A DNA stretch of 64,000 bases. Origin: Escherichia coli. Its GTDB lineage: Bacteria > Pseudomonadota > Gammaproteobacteria > Enterobacterales > Enterobacteriaceae. The stretch lies in the NCBI RefSeq assembly GCF_003334815.1, contig NZ_QOWO01000016.1; one strand, given 5' to 3'. Numbering within the stretch: position 1 is the stretch's first letter; the number at the start of each line of letters is the position of its first letter. The notes beneath the pieces are model-generated. The model was not told where the DNA came from. It did no database searches and worked only from the letters and a program-made list of their open reading frames with translations. The translations under genes were made by a program, and so were the position numbers. This document shows positions 1 to 64,000 of the stretch, one piece after another.

Positions 1-329
1 ATGAGCGCGGTCAGTTTGCCTCGTATGATGTGGTGGACGATGTCCGGCAGATGCTCTTTAAGGCCCTGCTGGGCTGGAACCCGGAAGCGTGCGGTAACCC
101 GATTACCTATGACGGCGGCACGCTGCTGGATCTGAATCGTCATGAGCTGATTTATCAGTTCGATTTTTCGGTCATCAGCGAGCTGACCGAAGATGATACC
201 CGCCAGCAGGATGATCTGAACAGTCTGGATGAACTGCAAACGCTGGCGATTGATGTTGATTATCTCGAGCCCGGTAACGGGCCTGACGGCGATATCGAAC
301 ATCACACCGAAATAACCCTTCCTTCCTGA
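1..329 (+). CDS. phage virion morphogenesis protein, C-terminal fragment (ORF is open to the window start; Mu gp37-like position upstream of sheath)
   Basis: Frame open from position 3 to stop at 327-329; lies directly upstream of the sheath gene; identity inferred from synteny only. Confidence 0.35.
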   Translation, partial: ERGQFASYDVVDDVRQMLFKALLGWNPEACGNPITYDGGTLLDLNRHELIYQFDFSVISELTEDDTRQQDDLNSLDELQTLAIDVDYLEPGNGPDGDIEHHTEITLPS

Positions 330-337
330 GGATCCTC

Positions 338-508
338 ATGTTTGTCAAACCTGTTAAAGGGCGGTCAGTGCCTGACCCTGCCCGCGGCGACCTTTTGCCC
401 GCCGAAGGGCGAAATGTTGACGAGAACAACTACTGGCTGCGCCGTGAAGCAGCGGGTGATATCCGGCGCGTGAATAAAAAGGTGAACACCGATGACGATA
501 AGCTTTAA
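338..508 (+). CDS. small phage protein (~56 aa) between virion gene and sheath (Mu gp38-like position)
   Basis: ATG at 338, stop 506-508, overlaps sheath start; below ORF-track size cutoff; synteny with Mu-like tail modules. Confidence 0.3.
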   Translation: MFVKPVKGRSVPDPARGDLLPAEGRNVDENNYWLRREAAGDIRRVNKKVNTDDDKL

Positions 509-1988
509 CTCCATTCCGTCGAATACGCTGGTTCCGCTGTTTTATGCGGAAATGGATAACCAGGCGGCGAATACTGCACAGGACAGCGGAGCATCGCTGC
601 TGATTGGTCATGCCAGTAACGGTGCAGAGATTGTTGCCAACAGTCTGGTACTGATGCCGTCGGCAGACTATGCACGCCAGATTTGTGGTGCGGGAAGTCA
701 GCTGGCGCGTATGGTCGAGGCTTATCGCCAGACTGACCCGTTTGGCGAGCTGTATGTGATTGCCGTTCCTGAATCCACGGGCGCGGCGGCAACGGTTACG
801 CTGACGGTGACCGGGGCGGCAACCGAAACCGGCACGGTGAATGTGTATGTGGGACGTACCCGCGTGCAGGCACCGGTGACTAACGGCGATAACGTCACGA
901 TGATTGCCAGCAGTATCCAGGATGCCATCAATGCCGTTCCGACCCTGCCGTTTACGGCTTCATCTTCGGCAGGCGTGGTCACACTGACCGCGCGTCATAA
1001 GGGGCTTTGCGGGAATGAAATTCCTGTCAGCCTCAATTACTACGGCTTTGGTGGGGGCGAAGTGCTGCCAGCGGGCGTACAGATTGCCGTGGCGACGGGT
1101 ACCGCCGGAACGGGTGCTCCGGTTCTCACCGGCGCGGTGGCTGCAATGGCGGATGAGCCGTTTGATTATATCGGCCTGCCGTTCAACGACACGGCCTCCG
1201 TTAACACGCTGGTGACCGAGATGAACGATACCAGCGGTCGCTGGAGCTATGCGCGTCAGCTGTATGGTCATGTGTATACGGCAAAGATCGGCACGCTGTC
1301 AGAACTGGTGACCGCAGGTGACCAGTTTAACCAGCAGCACATTACCCTGGCGGGATACGAAAAAGAGACCCAGACGCCTGCCGACGAGCTGGTGGCAAGC
1401 CGTACCGCCCGCGCAGCGGTGTTTATTCGCAACGATCCGGCACGTCCCACGCAGACCGGTGAGCTGGTGGGTATGCTGCCTGCGCCGAAGGGGAAACGGT
1501 TCACGATGACCGAGCAGCAGACCCTGCTGTCTCATGGCGTGGCAACGGCGTATGTCGAAAGCGGGGTGCTGCGCATTCAGCGTGATGTCACCACGTACAG
1601 GAAAAACGCTTACGGTGTTGCGGATAACAGCTACCTCGACAGCGAGACGCTGCATACCAGCGCGTATGTGCTGCGCAAACTGAAATCCGTCATTACCAGT
1701 AAGTACGGGCGTCACAAGCTTGCCAGCGACGGTACCCGCTTTGGCCCCGGTCAGGCGATTGTCACACCGGCGGTGATCAAAGGGGAACTGCTGGCAACCT
1801 ACCGTCAGCTTGAGCGTGCGGGGATCGTGGAAAACTACGAACTGTTTAAGCAGTACCTGGTTGTGGAGCGTGATGCCAGCGATCCGAACCGCCTGAACAC
1901 GCTGTTCCCGCCTGACTATGTTAACCAGTTGCGTGTCTTTGCCGTGGTTAACCAGTTCCGTCTTCAGTATTCAGAGGAGTCTGCATAA
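492..1988 (+). CDS. contractile tail sheath protein (Mu gpL-like)
   Basis: 498-aa ORF, first of a sheath-tube-chaperone-tape measure series; N-terminus ...SIPSNTLVPLFYAEMDN... typical of Mu-type sheath proteins. Confidence 0.8.
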   Translation: MTISFNSIPSNTLVPLFYAEMDNQAANTAQDSGASLLIGHASNGAEIVANSLVLMPSADYARQICGAGSQLARMVEAYRQTDPFGELYVIAVPESTGAAATVTLTVTGAATETGTVNVYVGRTRVQAPVTNGDNVTMIASSIQDAINAVPTLPFTASSSAGVVTLTARHKGLCGNEIPVSLNYYGFGGGEVLPAGVQIAVATGTAGTGAPVLTGAVAAMADEPFDYIGLPFNDTASVNTLVTEMNDTSGRWSYARQLYGHVYTAKIGTLSELVTAGDQFNQQHITLAGYEKETQTPADELVASRTARAAVFIRNDPARPTQTGELVGMLPAPKGKRFTMTEQQTLLSHGVATAYVESGVLRIQRDVTTYRKNAYGVADNSYLDSETLHTSAYVLRKLKSVITSKYGRHKLASDGTRFGPGQAIVTPAVIKGELLATYRQLERAGIVENYELFKQYLVVERDASDPNRLNTLFPPDYVNQLRVFAVVNQFRLQYSEESA

Positions 1989-2344
1989 TGGCCCGTATCG
2001 GGGGAACCTGTTATTTCAAAATTGACGGTCAGCAGCTATCGCTGACCGGCGGCATTGAGGTGCCCATGAACAGGACGGTCAATGATGACATCATCGGCCT
2101 GGACGGTTCAGTGGACCGCAAGGAAACTCACCGTGCGCCTTATGTCAAAGGGACCTTCAAGGTGCCGAAGAATTTTCCGGTGAGCAAAATCACCTCGTCT
2201 GATGAGATGACCATCACTGCCGAGCTGGCGAACGGTCAGGTCTATGTACTGTCGTCCGCCTGGCTGCACGGCGAAGCGAACCATAATGCCGAAGAAGGTA
2301 CGGTTGATCTTGAGTTCCACGGTGAAGAAGGGGATTACCAGTAA
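1988..2344 (+). CDS. tail tube protein (Mu gpM-like)
   Basis: 118-aa ORF, start overlaps sheath stop (TAATG), position after sheath. Confidence 0.7.
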   Translation: MARIGGTCYFKIDGQQLSLTGGIEVPMNRTVNDDIIGLDGSVDRKETHRAPYVKGTFKVPKNFPVSKITSSDEMTITAELANGQVYVLSSAWLHGEANHNAEEGTVDLEFHGEEGDYQ

Positions 2345-2613
2345 TGAAAGAGCTTGAGTTAAAGAAACCGATTACTGCTCATGGCGAGACACTCTCCGTA
2401 CTGGAGTTTGATGAACCCACCGGGAAGGACGTCCGCGAGCTGGGGTATCCCTACCAGATGAATCAGGATGAGTCAGTCAGACTTCTGGCGCATGTGGTGT
2501 CGAAATACATTGTGCGGCTGGCGAAAGTGCCGCAAAGCTCTGTCGACCAGATGTCTCCGGCAGACCTGAATGCAGCGGCGTGGCTTGTGGCCGGTTTTTT
2601 CCTCCAGGCCTGA
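2344..2613 (+). CDS. tail assembly chaperone, with probable -1 frameshift extension to 2762
   Basis: 89-aa ORF between tube and tape measure; U UUU UUC slippery run at 2595-2601; -1 frame ORF 2580..2762 overlaps. Confidence 0.6.
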   Translation: MKELELKKPITAHGETLSVLEFDEPTGKDVRELGYPYQMNQDESVRLLAHVVSKYIVRLAKVPQSSVDQMSPADLNAAAWLVAGFFLQA

Positions 2614-2754
2614 CGGCTGAATACCTCACTGATCGCTTCTTTGACTGCGCCAGCTACTGGCGCATTAATCCTTTCGAATTGCTGAATATGCCGATCAGTG
2701 AAATTCCCTTGCTGGTCAGTCAGGCAAACAGGATAGAGCAGGAGAAACGCACAC

Positions 2755-4590
2755 ATGGCTGAATTTGAGCTTAAGGCGTTGATCACCGGTGTCGACAGGC
2801 TTTCTCCCGCGCTGTCGAAAATGCAAAAGAAAATCCGGGGATTTAAACGCCAGGCGGAAGAAGCGTCACAGGGGGGGCTGGCGCTTGGTGGCGGACTGGC
2901 AGCGGGTCTGACGCTTTCCCTGAAATCTTATGCCGATCAGGAAAACGCTGCCACCGGGCTGAAAGTCGCCATGATGGATGCGAACGGCGAGGTTGGAAAG
3001 CGCTTTCAGGACATCAATAAACTGGCTATTGGCCTGGGTAACCAGCTACCCGGTACAACGGCTGATTTCCAGAACATGATGCAGATGCTGGTGCGTCAGG
3101 GGATCCCGGCAGAAAACATTCTTGGCGGTGTGGGTAAAGCGACAGCTTATCTTGCGGTACAACTGAAAAAAACACCGGAAGCGGCTGCCGAGTTTGCCGC
3201 AAAGATGCAGGATGCTACCGGAACGGCGTCAGAAGACATGATGGGGCTGTTCGACACAATTCAGAAGGCGTTTTATCTGGGCGTTGACGATACCAACATG
3301 TTGTCCTTCTTCACTAAAACCAGCTCTGTTCTGAAGATGGTGAACAAGGACGGTCTTCAGGCTGCACAGAGCCTTGCCCCCATCAGCGTCATGATGGATC
3401 AGATGGGGATGAACGGGGAGTCGGCAGGTAACGCCCTGCGAAAAGTTATCCAGTCCGGATTAAGCGTTAAGAAAATCAGGGACGTCAATAAAATCATGGC
3501 CCGCCAGAAACTCGGGGTACAGCTCGATTTTACTGACGGCAAAGGGAGTTTTGGCGGTCTTGATAACATGTTCAGGCAACTGGCAAAGCTGCGAAAACTG
3601 ACCGACGTTAAACGAACTGGTGTACTTAAGGCAATATTTGGTGATGATGCTGAAACCCTTCAGGTGGTCAATGCGCTGATCGATAAAGGAAAGGATGGTT
3701 ACGATCAGATCCAGCAGAAGATGAATAAACAGGCCAGCCTGAATAAACGTGTTCAGGCACAGCTTGGTACGCTGTCCAACCTGTGGGAGGCAATGACGGG
3801 GACCGCAACTAACGGTCTTGCAGCTATTGGCGGCGCATTTTCTGGTGACGCTAAAAATATCACGCAATGGCTGGGGGAGTTGGGGGAAAAATTCACGAAG
3901 TTTGCGGATGAAAATCCCCGGGTTATTCGCGGCGTCGTCGGGCTTGCTGCCGGTCTTGCGATTCTGAAACTGGGATTGATGGGCGTGGGCGGTGCCATCA
4001 GTATTGTCAGCAGGATCATGTCGATGACGCCGATTGGCATGATTGCGACGGCGATAGCCCTGGCTGCGGGATTAATTATCACTAACTGGGATGTTGTCGG
4101 ACCTTATTTCAAGAAGCTCTGGGAAACCATTGGTCCTTATTTTGAGGCTGGCTGGGAACTCCTTAAGAAAGTTTTTGCCTGGTCGCCGCTGGGGATGGTG
4201 ATCAATAACTGGGGGCCGGTTGTTAAGTGGTTTCAGGATATGTGGGACAAGCTGAAGCCAATTATTGAGTGGTTTACCGACAGTTCCGGTGACACGGTCG
4301 ATGCCATTAACTCTGCGCAGTGGGGCGCGGGTGCTTATGATGCTTATGGGACGGGAATACCGGCGCGGGGATACACACCTTATCCGGCGGTAGAGCCGGC
4401 TCAGTCAAACAACGCCTCCGATGCCACAGGCCCGAATCCCTTCATGATCAACAAAGCTTCTGCGCCAAAAGTTGATGGTGAGATCAAGGTCTCTTTTGTG
4501 AATTCGCCTCCGGGTATGCGGGTTATGGAAACGCGATCCAGCGGTTTTGATGTCAGCCATGATGTTGGCTATACGCGCTTTGGCAGGTAA
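2755..4590 (+). CDS. tail tape measure protein
   Basis: 611-aa ORF, Ala/Gly-rich, hydrophobic stretch near residues 380-440, position after chaperone. Confidence 0.75.
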   Translation: MAEFELKALITGVDRLSPALSKMQKKIRGFKRQAEEASQGGLALGGGLAAGLTLSLKSYADQENAATGLKVAMMDANGEVGKRFQDINKLAIGLGNQLPGTTADFQNMMQMLVRQGIPAENILGGVGKATAYLAVQLKKTPEAAAEFAAKMQDATGTASEDMMGLFDTIQKAFYLGVDDTNMLSFFTKTSSVLKMVNKDGLQAAQSLAPISVMMDQMGMNGESAGNALRKVIQSGLSVKKIRDVNKIMARQKLGVQLDFTDGKGSFGGLDNMFRQLAKLRKLTDVKRTGVLKAIFGDDAETLQVVNALIDKGKDGYDQIQQKMNKQASLNKRVQAQLGTLSNLWEAMTGTATNGLAAIGGAFSGDAKNITQWLGELGEKFTKFADENPRVIRGVVGLAAGLAILKLGLMGVGGAISIVSRIMSMTPIGMIATAIALAAGLIITNWDVVGPYFKKLWETIGPYFEAGWELLKKVFAWSPLGMVINNWGPVVKWFQDMWDKLKPIIEWFTDSSGDTVDAINSAQWGAGAYDAYGTGIPARGYTPYPAVEPAQSNNASDATGPNPFMINKASAPKVDGEIKVSFVNSPPGMRVMETRSSGFDVSHDVGYTRFGR

Positions 4591-4650
4591 TGAAAAATTA
4601 ATCTGTTAATGAGTCCCACTCCGGTGGGATTTTTTATGTACGGAGTTTAT

Positions 4651-5979
4651 ATGACGTGGAAAGACAGACTTCAGGACGCGTCATTTCGCGGTGTGCCGTT
4701 TAAGGTTGAAGAAGAAAGTGCGGGAACCGGTCGCCGTGTGGAAACACATGAATACCCGAACCGCGACAAACCCTATACCGAAGACCTGGGGAAAATCACT
4801 TTCCGCCCGTCCATCACGGCTTATGTGGTGGGAGATGACTGTTTTGACCAGCGCGATCGCCTGATTGACGCGCTGAATAAACCCGGTCCCGGCACGCTTG
4901 TCCATCCGACATACGGTGAGCTGAAAGTCTGTGTTGACGGGGAAGTTCGGGTCAGCACATCGAAAAGTGAAGGACGTATTGTCCGCTTTGACCTGAAGTT
5001 TGTCGAAGCGGGAGAACTCTCTTACCCCACATCAGGTGCGGCGACGGCGCAGACGCTGATGTCATCCTGTTCTGCACTGGATGACTGCATCAGTGACAGT
5101 TTCAGTAGTTTCAGTATCGATGGCGTGGCAGATTTTGTGCAGAACGACGTCGTCGGTAATGCCAGCACAATGCTTGGGTATGTTTCTGATGCGATGAAAG
5201 TGGTGGATTCTGCCGTATCGGATGCCGCCAGGCTGTTGCAGGGGGATATCTCGGTACTTCTGCCGCCGCCATCGTCAGGCAAAAATTTCGTTGAGCAGGT
5301 GCAGAAAATGTGGCGTACCGGGAAACGCCTTTATGGTAACGCCAGCGACCTGGTCACCATGATCAAAACGCTTTCCGGTGTCAGCCTCGGCAGCGATCTG
5401 CAACCGCGCGGCGTCTGGAAAACGGACAGTAAAACCACCGCCACGGCTACGCAGCAGCGTAACGTGGTTGCCAGCACCCTTCGTACGACCGCAATCAGCG
5501 AAGCGGCGTATGCCGTCACCCGATTGCCTGCGCCAACAACTTCCGCGGTGATGCAGAATGCCGCAGTGGGGCAGGCAACAACACCTGCGCAGAGCACTGG
5601 CTGGCCTTCCGTCACGCATCCGGCACTGAACAATGCACCGGCGGTGAAAAACACAGTTGACCTGCCGACGTGGGAAGAACTGACTGACATTCGCGACACA
5701 CTGAATACGGCAATTGATAAGGAGTTGTCCCGTACAACCAGTGATGCGCTGTTTCTGGCGCTGCGCCGGGTGAAAGCAGATCTGAATGCGGATATCAACA
5801 CGCGCCTTGAACAGTCTGCACGGATCATTCAGCGCACGCCGGATGAGGTTTTACCCGCGCTGGTGCTGGCGGCGACCTGGTTTGATAACGCGGCGCGTGA
5901 CGCGGACATTATCCGGCGTAATGCCATTACGCATCCCGGCTTTGTGCCGGTGATCCCTCTGAAGGTGCCAGTGCAATGA
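4651..5979 (+). CDS. DNA circulation protein (Mu gpN-like)
   Basis: N-terminus MTWKDRLQDASFRGVPF... typical of Mu N family; ATG 4651 with GGAG upstream (ORF track starts earlier at 4609). Confidence 0.7.
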   Translation: MTWKDRLQDASFRGVPFKVEEESAGTGRRVETHEYPNRDKPYTEDLGKITFRPSITAYVVGDDCFDQRDRLIDALNKPGPGTLVHPTYGELKVCVDGEVRVSTSKSEGRIVRFDLKFVEAGELSYPTSGAATAQTLMSSCSALDDCISDSFSSFSIDGVADFVQNDVVGNASTMLGYVSDAMKVVDSAVSDAARLLQGDISVLLPPPSSGKNFVEQVQKMWRTGKRLYGNASDLVTMIKTLSGVSLGSDLQPRGVWKTDSKTTATATQQRNVVASTLRTTAISEAAYAVTRLPAPTTSAVMQNAAVGQATTPAQSTGWPSVTHPALNNAPAVKNTVDLPTWEELTDIRDTLNTAIDKELSRTTSDALFLALRRVKADLNADINTRLEQSARIIQRTPDEVLPALVLAATWFDNAARDADIIRRNAITHPGFVPVIPLKVPVQ

Positions 5980-7055
5980 ACGATAACGTCACGCTACGGG
6001 TAAATGGCCGGGAGTGGAATGGCTGGACATCGGTGCGCATCGGTGCCGGTATTGAACGGCTGGCGCGGGATTTCAGTGTGGAGATCACTCGCCAGTGGCC
6101 GGGAGATGAGGGTATCACCACGCTTCAGCCGCGCATTAAAAACGGTTCAAAAGTGGAAGTGCTGATTGGTGATGAGCTGGTGATCACCGGCTGGGTGGAG
6201 GCGACGCCCGTTCGGTACGATGCCCGTTCGGTCAGCACCGGTATTGCCGGACGCAGTCTGACGGCTGACCTGATTGACTGTGCAGCCGAACCGACACAGT
6301 TTAACGGACGCTCGCTGGTGCAGATTGCGCAGGCGCTTGCTGCGCCTTTCGGTATTGAGGTGGTGAACAGCGGTGCGCCGTCGGGTGTTATTCCTGATGT
6401 TCAGCCTGATCACGGTGAAACGGTGATTGAGGTAATCAACAAAATACTCGGTCAGCAGCAGGCGCTGGCTTACGACGACCCGCACGGCAGGCTGGTGATT
6501 GGCGGTATTGGCTCAACGCGGGCACATACCGCGCTGGTACTTGGGGAAAACATCCTTTCCTGTGATACGGAGAAGAGTATCCGGGAGCGGTTTTCTGTTT
6601 ACCAGGTGGCGGGGCAGCGTGCCGGAAACGACGATGATTTCGGTGAGGCCACCACCACCGCGCTGCGGGCCCGCACAGAGGACGCATTTATTGCCCGTTA
6701 CCGTCCGATGTATATCAGGCAGACAGGGCAGGCTACGGGGGCAGGCTGTATTGCGCGTGCTGACTTTGAAGCCCGGCAACGGGCGGCGCGGACGGATGAA
6801 ACCACCTATGTGGTGCAGGGCTGGCGACAGGGTAACGGTACGCTGTGGCAACCCAACCAGCGGGTGATTGTCTTTGATCCGGTCTGTGGTTTTGACAATA
6901 CCGAACTGCTTGTTTCGGAAGTCACGTTTACTCAGGACCAGAACGGCACCCTGACGGAAATCCGTGTCGGCCCGCCTGATGCTTATCTGCCTGAACCTGA
7001 AGCCCCCGGCGCGCGGAAAAAGAAAAAAGCCAGAGTACAGGAGGACCCGTTCTGA
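5976..7055 (+). CDS. baseplate hub/tail protein (Mu gpP-like)
   Basis: 359-aa ORF, overlapping starts/stops with neighbours, synteny. Confidence 0.65.
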   Translation: MNDNVTLRVNGREWNGWTSVRIGAGIERLARDFSVEITRQWPGDEGITTLQPRIKNGSKVEVLIGDELVITGWVEATPVRYDARSVSTGIAGRSLTADLIDCAAEPTQFNGRSLVQIAQALAAPFGIEVVNSGAPSGVIPDVQPDHGETVIEVINKILGQQQALAYDDPHGRLVIGGIGSTRAHTALVLGENILSCDTEKSIRERFSVYQVAGQRAGNDDDFGEATTTALRARTEDAFIARYRPMYIRQTGQATGAGCIARADFEARQRAARTDETTYVVQGWRQGNGTLWQPNQRVIVFDPVCGFDNTELLVSEVTFTQDQNGTLTEIRVGPPDAYLPEPEAPGARKKKKARVQEDPF

Positions 7056-7603
7056 TGAGGACGATTGAAGCCATGCAGCGACAACTTCTCGGCCTGATTG
7101 GGCGGGCAGTGGTGAAAAGCATCAGTGCCGCCACGAAATGTCAGACCGTGGATGTGTCCCTGATTGCCGGTGAACCCAAAGCCGGGGTTGAACATCTTGA
7201 ACCCTACGGTTTTACCGCAAGGGCAAACAGCGGTGCGGAAGCGGTGGTGTTGTTTCCGGATGGCGACCGTTCTCATGCGGTGGTTGTTACGGTGTCGGAC
7301 CGGCGCTACCGCCTGAAAGGGCTGCAGACGGGTGAGGTGGCTGTCTATGACGATCAGGGGCAGTCTGTGACGCTGACCCGGGAGGGGATCGTGGTGGACG
7401 GTGCAGGTAAAACGATCACGTTTCGCAATGCGCCCAGAGCACGTTTTGAAATGGACCTGGAAGTGACCGGACAGGTGAAAGACCTGTGCGACTCCGGCGG
7501 CACCACCATGTCAGCGATGCGGCTTGCCTATAACGGCCATTGTCACAGAGAGAACGGTCAGGGCAGTAACACCGACAAACCGGATAAAGCGATGGAGGCA
7601 TGA
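7055..7603 (+). CDS. baseplate assembly protein V / spike (Mu gp45-like)
   Basis: 182-aa ORF, synteny in baseplate block. Confidence 0.6.
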   Translation: MRTIEAMQRQLLGLIGRAVVKSISAATKCQTVDVSLIAGEPKAGVEHLEPYGFTARANSGAEAVVLFPDGDRSHAVVVTVSDRRYRLKGLQTGEVAVYDDQGQSVTLTREGIVVDGAGKTITFRNAPRARFEMDLEVTGQVKDLCDSGGTTMSAMRLAYNGHCHRENGQGSNTDKPDKAMEA

Positions 7604-8028
7604 TGGAACTGTGGCTGACGGTGAACGGTAAACGCACCTGCGCCAGCGCACCGCTGGATCCGCTGACCCGCGCCGTGGTGATTTCCCTGTTTACCTGGCG
7701 GCGGGCGGAGCCTGATGACAATGCCGACGTCCCGATGGGATGGTGGGGGGATACCTGGCCTGCGGTACAGAATGACCGTTACGGCTCCCGGCTGTGGCTG
7801 CTTCAGCGCGGCAAACTGACCAATCAGCTGGTGCAGACGGTAAGGGGGTATATCCGCGAATGCCTGCAATGGATGATTGATGACGGTGTGGTGTCCCGTA
7901 TTGATCTGGATATCCGCCGCACCGGGATTAATGAACTGGGTAACAGTATCACTCTCTGGCGTCGTGACGGACCGGTAATGATTTCTTTTGATGATCTGTG
8001 GAGTGCGATAACGCATGGCGGACAGTGA
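7600..8028 (+). CDS. baseplate protein (Mu gp46-like, GPW/gp25 family)
   Basis: 142-aa ORF, synteny. Confidence 0.6.
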   Translation: MMELWLTVNGKRTCASAPLDPLTRAVVISLFTWRRAEPDDNADVPMGWWGDTWPAVQNDRYGSRLWLLQRGKLTNQLVQTVRGYIRECLQWMIDDGVVSRIDLDIRRTGINELGNSITLWRRDGPVMISFDDLWSAITHGGQ

Positions 8029-9073
8029 ATTTCAGCGCCCGACGCTGGCAGAAAATATCAGTATGCTCCGTAACGATTTATTCGCCAGGCTGGACGTCAG
8101 CGACACGCTCCGGCGCATGGATGAAGACGTGCGGGCAAAGGTGTATGCGGCGGCGCTGCATACGGTTTACGGTTACATCGATTATCTGGCAATGAACATG
8201 CTGCCTGACCTGTGCGATGAGTCCTGGCTGGCGCGACATGCTGCGATGAAACGGTGTCCGCGCAAGGGGGCCACGTCTGCCAGCGGGTATATGCGCTGGG
8301 AAGGTGTCAGCGATGGCCTGAAGGTGACCGCCGGGAGTGTTATTCAGCGCGATGACCTGGTTCAGTACACGGCAACTTCTGATGCAACCAGCTCAGGTGG
8401 AGTCCTGCGCGTGCCGATCGCCTGCTCAACTGCAGGCGCGGTCGGTAACGCTGACGACGGTACGGCATTAATCCTGGTCACGCCGGTGAATGGTCTGCCG
8501 TCTTCCGGTGTGGCAGATACCCTGACTGGCGGATTCGATACTGAAGATCTGGAAACGTGGCGCGCCCGCGTCATTGAGCGGTATTACTGGACGCCGCAGG
8601 GCGGGGCTGACGGGGACTATGTCGTCTGGGCTAAAGAAGTGCCCGGCATTACCCGCGCATGGACATACCGTCACTGGATGGGAACGGGGACTGTCGGTGT
8701 GATGATTGCCGGCAGTGACCTGATTAATCCCATTCCGGAAGAATCAACGGAAACGGCGGCAAGACAACATATCGGGCCACTGGCCCCGGTGGCAGGCTCT
8801 GATTTGTATGTGTTCAGGCCGGCGGCGCATACGGTGGATTTTCATATCCGCGTGACGCCGGACACACCAGAAATACGGGCTGCCATTACCGCGGAGTTGC
8901 GTTCGTTCCTGCTGCGTGATGGTTATCCGCAGGGAGAACTGAAGGTATCGCGTATCAGTGAGGCGATTTCCGGTGCGAACGGGGAATACAGCCATCAGTT
9001 GCTTGCACCGGCGGACAATATCTCCATTGCAAAAAATGAACTGGCGGTTCTGGGGACGATTTCATGGACGTGA
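8015..9073 (+). CDS. baseplate J-like wedge protein (Mu gp47-like)
   Basis: 352-aa ORF, synteny. Confidence 0.7.
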
Positions 9074-9648
9074 CAAACGATGATTACATCCGTCTGTTGT
9101 CGGCACTGCTGCCGCCCGGTCCGGCGTGGTCAGCCAGCGATCCGGCGATTGCCGGTACGGCACCGTCATTAACCCGTGTTCATCAGCGTGCGGATGCCCT
9201 GATGCGGGAGCTGGATCCGCGCACCACCACCGAACTGATAAACCGCTGGGAGCGTCTGTGCGGCCTGCCGGATGAATGTATTCCTACAGGGACACAGACC
9301 CTTCGCCAGCGCCAGCAACGGCTGGATGCGAAGGTTAACCTGTCGGGTGGCATCAACGAGGATTTTTATCTTGCACAGCTTGCTGCCCTGGGCAGACCAG
9401 ATGCTACCATCACGCGATACGACAAAAGCACGTTCACCTGCTCATCGGCCTGTACTGACGCGGTGAATGCGCCGGAATGGCGGTATTACTGGCAGATCAA
9501 CATGCCAGCCGCCACCAACACCACCTGGATGACATGTGGCGATCCCTGTGATTCCGCACTGCGTATCTGGGGCGACACCGTTGTCGAATGTGTGCTTAAC
9601 AAACTCTGCCCGTCGCATACCTACGTAATTTTTAAATATCCGGAGTAA
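9064..9648 (+). CDS. tail/baseplate protein (Mu gp48-like)
   Basis: 194-aa ORF preceding the tail fibre gene. Confidence 0.6.
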
Positions 9649-9651
9649 TCC

Positions 9652-10332
9652 ATGCATCGTATAGACACGAAAACCGCGCAGAAGGATAAGTTCGGCGCGG
9701 GTAAGAACGGTTTTACCCGTGGTAACCCCCAGACTGGCACGCCTGCCACCGATCTGGATGATGACTACTTTGATATGTTGCAGGAAGAACTCTGCAGCGT
9801 GGTGGAGGCATCCGGTGCCAGCCTGGAGAAGGCGCGGCACGACCAGTTGCTTACCGCGCTTCGTGCGCTGCTGTTAAGCCGCAAGAATCCGTTTGGCGAT
9901 ATCAAATCGGATGGCACGGTGAAAACGGCTCTCGAAAACCTTGGTTTGGGAGAAGCGGCAACGAGGAACGTCGGAACGGATACCGGGCAAGTACCAGATA
10001 TGAGTAGTTTTACAACGGGGTACTCTGGAGCAGCAGACTGGCCGAATAGTAAATCTGGATGGAGTAAGGGGCCGGATGGGGTAATTACACAATGGGGTAT
10101 TTTCGGTTTCCCCGTTGGACAGACAGGGACGAATGTTGTTTTCCCGCTACCTTTCCCCGCGCGGGTCGAATCAATTACACTGACAATGGCAGATATCCAG
10201 GAGTCTCTGCTTTCTCCAGCAACCATGCCTGCTTATGGAGTTAACTCAACTGGTACTTCAAGAACGGGTTTTACAGCCCGTATGTCAGGCGCCGGTGGGT
10301 TTAATCTTTGCTATATAGCGAAAGGGAGATAA
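9652..10332 (+). CDS. tail fibre protein: constant N-terminal part (Sc, to ~9945) fused to variable C-terminal part Sv
   Basis: 226-aa ORF; [15 protein letters not shown]-terminal fibre motif; gix-like crossover site inside the gene at 9930-9956. Confidence 0.75.
9930..9956. other. gix/hix-like invertase crossover site (left), inside tail fibre gene
   Basis: tctcgaaaaccttggtttgggagaagc; core ttggtttgggagaa is repeated in inverted orientation at 11822-11847. Confidence 0.7.
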
Positions 10333-10336
10333 CAGA

Positions 10337-10780
10337 ATGAATAAAGTTAAAAGTGTTTACAGCCCGTCCGAAAATGCAATCTACAACGCAGCGCTATATG
10401 AAAGTTATATCAAGGAGGGGACATGGCCGCAGGATGGTATTGAAATCAGCGATGAGGATGCTGTCAGATTTAATGGGGGAAATAAGCCAACAGGAAAAAT
10501 GCTGGGAATGGTTTCAGGGACCCTTGCATGGGTTGATGAGCCGCCGCTTTCACCAGAACAGAAAATATCAGATGCAGAAAACATGAAAGCCACATTTCGT
10601 GCAAAAGCTGACAGTGAAATATCCTGGCGTCAGGATGCTGTTGATGCTGGTATCGCAACTGATGAAGAAACTTCAACTCTCACCCAATGGAAGAAATACC
10701 GTGTGCTGCTGATGCGTGTTGATACTTCAACAGCACCCGATATTGAATGGCCTACGCCTCCGGCAGTCCAGGCCAGATGA
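10337..10780 (+). CDS. tail fibre assembly chaperone (U)
   Basis: 147-aa ORF with C-terminal ...DTSTAPDIEWPTPP Tfa motif. Confidence 0.75.
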   Translation: MNKVKSVYSPSENAIYNAALYESYIKEGTWPQDGIEISDEDAVRFNGGNKPTGKMLGMVSGTLAWVDEPPLSPEQKISDAENMKATFRAKADSEISWRQDAVDAGIATDEETSTLTQWKKYRVLLMRVDTSTAPDIEWPTPPAVQAR

Positions 10781-17900: not shown

Positions 17901-18292
17901 TTCTTGCCTCCAGGGCGCGGTAGCCGCTGCGCCCTGTCAATTTCCCTTCCTTATTAGCCGCTTACGGAATGTTCTTAAAACATTCACTTTTGCTTATGTT
18001 TTAGCTGATATCCCGAGCGGTTTCAAAATTGTGATCTATATTTAACAAAGTAATGACATTTCTGACGGCGTTAAATACCGTTCAATGCGTAGATATCAGT
18101 ATCTAAAGCCGTCGATTGTCATTCTACCGATATTAATAACTGATTCAGAGGCTGTAATGGTCGTTATTCATCACCCATCGCTTTTGTGATGGCGGCCATT
18201 GACTTCTGTAGAGGGTGAAGTCTCTCCCTATTCAGCAATGCAACCTCGTGTTGCCAGGCTCAAATTATGAGCAAACATACAGGAATAAATCG

Positions 18293-18898
18293 ATGACTAT
18301 GACAAGACTGAAGATTTCGAAAACTCTGCTGGCTGTAATGTTGACCTCTGCCGTCGCGACCGGCTCTGCCTACGCGGAAAACAACGCGCAGACTACCAAT
18401 GAAAGCGCAGGGCAAAAAGTCGATAGCTCTATGAATAAAGTCGGTAATTTCATGGATGACAGCGCCATCACCGCGAAAGTGAAGGCGGCCCTGGTGGATC
18501 ATGACAACATCAAGAGCACCGATATCTCTGTCAAAACCGATCAAAAAGTCGTGACCCTGAGCGGTTTCGTTGAAAGCCAGGCTCAGGCCGAAGAGGCAGT
18601 GAAAGTGGCCAAAGGCGTTGAAGGCGTGACCTCTGTCAGCGACAAACTGCACGTTCGCGACGCTAAAGAAGGCTCTGTGAAGGGCTACGCGGGTGACACC
18701 GCCACCACCAGTGAAATCAAAGCCAAACTGCTGGCGGACGATATCGTTCCTTCACGTAAAGTGAAAGTTGAAACCACCGATGGTGTGGTTCAGCTCTCCG
18801 GTACCGTAGATTCTCAGGCACAAAGTGACCGTGCTGAAAGTATCGCCAAAGCGGTAGATGGTGTGAAAAGCGTTAAAAATGATCTGAAAACTAAGTAA
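18293..18898 (+). CDS. osmY: osmotically inducible periplasmic protein OsmY (BON domains)
   Basis: 201 aa, signal peptide [28 protein letters not shown], matches K-12 OsmY. Confidence 0.95.
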
Positions 18899-19024
18899 TT
18901 CGTCGTAATTCGTCCTCCCGAACTTTGTCGGGAGGCGCGATGTGCACCACACTAAAAATATCGCATTGAGTGATTTTCACGCTCATATCAAGCGGTGACA
19001 TTAACTATGGTAAAGGAGACGCTT

Positions 19025-19186
19025 ATGTTTCGTTGGGGCATCATATTTCTGGTTATCGCGTTAATCGCCGCCGCACTTGGGTTTGGTGGTCTGGCCGGTA
19101 CCGCTGCAGGCGCAGCTAAAATTGTCTTTGTCGTCGGGATTATTCTGTTCCTGGTGAGTTTGTTCATGGGCCGAAAACGACCCTAG
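19025..19186 (+). CDS. ytjA: small membrane protein YtjA
   Basis: 53 aa [22 protein letters not shown]..., matches K-12 YtjA. Confidence 0.85.
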
Positions 19187-19307
19187 ATTTCAGACCATTA
19201 AGAAAATTTTATCCAAAGCCAGTCCAGCGGACTGGCTTTTGTGGTTTTAGCGAATAATAAATTGCGTTACTTTGTCATTCTTTCACAACAAAAACAGGAA
19301 GGCAGAG

Positions 19308-20381
19308 GTGGGGCAGCGAATACCTGTAACGCTTGGTAATATTGCGCCGTTGTCGCTAAGGCCGTTCCAGCCTGGACGAATAGCTCTGGTGTGCGAAGGC
19401 GGCGGACAGCGTGGAATTTTCACGGCTGGCGTGCTGGATGAGTTTATGCGCGCGCAGTTTAATCCTTTCGATCTTTATCTCGGCACATCTGCCGGGGCGC
19501 AGAACCTCTCGGCGTTTATCTGCAATCAGCCCGGTTACGCGCGCAAAGTCATCATGCGCTATACCACAAAACGCGAATTTTTCGATCCATTGCGCTTTGT
19601 CCGTGGAGGAAATCTTATCGATCTCGACTGGCTGGTGGAGGCCACTGCAAGCCAGATGCCGTTGCAAATGGATACCGCCGCGCGGTTGTTTGACAGCGGC
19701 AAATCGTTTTATATGTGCGCCTGTCGTCAGGATGACTACGCGCCGAATTACTTTTTACCAACCAAACAAAACTGGCTGGATGTGATTCGCGCCTCCAGTG
19801 CGATACCTGGCTTTTATCGTAGCGGAGTGTCGCTGGAAGGCATTAACTACCTGGATGGCGGGATCAGTGATGCGATTCCGGTTAAAGAGGCGGCAAGGCA
19901 GGGTGCTAAAACGTTGGTCGTCATTCGCACTGTGCCGTCACAAATGTACTACACGCCGCAGTGGTTCAAACGCATGGAACGCTGGCTGGGTGACAGTAGC
20001 CTGCAGCCGCTGGTCAATCTGGTGCAGCATCATGAAACCAGCTATCGTGACATTCAGCAATTTATTGAGAAACCACCGGGCAAGCTGCGGATATTCGAAA
20101 TTTATCCACCGAAGCCATTACATAGTATCGCGCTTGGCAGTCGGATTCCGGCGCTGCGTGAAGACTATAAACTTGGGCGTTTATGCGGTCGTTATTTCCT
20201 CGCCACGGTTGGCAAGCTATTAACTGAAAAAGCGCCGCTTACCCGCCATCTGGTGCCAGTGGTGACGCCGGAATCGATTGTCATTCCGCCTGCGCCAGTC
20301 GCCAACGATACGCTGGTTGCCGAAGTGATTGACGCTCCGCAGGCGAACGACCCGACATTTAACAATGAGGATCTGGCTTGA
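19308..20381 (+). CDS. yjjU: patatin-like phospholipase family protein
   Basis: GGGQRG and GTSAG patatin motifs; GTG start as in K-12. Confidence 0.9.
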   Translation: MGQRIPVTLGNIAPLSLRPFQPGRIALVCEGGGQRGIFTAGVLDEFMRAQFNPFDLYLGTSAGAQNLSAFICNQPGYARKVIMRYTTKREFFDPLRFVRGGNLIDLDWLVEATASQMPLQMDTAARLFDSGKSFYMCACRQDDYAPNYFLPTKQNWLDVIRASSAIPGFYRSGVSLEGINYLDGGISDAIPVKEAARQGAKTLVVIRTVPSQMYYTPQWFKRMERWLGDSSLQPLVNLVQHHETSYRDIQQFIEKPPGKLRIFEIYPPKPLHSIALGSRIPALREDYKLGRLCGRYFLATVGKLLTEKAPLTRHLVPVVTPESIVIPPAPVANDTLVAEVIDAPQANDPTFNNEDLA

Positions 20382-21160
20382 TTTGCCGTTTTATCGACAC
20401 CCACTGCCATTTTGATTTCCCGCCGTTTAGTGGCGATGAAGAGGCCAGCCTGCAACGCGCGGCACAAGCGGGCGTAGGCAAGATCATTGTTCCGGCGACA
20501 GAGGCGGAAAATTTTGCCCGTGTGCAGGCGTTAGCGGAAAAATATCAACCGCTGTATGCCGCATTGGGCTTGCATCCTGGTATGTTGGAAAAACATAGCG
20601 ATGTGTCTCTTGATCAGCTACAGCAGGCGCTGGAAAGGCGTCCGGCGAAGGTGGTGGCGGTGGGGGAGATCGGTCTGGATCTCTTCGGCGACGATCCGCA
20701 ATTTGAGAGGCAGCAGTGGTTACTCGACGAACAACTGAAACTGGCGAAACGCTACGATCTGCCGGTGATCCTGCATTCACGGCGCACACACGACAAATTG
20801 GCGATGCATCTTAAACGCCACGATTTATCGCGCACTGGCGTGGTTCACGGTTTTTCCGGCAGCCTGCAACAGGCCGAGCGGTTTGTACAGTTGGGCTACA
20901 AAATCGGCGTAGGCGGTACTATCACCTATCCACGCGCCAGTAAAACCCGCGATGTCATCGCAAAATTACCGCTGGCATCGTTGTTGCTGGAAACCGACGC
21001 GCCGGATATGCCGCTCAACGGCTTTCAGGGGCAGCCTAACCGCCCGGAACAGGCTGCACGGGTGTTTGACGTGCTTTGCGAGTTGCGCCCGGAACCAGAA
21101 GATGAGATTGCCGAAGTGTTGCTTAATAATACGTATGCGGTGTTTAGCGTTCGTGGGTAG
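20378..21160 (+). CDS. yjjV: TatD-family metal-dependent hydrolase
   Basis: N-terminus MICRFIDTHCHFDF (TatD HxH motif); TTG start. Confidence 0.9.
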   Translation: MICRFIDTHCHFDFPPFSGDEEASLQRAAQAGVGKIIVPATEAENFARVQALAEKYQPLYAALGLHPGMLEKHSDVSLDQLQQALERRPAKVVAVGEIGLDLFGDDPQFERQQWLLDEQLKLAKRYDLPVILHSRRTHDKLAMHLKRHDLSRTGVVHGFSGSLQQAERFVQLGYKIGVGGTITYPRASKTRDVIAKLPLASLLLETDAPDMPLNGFQGQPNRPEQAARVFDVLCELRPEPEDEIAEVLLNNTYAVFSVRG

Positions 21161-21164
21161 TTTA

Positions 21165-21575
21165 CCCTTCGTAGGCAGCATCCGGCAGTCGGCGCATAAT
21201 GCCTGATGCGACGCTTGTCGCGTCTTATCATGCCTACAGGTTTGTGCCGAACCGTAGGCCGGATAAGGCGTTCACGCCGCATCCGGCAGTTGGCGCACAA
21301 TGCCTGATGCGACGCTTGACGCGTCTTATCATGCCTACAAGTCTGTGCCGAACCGTAGGCCGGATAAGGCGTTCAGGCCGCATCCGGCAGTTGGCGCACA
21401 ATGCCTGATGCGACGCTGACGCGTCTTATCATGCCTACAAGTCTGTGCCGAACCGTAGGCCGGATAAGGCGTTCACGCCGCATCCGGCAGTCGGCGCATA
21501 ATGCCTGATGCGACGCTTGTCGCGTCTTATCATGCCTACAAGTCTGTGCCGAACCGTAGGCCGTATCCGGCATGT
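21165..21575. repeat. REP/BIME cluster, about four tandem ~95-bp units
   Basis: Repeated gccggataaggcgttcacgccgcatccggca and gcctgatgcgacgct...gcgtcttatcatgcctaca modules. Confidence 0.85.
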
Positions 21576-22438
21576 CACAAATAGAGCGCCGGAAATATCA
21601 ACCGGCTCACCCCGCGCACCTTTAACGCATCAGCCAACGGCTCAACGTCTTCCGGCGTGGCGCTCGCCCAGCTTTGCGCCTCGCCATACACGCCGTGGGC
21701 ATGAAACGCATTCAGGCGAACCGGAACATCGCCAAGTCTCTTGATAAACGTCGCCAGCTCATCGATGTGATGCAAATAATCCACCTGGTCTGGAATTACC
21801 AGCAAACGCAGTTCCGCCAGCTTACCGCGCTCTGCCAGCAAACAGATGCTGCGCTTAATCTGCTGATTATCGCGTCCGGTTAATTGCTGATGACATTCGC
21901 TCCCCCACGCTTTGAGATCGAGCATTGCGCCGTCGCACACCGGGAGTAATTTTTCCCAGCCGGTTTCGCTCAACATACCGTTACTGTCCACCAGGCAGGT
22001 GAGGTGGCGCAGTTGCGGATCGTTTTTGATAGCAGTAAACAGCGCCACTACAAACGGCAGTTGGGTCGTGGCTTCGCCGCCGCTTACCGTTATCCCTTCA
22101 ATAAACAGCACCGCTTTGCGGACATGGCTAAGCACTTCGTCCACGCTCATGGATTGCGCCATTGGCGTGGCATGTTGCGGACACATCTTCAGGCAGGTAT
22201 CACACTGCTCGCAGACCACAGCGTTCCACAGCACTTTGCCGTCAACAATCTGCAACGCCTGATGCGGACACTGTGGCACGCACTCTCCGCAATCATTGCA
22301 GCGTCCCATCGTCCACGGATTGTGACAGTTTTTGCAGCGCAGATTGCAGCCCTGCAAAAACAGAGCCAGACGACTGCCTGGCCCGTCAACGCAGGAGAAG
22401 GGGATAATCTTACTGACTAAAGCGCATCTGCTGTTCAT
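21575..22438 (-). CDS. yjjW: glycyl-radical enzyme activating protein (radical SAM)
   Basis: Cys clusters CKNCHNP and [12 protein letters not shown]; matches K-12 YjjW. Confidence 0.9.
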
Positions 22439-23960
22439 GGCTTATCACGCGCGGCTGGCGTTCCAGAATACGAGTGTTGCGTGCGGCTTCTTCGCCCAGC
22501 CAGGTGGTGTTGGTGCGTGAACCTTCGGCGCGATATTTTTCTAAGTCCGACAAACGTACCATATAACCGGTAACGCGAACCAGATCGTTACCGCTGACAT
22601 TGGCGGTAAATTCACGCATTCCGGCTTTAAAGGCACCGAGGCAAAGCTGTACCAGTGCCTGCGGGTTACGTTTGATGGTTTCGTCGAGCGTCAGAATGTC
22701 GCTGATGCCGGAATAATAATAAGCATGATGCGGGGCGACAGTTTGCAGATGGGTGATCGGATCTGGCTCATCGCCATACGGCAAACGCGCGCCCGGCGTG
22801 GTGCCAATATCGGAACTGATCCCCGACTGTGCGTGTAACATGGCGCGTTTTTGCCAGCCATATTTCACGGGGGTATTGGCGACAAACTCCGCCAGTTGCG
22901 CGCTGATGCGATAACCCACTTCATTTGCGGCGGCTTCTTTACCGTAGCGCGCGGCAATCCCTTCTTTCTCACACAGCAAGTTAACCGCTTCCGCCAGCCC
23001 ATACATGCCAAACATTGGCACAAAACGTTCAGGGTTAATCAGCCCTTCTTTCACCAGGAAGCTATTCTCAAAGAAGTGTGATTGTTGATAGAGGAATTCA
23101 CACCGCGCATCGATGATGGCGATCTGCTGCTGGCAGTAGTGCGGTAGAGTGCGCGTAAAGAAGTCATCCAGCGATTCGCTGCGCTCGGCAATGGCTTTCA
23201 GGTTAAGGCGTACCAGCGTGCTGCCACCACCCGCCAGCGGCAGTGAGTTGTAACAGCTCACAATCCCGTAGCCCCCTTTTGTGAAAATTTTATCATGCAC
23301 CGGACCGTTGGCGATGTGCGGTTTGCTACATTCACAGATGTTCTTCGCCACTTCCAGCAGCAGGTCATCAGGGGTGATTTCAGGATCGTAGATAAAGGTC
23401 AGGTTCGGTGAAACCTGCTTCAACGCTGCGTCTGCACGTAAGATCGCGCGGGTAATGGGCGAATCAGACGGGCCGATATTGGCGTGCATAAAGGCGTCTG
23501 GCAGGGTTCTGTCGAGGTAACGCCAGAAACGTTTTATTCGAACATCGATCTCGTCTTGTGTTAGAATTCTAACATACGGTTGCAACAACGCATCCAGTTG
23601 CCCCAGGTAGACCGGCATCGATGTGACCGACGGTACGTGGTGGTAAAGAATGGTCAGCAGAGAGAGTGCGTCATCAAGATCTTTCGCGCCTTCCAGCTCC
23701 AGCCATTCGGAACCGTTCGCCAGAAAACGGGCGTAATCGGGTAAGACATAGCGCGGTTTGTACGGCGCATGACCTTCAAACATATCGCAGATTACACCTT
23801 CATCCAGCGCGCGGCGGGCTTCGGCAGGCAGCTGTGGGTAAGGCAGATTGTTTTCTGCTTCCAGTGCCAGAAAATGGCGCTTCTGCTCCGGGCTAAGCAC
23901 TGGGCTGGTGACAATTTGCTGGCAACGTTGTTGCAGTGCATTTTCATGAGAAGTGGACAT
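22410..23960 (-). CDS. yjjI: putative glycine radical enzyme YjjI
   Basis: 516 aa from [11 protein letters not shown]..., matches K-12 YjjI; the ORF-track N-terminal extension is not used. Confidence 0.9.
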
Positions 23961-24218
23961 CTTCTGTTCCTTTTTATGCCGAAGGTGATGCGCCATTGTA
24001 AGAAGTTTCGTGATGTTCACTTTGATCCTGATGCGTTTGCCACCACTGACGCATTCATTTGAAAGTGAATTATTTGAACCAGATCGCATTACAGTAATGC
24101 AATTTTGTAAGTAGATTTCCTTAATTGTGATGTATATCGAAGTGTGTTGCGGAGTCGATGTTAGAATACTAACAAACTCGCAAGGTGAATTTTATTGGCG
24201 ACAAGCCAGGAGAATGAA

Positions 24219-24998
24219 ATGACTGATCTGAAAGCAAGCAGCCTGCGTGCACTGAAATTGATGGACCTGACCACCCTGAATGACGACGATACCGACGAGA
24301 AAGTGATCGCCCTGTGTCATCAGGCCAAAACTCCGGTCGGTAATACCGCCGCTATCTGTATCTATCCTCGCTTTATCCCGATTGCTCGCAAAACGCTGAA
24401 AGAGCAGGGCACCCCGGAAATCCGTATCGCTACGGTAACCAACTTCCCACACGGTAACGACGATATCGAAATCGCGCTGGCCGAAACTCGCGCGGCAATC
24501 GCCTACGGTGCCGATGAAGTTGATGTGGTGTTCCCGTACCGTGCACTGATGGCGGGTAACGAGCAGGTTGGTTTTGATCTGGTGAAAGCCTGTAAAGAGG
24601 CTTGCGCAGCAGCGAACGTACTGCTGAAAGTGATTATTGAAACCGGCGAACTGAAAGACGAAGCGCTGATCCGTAAAGCGTCTGAAATATCCATCAAAGC
24701 GGGTGCTGATTTCATCAAAACCTCTACCGGTAAAGTAGCAGTGAACGCGACGCCGGAAAGCGCGCGCATCATGATGGAAGTGATCCGTGATATGGGCGTA
24801 GAGAAAACCGTTGGTTTCAAACCGGCGGGCGGCGTGCGTACTGCGGAAGATGCGCAGAAATATCTTGCCATCGCAGATGAACTGTTCGGTGCTGACTGGG
24901 CTGATGCGCGTCATTACCGCTTTGGTGCTTCCAGCCTGCTGGCAAGCCTGCTGAAAGCTCTGGGCCACGGCGACGGTAAGAGCGCCAGCAGCTACTAA
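24219..24998 (+). CDS. deoC: deoxyribose-phosphate aldolase
   Basis: 259 aa [25 protein letters not shown]..., K-12 DeoC. Confidence 0.97.
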
Positions 24999-25019
24999 GC
25001 TGCCTTTTGCCAGAGGGTG

Positions 25020-25115
25020 GATGCCGGATGCGGCGGAACGCCTTATCCGGCCTACGGGTCGAGTGCCGTGTAGGCCTTGTATGATGCGTCAGCATCGCAT
25101 CAGGCAATAACAACA
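25020..25115. repeat. REP element (deoC-deoA intergenic)
   Basis: gccggatgcggcg...cgccttatccggcctac REP consensus. Confidence 0.7.
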
Positions 25116-25164
25116 TCCGCCATCTGGCAACAACGCCTTCAAACTTATTCCACGGGAGGTTACC

Positions 25165-26487
25165 TTGTTTCTCGCACAAGAAATTATTCGTAAAAAACGT
25201 GATGGTCATGCGCTGAGCGATGAAGAAATTCGCTTCTTTATCAACGGCATTCGCGACAACACTATCTCCGAAGGGCAGATTGCCGCCCTCGCGATGACCA
25301 TTTTCTTCCACGATATGACAATGCCGGAGCGTGTCTCGCTGACGATGGCGATGCGAGATTCAGGAACCGTTCTCGACTGGAAAAGCCTGCATCTGAATGG
25401 CCCGATTGTTGATAAACACTCGACCGGCGGCGTCGGCGATGTGACTTCGCTGATGTTGGGGCCAATGGTCGCTGCCTGCGGCGGCTATATTCCGATGATC
25501 TCCGGTCGCGGCCTCGGCCATACTGGTGGTACGCTCGACAAACTGGAATCCATCCCTGGCTTCGACATCTTCCCAGATGACAACCGTTTCCGCGAAATTA
25601 TTAAAGACGTCGGCGTGGCGATTATTGGCCAGACCAGTTCACTGGCTCCGGCGGATAAACGTTTCTATGCGACCCGCGATATTACCGCAACCGTGGATTC
25701 CATCCCGCTGATCACTGCCTCGATCCTGGCGAAGAAACTGGCGGAAGGTCTGGATGCACTGGTGATGGACGTGAAAGTCGGTAGCGGTGCATTTATGCCG
25801 ACCTACGAACTCTCTGAAGCCCTTGCCGAAGCGATTGTTGGCGTGGCTAACGGCGCTGGCGTGCGCACCACCGCGCTACTCACCGACATGAATCAGGTGC
25901 TGGCCTCCAGTGCCGGTAACGCGGTTGAAGTACGTGAAGCGGTGCAGTTCCTGACAGGTGAGTACCGTAACCCGCGTCTGTTTGATGTCACGATGGCGTT
26001 GTGTGTGGAGATGCTTACCTCCGGCAAACTGGCGAAAGATGACGCCGAAGCGCGCGCGAAATTGCAGGCGGTACTGGACAACGGTAAAGCGGCAGAAGTC
26101 TTTGGTCGTATGGTAGCGGCACAAAAAGGCCCGACCGACTTCGTTGAGAACTACGCGAAGTATCTGCCGACAGCGATGCTGACGAAAGCAGTCTATGCTG
26201 ATACCGAAGGTTTTGTCAGTGATATGGATACCCGCGCGCTGGGAATGGCAGTGGTTGCAATGGGCGGCGGTCGCCGTCAGGCATCTGACACCATCGATTA
26301 CAGCGTCGGCTTTACTGATATGGCGCGTTTGGGTGACCAGGTAGACGGTCAGCGTCCGCTGGCGGTTATCCACGCGAAAGACGAAAACAGCTGGCAGGAA
26401 GCGGCGAAAGCGGTGAAAGCGGCAATTAAACTTGCCGATAAAGCACCGGAAAGCACACCAACTGTCTATCGCCGTATCAGCGAATAA
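25165..26487 (+). CDS. deoA: thymidine phosphorylase
   Basis: 440 aa, TTG start, [15 protein letters not shown]..., K-12 DeoA. Confidence 0.97.
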
Positions 26488-26517
26488 CGGTATACTGATC
26501 TGATCATTTAAATTTGA

Positions 26518-27762
<1,245 letters not shown>

Positions 27763-27818
27763 TGGATTTGGGCGGAGCAGTGACTCCGCCTTTAATATGT
27801 CACAAAAAGGATAAAATG

Positions 27819-28538
27819 ATGGCTACTCCACACATTAATGCAGAAATGGGCGATTTCGCTGACGTAGTTTTGATGCCAGGCGACCCGCTGCGTGCGAAGT
27901 ATATTGCTGAAACTTTCCTTGAAGATGCCCGTGAAGTGAACAACGTTCGCGGTATGCTGGGTTTCACCGGTACTTACAAAGGCCGCAAAATTTCTGTAAT
28001 GGGCCACGGTATGGGTATCCCGTCCTGCTCCATCTACACTAAAGAACTGATCACCGATTTCGGCGTGAAGAAAATCATTCGCGTTGGTTCCTGTGGTGCA
28101 GTTCTGCCGCACGTAAAACTGCGTGACGTAGTGATTGGTATGGGTGCCTGCACCGATTCCAAAGTTAACCGCATCCGTTTTAAAGACCATGACTTTGCAG
28201 CTATCGCTGACTTCGACATGGTGCGTAACGCGGTAGATGCAGCTAAAGCACTGGGCATTGATGCTCGCGTTGGTAACCTGTTCTCCGCTGACCTGTTCTA
28301 CTCTCCGGACGGCGAAATGTTCGACGTGATGGAAAAATACGGCATCCTCGGCGTGGAAATGGAAGCAGCTGGTATCTACGGCGTCGCTGCAGAATTCGGC
28401 GCGAAAGCCCTGACCATCTGCACCGTATCTGACCATATCCGCACGCACGAGCAGACCACTGCCGCTGAGCGTCAGACTACCTTCAACGACATGATCAAAA
28501 TCGCACTGGAATCCGTTCTGCTGGGCGATAAAGAGTAA
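27819..28538 (+). CDS. deoD: purine nucleoside phosphorylase
   Basis: 239 aa [33 protein letters not shown]..., K-12 DeoD. Confidence 0.97.
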
Positions 28539-28570
28539 TTGTGTTTCGCTGAAAGGCGATTGTCGTGTGA

Positions 28571-28601
28571 AGCCGGAGCGGGAGACCGCTCCGGCTTTTT
28601 A
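28571..28601 (+). terminator. Rho-independent terminator of deo operon
   Basis: agccggagcgggagaccgctccggct hairpin plus TTTTT. Confidence 0.8.
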
Positions 28602-28704
28602 GCATCTATTCATTTTTCTCTCCAGCTTGAATATTTTCGCTATACTTTTCAGTGAAATGTGTTAATAAATCTATTCAAGTATCTATTCACGAATCTATTC
28701 ATTA

Positions 28705-30036
28705 ATGAGCGAACTGACCGATCTTTTACTGCAAGGGCCGCGTTCTGCCCCGGAATTGCGCCAGCGTCTGGCAATCAGTCAGGCGACGTTCTCACGTCTT
28801 GTTGCCAGAGAAGATCGGGTGATTCGCTTTGGCAAAGCACGGGCAACGCGATATGCACTGCTGCGTCCTTATCGCGGAATTGAACGTATTCCCGTCTGGC
28901 GGGTGGACGATGCCGGAAAGGCGCATAAATTCGCCGACATCCAGTTGTGCTGGCCGCAGGGAAGTTGTCTGGTCACAGGCGGAAAGGGCGACGAACAGTG
29001 GTTTGATGGTTTGCCCTGGTATTTGACCGATCTCCGACCACAGGGGTTTTTGGGGCGCGCGTGGGGCAGAAATTTAGCCGGACAACTGAATCTGACTGAA
29101 GATATACGTCTCTGGCAGGAAGAAGATGTGCTCTACGCCCTGACCGTATTTAACGGTGAATATACCGGGGGCTGGCTGGTCGGGGAGAGGAATTATCAGC
29201 GATGGATTACTGCACCACGCCCTGCGGCAATTCCTCTGGATCAAAAACTCACCCGTTACGAACAACTGGCGCATGATGCACTGGCAGGAGAAATTGTGGG
29301 TTCTTCTGCGGGCGGCGAGCAGCCAAAATTTACCTGCTATGTACAAACGCCGTCAGGCAATAAACATGTGTTGGTGAAATTCACCGTGCCACAGCAAACC
29401 GCGGTCAGCCAACGTTGGGGTGACCTGCTAATTGCTGAATCTATTGCCGCGCAAATCCTGTGCGACGGTGGGATCCACGCCATCGAGTCAACGGTGCTTG
29501 TAACAAGTAACAGGCAGGTATTCCTTGAAGCGCAACGCTTTGACTGTAAAGGTAACGATGGTCGCTTGCCCATTGTGTCGCTGGAGGCGGTGCAGAGTGA
29601 GTTTATCTCTTCTCCGGGATCGTGGCCGGAGGCAATGCGCCGTTTGTGTGAGCAACAATTTGTCACTCACCAGAGCGTGGCGCAAACAGAAGTGATCTGG
29701 GCGTTTGGGCGACTTATCGCCAACAGCGATATGCACGCAGGCAATTTATCATTTTATTTATCTGAACCACCATTTGCGCTGACGCCCGTCTACGACATGC
29801 TGCCGATGGCCTATGCACCAAACAGCGCCGGAATGCTGCGTGATGCTGCCATTGAGGTGAAGTTTGATCTTAACGTCAGTAAAAGCGCATGGTTAACGGC
29901 GATCCCGCTGGCGCAGCAGTTCTGGCAAATGGTCGCTGGAGATCCGCGTATCAGCGAGGCGTTTCGCCACATTGCGCAGGAAATGCCGGAAAAAATCCGG
30001 CAAATCGAAGGGAAAGTTGCCCGCATGGGCGGGTAA
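28705..30036 (+). CDS. yjjJ: HipA-like Ser/Thr kinase with N-terminal HTH
   Basis: 443 aa, matches K-12 YjjJ from memory. Confidence 0.85.
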   Translation: MSELTDLLLQGPRSAPELRQRLAISQATFSRLVAREDRVIRFGKARATRYALLRPYRGIERIPVWRVDDAGKAHKFADIQLCWPQGSCLVTGGKGDEQWFDGLPWYLTDLRPQGFLGRAWGRNLAGQLNLTEDIRLWQEEDVLYALTVFNGEYTGGWLVGERNYQRWITAPRPAAIPLDQKLTRYEQLAHDALAGEIVGSSAGGEQPKFTCYVQTPSGNKHVLVKFTVPQQTAVSQRWGDLLIAESIAAQILCDGGIHAIESTVLVTSNRQVFLEAQRFDCKGNDGRLPIVSLEAVQSEFISSPGSWPEAMRRLCEQQFVTHQSVAQTEVIWAFGRLIANSDMHAGNLSFYLSEPPFALTPVYDMLPMAYAPNSAGMLRDAAIEVKFDLNVSKSAWLTAIPLAQQFWQMVAGDPRISEAFRHIAQEMPEKIRQIEGKVARMGG

Positions 30037-31053
30037 CTACCGTACCGCTCCCGCTATCCACGCCGACAACTCCCGTAGCTCTTTTTCCTGTTCAGGGAAG
30101 TCAACCAACAGCGCTTCACACTCTTGTTGCAGCATGTCAGCGCGGTATAGGCAGCCTTGCAGTCGTCCGGCGAGAGCTTCCAGAGGTGCGGGGTTGAGGC
30201 TATCGGTAAACACCTGGGTGCGGGTGATATGGCCTTTTTCGACGTCGAAATGCAGTTCTACGCCGCCCCAGGTAAAGCGTTCATCCAGCAGATGCGAAAA
30301 CGCCGGAGCCTGACCGAAGTTCCATTCCCAGCTACTCTGGCGGGCAAAGGTTTCGGCAAAGTTCGGCAAGTCTGGCGTTTTGTCCGGTGAGATGATTTCC
30401 GCTTCTGTGCGCTCGCCATAATGTGCGAAAAAGGTTTCGGATATGGCCTCGCAAACCTGCTCATGGGTAATTCCCGGCAGCAATTCGGTCAGATTGGTCA
30501 CGCGGGAACGTACCGACGTAATGCCTTTCGCCGCCAGTTTCTTTTTATCCGGGTTGAGATAGTTTGCCAGGCGGCTAAGGTCGGCATTGAGTAGCAAGGT
30601 GCCGTGGTGGAAGCCACGATCTTTGGTTTCGCGATAGGCCGAGCCTGAGACTTTACGGTCGCCTTCGGCGGTTTTCACCACCAAATCGTTACGTCCGGAC
30701 GCTTCGGCGCTGACACCGAGCGCGTTCAGTGCATTGAGCACAATTGAGGTGGAGATCGTTTTATCGTATTCCGGCTTGCCAGCCATGAAGGTAAAACAGG
30801 TATTGCCGAGATCGTGGAACACCGCGCCGCCACCGCTACTGCGCCGCGCCAGGCGGACGTTATCTTCTTCCATCCGCCGGGTATTACACTCTTTCCACGG
30901 GTTCTGCGCGCGACCAATCACCACGGTGTCAGCATTGCGCCAGAGAAACAAAACGCGCTGCGTGGCGGGCATCTGGCGAAAAATACACTCCTCCACCGCC
31001 AGGTTAAACCACGGATCGTAAGAGTCAGAGATGAGCAGGCGTAATGTGGACAT
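30037..31053 (-). CDS. lplA: lipoate-protein ligase A
   Basis: 338 aa [22 protein letters not shown]..., K-12 LplA. Confidence 0.95.
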
Positions 31054-31080
31054 AACGATTTCCTTTCTTGTAGTAATGGG

Positions 31081-42889: not shown

Positions 42890-43579
42890 ATGCAACGGGA
42901 AACGGTCTGGTTAGTGGAAGATGAGCAAGGGATAGCCGACACGCTGGTCTACATGTTGCAGCAGGAAGGTTTTGCCGTCGAGGTCTTTGAGCGAGGTTTG
43001 CCGGTGCTGGATAAAGCTCGCCAGCAGGTTCCCGACGTCATGATTCTCGACGTTGGTTTGCCTGATATCAGTGGCTTTGAATTGTGCCGCCAGTTACTGG
43101 CGCTCCATCCGGCGTTACCTGTACTGTTCCTGACGGCCCGAAGTGAAGAGGTCGATCGCCTGCTTGGGCTGGAAATTGGCGCTGACGACTATGTGGCTAA
43201 ACCGTTTTCACCCCGCGAAGTGTGCGCCAGGGTGCGCACCTTACTGCGTCGGGTGAAGAAGTTCTCGACGCCGTCTCCCGTCATCCGTATTGGTCATTTT
43301 GAATTGAATGAACCCGCGGCGCAGATCAGCTGGTTTGACACGCCATTAACGCTGACGCGGTATGAGTTTTTATTGCTGAAGACGTTACTCAAGTCGCCAG
43401 GCCGCGTCTGGTCCCGCCAGCAACTAATGGATAGCGTGTGGGAAGATGCGCAGGACACCTACGATCGCACCGTCGATACCCACATTAAAACGCTGCGTGC
43501 CAAGCTGCGCGCCATCAACCCCGATCTTTCACCGATTAATACTCATCGCGGCATGGGATATAGCCTGAGGGGCTTGTAA
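42890..43579 (+). CDS. creB: two-component response regulator CreB
   Basis: 229 aa, receiver domain plus OmpR-type winged helix. Confidence 0.95.
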   Translation: MQRETVWLVEDEQGIADTLVYMLQQEGFAVEVFERGLPVLDKARQQVPDVMILDVGLPDISGFELCRQLLALHPALPVLFLTARSEEVDRLLGLEIGADDYVAKPFSPREVCARVRTLLRRVKKFSTPSPVIRIGHFELNEPAAQISWFDTPLTLTRYEFLLLKTLLKSPGRVWSRQQLMDSVWEDAQDTYDRTVDTHIKTLRAKLRAINPDLSPINTHRGMGYSLRGL

Positions 43580-45003
43580 TGCATATCGGCATGCGGTTGC
43601 TGCTGGGCTATTTTTTACTGGTGGCGGTGGCGGCCTGGTTCGTACTGGCTATTTTTGTCAAAGAAGTTAAACCGGGCGTGCGAAGAGCAACGGAGGGGAC
43701 GTTGATCGACACGGCAACGTTACTGGCGGAGCTGGCGCGTCCCGATTTGCTCTCTGGGGACCCAACGCATGGGCAACTGGCGCAGGCGTTTAATCAGCTA
43801 CAACATCGCCCGTTTCGCGCCAATATTGGTGGCATTAACAAAGTGCGCAATGAATATCATGTCTATATGACCGATGCGCAGGGCAAAGTATTGTTCGATT
43901 CGGCAAATAAAGCCGTTGGACAGGATTATTCGCGCTGGAATGACGTCTGGCTAACGTTGCGTGGTCAGTATGGTGCGCGTAGCACGTTGCAAAATCCTGC
44001 CGATCCCGAAAGTTCGGTGATGTATGTTGCCGCGCCGATTATGGACGGCTCGCGGCTTATTGGCGTTTTGAGCGTAGGCAAACCGAACGCGGCGATGGCT
44101 CCGGTCATTAAACGCAGCGAGCGGCGAATTTTATGGGCCAGCGCCATTTTGTTGGGGATCGCACTGGTGATTGGCGCAGGCATGGTTTGGTGGATCAACC
44201 GCTCCATTGCCCGGCTCACTCGCTATGCTGATTCCGTCACTGACAATAAGCCCGTTCCTCTTCCCGATCTCGGTAGTAGCGAACTGCGTAAACTCGCGCA
44301 GGCGCTGGAAAGTATGCGCGTGAAGCTGGAAGGGAAAAACTATATTGAGCAGTATGTTTATGCGTTAACCCATGAGCTAAAAAGCCCACTGGCGGCGATT
44401 CGTGGCGCGGCGGAAATTTTACGCGAAGGTCCGCCGCCGGAAGTGGTGGCTCGTTTTACCGACAACATTCTGACGCAAAATGCGCGAATGCAGGCACTGG
44501 TGGAAACGTTACTACGCCAGGCAAGACTGGAGAATCGTCAGGAAGTCGTTTTGACTGCTGTTGATGTGGCGGCATTATTCCGCCGCGTCAGCGAAGCGCG
44601 CACCGTGCAGTTGGCAGAAAAAAACATCACTCTACATGTTACGCCCACCGAGGTTAATGTTGCTGCTGAACCGGCGTTACTGGATCAGGCGCTGGGGAAT
44701 TTACTGGATAACGCCATCGATTTTACCCCCGAGAGCGGTCGTATAACGCTAAGCGCCGAAGTGGATCAGGAACACGTCACGCTTAAGGTGCTGGATACCG
44801 GTAGTGGTATTCCTGACTACGCGCTGTCACGCATTTTTGAACGCTTTTACTCTTTGCCGCGTGCAAATGGGCAAAAAAGCAGCGGTCTGGGGTTGGCGTT
44901 CGTCAGTGAGGTCGCCCGTTTGTTTAACGGCGAAGTCACGCTGCGCAACGTGCAGGAAGGTGGCGTGCTGGCCTCGCTACGACTTCACCGTCACTTCACA
45001 TAG
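43579..45003 (+). CDS. creC: sensor histidine kinase CreC
   Basis: 474 aa, TM segments, H-box HELKSPL, ATPase domain. Confidence 0.95.
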   Translation: MHIGMRLLLGYFLLVAVAAWFVLAIFVKEVKPGVRRATEGTLIDTATLLAELARPDLLSGDPTHGQLAQAFNQLQHRPFRANIGGINKVRNEYHVYMTDAQGKVLFDSANKAVGQDYSRWNDVWLTLRGQYGARSTLQNPADPESSVMYVAAPIMDGSRLIGVLSVGKPNAAMAPVIKRSERRILWASAILLGIALVIGAGMVWWINRSIARLTRYADSVTDNKPVPLPDLGSSELRKLAQALESMRVKLEGKNYIEQYVYALTHELKSPLAAIRGAAEILREGPPPEVVARFTDNILTQNARMQALVETLLRQARLENRQEVVLTAVDVAALFRRVSEARTVQLAEKNITLHVTPTEVNVAAEPALLDQALGNLLDNAIDFTPESGRITLSAEVDQEHVTLKVLDTGSGIPDYALSRIFERFYSLPRANGQKSSGLGLAFVSEVARLFNGEVTLRNVQEGGVLASLRLHRHFT

Positions 45004-45060
45004 CTTCAAATTCTTCCCACATAGCCTTCGTATCCTGCTGCCATTGCAAAGGAGAAGACT

Positions 45061-46413
45061 ATGTTGAAATCCCCCCTGTTCTGGAAAATGACCACCTTGT
45101 TTGGTGCAGTATTGCTGTTGTTGATTCCGATAATGCTGATTCGGCAAGTGATTGTCGAACGTGCCGATTACCGTAGCGATGTGGAAGATGCGATTCGCCA
45201 AAGTACCAGCGGGCCGCAAAAACTCGTTGGGCCGCTTATCGCTATTCCTGTGACCGAGCTTTATACGGTGCAGGAAGAGGATAAAACCGTGGAGCGGAAA
45301 CGAAGTTTTATCCATTTTTGGTTACCTGAGTCATTGATGGTTGATGGCAATCAGAACGTGGAAGAACGCAAGATAGGGATTTATACCGGTCAGGTCTGGC
45401 ACAGTGATTTAACGCTAAAAGCCGATTTCGATGTTTCGCGTCTTAGCGAGCTCAACGCGCCAAATATCATCTTAGGCAAGCCCTTTATTGTGATTAGCGT
45501 CGGGGATGCGCGTGGTATTGGTGTGGTGAAAGCGCCTGAAGTTAACGGAACGGCGCTGACCATTGAACCCGGTACCGGGTTAGAGCAAGGCGGGCAGGGC
45601 GTGCATATCCCTTTACCCGAAGGGGACTGGCGCAAGCAGAACCTGCAGCTGAATATGGCACTGAATTTAAGCGGTACCGGCGATCTTTCTGTGGTGCCTG
45701 CCGGGCGTAATAGCGAAATGACCTTAACCAGCAACTGGCCGCATCCCAGTTTTTTAGGTGATTTTCTACCAGCCAAACGGGAAGTTAGCGAGTCAGGTTT
45801 TCAGGCGCAATGGCAAAGCAGCTGGTTTGCTAATAATCTCGGTGAGCGTTTTGCTTCAGGCAATGATACCGGCTGGGAAAACTTCCCCGCGTTTAGCGTC
45901 GCAGTGACGACGCCAGCAGATCAATACCAATTAACTGACCGGGCGACTAAGTATGCCATTCTGCTGATTGCGCTGACTTTTATGGCGTTCTTTGTTTTTG
46001 AAACGCTCACCGCGCAACGCTTACACCCAATGCAATATTTGCTGGTGGGGCTTTCATTGGTGATGTTTTATTTGCTCTTGCTGGCGCTTTCTGAACATAC
46101 CGGTTTTACCGTGGCATGGATAATCGCCAGTCTGATTGGGGCGTTAATGAACGGTATTTATTTGCAGGCGGTATTGAAAGGCTGGCGCAACAGCATGTTG
46201 TTTACCCTCGCGCTGTTGTTGCTGGATGGTGTGATGTGGGGACTGCTCAACTCTGCCGATAGCGCGCTGTTGTTGGGAACCAGTGTGCTGGTGGTGGCGC
46301 TGGCCGGCATGATGTTTGTGACTCGTAATATCGACTGGTATGCGTTTTCACTGCCGAAAATGAAAGCCAGTAAAGAAGTTACAATGGACGATCAATTACG
46401 TATCTGGAAATAA
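45061..46413 (+). CDS. creD: inner membrane protein CreD
   Basis: 450 aa, multiple TM segments, downstream of creC. Confidence 0.93.
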   Translation: MLKSPLFWKMTTLFGAVLLLLIPIMLIRQVIVERADYRSDVEDAIRQSTSGPQKLVGPLIAIPVTELYTVQEEDKTVERKRSFIHFWLPESLMVDGNQNVEERKIGIYTGQVWHSDLTLKADFDVSRLSELNAPNIILGKPFIVISVGDARGIGVVKAPEVNGTALTIEPGTGLEQGGQGVHIPLPEGDWRKQNLQLNMALNLSGTGDLSVVPAGRNSEMTLTSNWPHPSFLGDFLPAKREVSESGFQAQWQSSWFANNLGERFASGNDTGWENFPAFSVAVTTPADQYQLTDRATKYAILLIALTFMAFFVFETLTAQRLHPMQYLLVGLSLVMFYLLLLALSEHTGFTVAWIIASLIGALMNGIYLQAVLKGWRNSMLFTLALLLLDGVMWGLLNSADSALLLGTSVLVVALAGMMFVTRNIDWYAFSLPKMKASKEVTMDDQLRIWK

Positions 46414-46424
46414 GGTTGAAAAAT

Positions 46425-46455
46425 AAAAACGGCGCTAAAAAGCGCCATTTTTTTT
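46425..46455. terminator. bidirectional Rho-independent terminator (creD / arcA)
   Basis: aaaaacggcgctaaaaagcgccattttttttt. Confidence 0.8.
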
Positions 46456-46472
46456 GACGGTGGTAACGCCGA

Positions 46473-47189
46473 TTAATCTTCCAGATCACCGCAGAAGCGA
46501 TAACCTTCACCGTGGATGGTGGCGATGATTTCCGGCGTATCCGGCGTAGATTCGAAATGTTTACGAATACGGCGGATCGTCACGTCTACAGTACGGTCGT
46601 GTGGTTTCAGCTCACGGCCGGTCATTTTCTTCAGCAGTTCAGCACGGGACTGAATTTTGCCTGGGTTTTCACAGAAGTGAAGCATGGCGCGGAACTCGCT
46701 GCGCGGCAGCTTGTACTGCTCGCCATCAGGGCCGATCAACGAACGGCTGTTGATGTCCAGTTCCCAACCATTGAACTTGTAGCTTTCAACGCTACGACGT
46801 TCTTCGCTGACAGTACCCAGATTCATGGTACGGGACAGCAGGTTGCGTGCACGAATCGTCAGTTCACGCGGGTTGAACGGTTTGGTGATGTAGTCATCTG
46901 CACCGATTTCGAGGCCGAGAATTTTATCGACTTCGTTGTCACGGCCAGTCAGGAACATCAACGCAACATTCGCCTGCTCGCGCAGTTCACGCGCTAACAG
47001 AAGACCGTTCTTACCCGGCAGATTGATATCCATGATCACCAGGTTGATGTCATATTCAGAGAGGATCTGATGCATTTCCGCGCCATCTGTCGCTTCGAAA
47101 ACATCATAGCCTTCCGCTTCGAAAATACTTTTCAACGTGTTGCGTGTTACCAACTCGTCTTCAACGATAAGAATGTGCGGGGTCTGCAT
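46473..47189 (-). CDS. arcA: aerobic respiration control response regulator ArcA
   Basis: 238 aa [30 protein letters not shown]..., K-12 ArcA. Confidence 0.98.
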
Positions 47190-47284
47190 GTTTGCTACCT
47201 AAATTGCCAACTAAATCGAAACAGGAAGTACAAAAGTCCCTGACCTGCCTGATGCATGCTGCAAATTAACATGATCGGCGTAAC

Positions 47285-47425
47285 ATGACTAAAGTACGTA
47301 ATTGCGTTCTTGATGCACTTTCCATCAACGTCAACAACATCATTAGCTTGGTCGTGGGTACTTTCCCTCAGGACCCGACAGTGTCAAAAACGGCTGTCAT
47401 CCTAACCATTTTAACAGCAACATAA
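47285..47425 (+). CDS. yjjY: small protein YjjY
   Basis: 46 aa MTKVRNCVLDALSINVNNIISLVVGTFPQDPTVSKTAVILTILTAT, recalled from K-12. Confidence 0.6.
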   Translation: MTKVRNCVLDALSINVNNIISLVVGTFPQDPTVSKTAVILTILTAT

Positions 47426-47824
47426 CAGGCTAAGAGGGGCCGGACACCCAATAAAACTACGCTTCGTTGACATATATCAAGTTCAATTGTAGCACGTTAA
47501 CAGTTTGATGAAATCATCGTATCTAAATGCTAGCTTTCGTCACATTATTTTAATAATCCAACTAGTTGCATCATACAACTAATAAACGTGGTGAATCCAA
47601 TTGTCGAGATTTATTTTTTATAAAATTATCCTAAGTAAACAGAAGGATATGTAGCATTTTTTAACAATTCAACCGTTAGTACAGTCAGGAAATAGTTTAG
47701 CCTTTTTTAAGCTAAGTAAAGGGCTTTTTCTGCGACTTACGTTAAGGATTTGTAAATTCGCACCGCGTAATAAGTTGACAGTGATCACCCTGTTCGCGGT
47801 CATTTGGTCAAGAAGAGTGGCAAT

Positions 47825-48511
47825 ATGCGTATAACGATTATTCTGGTCGCACCCGCCAGAGCAGAAAATATTGGGGCAGCGGCGCGGGCAATGAAAACGA
47901 TGGGGTTTAGCGAACTGCGGATTGTCGATAGTCAGGCACATCTGGAGCCAGCCACTCGCTGGGTCGCACATGGATCTGGTGATATTATTGATAATATTAA
48001 AGTTTTCCCGACACTGGTTGAATCGTTACACGATGTCGATTTCACTGTCGCCACCACTGCGCGCAGTCGGGCGAAATATCATTACTACGCCACGCCAGTT
48101 GAACTGGTGCCGCTGTTAGAGGAAAAATCTTCATGGATGAGCCATGCCGCGCTGGTGTTTGGTCGCGAAGATTCCGGGTTGACTAACGAAGAGTTAGCGT
48201 TGGCTGACGTTCTTACTGGTGTGCCGATGGTGGCGGATTATCCTTCGCTCAATCTGGGGCAGGCAGTGATGGTCTATTGCTATCAATTAGCAACATTAAT
48301 ACAACAACCGACGAAAAGTGACACAACGGCAGACCAACATCAACTGCAAGCTTTACGCGAACGAGTCATGGCATTGCTGACGACTCTGGCAGTGGCAGAT
48401 GACATAAAACTGGTCGACTGGTTACAGCAACGCCTGGGGCTTTTAGAGCAACGAGACACGGCAATGTTGCACCGTTTGCTGCATGATATTGAAAAAAATA
48501 TCACCAAATAA
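47825..48511 (+). CDS. yjtD: SpoU-class tRNA/rRNA 2'-O-methyltransferase
   Basis: 228 aa MRITIILVAPARAENIGAAARAMKTMGF..., K-12 YjtD (LasT). Confidence 0.92.
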   Translation: MRITIILVAPARAENIGAAARAMKTMGFSELRIVDSQAHLEPATRWVAHGSGDIIDNIKVFPTLVESLHDVDFTVATTARSRAKYHYYATPVELVPLLEEKSSWMSHAALVFGREDSGLTNEELALADVLTGVPMVADYPSLNLGQAVMVYCYQLATLIQQPTKSDTTADQHQLQALRERVMALLTTLAVADDIKLVDWLQQRLGLLEQRDTAMLHRLLHDIEKNITK

Positions 48512-48721
48512 AAAACGCCTTAGTAAGTATTTTTCAGCTTTTCATTCTGACTGCAATGGGCAATATGTCTCTGTGTGGATTAAAAAAAGAGTCTCTGACA
48601 GCAGCTTCTGAACTGGTTACCTGCCGTGAGTAAATTAAAATTTTATTGACTTAGGTCACTAAATACTTTAACCAATATAGGCATAGCGCACAGACAGATA
48701 AAAATTACAGAGTACACAACA

Positions 48722-48790
<69 letters not shown>

Positions 48791-48813
48791 CGCGTACAGG
48801 AAACACAGAAAAA

Positions 48814-48845
48814 AGCCCGCACCTGACAGTGCGGGCTTTTTTTTT
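48814..48845 (+). terminator. thr attenuator terminator
   Basis: agcccgcacctgacagtgcgggct hairpin plus T9. Confidence 0.9.
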
Positions 48846-48871
48846 CGACCAAAGGTAACGAGGTAACAACC

Positions 48872-51334
48872 ATGCGAGTGTTGAAGTTCGGCGGTACATC
48901 AGTGGCAAATGCAGAACGTTTTCTGCGGGTTGCCGATATTCTGGAAAGCAATGCCAGGCAGGGGCAGGTGGCCACCGTCCTCTCTGCCCCCGCCAAAATC
49001 ACCAACCACCTGGTGGCGATGATTGAAAAAACCATTAGCGGCCAGGATGCTTTACCCAATATCAGCGATGCCGAACGTATTTTTGCCGAACTTTTGACGG
49101 GACTCGCCGCCGCCCAGCCGGGATTCCCGCTGGCGCAATTGAAAACTTTCGTCGACCAGGAATTTGCCCAAATAAAACATGTCCTGCATGGCATTAGTTT
49201 GTTAGGGCAGTGCCCGGATAGCATTAACGCTGCGCTGATTTGCCGTGGCGAGAAAATGTCGATCGCCATTATGGCCGGCGTGTTAGAAGCGCGTGGTCAC
49301 AACGTTACCGTTATCGATCCGGTCGAAAAACTACTGGCAGTGGGGCATTACCTCGAATCTACCGTCGATATTGCTGAGTCCACCCGCCGTATTGCGGCAA
49401 GTCGTATTCCGGCTGATCACATGGTGCTGATGGCAGGCTTCACCGCCGGTAATGAAAAAGGCGAACTGGTGGTACTTGGACGCAACGGTTCCGACTACTC
49501 CGCGGCGGTGCTGGCTGCCTGTTTACGCGCCGATTGTTGCGAGATTTGGACGGACGTTGACGGGGTCTATACCTGCGACCCGCGTCAGGTGCCCGATGCG
49601 AGGTTGTTGAAGTCGATGTCCTACCAGGAAGCGATGGAGCTTTCCTACTTCGGCGCTAAAGTTCTTCACCCCCGCACCATTACCCCCATCGCCCAGTTCC
49701 AGATCCCTTGCCTGATTAAAAATACCGGAAATCCTCAAGCACCAGGTACGCTCATTGGTGCCAGTCGTGATGAAGACGAATTACCGGTCAAGGGCATTTC
49801 CAATCTGAATAACATGGCAATGTTCAGCGTTTCCGGCCCGGGGATGAAAGGAATGGTCGGCATGGCGGCGCGCGTCTTTGCCGCGATGTCACGCGCCCGT
49901 ATTTCCGTGGTGCTGATTACGCAATCATCTTCCGAATACAGTATCAGTTTCTGCGTTCCGCAAAGCGACTGTGTGCGGGCTGAACGGGCAATGCAGGAAG
50001 AGTTCTACCTGGAACTGAAAGAAGGCTTACTGGAGCCGCTGGCGGTGACGGAACGGCTGGCCATTATCTCGGTGGTAGGTGATGGTATGCGTACCTTGCG
50101 TGGGATCTCGGCGAAATTCTTTGCCGCGCTGGCCCGCGCCAATATCAACATTGTCGCTATTGCTCAGGGATCTTCTGAACGCTCAATCTCTGTCGTGGTA
50201 AATAACGATGATGCGACCACTGGCGTGCGCGTTACTCATCAGATGCTGTTCAATACCGATCAGGTTATCGAAGTGTTTGTGATTGGCGTCGGTGGCGTTG
50301 GCGGTGCGCTGCTGGAGCAACTGAAGCGTCAACAAAGCTGGCTGAAGAATAAACATATCGACTTACGTGTCTGCGGTGTTGCCAACTCGAAGGCACTGCT
50401 CACCAATGTGCATGGCCTAAATCTGGAAAACTGGCAGGAAGAACTGGCGCAAGCCAAAGAGCCGTTTAATCTCGGGCGCTTAATTCGCCTCGTGAAAGAA
50501 TATCATCTGCTGAACCCGGTCATTGTTGACTGCACCTCCAGCCAGGCAGTGGCGGATCAATATGCCGACTTCCTGCGCGAAGGTTTCCACGTTGTCACGC
50601 CGAACAAAAAGGCCAACACCTCGTCGATGGATTACTACCATCTGTTGCGTCATGCGGCGGAAAAATCGCGGCGGAAATTCCTCTATGACACCAACGTTGG
50701 GGCTGGATTACCGGTTATTGAAAACCTGCAAAATCTGCTCAATGCTGGTGATGAATTGATGAAGTTCTCCGGCATTCTTTCAGGATCGCTTTCTTATATC
50801 TTCGGCAAGTTAGACGAAGGCATGAGTTTCTCCGAGGCGACCACGCTGGCACGGGAAATGGGTTATACCGAACCGGATCCGCGAGATGATCTTTCTGGTA
50901 TGGATGTGGCGCGTAAACTATTGATTCTCTCCCGTGAAACGGGACGTGAACTGGAGCTGGCGGATATTGAAATTGAACCTGTGCTGCCCGCAGAGTTTAA
51001 CGCCGAGGGTGATGTTGCCGCTTTTATGGCGAATCTGTCACAGCTCGACGATCGCTTTGCCGCGCGCGTGGCGAAGGCCCGTGATGAAGGAAAAGTTTTG
51101 CGCTATGTTGGCAATATTGATGAAGATGGCGTCTGTCGCGTGAAGATTGCCGAAGTGGATGGTAATGATCCGCTGTTCAAAGTGAAAAATGGCGAAAACG
51201 CCCTGGCCTTCTATAGCCACTATTATCAGCCGCTGCCGTTGGTGCTGCGCGGATATGGTGCGGGCAATGACGTTACCGCTGCTGGTGTCTTTGCCGATCT
51301 GCTGCGTACCCTCTCATGGAAGTTAGGAGTCTGA
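48872..51334 (+). CDS. thrA: bifunctional aspartokinase I / homoserine dehydrogenase I
   Basis: 820 aa [26 protein letters not shown]..., K-12 ThrA. Confidence 0.98.
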
Positions 51335-51335
51335 C

Positions 51336-52268
51336 ATGGTTAAAGTTTATGCCCCGGCTTCCAGTGCCAATATGAGCGTCGGGTTTGATGTGCTCGGGGC
51401 GGCGGTGACACCCGTTGATGGTGCATTGCTCGGAGATGTAGTTACGGTTGAGGCGGCAGAGATATTCAGTCTCAACAACCTCGGGCGCTTTGCCGATAAG
51501 CTGCCGTCAGAACCACGGGAAAATATCGTTTATCAGTGCTGGGAGCGTTTTTGCCAGGAGCTTGGCAAGCAAATTCCAGTGGCGATGACTCTGGAAAAGA
51601 ATATGCCGATCGGTTCGGGCTTAGGCTCCAGCGCCTGTTCGGTGGTCGCGGCGCTGATGGCGATGAATGAACACTGCGGCAAGCCGCTTAATGACACTCG
51701 TTTGCTGGCTTTGATGGGCGAGCTGGAAGGACGTATCTCCGGCAGCATTCATTACGACAACGTGGCACCGTGTTTTCTAGGTGGTATGCAGTTGATGATC
51801 GAAGAAAACGACATCATCAGCCAGCAAGTGCCTGGGTTTGATGAGTGGCTGTGGGTGCTGGCGTATCCGGGGATTAAAGTCTCGACGGCAGAAGCCCGGG
51901 CTATTTTACCGGCGCAGTATCGCCGCCAGGATTGCATTGCGCACGGGCGACATCTGGCAGGCTTCATTCACGCCTGCTATTCCCGTCAGCCTGAGCTTGC
52001 CGCGAAGCTGATGAAAGATGTTATCGCTGAACCCTACCGTGAACGATTACTGCCAGGCTTCCGGCAGGCGCGGCAGGCGGTCGCGGAAATCGGCGCGGTA
52101 GCGAGCGGTATCTCCGGCTCCGGCCCGACCTTGTTCGCTCTGTGTGACAAGCCGGATACCGCCCAGCGCGTTGCCGACTGGTTGGGTAAGAACTACCTGC
52201 AAAATCAGGAAGGTTTTGTTCATATTTGCCGGCTGGATACGGCGGGCGCACGAGTACTGGAAAACTAA
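51336..52268 (+). CDS. thrB: homoserine kinase
   Basis: 310 aa [24 protein letters not shown]..., K-12 ThrB. Confidence 0.98.
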
Positions 52269-53555
52269 ATGAAACTCTACAATCTGAAAGATCACAACGA
52301 GCAGGTCAGCTTTGCGCAAGCCGTAACCCAGGGGTTGGGCAAAAATCAGGGGCTGTTTTTTCCGCATGACCTGCCGGAATTCAGCCTGACTGAAATTGAT
52401 GAGATGCTGAAGCTGGATTTTGTCACCCGCAGTGCGAAGATCCTCTCGGCGTTTATTGGTGATGAAATCCCGCAGGAAATCCTGGAAGAGCGCGTGCGCG
52501 CGGCGTTTGCCTTCCCGGCTCCGGTCGCCAATGTTGAAAGCGATGTCGGTTGTCTGGAATTGTTCCACGGGCCAACGCTGGCATTTAAAGATTTCGGCGG
52601 TCGCTTTATGGCACAAATGCTGACCCATATTGCGGGTGATAAGCCAGTGACCATTCTGACCGCGACCTCCGGTGATACCGGAGCGGCAGTGGCTCATGCT
52701 TTCTACGGTTTGCCGAATGTGAAAGTGGTTATCCTCTATCCACGAGGCAAAATCAGTCCACTGCAAGAAAAACTGTTCTGTACATTGGGCGGCAATATCG
52801 AAACTGTTGCCATCGACGGCGATTTCGATGCCTGTCAGGCGCTGGTGAAGCAGGCGTTTGATGATGAAGAACTGAAAGTGGCGCTGGGGTTAAACTCAGC
52901 TAACTCGATTAACATCAGCCGTTTGCTGGCGCAGATTTGCTACTACTTTGAAGCTGTTGCGCAGCTGCCGCAGGAGGCGCGCAACCAGCTGGTTGTTTCG
53001 GTACCAAGCGGAAACTTCGGCGATTTGACGGCGGGTCTGCTGGCGAAGTCACTCGGTCTGCCGGTGAAACGTTTTATTGCTGCGACCAACGTGAACGATA
53101 CCGTGCCACGTTTCCTGCACGACGGTCAGTGGTCCCCCAAAGCGACTCAGGCGACGTTATCCAACGCGATGGACGTGAGTCAGCCGAACAACTGGCCGCG
53201 TGTGGAAGAGTTGTTCCGCCGCAAAATCTGGCAACTGAAAGAGCTGGGTTATGCAGCCGTGGATGATGAAACCACGCAACAGACAATGCGTGAGTTAAAA
53301 GAACTGGGCTACACCTCGGAGCCGCACGCTGCCGTAGCGTATCGTGCGCTGCGTGACCAGTTGAATCCAGGCGAATATGGCTTGTTCCTCGGCACCGCGC
53401 ATCCGGCGAAATTTAAAGAGAGCGTGGAAGCGATTCTCGGTGAAACGTTGGATCTGCCAAAAGAGCTGGCAGAACGTGCTGATTTACCCTTGCTTTCACA
53501 TAATCTGCCCGCCGATTTTGCTGCGTTGCGTAAATTGATGATGAATCATCAGTAA
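52269..53555 (+). CDS. thrC: threonine synthase
   Basis: 428 aa MKLYNLKDHNEQVSFAQAVTQGLGK..., K-12 ThrC. Confidence 0.98.
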   Translation: MKLYNLKDHNEQVSFAQAVTQGLGKNQGLFFPHDLPEFSLTEIDEMLKLDFVTRSAKILSAFIGDEIPQEILEERVRAAFAFPAPVANVESDVGCLELFHGPTLAFKDFGGRFMAQMLTHIAGDKPVTILTATSGDTGAAVAHAFYGLPNVKVVILYPRGKISPLQEKLFCTLGGNIETVAIDGDFDACQALVKQAFDDEELKVALGLNSANSINISRLLAQICYYFEAVAQLPQEARNQLVVSVPSGNFGDLTAGLLAKSLGLPVKRFIAATNVNDTVPRFLHDGQWSPKATQATLSNAMDVSQPNNWPRVEELFRRKIWQLKELGYAAVDDETTQQTMRELKELGYTSEPHAAVAYRALRDQLNPGEYGLFLGTAHPAKFKESVEAILGETLDLPKELAERADLPLLSHNLPADFAALRKLMMNHQ

Positions 53556-53768
53556 CATCTATTCATTATCTCAATCAGGCCGGGTTTGCTTTTATGCAGC
53601 CCGGCTTTTTTGTGAAGAAAATATGGAGAGAAACGACAGGGAAAAAGGAGAAATTCTCAATAAATGCGGTAACTTAGAGATTAGGATTGCGGAGAATAAC
53701 AACCGCCGTTCTCATCGCGTAATCTCCGGATATCGACCCATAACGGGCAATGATAAAAGGAGTAACCT

Positions 53769-54065
53769 GTGAAAAAGATGCAATCTATCGTACTCGCACT
53801 TTCCCTGGTTCTGGTCGCTCCCATGGCAGCGCAGGCTGCGGAAATTACGTTAGTCCCGTCAGTAAAATTACAGATAGGCGATCGTGATAATCGCGGTTAT
53901 TACTGGGATGGCGGTCACTGGCGCGACCACGGCTGGTGGAAACAACATTATGAATGGCGAGGCAATCGCTGGCACCCACACGGACCGCCGCCACCGCCGC
54001 GTCACCATAAGAAAGCTCATCATGATCATCACGGCGGTCATGGTCCAGGCAAACATCACCGCTAA
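53769..54065 (+). CDS. yaaX: secreted His/Pro-rich small protein YaaX
   Basis: 98 aa with signal peptide and [15 protein letters not shown] tail. Confidence 0.9.
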
Positions 54066-54074
54066 ATGACAAAT

Positions 54075-54215
54075 GCCGGGTAACAATCCGGCATTCAGCG
54101 CCTGATGCGACGCTGGCGCGTCTTATCAGGCCTACGTGAATTCTGCAATATATTGAATCTGCATGCTTTTGTAGGCCGGATAAGGCGTTCACGCCGCATC
54201 CGGCATTGACTGCAA
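54075..54215. repeat. REP/BIME elements (yaaX-yaaA intergenic)
   Basis: gccggatgcggcgtgaacgccttatccggcctac motifs in inverted pair. Confidence 0.8.
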
Positions 54216-54217
54216 AC

Positions 54218-54994
54218 TTAACGCTGCTCGTAGCGTTTAAACACCAGTTCGCCATTGCTGGAGGAAGCTTCATCAAAGAAGTAACCTTCGCTATTAAAAC
54301 CAGTCAGTTGCTCTGGTTTGGTCAGCCGATTTTCAATAATAAAACGACTCATCAGACCGCGTGCTTTCTTAGCGTAGAAGCTGATTATCTTAAATTTGCC
54401 GTTCTTCTCATCGAGGAACACCGGCTTGATAATCTCGGCATTCAATTTCTTCGGCTTCACCGATTTAAAATACTCATCTGACGCCAGATTAATCACCACA
54501 TTATCGCCTTGTGCTGCGAGCGCCTCGTTCAGCTTGTTGGTGATGATATCTCCCCAGAATTGATACAGATCTTTCCCTCGGGCATTCTCAAGACGGATCC
54601 CCATTTCCAGACGATAAGGCTGCATTAAATCGAGCGGGCGCAGTACGCCATACAAGCCGGAAAGCATTCGCAAATGCTGTTGGGCAAAATCGAAATCGTC
54701 TTCGCTGAAGGTTTCGGCCTGCAAGCCGGTGTAGACATCACCTTTAAACGCCAGAATCGCCTGGCGGGCATTCTCCGGCGTGAAATCTGGCTGCCAGTCA
54801 TGAAAGCGAGCGGCGTTGATACCCGCCAGTTTGTCGCTGATGCGCATCAGCGTGCTAATCTGCGGAGGCGTCAGTTTCCGCGCTTCATGGATCAACTGCT
54901 GGGAATTGTCTAACAGCTCCGGCAGCGTATAGCGCGTGGTGGTCAACGGGCTTTGGTAATCAAGCGTTTTCGCAGGTGAAATAAGAATCAGCAT
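54218..54994 (-). CDS. yaaA: peroxide stress protein YaaA
   Basis: 258 aa [28 protein letters not shown]..., K-12 YaaA. Confidence 0.95.
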
Positions 54995-55063
54995 ATCCAG
55001 TCCTTGCAGGAAATTTATGCCGACTTTAGCAAAAAAAGAGAATGAGTTGATCGATAGTTGTGA

Positions 55064-64000: not shown

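Follow-up and report, generated by a model that had tools for sequence, protein, structure and literature searches.

The window, i.e., the whole stretch of 64,000 nucleotides that we analysed, is Escherichia coli chromosomal DNA that carries an SfV-like prophage, with 99.3% identity to phage SfV in the chaperone region. The prophage tail genes follow the order sheath, tube, chaperone and tape measure (Table 1), which is common to SfV, ST64B, phiP27, Mu and P2, and the tail genes around the chaperone are Mu-like (sheath L, tube M, DNA circulation N). The TAA stop of the tube gene (2342-2344) shares one base with the ATG of the chaperone gene (2344-2346). On the other side, the tape measure ATG (2755) overlaps the end of the -1 frame extension by 8 nt (ATGGCTGA), and AGGAG at 2740-2744 is the likely ribosome binding site of the tape measure gene. 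This prophage module was found in 919 of 5426 complete E. coli genomes, as well as in many other Enterobacterales.

Table 1. Genes and predicted features in the chaperone region of the SfV-like prophage (positions in the window).
Feature	Coordinates	Strand	Description
Sheath gene	492-1988		upstream of the tube gene
Tail tube gene	1988..2344	+	118 aa; phrog_185 (tail tube), E=1e-44; annotated as tail tube in SfV and E. coli RefSeq
Zero-frame tail assembly chaperone ORF	2344..2613	+	89 aa, 9.9 kDa; P2 gpE equivalent; phrog_166; RefSeq 'phage tail assembly protein'
Slippery heptamer T_TTT_TTC	2595..2601	+	zero-frame codons GG_T TTT TTC; X_XXY_YYZ register
-1 frame extension	2601..2762	+	53 codons, CCT 2601-2603 to GGC 2757-2759, TGA 2760-2762; P2 E' equivalent
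Predicted fusion CDS	join(2344..2601,2601..2762)	+	139 aa, 15.8 kDa; P2 gpE+E' equivalent
Tape measure protein gene	2755..4590	+	611 aa; matches to phrog_28 and phrog_17727

The zero-frame ORF runs from ATG 2344 to TGA 2611-2613 between the tube and tape measure genes, as given in a preliminary description of this DNA, which had also taken it for a tail assembly chaperone. This assignment was borne out by a match to Pfam PF10109 (Phage_TAC_7; P2 gpE / Mu gp41; E=8.8e-16) covering residues 4-86 of the protein and positions 2-78 of the 79 in the model, together with the canonical location between tube and tape measure genes that is expected of PF10109 chaperones in contractile tails. All homologues of the chaperone in the protein database carried PF10109.

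The U UUU UUC that had been pointed out just before the zero-frame stop is present as TTTTTTC, in register, and the stop comes three sense codons past it (CTC CAG GCC TGA). This register allows two tRNA-Phe, reading UUU and UUC, to re-pair one base upstream. U_UUU_UUC and U_UUU_UUU belong to the most efficient -1 motif class in E. coli (PMC4066793, Table S3), the H_HHU_UUY class being among the best in this species (PMC4066793); in E. coli reporters, the bare motifs shifted at 0.12% and 0.33%, respectively, and at 7.6% and 10.2% with the IS3 pseudoknot (PMC4066793, Table S3). In a single sequence, the heptamer is suggestive and not decisive evidence. Counting both strands, the window contains 25 copies of TTTTTTC where 16 are expected. 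At the frequency with which heptamers stand in register in its 52 long ORFs, the 46-codon overlap of the two frames would by chance hold an X_XXY_YYZ of any kind with P = 0.12, an efficient heptamer with P = 0.03 and T_TTT_TTY with P = 0.01. It is its conservation in relatives that places the heptamer far above chance.

The lack of conservation in related phages that the preliminary description had named as evidence against recoding is not what we observed. Every one of the 21 distinct relatives that carry the slippery site, P2 included, has it as T_TTT_TTN at the homologous codon, down to 23% identity; these are homologous relatives, so that the counts are not those of independent events. They represent Escherichia, Shigella, Salmonella, Edwardsiella, Pantoea, Citrobacter, Kluyvera, Buttiauxella, Kosakonia and Enterobacter, together with Burkholderia, Pseudomonas, Stutzerimonas and Bordetella phages and prophages, and P2. 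Scanning a genome collection with a 4-sequence alignment returned 11 loci only, and scanning viral contigs returned 80 near-identical loci that added little diversity. Among the 21 loci, the last base of the heptamer was C, T or G. The codon preceding the run was GGT, AAT, CGT, AGT, CCT or GAT, ending in T in every relative carrying the run. Within an 18-locus subset, the wobble base of this codon was T in 18/18 loci while the encoded residue varied between Gly, Arg, Asn and Ser (Pro and Asp are added in the full set), and the first Phe codon was TTT, again in 18/18; nearby invariant Pro, Ser, Asp and Asn codons exhibited mixed wobble bases in the same subset. The zero-frame stop drifts from 3 to 22 sense codons past the heptamer among relatives, with the slippery site remaining fixed. 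The run consists of seven T in ST64B, SfIV and phiP27, is never longer in any relative and is mostly of exactly six in the ribosomal register. In one relative, Paraburkholderia phage IPK (an UNVERIFIED record), the T-run is absent and the extension is kept. Judging from these alignments, the slippery site is conserved beyond the needs of the encoded amino acids, i.e., it is under a constraint at the nucleotide level.

The -1 frame is open from 2472 through to 2762 and includes the overlapping ORF (2580-2762) of the preliminary description, which we recovered as 60 codons from GTG 2580 to TGA 2760-2762 (2580 mod 3 = 0 vs 2344 mod 3 = 1). The GTG itself did not hold as a meaningful start, since it arises incidentally from a Trp codon conserved in the zero frame. 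The extension could be aligned in all relatives, including P2 E', with an invariant Ala and an invariant Pro, and the motifs [FY]W[RK][IVL][ND]P and A[NV]RI were kept across relatives. A profile comparison with P2 E+E' by hhalign was collinear but weak (E=0.02, probability 2.3%). Residues 80-139 of the fusion matched phrog_32181 (E=6.5e-41), and no NCBIfam model matched the extension or the fusion. The codon-position entropies of the extension in the -1 frame (0.93/0.76/1.39) revealed third-position wobble, and the fusion stop and the tape measure ATG overlapped by 8 nt in 13 of 17 relatives, as well as in P2. By these comparisons, the extension is conserved as a protein and appears to be under coding selection in the -1 frame.

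In the predicted fusion, base 2601 is read twice, and the junction peptide would be VPQSSVDQMSPADLNAAAWLVAGFFPPGLTAEYLTDR instead of the VPQSSVDQMSPADLNAAAWLVAGFFLQA of the zero frame. The length of the fusion is steady among relatives (136-142 aa in 19 of 21), with the zero-frame product ranging from 89 to 109 aa. A +G variant in which the fusion is encoded in one frame occurs in two loci (L013 and L014). An AlphaFold2 model of the whole fusion reached a pLDDT of 93.4 and a pTM of 0.84, and the best viral fold matches of this model were tail or tape measure chaperones (BFVD, best E=4.8e-5); relatives of solved structure were found neither by sequence nor by Foldseek against the PDB. We consider it very probable that a programmed -1 ribosomal frameshift produces from one start both the 89-aa protein and the predicted 139-aa protein. 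The frameshift had been proposed in the preliminary description and is now supported by the in-register conserved heptamer, the extension conserved at the protein level and the usual absence of a start codon for the latter.

For the SfV-like prophage, we infer that slippage takes place, that it occurs on the ribosome, how often it happens and what the two domains do, in the following form. The majority of ribosomes would translate 2344-2613 and release the 89-aa chaperone, and a minority would slip one base back with tRNA-Phe on UUU in the P site (2596-2598) and on UUC in the A site (2599-2601). The slipped tRNAs would re-pair with UUU/UUU at 2595-2600, reading would resume at CCU 2601 and continue in the -1 frame to UGA 2760-2762, and the resulting 139-aa fusion would have residues 1-86 in common with the short product, followed by 53 new ones. 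If the system works like lambda gpG/gpGT and P2 gpE/gpE+E', the N-terminal domain common to both products may coat the tape measure protein, the rare C-terminal extension may recruit the tube protein, and the ratio of the two products, set by slippage, may control tail assembly.

The search for a downstream stimulatory RNA gave a single-sequence fold with z = -3.5, yet a consensus of 12 sequences contained no conserved structure 5-10 nt past the heptamer and kept one hairpin only, 44 nt away at 2646-2664, which exhibited no compensatory changes and was broken in 2 of the 12 relatives. A terminator-like hairpin followed by the T-run at 2581-2601 was also discarded, with z-scores from -2.0 to +1.5 in 11 relatives and without common structure. 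A Shine-Dalgarno-like sequence upstream of the heptamer was present in few relatives only, e.g., GGGAGG in locus L099 (read from the alignment). These searches thus gave no conserved stimulatory element, which is common but not obligatory for -1 frameshifting and is reported to be absent in P2 as well (PMC3091744). Because there is no conserved RNA stimulator and the bare motif yields about 0.1% in reporters, the recoding could depart from a plain lambda-style two-domain frameshift, its level being set by an unrecognised factor and/or E' packing onto the E domain. In the structural model, the E' segment is packed on the E domain in one compact fold (pTM 0.84) and is not an independent tube-binding module; if E' does pack on E, the extension would alter the behaviour of the chaperone domain itself. 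We regard such a departure as unlikely. The level might be set by RNA polymerase slipping at the T-run in addition to the ribosome, by the conserved ...W-x-V-A-G-F-F acting as a nascent peptide or by the hairpin located 44 nt downstream.

Transcriptional slippage would lead to the same protein. If RNA polymerase added one U at the T-run in a fraction of transcripts, standard translation of these would give the 139-aa fusion with its G-F-F-P-P junction, and all the comparative results fit this scenario equally well because both mechanisms predict the same protein. In its favour are the homopolymeric site (a coding-strand run of six T, or of seven in the ST64B group) and the lack of a ribosomal stimulator in our searches. 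However, E. coli RNA polymerase slips substantially only on runs of about 8-9 or more, and the runs of the relatives never exceed seven, most being of exactly six in the ribosomal register. E. coli genes contain fewer UUUUUUU than expected in every frame, a deficit that the authors of that survey put down in part to transcriptional slippage, but U_UUU_UUY is an experimentally efficient ribosomal motif in the same species (PMC4066793), and the homologous T6G site of P2 is annotated and cited as a translational frameshift. An origin of the fusion at the level of transcription thus seems quite improbable to us.

The -1 frame could also be an independent gene, with ORF 2580-2762 translated alone from GTG 2580 as a 60-aa protein. 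The GTG is indeed there, one GenBank record calls the ORF (URC08943.1, 'hypothetical protein') and PHROGs has a family of such called ORFs (phrog_32181, 63 positions). Against this, the NTG corresponds to the wobble base preceding the conserved zero-frame TGG (Trp), with CTG in its place or nothing of the kind in 11 of 17 relatives, and GTG 2580 has no preceding Shine-Dalgarno sequence (AGACCTGAATGCAGCGGC). No ATG, GTG or TTG was found upstream in the -1 frame in 11 of the 17 loci, this frame opens only 15-30 nt before the heptamer in several relatives, and it is the fusion, not a separate ORF, whose length is conserved. We rejected a start at GTG 2580, which is unconserved among the 17 relatives, and separate translation of the ORF has very little chance of being correct. 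Equally hard to believe is an absence of recoding, with a coincidental heptamer and open -1 frame and the 89-aa protein alone being made: a single sequence would offer some in-register heptamer by chance in 12% of cases (about 1% for T_TTT_TTY) and no annotation pipeline calls the fusion, but chance coincidence is already contradicted by the comparative data, in which both the nucleotides of the heptamer and the protein sequence of the extension are conserved down to 23% identity, as well as by the coding periodicity of the extension and the high-confidence predicted fold of the fusion.

The programmed ribosomal frameshift that we favour closely resembles that of P2, in which T_TTT_TTG gives the 91-aa E and the 142-aa E+E' (PMC3091744; RefSeq annotation), for 89 and a predicted 139 aa in the prophage. 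The chaperone of the P2 tail operon (FETUD) has the same PF10109 family and the same position between tube and tape measure genes, with the slippery T-run at the homologous codon (V-G-F-L, GGT TTT TTG in P2; A-G-F-F, GGT TTT TTC in the prophage). P2 E' can be aligned with the prophage extension, sharing [FY]W..P.EL and the invariant Ala and Pro, and the 8-nt overlap is identical (E+E' ends at 19857 and T starts at 19850). The two systems differ by the last base of the heptamer, which is G in P2 and C in the prophage (T in the ST64B group), and by their tail genes, P2-like in one and surrounded by Mu-like genes in the other; they share only 23% protein identity and match weakly as profiles (E=0.02). 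Experiments have established the fusion in P2, whereas that of the prophage is predicted from sequence.

The logic is the same in lambda gpG/gpGT, where the region immediately before the tape measure gene gives, from one start, a chaperone and a longer form made by frameshifting; the gpG/gpGT ratio matters for tail assembly and neither protein is found in the virion (PMC5009743). However, the slippery sequence of lambda is G_GGA_AAG instead of T_TTT_TTC, its tail is that of a siphovirus whereas the prophage tail is contractile, and it has no detectable sequence relationship to the prophage chaperone, for which PF10109 was the sole family matched. The T domain of lambda binds gpV, and the prophage extension would, by analogy, bind the tube.

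Mu gp41 belongs by name to the same Pfam family ('E, or 41 or 14') and Mu has the same type of tail module as the prophage, with sheath, tube, chaperone, tape measure and DNA circulation protein. In contrast to the -1 T-run of the prophage, Mu gp41 is reported to shift by -2 (PMC5009743), with an extension in the +1/-2 frame after CGG GGG CGA and no T-run, and its zero-frame product is of 144 aa instead of 89. As far as the sequences indicate, the SfV group has a tail of the Mu type together with a -1 slippery site of the P2 type. Mu-like tail modules thus appear to recode non-uniformly, the SfV/ST64B group by a P2-type -1 T-run and Mu by the reported -2 shift.

The 139-aa product was unannotated in all the GenBank, RefSeq and PGAP records examined, and no database record annotates such a fusion protein for the SfV-like group. 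Among 5.8 billion protein clusters, the fusion was present as three singletons only, each single-frame, which most likely arose from indels. The phrase 'translational frameshift' is absent from the SfIV genome paper, and the SfV-like chaperone is not among the five prophage clusters listed by Sharma et al. (2014). This is ordinary biology of the P2 E/E+E' type, missed by current annotation, and it opens no new biological question. Annotating join(2344..2601,2601..2762) would restore a protein probably indispensable to tail assembly, and recognising the fusion also removes a spurious separate gene call.

The 89-aa chaperone ORF runs from the ATG at 2344 to the TGA at 2611-2613 (89 codons) and ends with the codons GCC GGT TTT TTC CTC CAG GCC TGA, in which the heptamer TTTTTTC (2595-2601) lies in the register GG_T TTT TTC, corresponding to X_XXY_YYZ. 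The ORF and the heptamer had been proposed in the preliminary description as a probable programmed -1 frameshift site, and the coordinates matched the sequence exactly. This also held for the second ORF (2580-2762), although its start at 2580 is no more than the earliest GTG of the -1 frame, which is free of stops from 2472 as far as the TGA at 2760-2762; the +1 frame has a stop two codons beyond the zero-frame stop. A -1 slip after TTC is predicted to yield a 139-aa protein sharing residues 1-86 with the zero-frame product and continuing with PPGLTAEYLTDRFFDCASYWRINPFELLNMPISEIPLLVSQANRIEQEKRTHG (computed masses of 15.8 kDa for the fusion and 9.9 kDa for the zero-frame product). TTTTTTC occurs 25 times on both strands of the window versus 16 expected. 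With heptamer rates estimated in 52 long ORFs from the window, a 46-codon overlap would contain an in-register heptamer of any kind with a probability of 0.12, an experimentally efficient one with 0.03 and T_TTT_TTY with 0.01. The support for recoding from the single sequence alone was modest.

Used as a tblastn query, the predicted fusion had hits to both of its halves, each in its own frame, in Edwardsiella, Pantoea, Salmonella, Shigella, E. coli and Burkholderia phages (39-77% identity). Eleven further loci were taken from species-representative genomes, and Pseudomonas, Stutzerimonas and Bordetella phages as well as P2 were added manually. Loss of the slippery site in related phages, which the preliminary description had named as evidence against frameshifting, was not what we observed: the run was in register at the homologous codon in 21 distinct loci, as T_TTT_TTC in the SfV group, Burkholderia and Pseudomonas DVM-2008, as T_TTT_TTT in ST64B, F1055, SfIV and phiP27, and as T_TTT_TTG in P2, PG1 and the Bordetella phage. 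Although the codon preceding the run differs in meaning between loci (Gly, Asn, Arg, Ser, Pro or Asp), its last base is T every time. In an 18-locus subset, the wobble base of this codon was T and the first Phe codon was TTT in 18/18 loci, and the nearby upstream invariant Pro, Ser, Asp and Asn codons had mixed wobble bases (e.g., C6/T12 for Asp and T11/C7 for Asn). The constraint on the run thus acts at the nucleotide level, beyond that imposed by the amino acids alone. The position of the site is fixed and the zero-frame stop lies 3 to 22 sense codons downstream, so that the zero-frame product varies from 89 to 109 aa; the fusion measures 136-142 aa in 19 of the 21 loci. Slippage of the RNA polymerase on the T-run would give an identical protein and is compatible with the sequence alone, but no relative has a run longer than seven bases and the P2 homologue of the site is regarded as translational, which makes this explanation improbable.

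Exceptions were observed at the slippery site. The Paraburkholderia phage IPK (L011:786-1300, PV588664.1, an UNVERIFIED record) has GGC TTC TTC without a heptamer and retains the conserved E'-like extension, its -1 frame becoming open just 9 nt ahead of the stop of the zero frame (GAG GGC GCG TAA), which implies either another shift site or a sequence error. Four near-identical IMG/VR prophage copies carry indels or substitutions in the GG/T-run, at precisely the slippery position: the sequence is GGGTTTTTTCC in L013 and L014, where one additional G places the entire 139-aa fusion in a single frame, GGGTTTTTCC in L074 and GGGTTTTTTCTCC in L079. Three singleton protein clusters (P0001-P0003) likewise encode a one-frame fusion. 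The most parsimonious explanation for these variants is sequencing error in a homopolymer, the four IMG/VR copies all belonging to one IMG id series.

The extension itself is a genuine coding sequence. It could be aligned across all relatives, with the motifs [FY]W[RK][IVL][ND]P..E and A[NV]RI, and Ala103 and Pro110 are invariant, including in P2 E' (the part added to the P2 chaperone E by frameshifting). Column entropies at the three codon positions were 0.93/0.76/1.39 in the -1 frame extension versus 0.76/0.57/1.44 in the zero-frame part, with the same third-position pattern. The extension stop and the tape measure ATG share an 8-nt overlap (ATGGCTGA) in 13/17 loci. AlphaFold2 modeled the fusion, from an 18-sequence alignment, with a pLDDT of 93.4 and a pTM of 0.84 (86-94 pLDDT in the extension, with helices 92-106, 110-113, and 118-138). 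Nothing similar to the fusion was found in the PDB, and its best matches among predicted viral structures were tail or tape measure chaperones (top E-value 4.8e-5). In 11 of 17 loci, the -1 frame lacks any ATG, GTG or TTG 5' of the heptamer; the start in the other loci is an NTG that arises where a variable wobble base precedes a conserved zero-frame TGG. Expression of the extension is therefore possible through recoding only. Independent initiation of the extension and pure chance are both contradicted by the comparative data and are very unlikely.

The frameshift interpretation is thus supported as far as sequence evidence goes, by the conserved in-register run and the coding extension, and the best explanation is that two tRNA-Phe slip in tandem by -1 on U_UUU_UUC, which would produce the fusion. 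H_HHU_UUY is one of the 15 top-ranked motifs in E. coli (PMC4066793). In E. coli reporters, frameshifting alone, with the IS911 stimulator and with the IS3 pseudoknot was 0.12, 0.89, and 7.6% for U_UUU_UUC, 0.33, 0.45, and 10.2% for U_UUU_UUU, and 0.12, 0.25, and 0.77% for the U_UUU_UUG of P2 (PMC4066793 Table S3). No conserved stimulator was found here: the consensus fold of 12 relatives retained only a hairpin at 2646-2664 with a perfect 8-bp stem (UGCGCCAG-CUA-CUGGCGCA), located within the extension and overlapping conserved Cys-Ala-Ser-Tyr-Trp-Arg codons. The stem is identical in 10/12 relatives and broken in two, with a variable loop and without compensatory changes; at 44 nt 3' of the heptamer, it is too distant for a canonical stimulator. 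A weak terminator-like hairpin directly 5' of the heptamer, with the T-run after it (2581-2601), was detected in a consensus scan but was neither significant nor conserved when 11 relatives were folded. In this respect the site is like that of P2 and related phages, where no hairpin has been reported downstream (PMC3091744).

The P2 pair E/E+E' has the same arrangement, the SfV-like chaperone being a distant member (23% identity) of the same Pfam family. The two have in common the position of the slippery site, the sizes of the products, the motifs of the extension and the overlap with the tape measure gene, the last being also 8 nt in P2 (E+E' end at 19857, T start at 19850). The lambda pair G/GT works alike, with undetectable relatedness to the SfV-like chaperone. 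In lambda, coating of the tape measure protein falls to the N-terminal domain and recruitment of the tube protein to the extension (PMC5009743); by analogy, we infer the same roles here. Mu is otherwise the closest in tail genes, yet its shift was reported as -2 (PMC5009743), in contrast to the -1 T-run of the SfV-like locus. The Mu gp41 region (L012:3553-4140) indeed encodes an E'-like extension (…PEWALSLPLSRFFRHCQQAK…) in the +1/-2 frame after CGG GGG CGA, which fits the reported shift.

The 89-aa protein matched PF10109 "Phage tail assembly chaperone proteins, E, or 41 or 14" (E = 8.8e-16) and phrog_166, and the extension matched phrog_32181, a function-unknown family assembled from separately called ORFs. 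The gene order (sheath, tube, 89-aa ORF, tape measure, then DNA circulation and baseplate genes) is that of a Mu-type contractile tail. In the chaperone region, identity is 99.3% with Shigella phage SfV (orf12-orf14) and 98-99% with SfI, SfII and two E. coli phages, and the same DNA was found in 919/5426 complete E. coli genomes. The joined CDS was annotated in none of the SfV, SfIV, ST64B, phiP27, EPP-1, AH07, F1055, BgVeeders33 and E. coli RefSeq records, which have the zero-frame protein only; one record annotates the extension as a separate hypothetical protein. The SfV-like locus would then be an ordinary, unannotated case of a well-known recoding event.

Tail genes of the prophage and IMG/VR copies with variant slippery sites
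Feature	Coordinates	Strand	Remark
Sheath gene	492-1988
Tail tube gene	1988-2344
Tape measure gene	2755-4590
Fibre and assembly genes	9652-10332, 10337-10780	+
Alternative fibre C-terminus and assembly pair	11354-11875, 10752-11354	-
pinE-like site-specific recombinase	about 11866-12456		after alternative fibre pair
L013	1701-1800		IMG/VR contig 2585427747_000001
L014			IMG/VR contig 2585427730_000011
L074			IMG/VR contig 2585427748_000014
L079			IMG/VR contig 2585427757_000001

The window is E. coli chromosome in which the prophage adjoins prfC. Positions 9652-12456 probably form an invertible tail-fibre segment. Between the prophage end and prfC (12800-17900) lie small cargo genes encoding a protein of the LPO_1073/Vpar_1526 family and a DinI-like protein. 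Since the thr operon leader (Rfam RF00506) is located at 48726-48845, the window covers the 100/0 min region on the E. coli map. It also contains several naRNA4 (REP-type) repeats, three of them in tandem at 21257-21536 and others at 35634-35712 and 40030-40107.

Follow-up and report, generated by a model that had tools for sequence, protein, structure and literature searches.

Background

In the Gilson/Bachellier classification, as restated in PMC3333891, a BIME-2 is formed by y and z2 REPs in inverse orientation with a short S linker. Flanking linkers of the s, l or r type, tandem copies that are well conserved within each locus and a number of copies that varies between strains are further traits of the class (PMC3333891). 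The TnpA-REP protein of E. coli binds y REPs and cleaves y, z1 and z2 iREPs in vitro, and transposase-mediated strand exchange has been demonstrated in vitro for BIMEs (PMC3333891).

Two arrays of this class are close to the one analysed here. REP325 of E. coli K-12, in the yjdM-yjdN spacer, has a period of 100 and 5.8 copies, and it is the element on which the Rfam family RF02564 (naRNA4) was built. According to a 2026 preprint, REP325 stabilises the upstream mRNA and attenuates read-through in a partly Rho-dependent way; the same preprint finds that, across the genome, a REP between two convergent genes goes along with higher expression of the two, and that 78 REPs are located within predicted bidirectional terminators. 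The second array is the K-12 element at the yjjV-yjjW junction, which a 2024 preprint names by its EcoCyc designation, REP352a-h, and describes as overlapping yjjV by 2 nt. In that preprint REP352 is one of eight highlighted REP regions whose exonuclease-protected 'mobilome' coverage was higher under stress from SDS or copper, a rise that came without sign of circular DNA, and it is alone among the eight in that it was not predicted by RAREFAN to be RAYT-associated. A full-text literature search for yjjW together with REP or palindrome gave no match.

Location and structure of the array

The window, i.e. the whole stretch of DNA that was analysed, comprises 64 kb of an E. coli contig (NZ_QOWO01000016.1). 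It contains, as convergent ORFs, yjjV on the plus strand (20378-21160, stop codon TAG at 21158-21160), annotated as a metal-dependent hydrolase, and yjjW on the minus strand (21575-22438, stop codon TGA at 21575-21577), annotated as a YjjW family glycyl-radical enzyme activase. Both were located from the ORF list and the RefSeq annotation, and the gene names were taken from the RefSeq annotation of the strain PA45B record, which is 100% identical over 1,501 nt; they are the same neighbours that had been named in an earlier, sequence-only reading of this DNA.

The spacer of 414 bp between these genes is filled entirely by a tandem array, for which Tandem Repeats Finder reported a single entry at 21178-21563 (period 101, 3.8 copies, 95% matches, 0% indels, score 702), the sole long-period array that the program found in the window. 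A repeat search gave start-to-start unit spacings of 101, 101 and 100, the units are 94–98% identical to each other, and the G+C content of the array is 59.5% versus 52% for the window. Base-by-base dissection set the limits of the repeat-derived sequence at 21171-21572, inside the bounds of 21165-21575 that had been proposed earlier, with 10 nt between the yjjV stop and the first REP-derived base and 2 nt between the last REP-derived base and the yjjW stop. The sequence-only reading had described a unit of about 95 bp with two REP-like palindromes, repeated about four times head to tail. The number of copies and the two palindromes stand, the latter corresponding to a 35-nt Y REP and a Z2 REP of 37–38 nt, but the unit measures 100–101 bp.

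Each unit consists, in this order, of a 12-nt linker S, a 37–38-nt Z2 REP, a 16-nt linker l and a 35-nt Y REP. Unit coordinates were set explicitly base by base, and alleles were split at the 3′ end of Y for typing; 'l' serves here as a plain label for the 16-nt linker, independent of the s/l/r subtypes. The array contains four Z2 REPs, three full Y REPs and, at each end, one internally deleted Y of 17 nt, and the GTAG is on the plus strand in Y REPs and on the minus strand in Z2 REPs.

Read from the yjjV side, the array begins with the left terminal mini-Y GTAGGCAGCATCCGGCA (21171-21187, plus strand), i.e. a Y REP minus 18 internal nt. Unit 1 is made up of linker S GTCGGCGCATAA (21188-21199), Z2 REP 1 (21200-21237, minus strand), which has its GTAG end on the minus strand and reads as an iREP on the plus strand, linker l AGGTTTGTGCCGAACC (21238-21253) and Y REP 1 (21254-21288, plus strand), a 35-nt imperfect palindrome with GTAG ahead of it. 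In unit 2, linker S GTTGGCGCACAA (21289-21300) is followed by Z2 REP 2 (21301-21338, minus strand), linker l AAGTCTGTGCCGAACC (21339-21354) and Y REP 2 (21355-21389, plus strand), in which a private C>G in the loop-side stem (CAGGCC) is held in common with a three-unit allele of strain DAM. Unit 3 comprises linker S (21390-21401), Z2 REP 3 (21402-21438, minus strand), linker l (21439-21454) and Y REP 3 (21455-21489, plus strand); its period is 100 bp because Z2 REP 3 has a deletion of 1 nt in the loop and is 37 nt long. Unit 4 repeats linker S GTCGGCGCATAA (21490-21501), continues with Z2 REP 4 (21502-21539, minus strand) and linker l (21540-21555), and ends in the right terminal mini-Y GTAGGCCGTATCCGGCA (21556-21572, plus strand). 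Both terminal mini-Ys are without the same 18 internal nt, located between two GCCG direct repeats, and this deletion takes out one hairpin arm and the loop. All full Y and Z2 elements differ from the array consensus by 0–1 mismatch, with the exception of Z2 REP 3. When three or fewer mismatches were allowed, the full-length patterns occurred six times (Y) and three times (Z2) in the window versus not once in 100 shuffles of the window.

In predicted RNA folds of the plus strand, Y forms a hairpin of -20.9 kcal/mol (z -4.6 for Y REP 1) and Z2 one of -14.7 kcal/mol (z -5.3 for Z2 REP 2), and values for the minus strand are similar. Neighbouring elements can form long hairpins, Y-S-Z2 at -45.6 kcal/mol and Z2-l-Y at -48.4 kcal/mol, which are stabler than two separate hairpins. 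Compared with shuffles, the fold of the whole array has a z of about -9.9 on the plus strand and -9.3 on the minus strand. The minimum free energy folds of the whole array pair distant units, and this pairing is regarded as a thermodynamic curiosity because co-transcriptional folding should favour local hairpins.

No intrinsic terminator (GC-rich hairpin plus T-run) was found in 21161-21574 on either strand. A sigma-70-like promoter at 21172-21200 (TAGGCA-17-CATAAT), with 9/12 matching positions, was rejected as too weak to serve as evidence. Its CATAAT is composed of the S variant GTCGGCGCATAA plus the first T of Z2, its TAGGCA comes from the left mini-Y, and the S variant GCGCACAA does not create the CATAAT hexamer.

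Class membership and comparison with described arrays

The yjjV-yjjW array is a BIME-2 and the orthologue of EcoCyc REP352a-h of K-12, and as such it is already known and catalogued. It is composed of y-type and z2-type REPs, and these alternate as REP and iREP, with GTAG 5′ of an imperfect palindrome and internal mismatches in both stems. The REPs are joined by a short S linker of 12 nt and flanking linkers of 16 nt, in 3.8 conserved tandem copies. The location is extragenic, with the qualification that in K-12 and in single-REP alleles the GTAG of a REP overlaps the yjjV stop codon, and the number of copies is strain-variable, with 0–6 Z2 units in E. coli and 1–11 across representatives of Escherichia species. 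The REP/BIME nature claimed in the earlier reading is borne out by the opposite orientation of Y and Z2, the short conserved linkers and the tandem copies, which together place the array in the BIME-2 type.

REP352a-h of K-12 (MG1655, 4,614,261-4,614,679) shares with the window array the flanking genes, the Y/Z2 units, the S and l linkers, the four Z2 REPs and the truncated right-hand Y. It differs in its first Y REP, which has the full length and provides the stop codon of yjjV. The window instead has about 16 additional nt at the left junction, one more codon in yjjV and an internal deletion in the first Y, and its unit variants follow one another in a different order. REP325, likewise a BIME-2 and described in the literature as Y/Z2, has the same Y and Z2 REPs as the window array in nearly identical form but other S and l linker sequences, a combination that fits local expansion of each array. 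The settings are also different, REP325 lying between two co-directional genes of one operon and the window array between convergent genes, and of these two arrays only REP325 has been studied experimentally.

The array also resembles REPINs, in that a Y and the inverted Z2 next to it can fold together as a single long hairpin. Unlike REPIN-RAYT systems, the array is not flanked by a RAYT gene, none being present among the flanking genes.

Three Y-S-Z2 pairs on the plus strand (21257-21335, 21358-21435 and 21458-21536, i.e. a span of 21257-21536) match the Rfam model RF02564, naRNA4, at 77.3, 76.6 and 71.6 bits versus a gathering score of 59.5, and the first, truncated unit reaches 31.5 bits, below threshold. 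The model also matches single BIMEs at 35634 and 40030 in the window, and a match therefore stands for membership among REP pairs, not for a function or a specific RNA gene.

Two further interpretations of the repeat were tried and rejected. Mechanical ORFs of 47–91 aa across the array were rejected as coding sequence because the period of 100–101 is no multiple of 3, so that the frame rotates with each unit, and because the number of units varies freely. In a CRISPR array the S and l linkers would have to be spacers, and both repeat in every unit. The correct label for the locus is thus a BIME-2 array (REP352 orthologue) and not a gene, a small RNA locus or a CRISPR-like feature. Past this correct annotation, in which naRNA4 matches from Rfam are to be read as REP membership only, the array has little significance.

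Variation in unit number within E. coli

An 800-nt query made up of the two flanks only matched 5,424 of 5,426 complete E. coli genomes, and the span between the flanks in each record was taken as the array length. In a systematic sample of 59 records, chosen at even steps down the ranking, 0, 1, 2, 3, 4 and 5 Z2 units were present in 2, 13, 12, 8, 9 and 15 records, respectively, counts that are not population frequencies because the database is biased to laboratory and outbreak lineages. A six-unit allele was found separately in one fetched record. The earlier reading had claimed that the copy number varies between strains and had named a comparison of unit counts with other E. coli genomes as the check; the counts do differ between genomes, and the claim holds at yjjV-yjjW, with 0–5 Z2 units among the sampled records and 6 in the fetched allele.

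A second set was formed by the 60 best records of the 5,424 matches, in which the 800-nt flanks are 100% identical to those of the window. Here 1, 3, 4 and 5 Z2 units were found in 2, 1, 20 and 37 records, respectively. As the flanks are identical and the unit counts differ, the length of the array changes while the flank gains no substitution.

Minor sequence differences in S, in the loop of Z2 and in l were used to type the units. The five-unit allele of strain W5-6 reads a b c d e, and that of the window a c* d e, in which one unit has been lost by an exchange between b and c and the next Y carries the private C>G. Strain 10R has a d e. In strain DAM, a c* precedes a hybrid of d and e that crossed over within linker S; since this allele carries the private C>G of the window, it derives from a window-type allele. 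In strain SCU-306 the only unit is an a/e hybrid. The alleles of the window, 10R, DAM and SCU-306 are in-register derivatives of the five-unit allele a b c d e, and every difference among the typed alleles is an in-register event that involves whole units, as predicted by slippage or unequal homologous exchange. The sequences are compatible with slippage, RecA-dependent exchange and transposase-mediated exchange alike, and the transposase route may be counted as a candidate.

Within one flank haplotype, then, alleles of five, four, three and one units can be derived from each other, which makes the locus a clean example of how a BIME-2 changes. The array could serve as a length marker for strain typing, and its alleles are a possible natural series for testing the effect of REP number on convergent transcripts. 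The annotation of E. coli strain 107 (NZ_CP028695.1, from cattle; 2110-2299) lists yjjI, the glycyl-radical enzyme that partners yjjW, as a pseudogene with a frameshift.

Junction variants and decay at the edges

The left end of the array exists in different forms. In the K-12 type, yjjV ends in ...AACGTGCCGTAG and its stop codon TAG coincides with part of the GTAG of the first Y REP, which is full length; K-12, the single-REP alleles of HS-01 and WP9-S17-ESBL-11 and three further Escherichia species have this form. In the window type, which is also present in E. albertii and others, yjjV has one additional codon and is followed by about 16 nt that the K-12 type lacks, with a first Y that is either degraded or truncated. 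This 'type B' left junction includes a 5-bp hairpin, GGGTA-GTT-TACCC (21155-21167, plus strand), which spans the yjjV stop codon and which, by fold and junction comparison, is absent in K-12. A third left junction was seen in E. coli NCTC86, in which a yjjV of 783 nt, as in the window, is directly followed by AACC and a full Y REP; the spacer of this strain (521-745) is 225 bp long and has two Z2 units.

On the right, most E. coli have the 17-nt form of the Y next to the yjjW stop, and full-length versions occur in strain BCE-1, E. albertii and the single-REP alleles. The units at the edges thus decay while internal units stay near-identical, and concerted evolution accounts for both the decay of the edges and the homogeneity of the interior without invoking selection.

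The same junction in other species

When one genome per species was scanned with YjjW, 54 loci were obtained, and in 53 of them yjjV is convergent with yjjW. All five species-level representatives of Escherichia have a Y/Z2 array in the same orientation, with 1, 1, 2, 4 and 11 Z2 units. The longest of these arrays, in a cryptic Escherichia lineage (Escherichia sp. MOD1-EC7003, about 3230-4350), spans 1.1 kb with 11 Y/Z2 units (period 100, 93% matches), nearly twice the largest E. coli allele found.

The yjjV-yjjW spacer is also filled by a tandem REP/iREP array in Citrobacter portucalensis (2517-3033) and C. youngae (3337-3868), with 5.1–5.7 copies. Unlike that of E. coli, however, this array has a period of 84 bp and is built from Citrobacter-specific REP types, with a Z-like REP on the plus strand and an inverted Y-like REP, the opposite of the E. 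coli arrangement, and the arrays are not unit-for-unit orthologous. At its end by the yjjW stop, the C. portucalensis array has a truncated element, GTAGCCGCATCCGGCA, similar to the mini-Y of E. coli.

One or a few REPs are present at the junction in other Citrobacter species and in Salmonella arizonae. The two genes abut or overlap in about 16 loci, which belong to Phytobacter, Kosakonia, Enterobacter, Leclercia, Superficieibacter, Yokenella and others, including some Pluralibacter and some Citrobacter. In about 15 loci of Kluyvera, Pseudocitrobacter and relatives, an insertion of 1.4 kb, probably one extra gene, lies between yjjW and yjjV instead of REPs. As the genes abut elsewhere and the arrays differ by lineage, the spacer has been added in particular lineages, and REP-type elements have colonised the junction more than once. 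The E. coli alleles that go down to a single Y REP, the extension to 11 units and the approximately 16 loci elsewhere without a spacer further indicate that the array is dispensable and that its size is not obviously constrained. The scan also returned CACSKA010000015.1, titled Chryseobacterium sp. 18061, which has an Enterobacteriaceae-type YjjW (71% identity) and a YjjV in a Kluyvera-like arrangement; this contig is probably contaminated or mislabelled.

Possible roles and origin

Since yjjV and yjjW are convergent and the array fills the spacer between them, read-through of either gene would carry a run of very stable hairpins in the 3′ UTR. By analogy with REP325 and with the genome-wide data on REPs, the most likely role of the array is that of a local two-way barrier at the 3′ ends: it would shield both mRNAs from 3′-to-5′ exonucleases and would damp convergent read-through, partly via Rho. 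The number of units shifts through in-register exchange of near-identical units, by replication slippage or unequal recombination, and the exact number is probably close to neutral. The ultimate origin of the array, we infer, would lie in the spread of REPs and BIMEs by a REP-associated transposase. The explanation as a whole, i.e. a REP352-orthologous BIME-2 with in-register turnover of units, a local two-way barrier at the 3′ ends and a REP/BIME origin, is put forward with good confidence.

The array could also be a neutral or selfish repeat that occupies a permissive spot between two stop codons and is resized by recombination without consequence for the cell. The approximately 16 loci of other genera and species in which yjjV and yjjW abut or overlap, the spread of E. 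coli alleles from one Y REP to 6 units (and to 11 in a cryptic Escherichia lineage), the fairly even length classes without a preferred size and the combination of decaying edges and a homogeneous interior, expected from concerted evolution alone, are all consistent with such neutrality. On the other hand, a REP-type element is present at the junction in 5/5 Escherichia representatives, in some Citrobacter and in Salmonella arizonae; the independent 84-bp array in two Citrobacter species suggests that the site favours or benefits from such elements; and the genome-wide correlation of REPs between convergent genes with higher expression argues for an effect. A neutral array and a barrier differ solely in the effect on local expression, and neutrality stays plausible, though we regard it as doubtful. 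A further idea is that the array is a fast-switching heritable dial, in which the number of units would set the 3′ stabilisation or termination of the yjjV and yjjW-yjjI transcripts, truncated Ys would have been selected against stalling, and the junction would be a preferred BIME site; this is considered improbable. If it were true, the truncation of stop-proximal Y REPs could be selected, relieving ribosome stalling, and the different Citrobacter array would mark the convergent junction as a preferred site for BIME landing or expansion.

Gyrase-cleaved BIME-2 arrays, which were reportedly studied by Espeli and Boccard in 1997 and by Sutormin in 2018, include those of tldD-yhdP and sucC-sucB, of the same class as the window array and similar to it in length. 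If the window array were likewise a strong site of DNA gyrase binding and cleavage, it would remove positive supercoils between the convergent transcription units yjjV and yjjW, and the BIME-2 class is indeed significantly enriched in gyrase cleavage sites, independently of transcription, with a preference of gyrase for Y REPs (PMC6379681). In the same dataset, however, a 387-bp BIME-2 at 4620060-4620447, which coordinate offsets of 5,787–5,855 bp (holC-pepA, REP325) place in the yjjV-yjjW spacer, has 0 cleavage sites under four Topo-Seq conditions (ciprofloxacin, rifampicin plus ciprofloxacin, microcin B17 and oxolinic acid), a count that read mapping inside repeats may lower through loss of signal, whereas the 307-bp BIME-2 of tldD-yhdP has 35, 13, 3 and 10 sites in these conditions (PMC6379681, Table DS3). 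With its K-12 orthologue free of Topo-Seq sites, a gyrase role for the window array is disfavoured and judged very unlikely. The position of the outermost repeats next to two stop codons brings in a translational brake, by which a REP hairpin 15 nt or less from a stop codon would stall terminating ribosomes and lower the output of YjjV and YjjW. The model of a brake by stop-proximal REPs is said to originate with Liang, Rudd and Deutscher in 2015. The 15-nt rule, as summarised in PMC12306157, the REP-derived sequence 10 nt past the yjjV stop and 2 nt short of the yjjW stop, the stop codon TAG of yjjV that belongs to the GTAG of a REP in K-12 and in single-REP alleles, and the inclusion of REP352 within the 15-nt limit in the 2024 preprint all agree with this model. 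The stop-proximal REPs of the window, however, are the deleted 17-nt forms, and their folds are not significant (z -0.03 for the left one; +0.17 on the plus strand and -1.9 on the minus strand for the right one); the nearest intact hairpins, Z2 REP 1 and Z2 REP 4, lie 39 and 35 nt from the stops and so beyond the 15-nt rule, and a brake in this allele is quite unlikely. Three units pass the gathering score of RF02564, and the original study reported HU binding and in vitro DNA condensation by naRNA4 from REP325 (PMC4550694), from which one could take the units to be naRNA4-like RNA genes whose RNAs bind HU, bridge DNA cruciforms and condense the chromosome. Yet the Rfam model catches any generic Y-linker-Z2 pair, the single BIMEs at 35634 and 40030 included, and the 2026 preprint, which shares an author with the original study, finds that deletion or overexpression of REP325 leaves nucleoid volume unchanged and that contacts between REPs are not enriched, so that an architectural RNA at this locus appears extremely unlikely.

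Other elements in the window

Besides the array, REP/BIME sites are present in the window at 35634-35781, 40030-40110 and 54128-54205, each with a Y REP of 0–1 mismatch and none of them tandem. The BIMEs at 35634-35781 and 40030-40110 pass the Rfam naRNA4 threshold, and the site at 54128-54205 adjoins a match to ES036 (CssrF) that is just above threshold. The Thr operon leader was matched at 48726-48845 (122 bits) and the tpke11 sRNA family at 62625-62702 (69.6 bits); given these two elements, the window spans the point at which the E. coli chromosome map conventionally begins, with the yjj genes on one side and the thrL and dnaK region on the other.

Follow-up and report, generated by a model that had tools for sequence, protein, structure and literature searches.

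The window, by which we mean the whole stretch of 64,000 nucleotides that was analysed, derives from the E. coli chromosome, and it contains two overlapping genes on its minus strand. yjjI (positions 22410..23960) codes for a YjjI-family glycyl radical enzyme (GRE) of 516 aa, and yjjW (positions 21575..22438) codes for a radical-SAM activase of 287 aa. Both appear in the list of open reading frames (ORFs), and their coordinates match those that RefSeq gives for a strain with 100% identity, in which the products are named 'YjjI family glycine radical enzyme' and 'YjjW family glycine radical enzyme activase'. According to RefSeq, the neighbours of the pair are yjjU-yjjV on one side and, on the other, the divergent deoCABD operon. 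An earlier note on this DNA had recognised the genes as yjjI and yjjW, and RefSeq, NCBIfam and Pfam all agree with this identification; the span given there, 21575-23960, is exact, and its end coordinate is the RefSeq start of yjjI. As the note had also stated, the pair is not novel: it is already known and correctly annotated in RefSeq, and in this sense the window holds nothing new.

In the ORF list the yjjI frame is open upstream as far as position 24089. The ATG at 23960 is backed as the start codon by RefSeq and by the N-termini of 22 diverse homologues, all 22 of which start within a few residues of this Met, and it is preceded by AGGAA. At the other end of the gene, the stop codon TAA (22412-22410) lies downstream of the yjjW ATG (22438-22436), so that the two genes share exactly 29 nt on the minus strand (22410..22438), out of frame, where about 29 bp had been noted before. 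This arrangement is well conserved. In 82 of 85 loci with both genes placed, the activase gene lies directly downstream of yjjI and overlaps it (by 29 nt in 54 loci, 26 nt in 23 and 4 nt in 5), the other 3 loci showing a gap. No Shine-Dalgarno-like sequence is present in the 16 nt preceding the yjjW ATG (CGCGTGATAAGCCATG). From the conserved out-of-frame overlap and the lack of an obvious Shine-Dalgarno sequence we infer that the translation of yjjW depends on ribosomes reading yjjI. The geometry of the overlap thus points to an activase synthesis that is tied to the translation of yjjI and held at a low level.

YjjI matches the TIGR04040 model with 785 bits (cut-off 498.3) over residues 11-504, and YjjW matches TIGR04041 with 396.6 bits (cut-off 250.2). 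These family matches are far beyond chance. Both models are typed 'hypoth_equivalog' in NCBIfam, which denotes a family of unknown function, and a literature search that included full texts retrieved neither a biochemical characterisation nor a substrate of YjjI or YjjW, in agreement with the earlier note, which had called the substrate undefined. In Pfam, PF11230 is the sole family assigned to YjjI (1.4e-219). The Gly_radical (PF01228) and PFL-like (PF02901) models of Pfam gave no match to YjjI, and its NRDD model reached an i-Evalue of 0.63 only. The placement of YjjI in the GRE superfamily therefore rests on profile-profile similarity, structural similarity and two short motifs.

The YjjI family comprises 539 clusters at 50% identity among 1.84 billion representatives, and it was found in at least 593 of about 100,000 species genomes. 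The best 80 loci of a search across genome contigs all belong to the Enterobacterales. The overall distribution is patchy and includes, besides this order, Vibrio, Photobacterium, Shewanella, Psychromonas, Moritella and Ferrimonas, as well as Actinomycetota (Ilumatobacteraceae), Oligoflexia and an archaeal contig that carries eIF-1A, NMD3 and RIO1.

The first of the two short motifs is the C-terminal RVxG[FWY] motif of glycyl radical enzymes, which is present in YjjI as R462-V-T-G465-Y (codons at 22563..22577, minus strand). The second is a Cys loop, S235-C236-Y237-N238 (codons at 23247..23258, minus strand), which contains the predicted thiyl-radical cysteine. In an alignment of 22 diverse homologues, down to 29% identity, the invariant residues include C236 (within V-S-C-Y-N), R462 and G465, as well as D123, D150, E305 and R392. 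At least 90% conservation was observed for R70, Y71, H159, N186, K213, N218, S235, Y237, N238, R251, H376, Q378 and D384. YjjI has cysteines at positions 13, 58, 209, 211, 236, 276, 287, 330 and 440, the last of these being the only one within the final 180 residues. Apart from C236, no conserved cysteine was found in the alignments of 22 and 49 sequences, and C236 is the sole column that is invariant throughout the 49-sequence set. Taken together, the aligned homologues reach down to 28% identity.

A single-sequence search of the PDB with YjjI returned nothing meaningful, and solved GREs were linked to YjjI only by profile and fold searches. The AF2 model of YjjI, which was built from the family alignment and is confident (pLDDT 91.7, pTM 0.91), predicts the ten-stranded alpha/beta barrel that GREs share with ribonucleotide reductases (RNRs). 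Foldseek related this model to NrdD (E 2e-17, TMq 0.75), in agreement with a separate fold search in which the PFL-type GREs followed with PflD at 27.9, IslA at 26.9, CutC at 26.3 and PFL at 25.6. The invariant motifs, the predicted barrel, the profile homology to PFL described below and the adjoining activase gene are in line with the designation as a glycyl-radical enzyme and its activase that the pair had received in the earlier note. Based on motifs and model, YjjI thus truly belongs to the glycyl-radical/RNR barrel superfamily, as a minimal member that is shorter than the PFL-type enzymes by about 250 residues, and it may represent a third, minimal branch that is structurally placed between class III RNR and the PFL-type enzymes.

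Judged from sequence profiles, PFL is the clearer link. hmmsearch with the YjjI family profile retrieved PFL chains at an E-value of 1e-3, and hhalign aligned YjjI with E. coli PflB over 390 columns (94.6% probability, E 6.5e-8). This alignment pairs S235-C236 with C418-C419, R251 with R435 and G465 with G734, so that the Cys loop, the pyruvate-binding R435 and the Gly loop (RVSGY in PFL, RVTGY in YjjI) all have counterparts. In addition, PflB/PflA is an FNR-activated two-gene module that, like yjjI-yjjW, has no further dedicated partner. The profile link could be taken to mean that YjjI is a PFL-like 2-oxoacid formate-lyase, the more so since R251 aligns with R435, an Arg that binds the carboxylate and lies on the strand following the Cys loop. 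However, PFL C418, the carrier of the acyl intermediate, is replaced by the near-invariant Ser235, and the alignment spans PFL residues 247-751 only, leaving the R176 region of PFL without a counterpart. YjjI thus has Ser-Cys where PflB has Cys-Cys, and with 516 aa compared to 760 aa it lacks the N-terminal third of PFL. PflA is devoid of the two extra ferredoxin-type cluster motifs that YjjW carries. No FocA-like formate channel is encoded near yjjI in any of the contexts examined. We consider a formate-lyase activity highly improbable.

The other relative to be weighed is NrdD, which hhalign linked to YjjI with 71% probability, placing C236 on C384 of the E. coli enzyme. This raises the view of YjjI as a second anaerobic ribonucleotide reductase, NrdD-like but minimal, or as some other nucleotide or deoxyribose reductase. 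In this alignment, however, the second active-site cysteine of NrdD (C175 in E. coli, C79 in T4) falls in a gap of YjjI, where YjjI has R70-Y71, and C236 is the only cysteine conserved in the family. The ATP cone and the C-terminal Zn-Cys4 site are missing as well, the identity between the two proteins is only 14-17%, and the NRDD model of Pfam barely registers YjjI, as mentioned above. Furthermore, NrdD is served by an NrdG-type activase of 154 aa, whereas YjjW is of the long PflA/PflC type with a ferredoxin insert and scores 47 bits against TIGR02491, the NrdG-type model, for which the cut-off is 126. The adjacency to deo is lost in Proteus, Providencia and all more distant lineages. Lastly, nrdD mutants are unable to grow under strict anaerobiosis, and YjjI therefore does not substitute for NrdD. 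Altogether, a reductase of this kind appears very unlikely.

The activase YjjW contains the radical-SAM [4Fe-4S] motif C31-x3-C35-x2-C38 (22325..22348, minus strand), which aligns with the cluster motif of PflA, followed by a ferredoxin-like insert with two CX2CX2CX3C motifs (C47-C57 and C76-C86; 22181..22300, minus strand). Pfam recognises Radical_SAM (5e-12) and Fer4 dicluster domains (Fer4_9/Fer4_7) in the protein, and these motifs and domains account for both kinds of Cys cluster that the earlier note had seen in the activase. The closest solved relative of YjjW is PflA (E 9e-18), and the next-best NCBIfam matches are to activases that serve hydroxyproline dehydratase, sulfopropanediol dehydratase and choline TMA-lyase. 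Both CX2CX2CX3C motifs are kept in the YjjW homologues of Enterobacterales, Vibrio and Shewanella. No ferredoxin motifs were found in the activases of about 250 aa from the Actinomycetota lineage and from locus L089, and the archaeal activase, also of about 250 aa, gave no ferredoxin-domain match in Pfam. Hence not every activase of the family carries the auxiliary clusters.

A two-cluster ferredoxin insert is typical of the activases of non-PFL GREs. GRE eliminases with activases of this two-auxiliary-cluster type are represented by CutC/CutD, glycerol dehydratase, HypD, IslA and the E. coli pairs PflD/PflC and YbiW/YbiY, and 1,2-eliminases dominate among the newly characterised GREs. It is conceivable that YjjI is a 1,2-eliminase, i.e. 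a dehydratase or C-X lyase, with a polar metabolite that bears a phosphate or carboxylate group as its substrate. Such a reading is a narrower version of the explanation as a GRE-activase pair and does not compete with it. Yet the dehydratases and lyases of this class are marked by a Glu two residues past the catalytic Cys, and YjjI, with S235-C236-Y-N238, has no Glu at this position. The known eliminases are also about 250-300 residues longer than YjjI, which forms a Pfam/TIGRFAM family of its own outside PF02901 and PF01228, and some activases of the YjjI family do not have the ferredoxin insert. An eliminase function is consequently rather doubtful in our view.

Gene order offers little help in naming a substrate. 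The order deoBAC / yjjI-yjjW / yjjV-yjjU is kept in Enterobacteriaceae, Hafnia and Edwardsiella. In Proteus and Providencia yjjIW is located elsewhere, away from deo, and the adjacency is missing in all more distant lineages as well. Across 12 contexts outside the Enterobacterales, which include Actinomycetota, Ferrimonas, Vibrio, Shewanella and an archaeon, the activase gene was the only neighbour that recurred wherever downstream sequence sufficed, and it was always located immediately 3' of yjjI on the same strand. The radical-SAM activase overlapping yjjI in the window is thus a dedicated one. An inference of the YjjI substrate from the gene neighbourhood failed, since no pathway partner recurred in these 12 contexts, and neither a substrate-specific transporter nor downstream pathway genes were found beside yjjI in the contexts examined.

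One neighbour is worth mentioning separately. In Vibrio campbellii, Shewanella piezotolerans and a third gammaproteobacterium, a LysR-type gene lies convergently just past the activase gene. The three LysR proteins are orthologous, with pairwise identities of 47-58%, and the remaining flanking genes differ among these loci of marine gammaproteobacteria. No named NCBIfam equivalog matched the LysR protein, which provides a lead toward an effector or the substrate of YjjI. Nitroreductase-family genes were seen near yjjI in two loci, and we treat these as chance occurrences.

Several published data sets bear on the expression of the pair. An FNR ChIP study reported a peak upstream of yjjI, with direct activation by FNR and raised anaerobic expression (PMC3688515), and a study on the HU regulon lists both yjjI and yjjW as FNR-activated (PMC2634741). 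In Yersinia intermedia, anaerobic induction was 4.3-fold for yjjI and 2.1-fold for yjjW (PMC3792023), and the YjjI protein has been detected by proteomics (PMC6561319). The divergent control region between yjjI and deoC (23961..24218) includes a DeoR operator and two CRP-like sites, which our motif scan of this region placed at 24126-24141 and 24073-24088. The former of these corresponds to a motif that CRP ChIP-seq had placed between yjjI and deoC (PMC4287617). In the motif scan upstream of yjjI, the only FNR-like matches had 2-3 mismatches and coincided with the deoP2 CRP sites; NarL heptamers were absent from this region, and no convincing sigma-70 promoter was recognised there. A co-expression study has grouped yjjI with narG and proposed a role in 'nitrogen metabolism' (PMC3228777), which is the sole suggestion of a function that we came across in the literature. 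We do not adopt a role in nitrogen assimilation, because this proposal rests only on co-expression with FNR- and nitrate-regulated genes.

Given that neither a phenotype nor an activity was found in the literature, one might take yjjI-yjjW for a relic that is decaying or no longer functional in E. coli. The state of the locus speaks against this view. Megablast searches of 5,426 complete E. coli genomes, in which presence was defined as a match covering at least 80% of the 2.8-kb query, found the yjjI-yjjW stretch intact in 5423 of them, with 100% identity in several strains. Moreover, protein identity ranges from 65 to 99% across the Enterobacterales, with invariant catalytic motifs, and the FNR regulation and the detected YjjI protein equally argue against decay. 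We therefore regard a relic as extremely improbable. Indeed, the two genes carry the motifs by which a GRE and its activase are defined, the enzyme has the predicted barrel, and the pair shows strict co-occurrence and an anaerobic, FNR-dependent expression. It is thus very probable that yjjI-yjjW represents a functional and self-contained GRE-activase pair that is expressed anaerobically.

From family knowledge and the motifs, the working of such a pair can be sketched as follows. FNR turns on the transcription of yjjI-yjjW when oxygen is absent. YjjW would bind a [4Fe-4S] cluster on C31, C35 and C38, along with two auxiliary clusters on the ferredoxin-like insert, and would cleave S-adenosylmethionine reductively. 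The resulting 5'-deoxyadenosyl radical would then take a hydrogen from G465 of YjjI, leaving a stable glycyl radical, which would be passed on to C236, a residue in the barrel centre that forms the tip of the finger loop, and the C236 thiyl radical would finally take a hydrogen atom from the substrate. No report of a glycyl radical on YjjI, whether as an EPR doublet or as O2-dependent cleavage, or of any activity was found in the literature that we searched.

With regard to the substrate, the lack of a conserved pathway partner, together with the conservation of R70, R392 and R251, the last of which aligns with PFL R435, suggests a common and probably anionic metabolite. Residue conservation and the lack of gene context would fit a cytoplasmic compound of this kind. 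YjjI does not have the auxiliary catalytic residue of PFL, of class III RNR or of the GCxE eliminases, and its chemistry should therefore differ from that of all three. For the same reason, YjjI could perform a radical reaction of a kind not yet described for GREs. Any one chemistry that might be named for YjjI has a rather low likelihood of being correct. The fuller proposal that YjjI is a third minimal GRE branch, which carries out a new radical reaction on a common metabolite and whose expression or substrate is tied to deo, is a tentative one.

The 6-phosphates of 1,5-anhydroglucitol and 1,5-anhydromannitol were assigned as the substrates of YbiW and PflD (PMC12441222); the structures 8yjn and 8yjo are among the fold-search matches of YjjI. 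With YbiW and PflD recently assigned, YjjI appears to be the one E. coli GRE still left without a substrate, as far as we could find in the literature. The list of E. coli GREs in a 2025 paper omits YjjI. The yjjI-yjjW pair is core to E. coli, is controlled by FNR, and occurs patchily in facultative and strict anaerobes, including archaea. Identification of the YjjI reaction would close a gap in what is known of anaerobic metabolism in E. coli, the best-studied bacterium, and it could add a new reaction type to the GREs.

Finally, parts of the regulatory region of the divergent deo operon are located within the yjjI coding sequence. A search for DeoR operators, with a chance expectation of 0.12 matches per window, identified O1 as a perfect match (TGTTAGAATTCTAACA) at 23559-23574, overlapping yjjI codons 129-134, and O2 with one mismatch at 24159-24174 in the yjjI-deoC region, 600 bp from O1. 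A copy with four mismatches, OE, lies at 23280-23295, exactly 279 bp upstream of O1, so that O1 and OE are both inside yjjI. These spacings agree with the classical O1/O2/OE spacings, that between O1 and O2 to within 1 bp. If deoP1 sits at O1, where the classical work places it, transcripts from deoP1 would have to run antisense across the first 400 nt or so of yjjI and across its promoter, and a regulatory coupling of yjjI to these antisense transcripts is possible. The 5' coding region of enteric yjjI could double as the DeoR/CRP-controlled deoP1 region, which could tie yjjI expression to nucleoside or deoxyribose catabolism, and perhaps the substrate of YjjI is linked to these pathways too. 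O1 is absent from the yjjI genes of Proteus and Providencia, in which deo is not adjacent. With 0-2 mismatches and an unchanged codon position, it is kept in E. albertii, Citrobacter, Salmonella, Lelliottia, Enterobacter, Kosakonia, Kluyvera, Atlantibacter, Trabulsiella, Pluralibacter, Hafnia and Edwardsiella. The DeoR operator within yjjI is thus conserved only where deo adjoins.

The divergent deo operon has all three of its DeoR operators in the window, and two of them are located within the yjjI coding sequence itself, namely OE (23280-23295) and O1 (23559-23574, codons 129-134). The third operator, O2 (24159-24174), is intergenic and lies outside yjjI, with spacings of 279 bp between OE and O1 and 600 bp between O1 and O2. 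In a comparison of O1 conservation, the nucleotide sequence of this operator was found to be kept in all loci where deoCABD is located next to yjjI, and O1 was missing from the yjjI genes of Proteus and Providencia. If the promoter deoP1 is positioned at O1, as in the classical description of the operon, its transcription would be antisense to the 5' end of yjjI.

Ahead of its annotated ATG, yjjI has a further 43 codons that no stop interrupts (23961-24089, minus strand), and this extension includes ATGs in the same frame at position 24089 and at about 23995. A start of yjjI within the extension is supported neither by RefSeq nor by the N-termini of homologues. One NCBI-sourced database entry, P0004, is a protein of 574 aa in which PF11230 (YjjI) is combined with PF01791 (DeoC/LacD aldolase) and which is encoded on a contig of 2.9 kb. 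Because yjjI and deoC are divergent, this combination is probably an artefact of assembly or gene calling rather than a real fusion.

Codons 24-29 of yjjW contain a sigma-54 promoter-like element, CTGGCTCTGTTTTTGCA (22354-22370, minus strand), which is intragenic and oriented in the sense direction relative to yjjW. The element matches exactly the MG1655 site IS57, an intragenic sigma-54 ChIP site (PMC4591121). A predicted terminator-like hairpin overlaps the same element.

The intergenic region between the convergent genes yjjV and yjjW is filled by a REP/BIME-type repeat array (about 21170-21570), three copies of which match the Rfam family RF02564 (naRNA4/CssrE) on the plus strand (21257-21335, 21358-21435 and 21458-21536) with scores of 72-77 bits, above the gathering score of this family. 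Within Escherichia the array differs in length from locus to locus, with yjjW and yjjV lying between about 110 and 1100 bp apart. Across the array from yjjW lie yjjU and yjjV, which overlap by 4 nt (20378-20381; yjjU ends at 20381 and yjjV starts at 20378). This overlap suggests that they form a coupled pair encoding a patatin-like phospholipase and a TatD-like hydrolase.

Outside Enterobacterales, in Vibrio campbellii, Shewanella piezotolerans and a third gammaproteobacterium, the activase gene is directly followed by a convergent gene for an orthologous LysR-family regulator (L086 10466-11362, L097 9465-10601 and L098 9441-10451, all on the minus strand). These proteins share pairwise identities of 47-58%, and the remaining neighbours are different at each locus. 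No named NCBIfam equivalog was matched by this regulator, the nearest models being BsrA, YidZ and LeuO, all far under their cut-offs.

Lastly, YjjW-type activases of only about 250 aa are encoded in an Actinomycetota lineage (L002 9557-10309), at a second locus (L089 2785-3528) and in an archaeon (L093 8621-9364). The CX2CX2CX3C motif is absent from the first two, and the archaeal activase has no Pfam match to a ferredoxin domain. Therefore, the auxiliary clusters are dispensable in part of the YjjW activase family.
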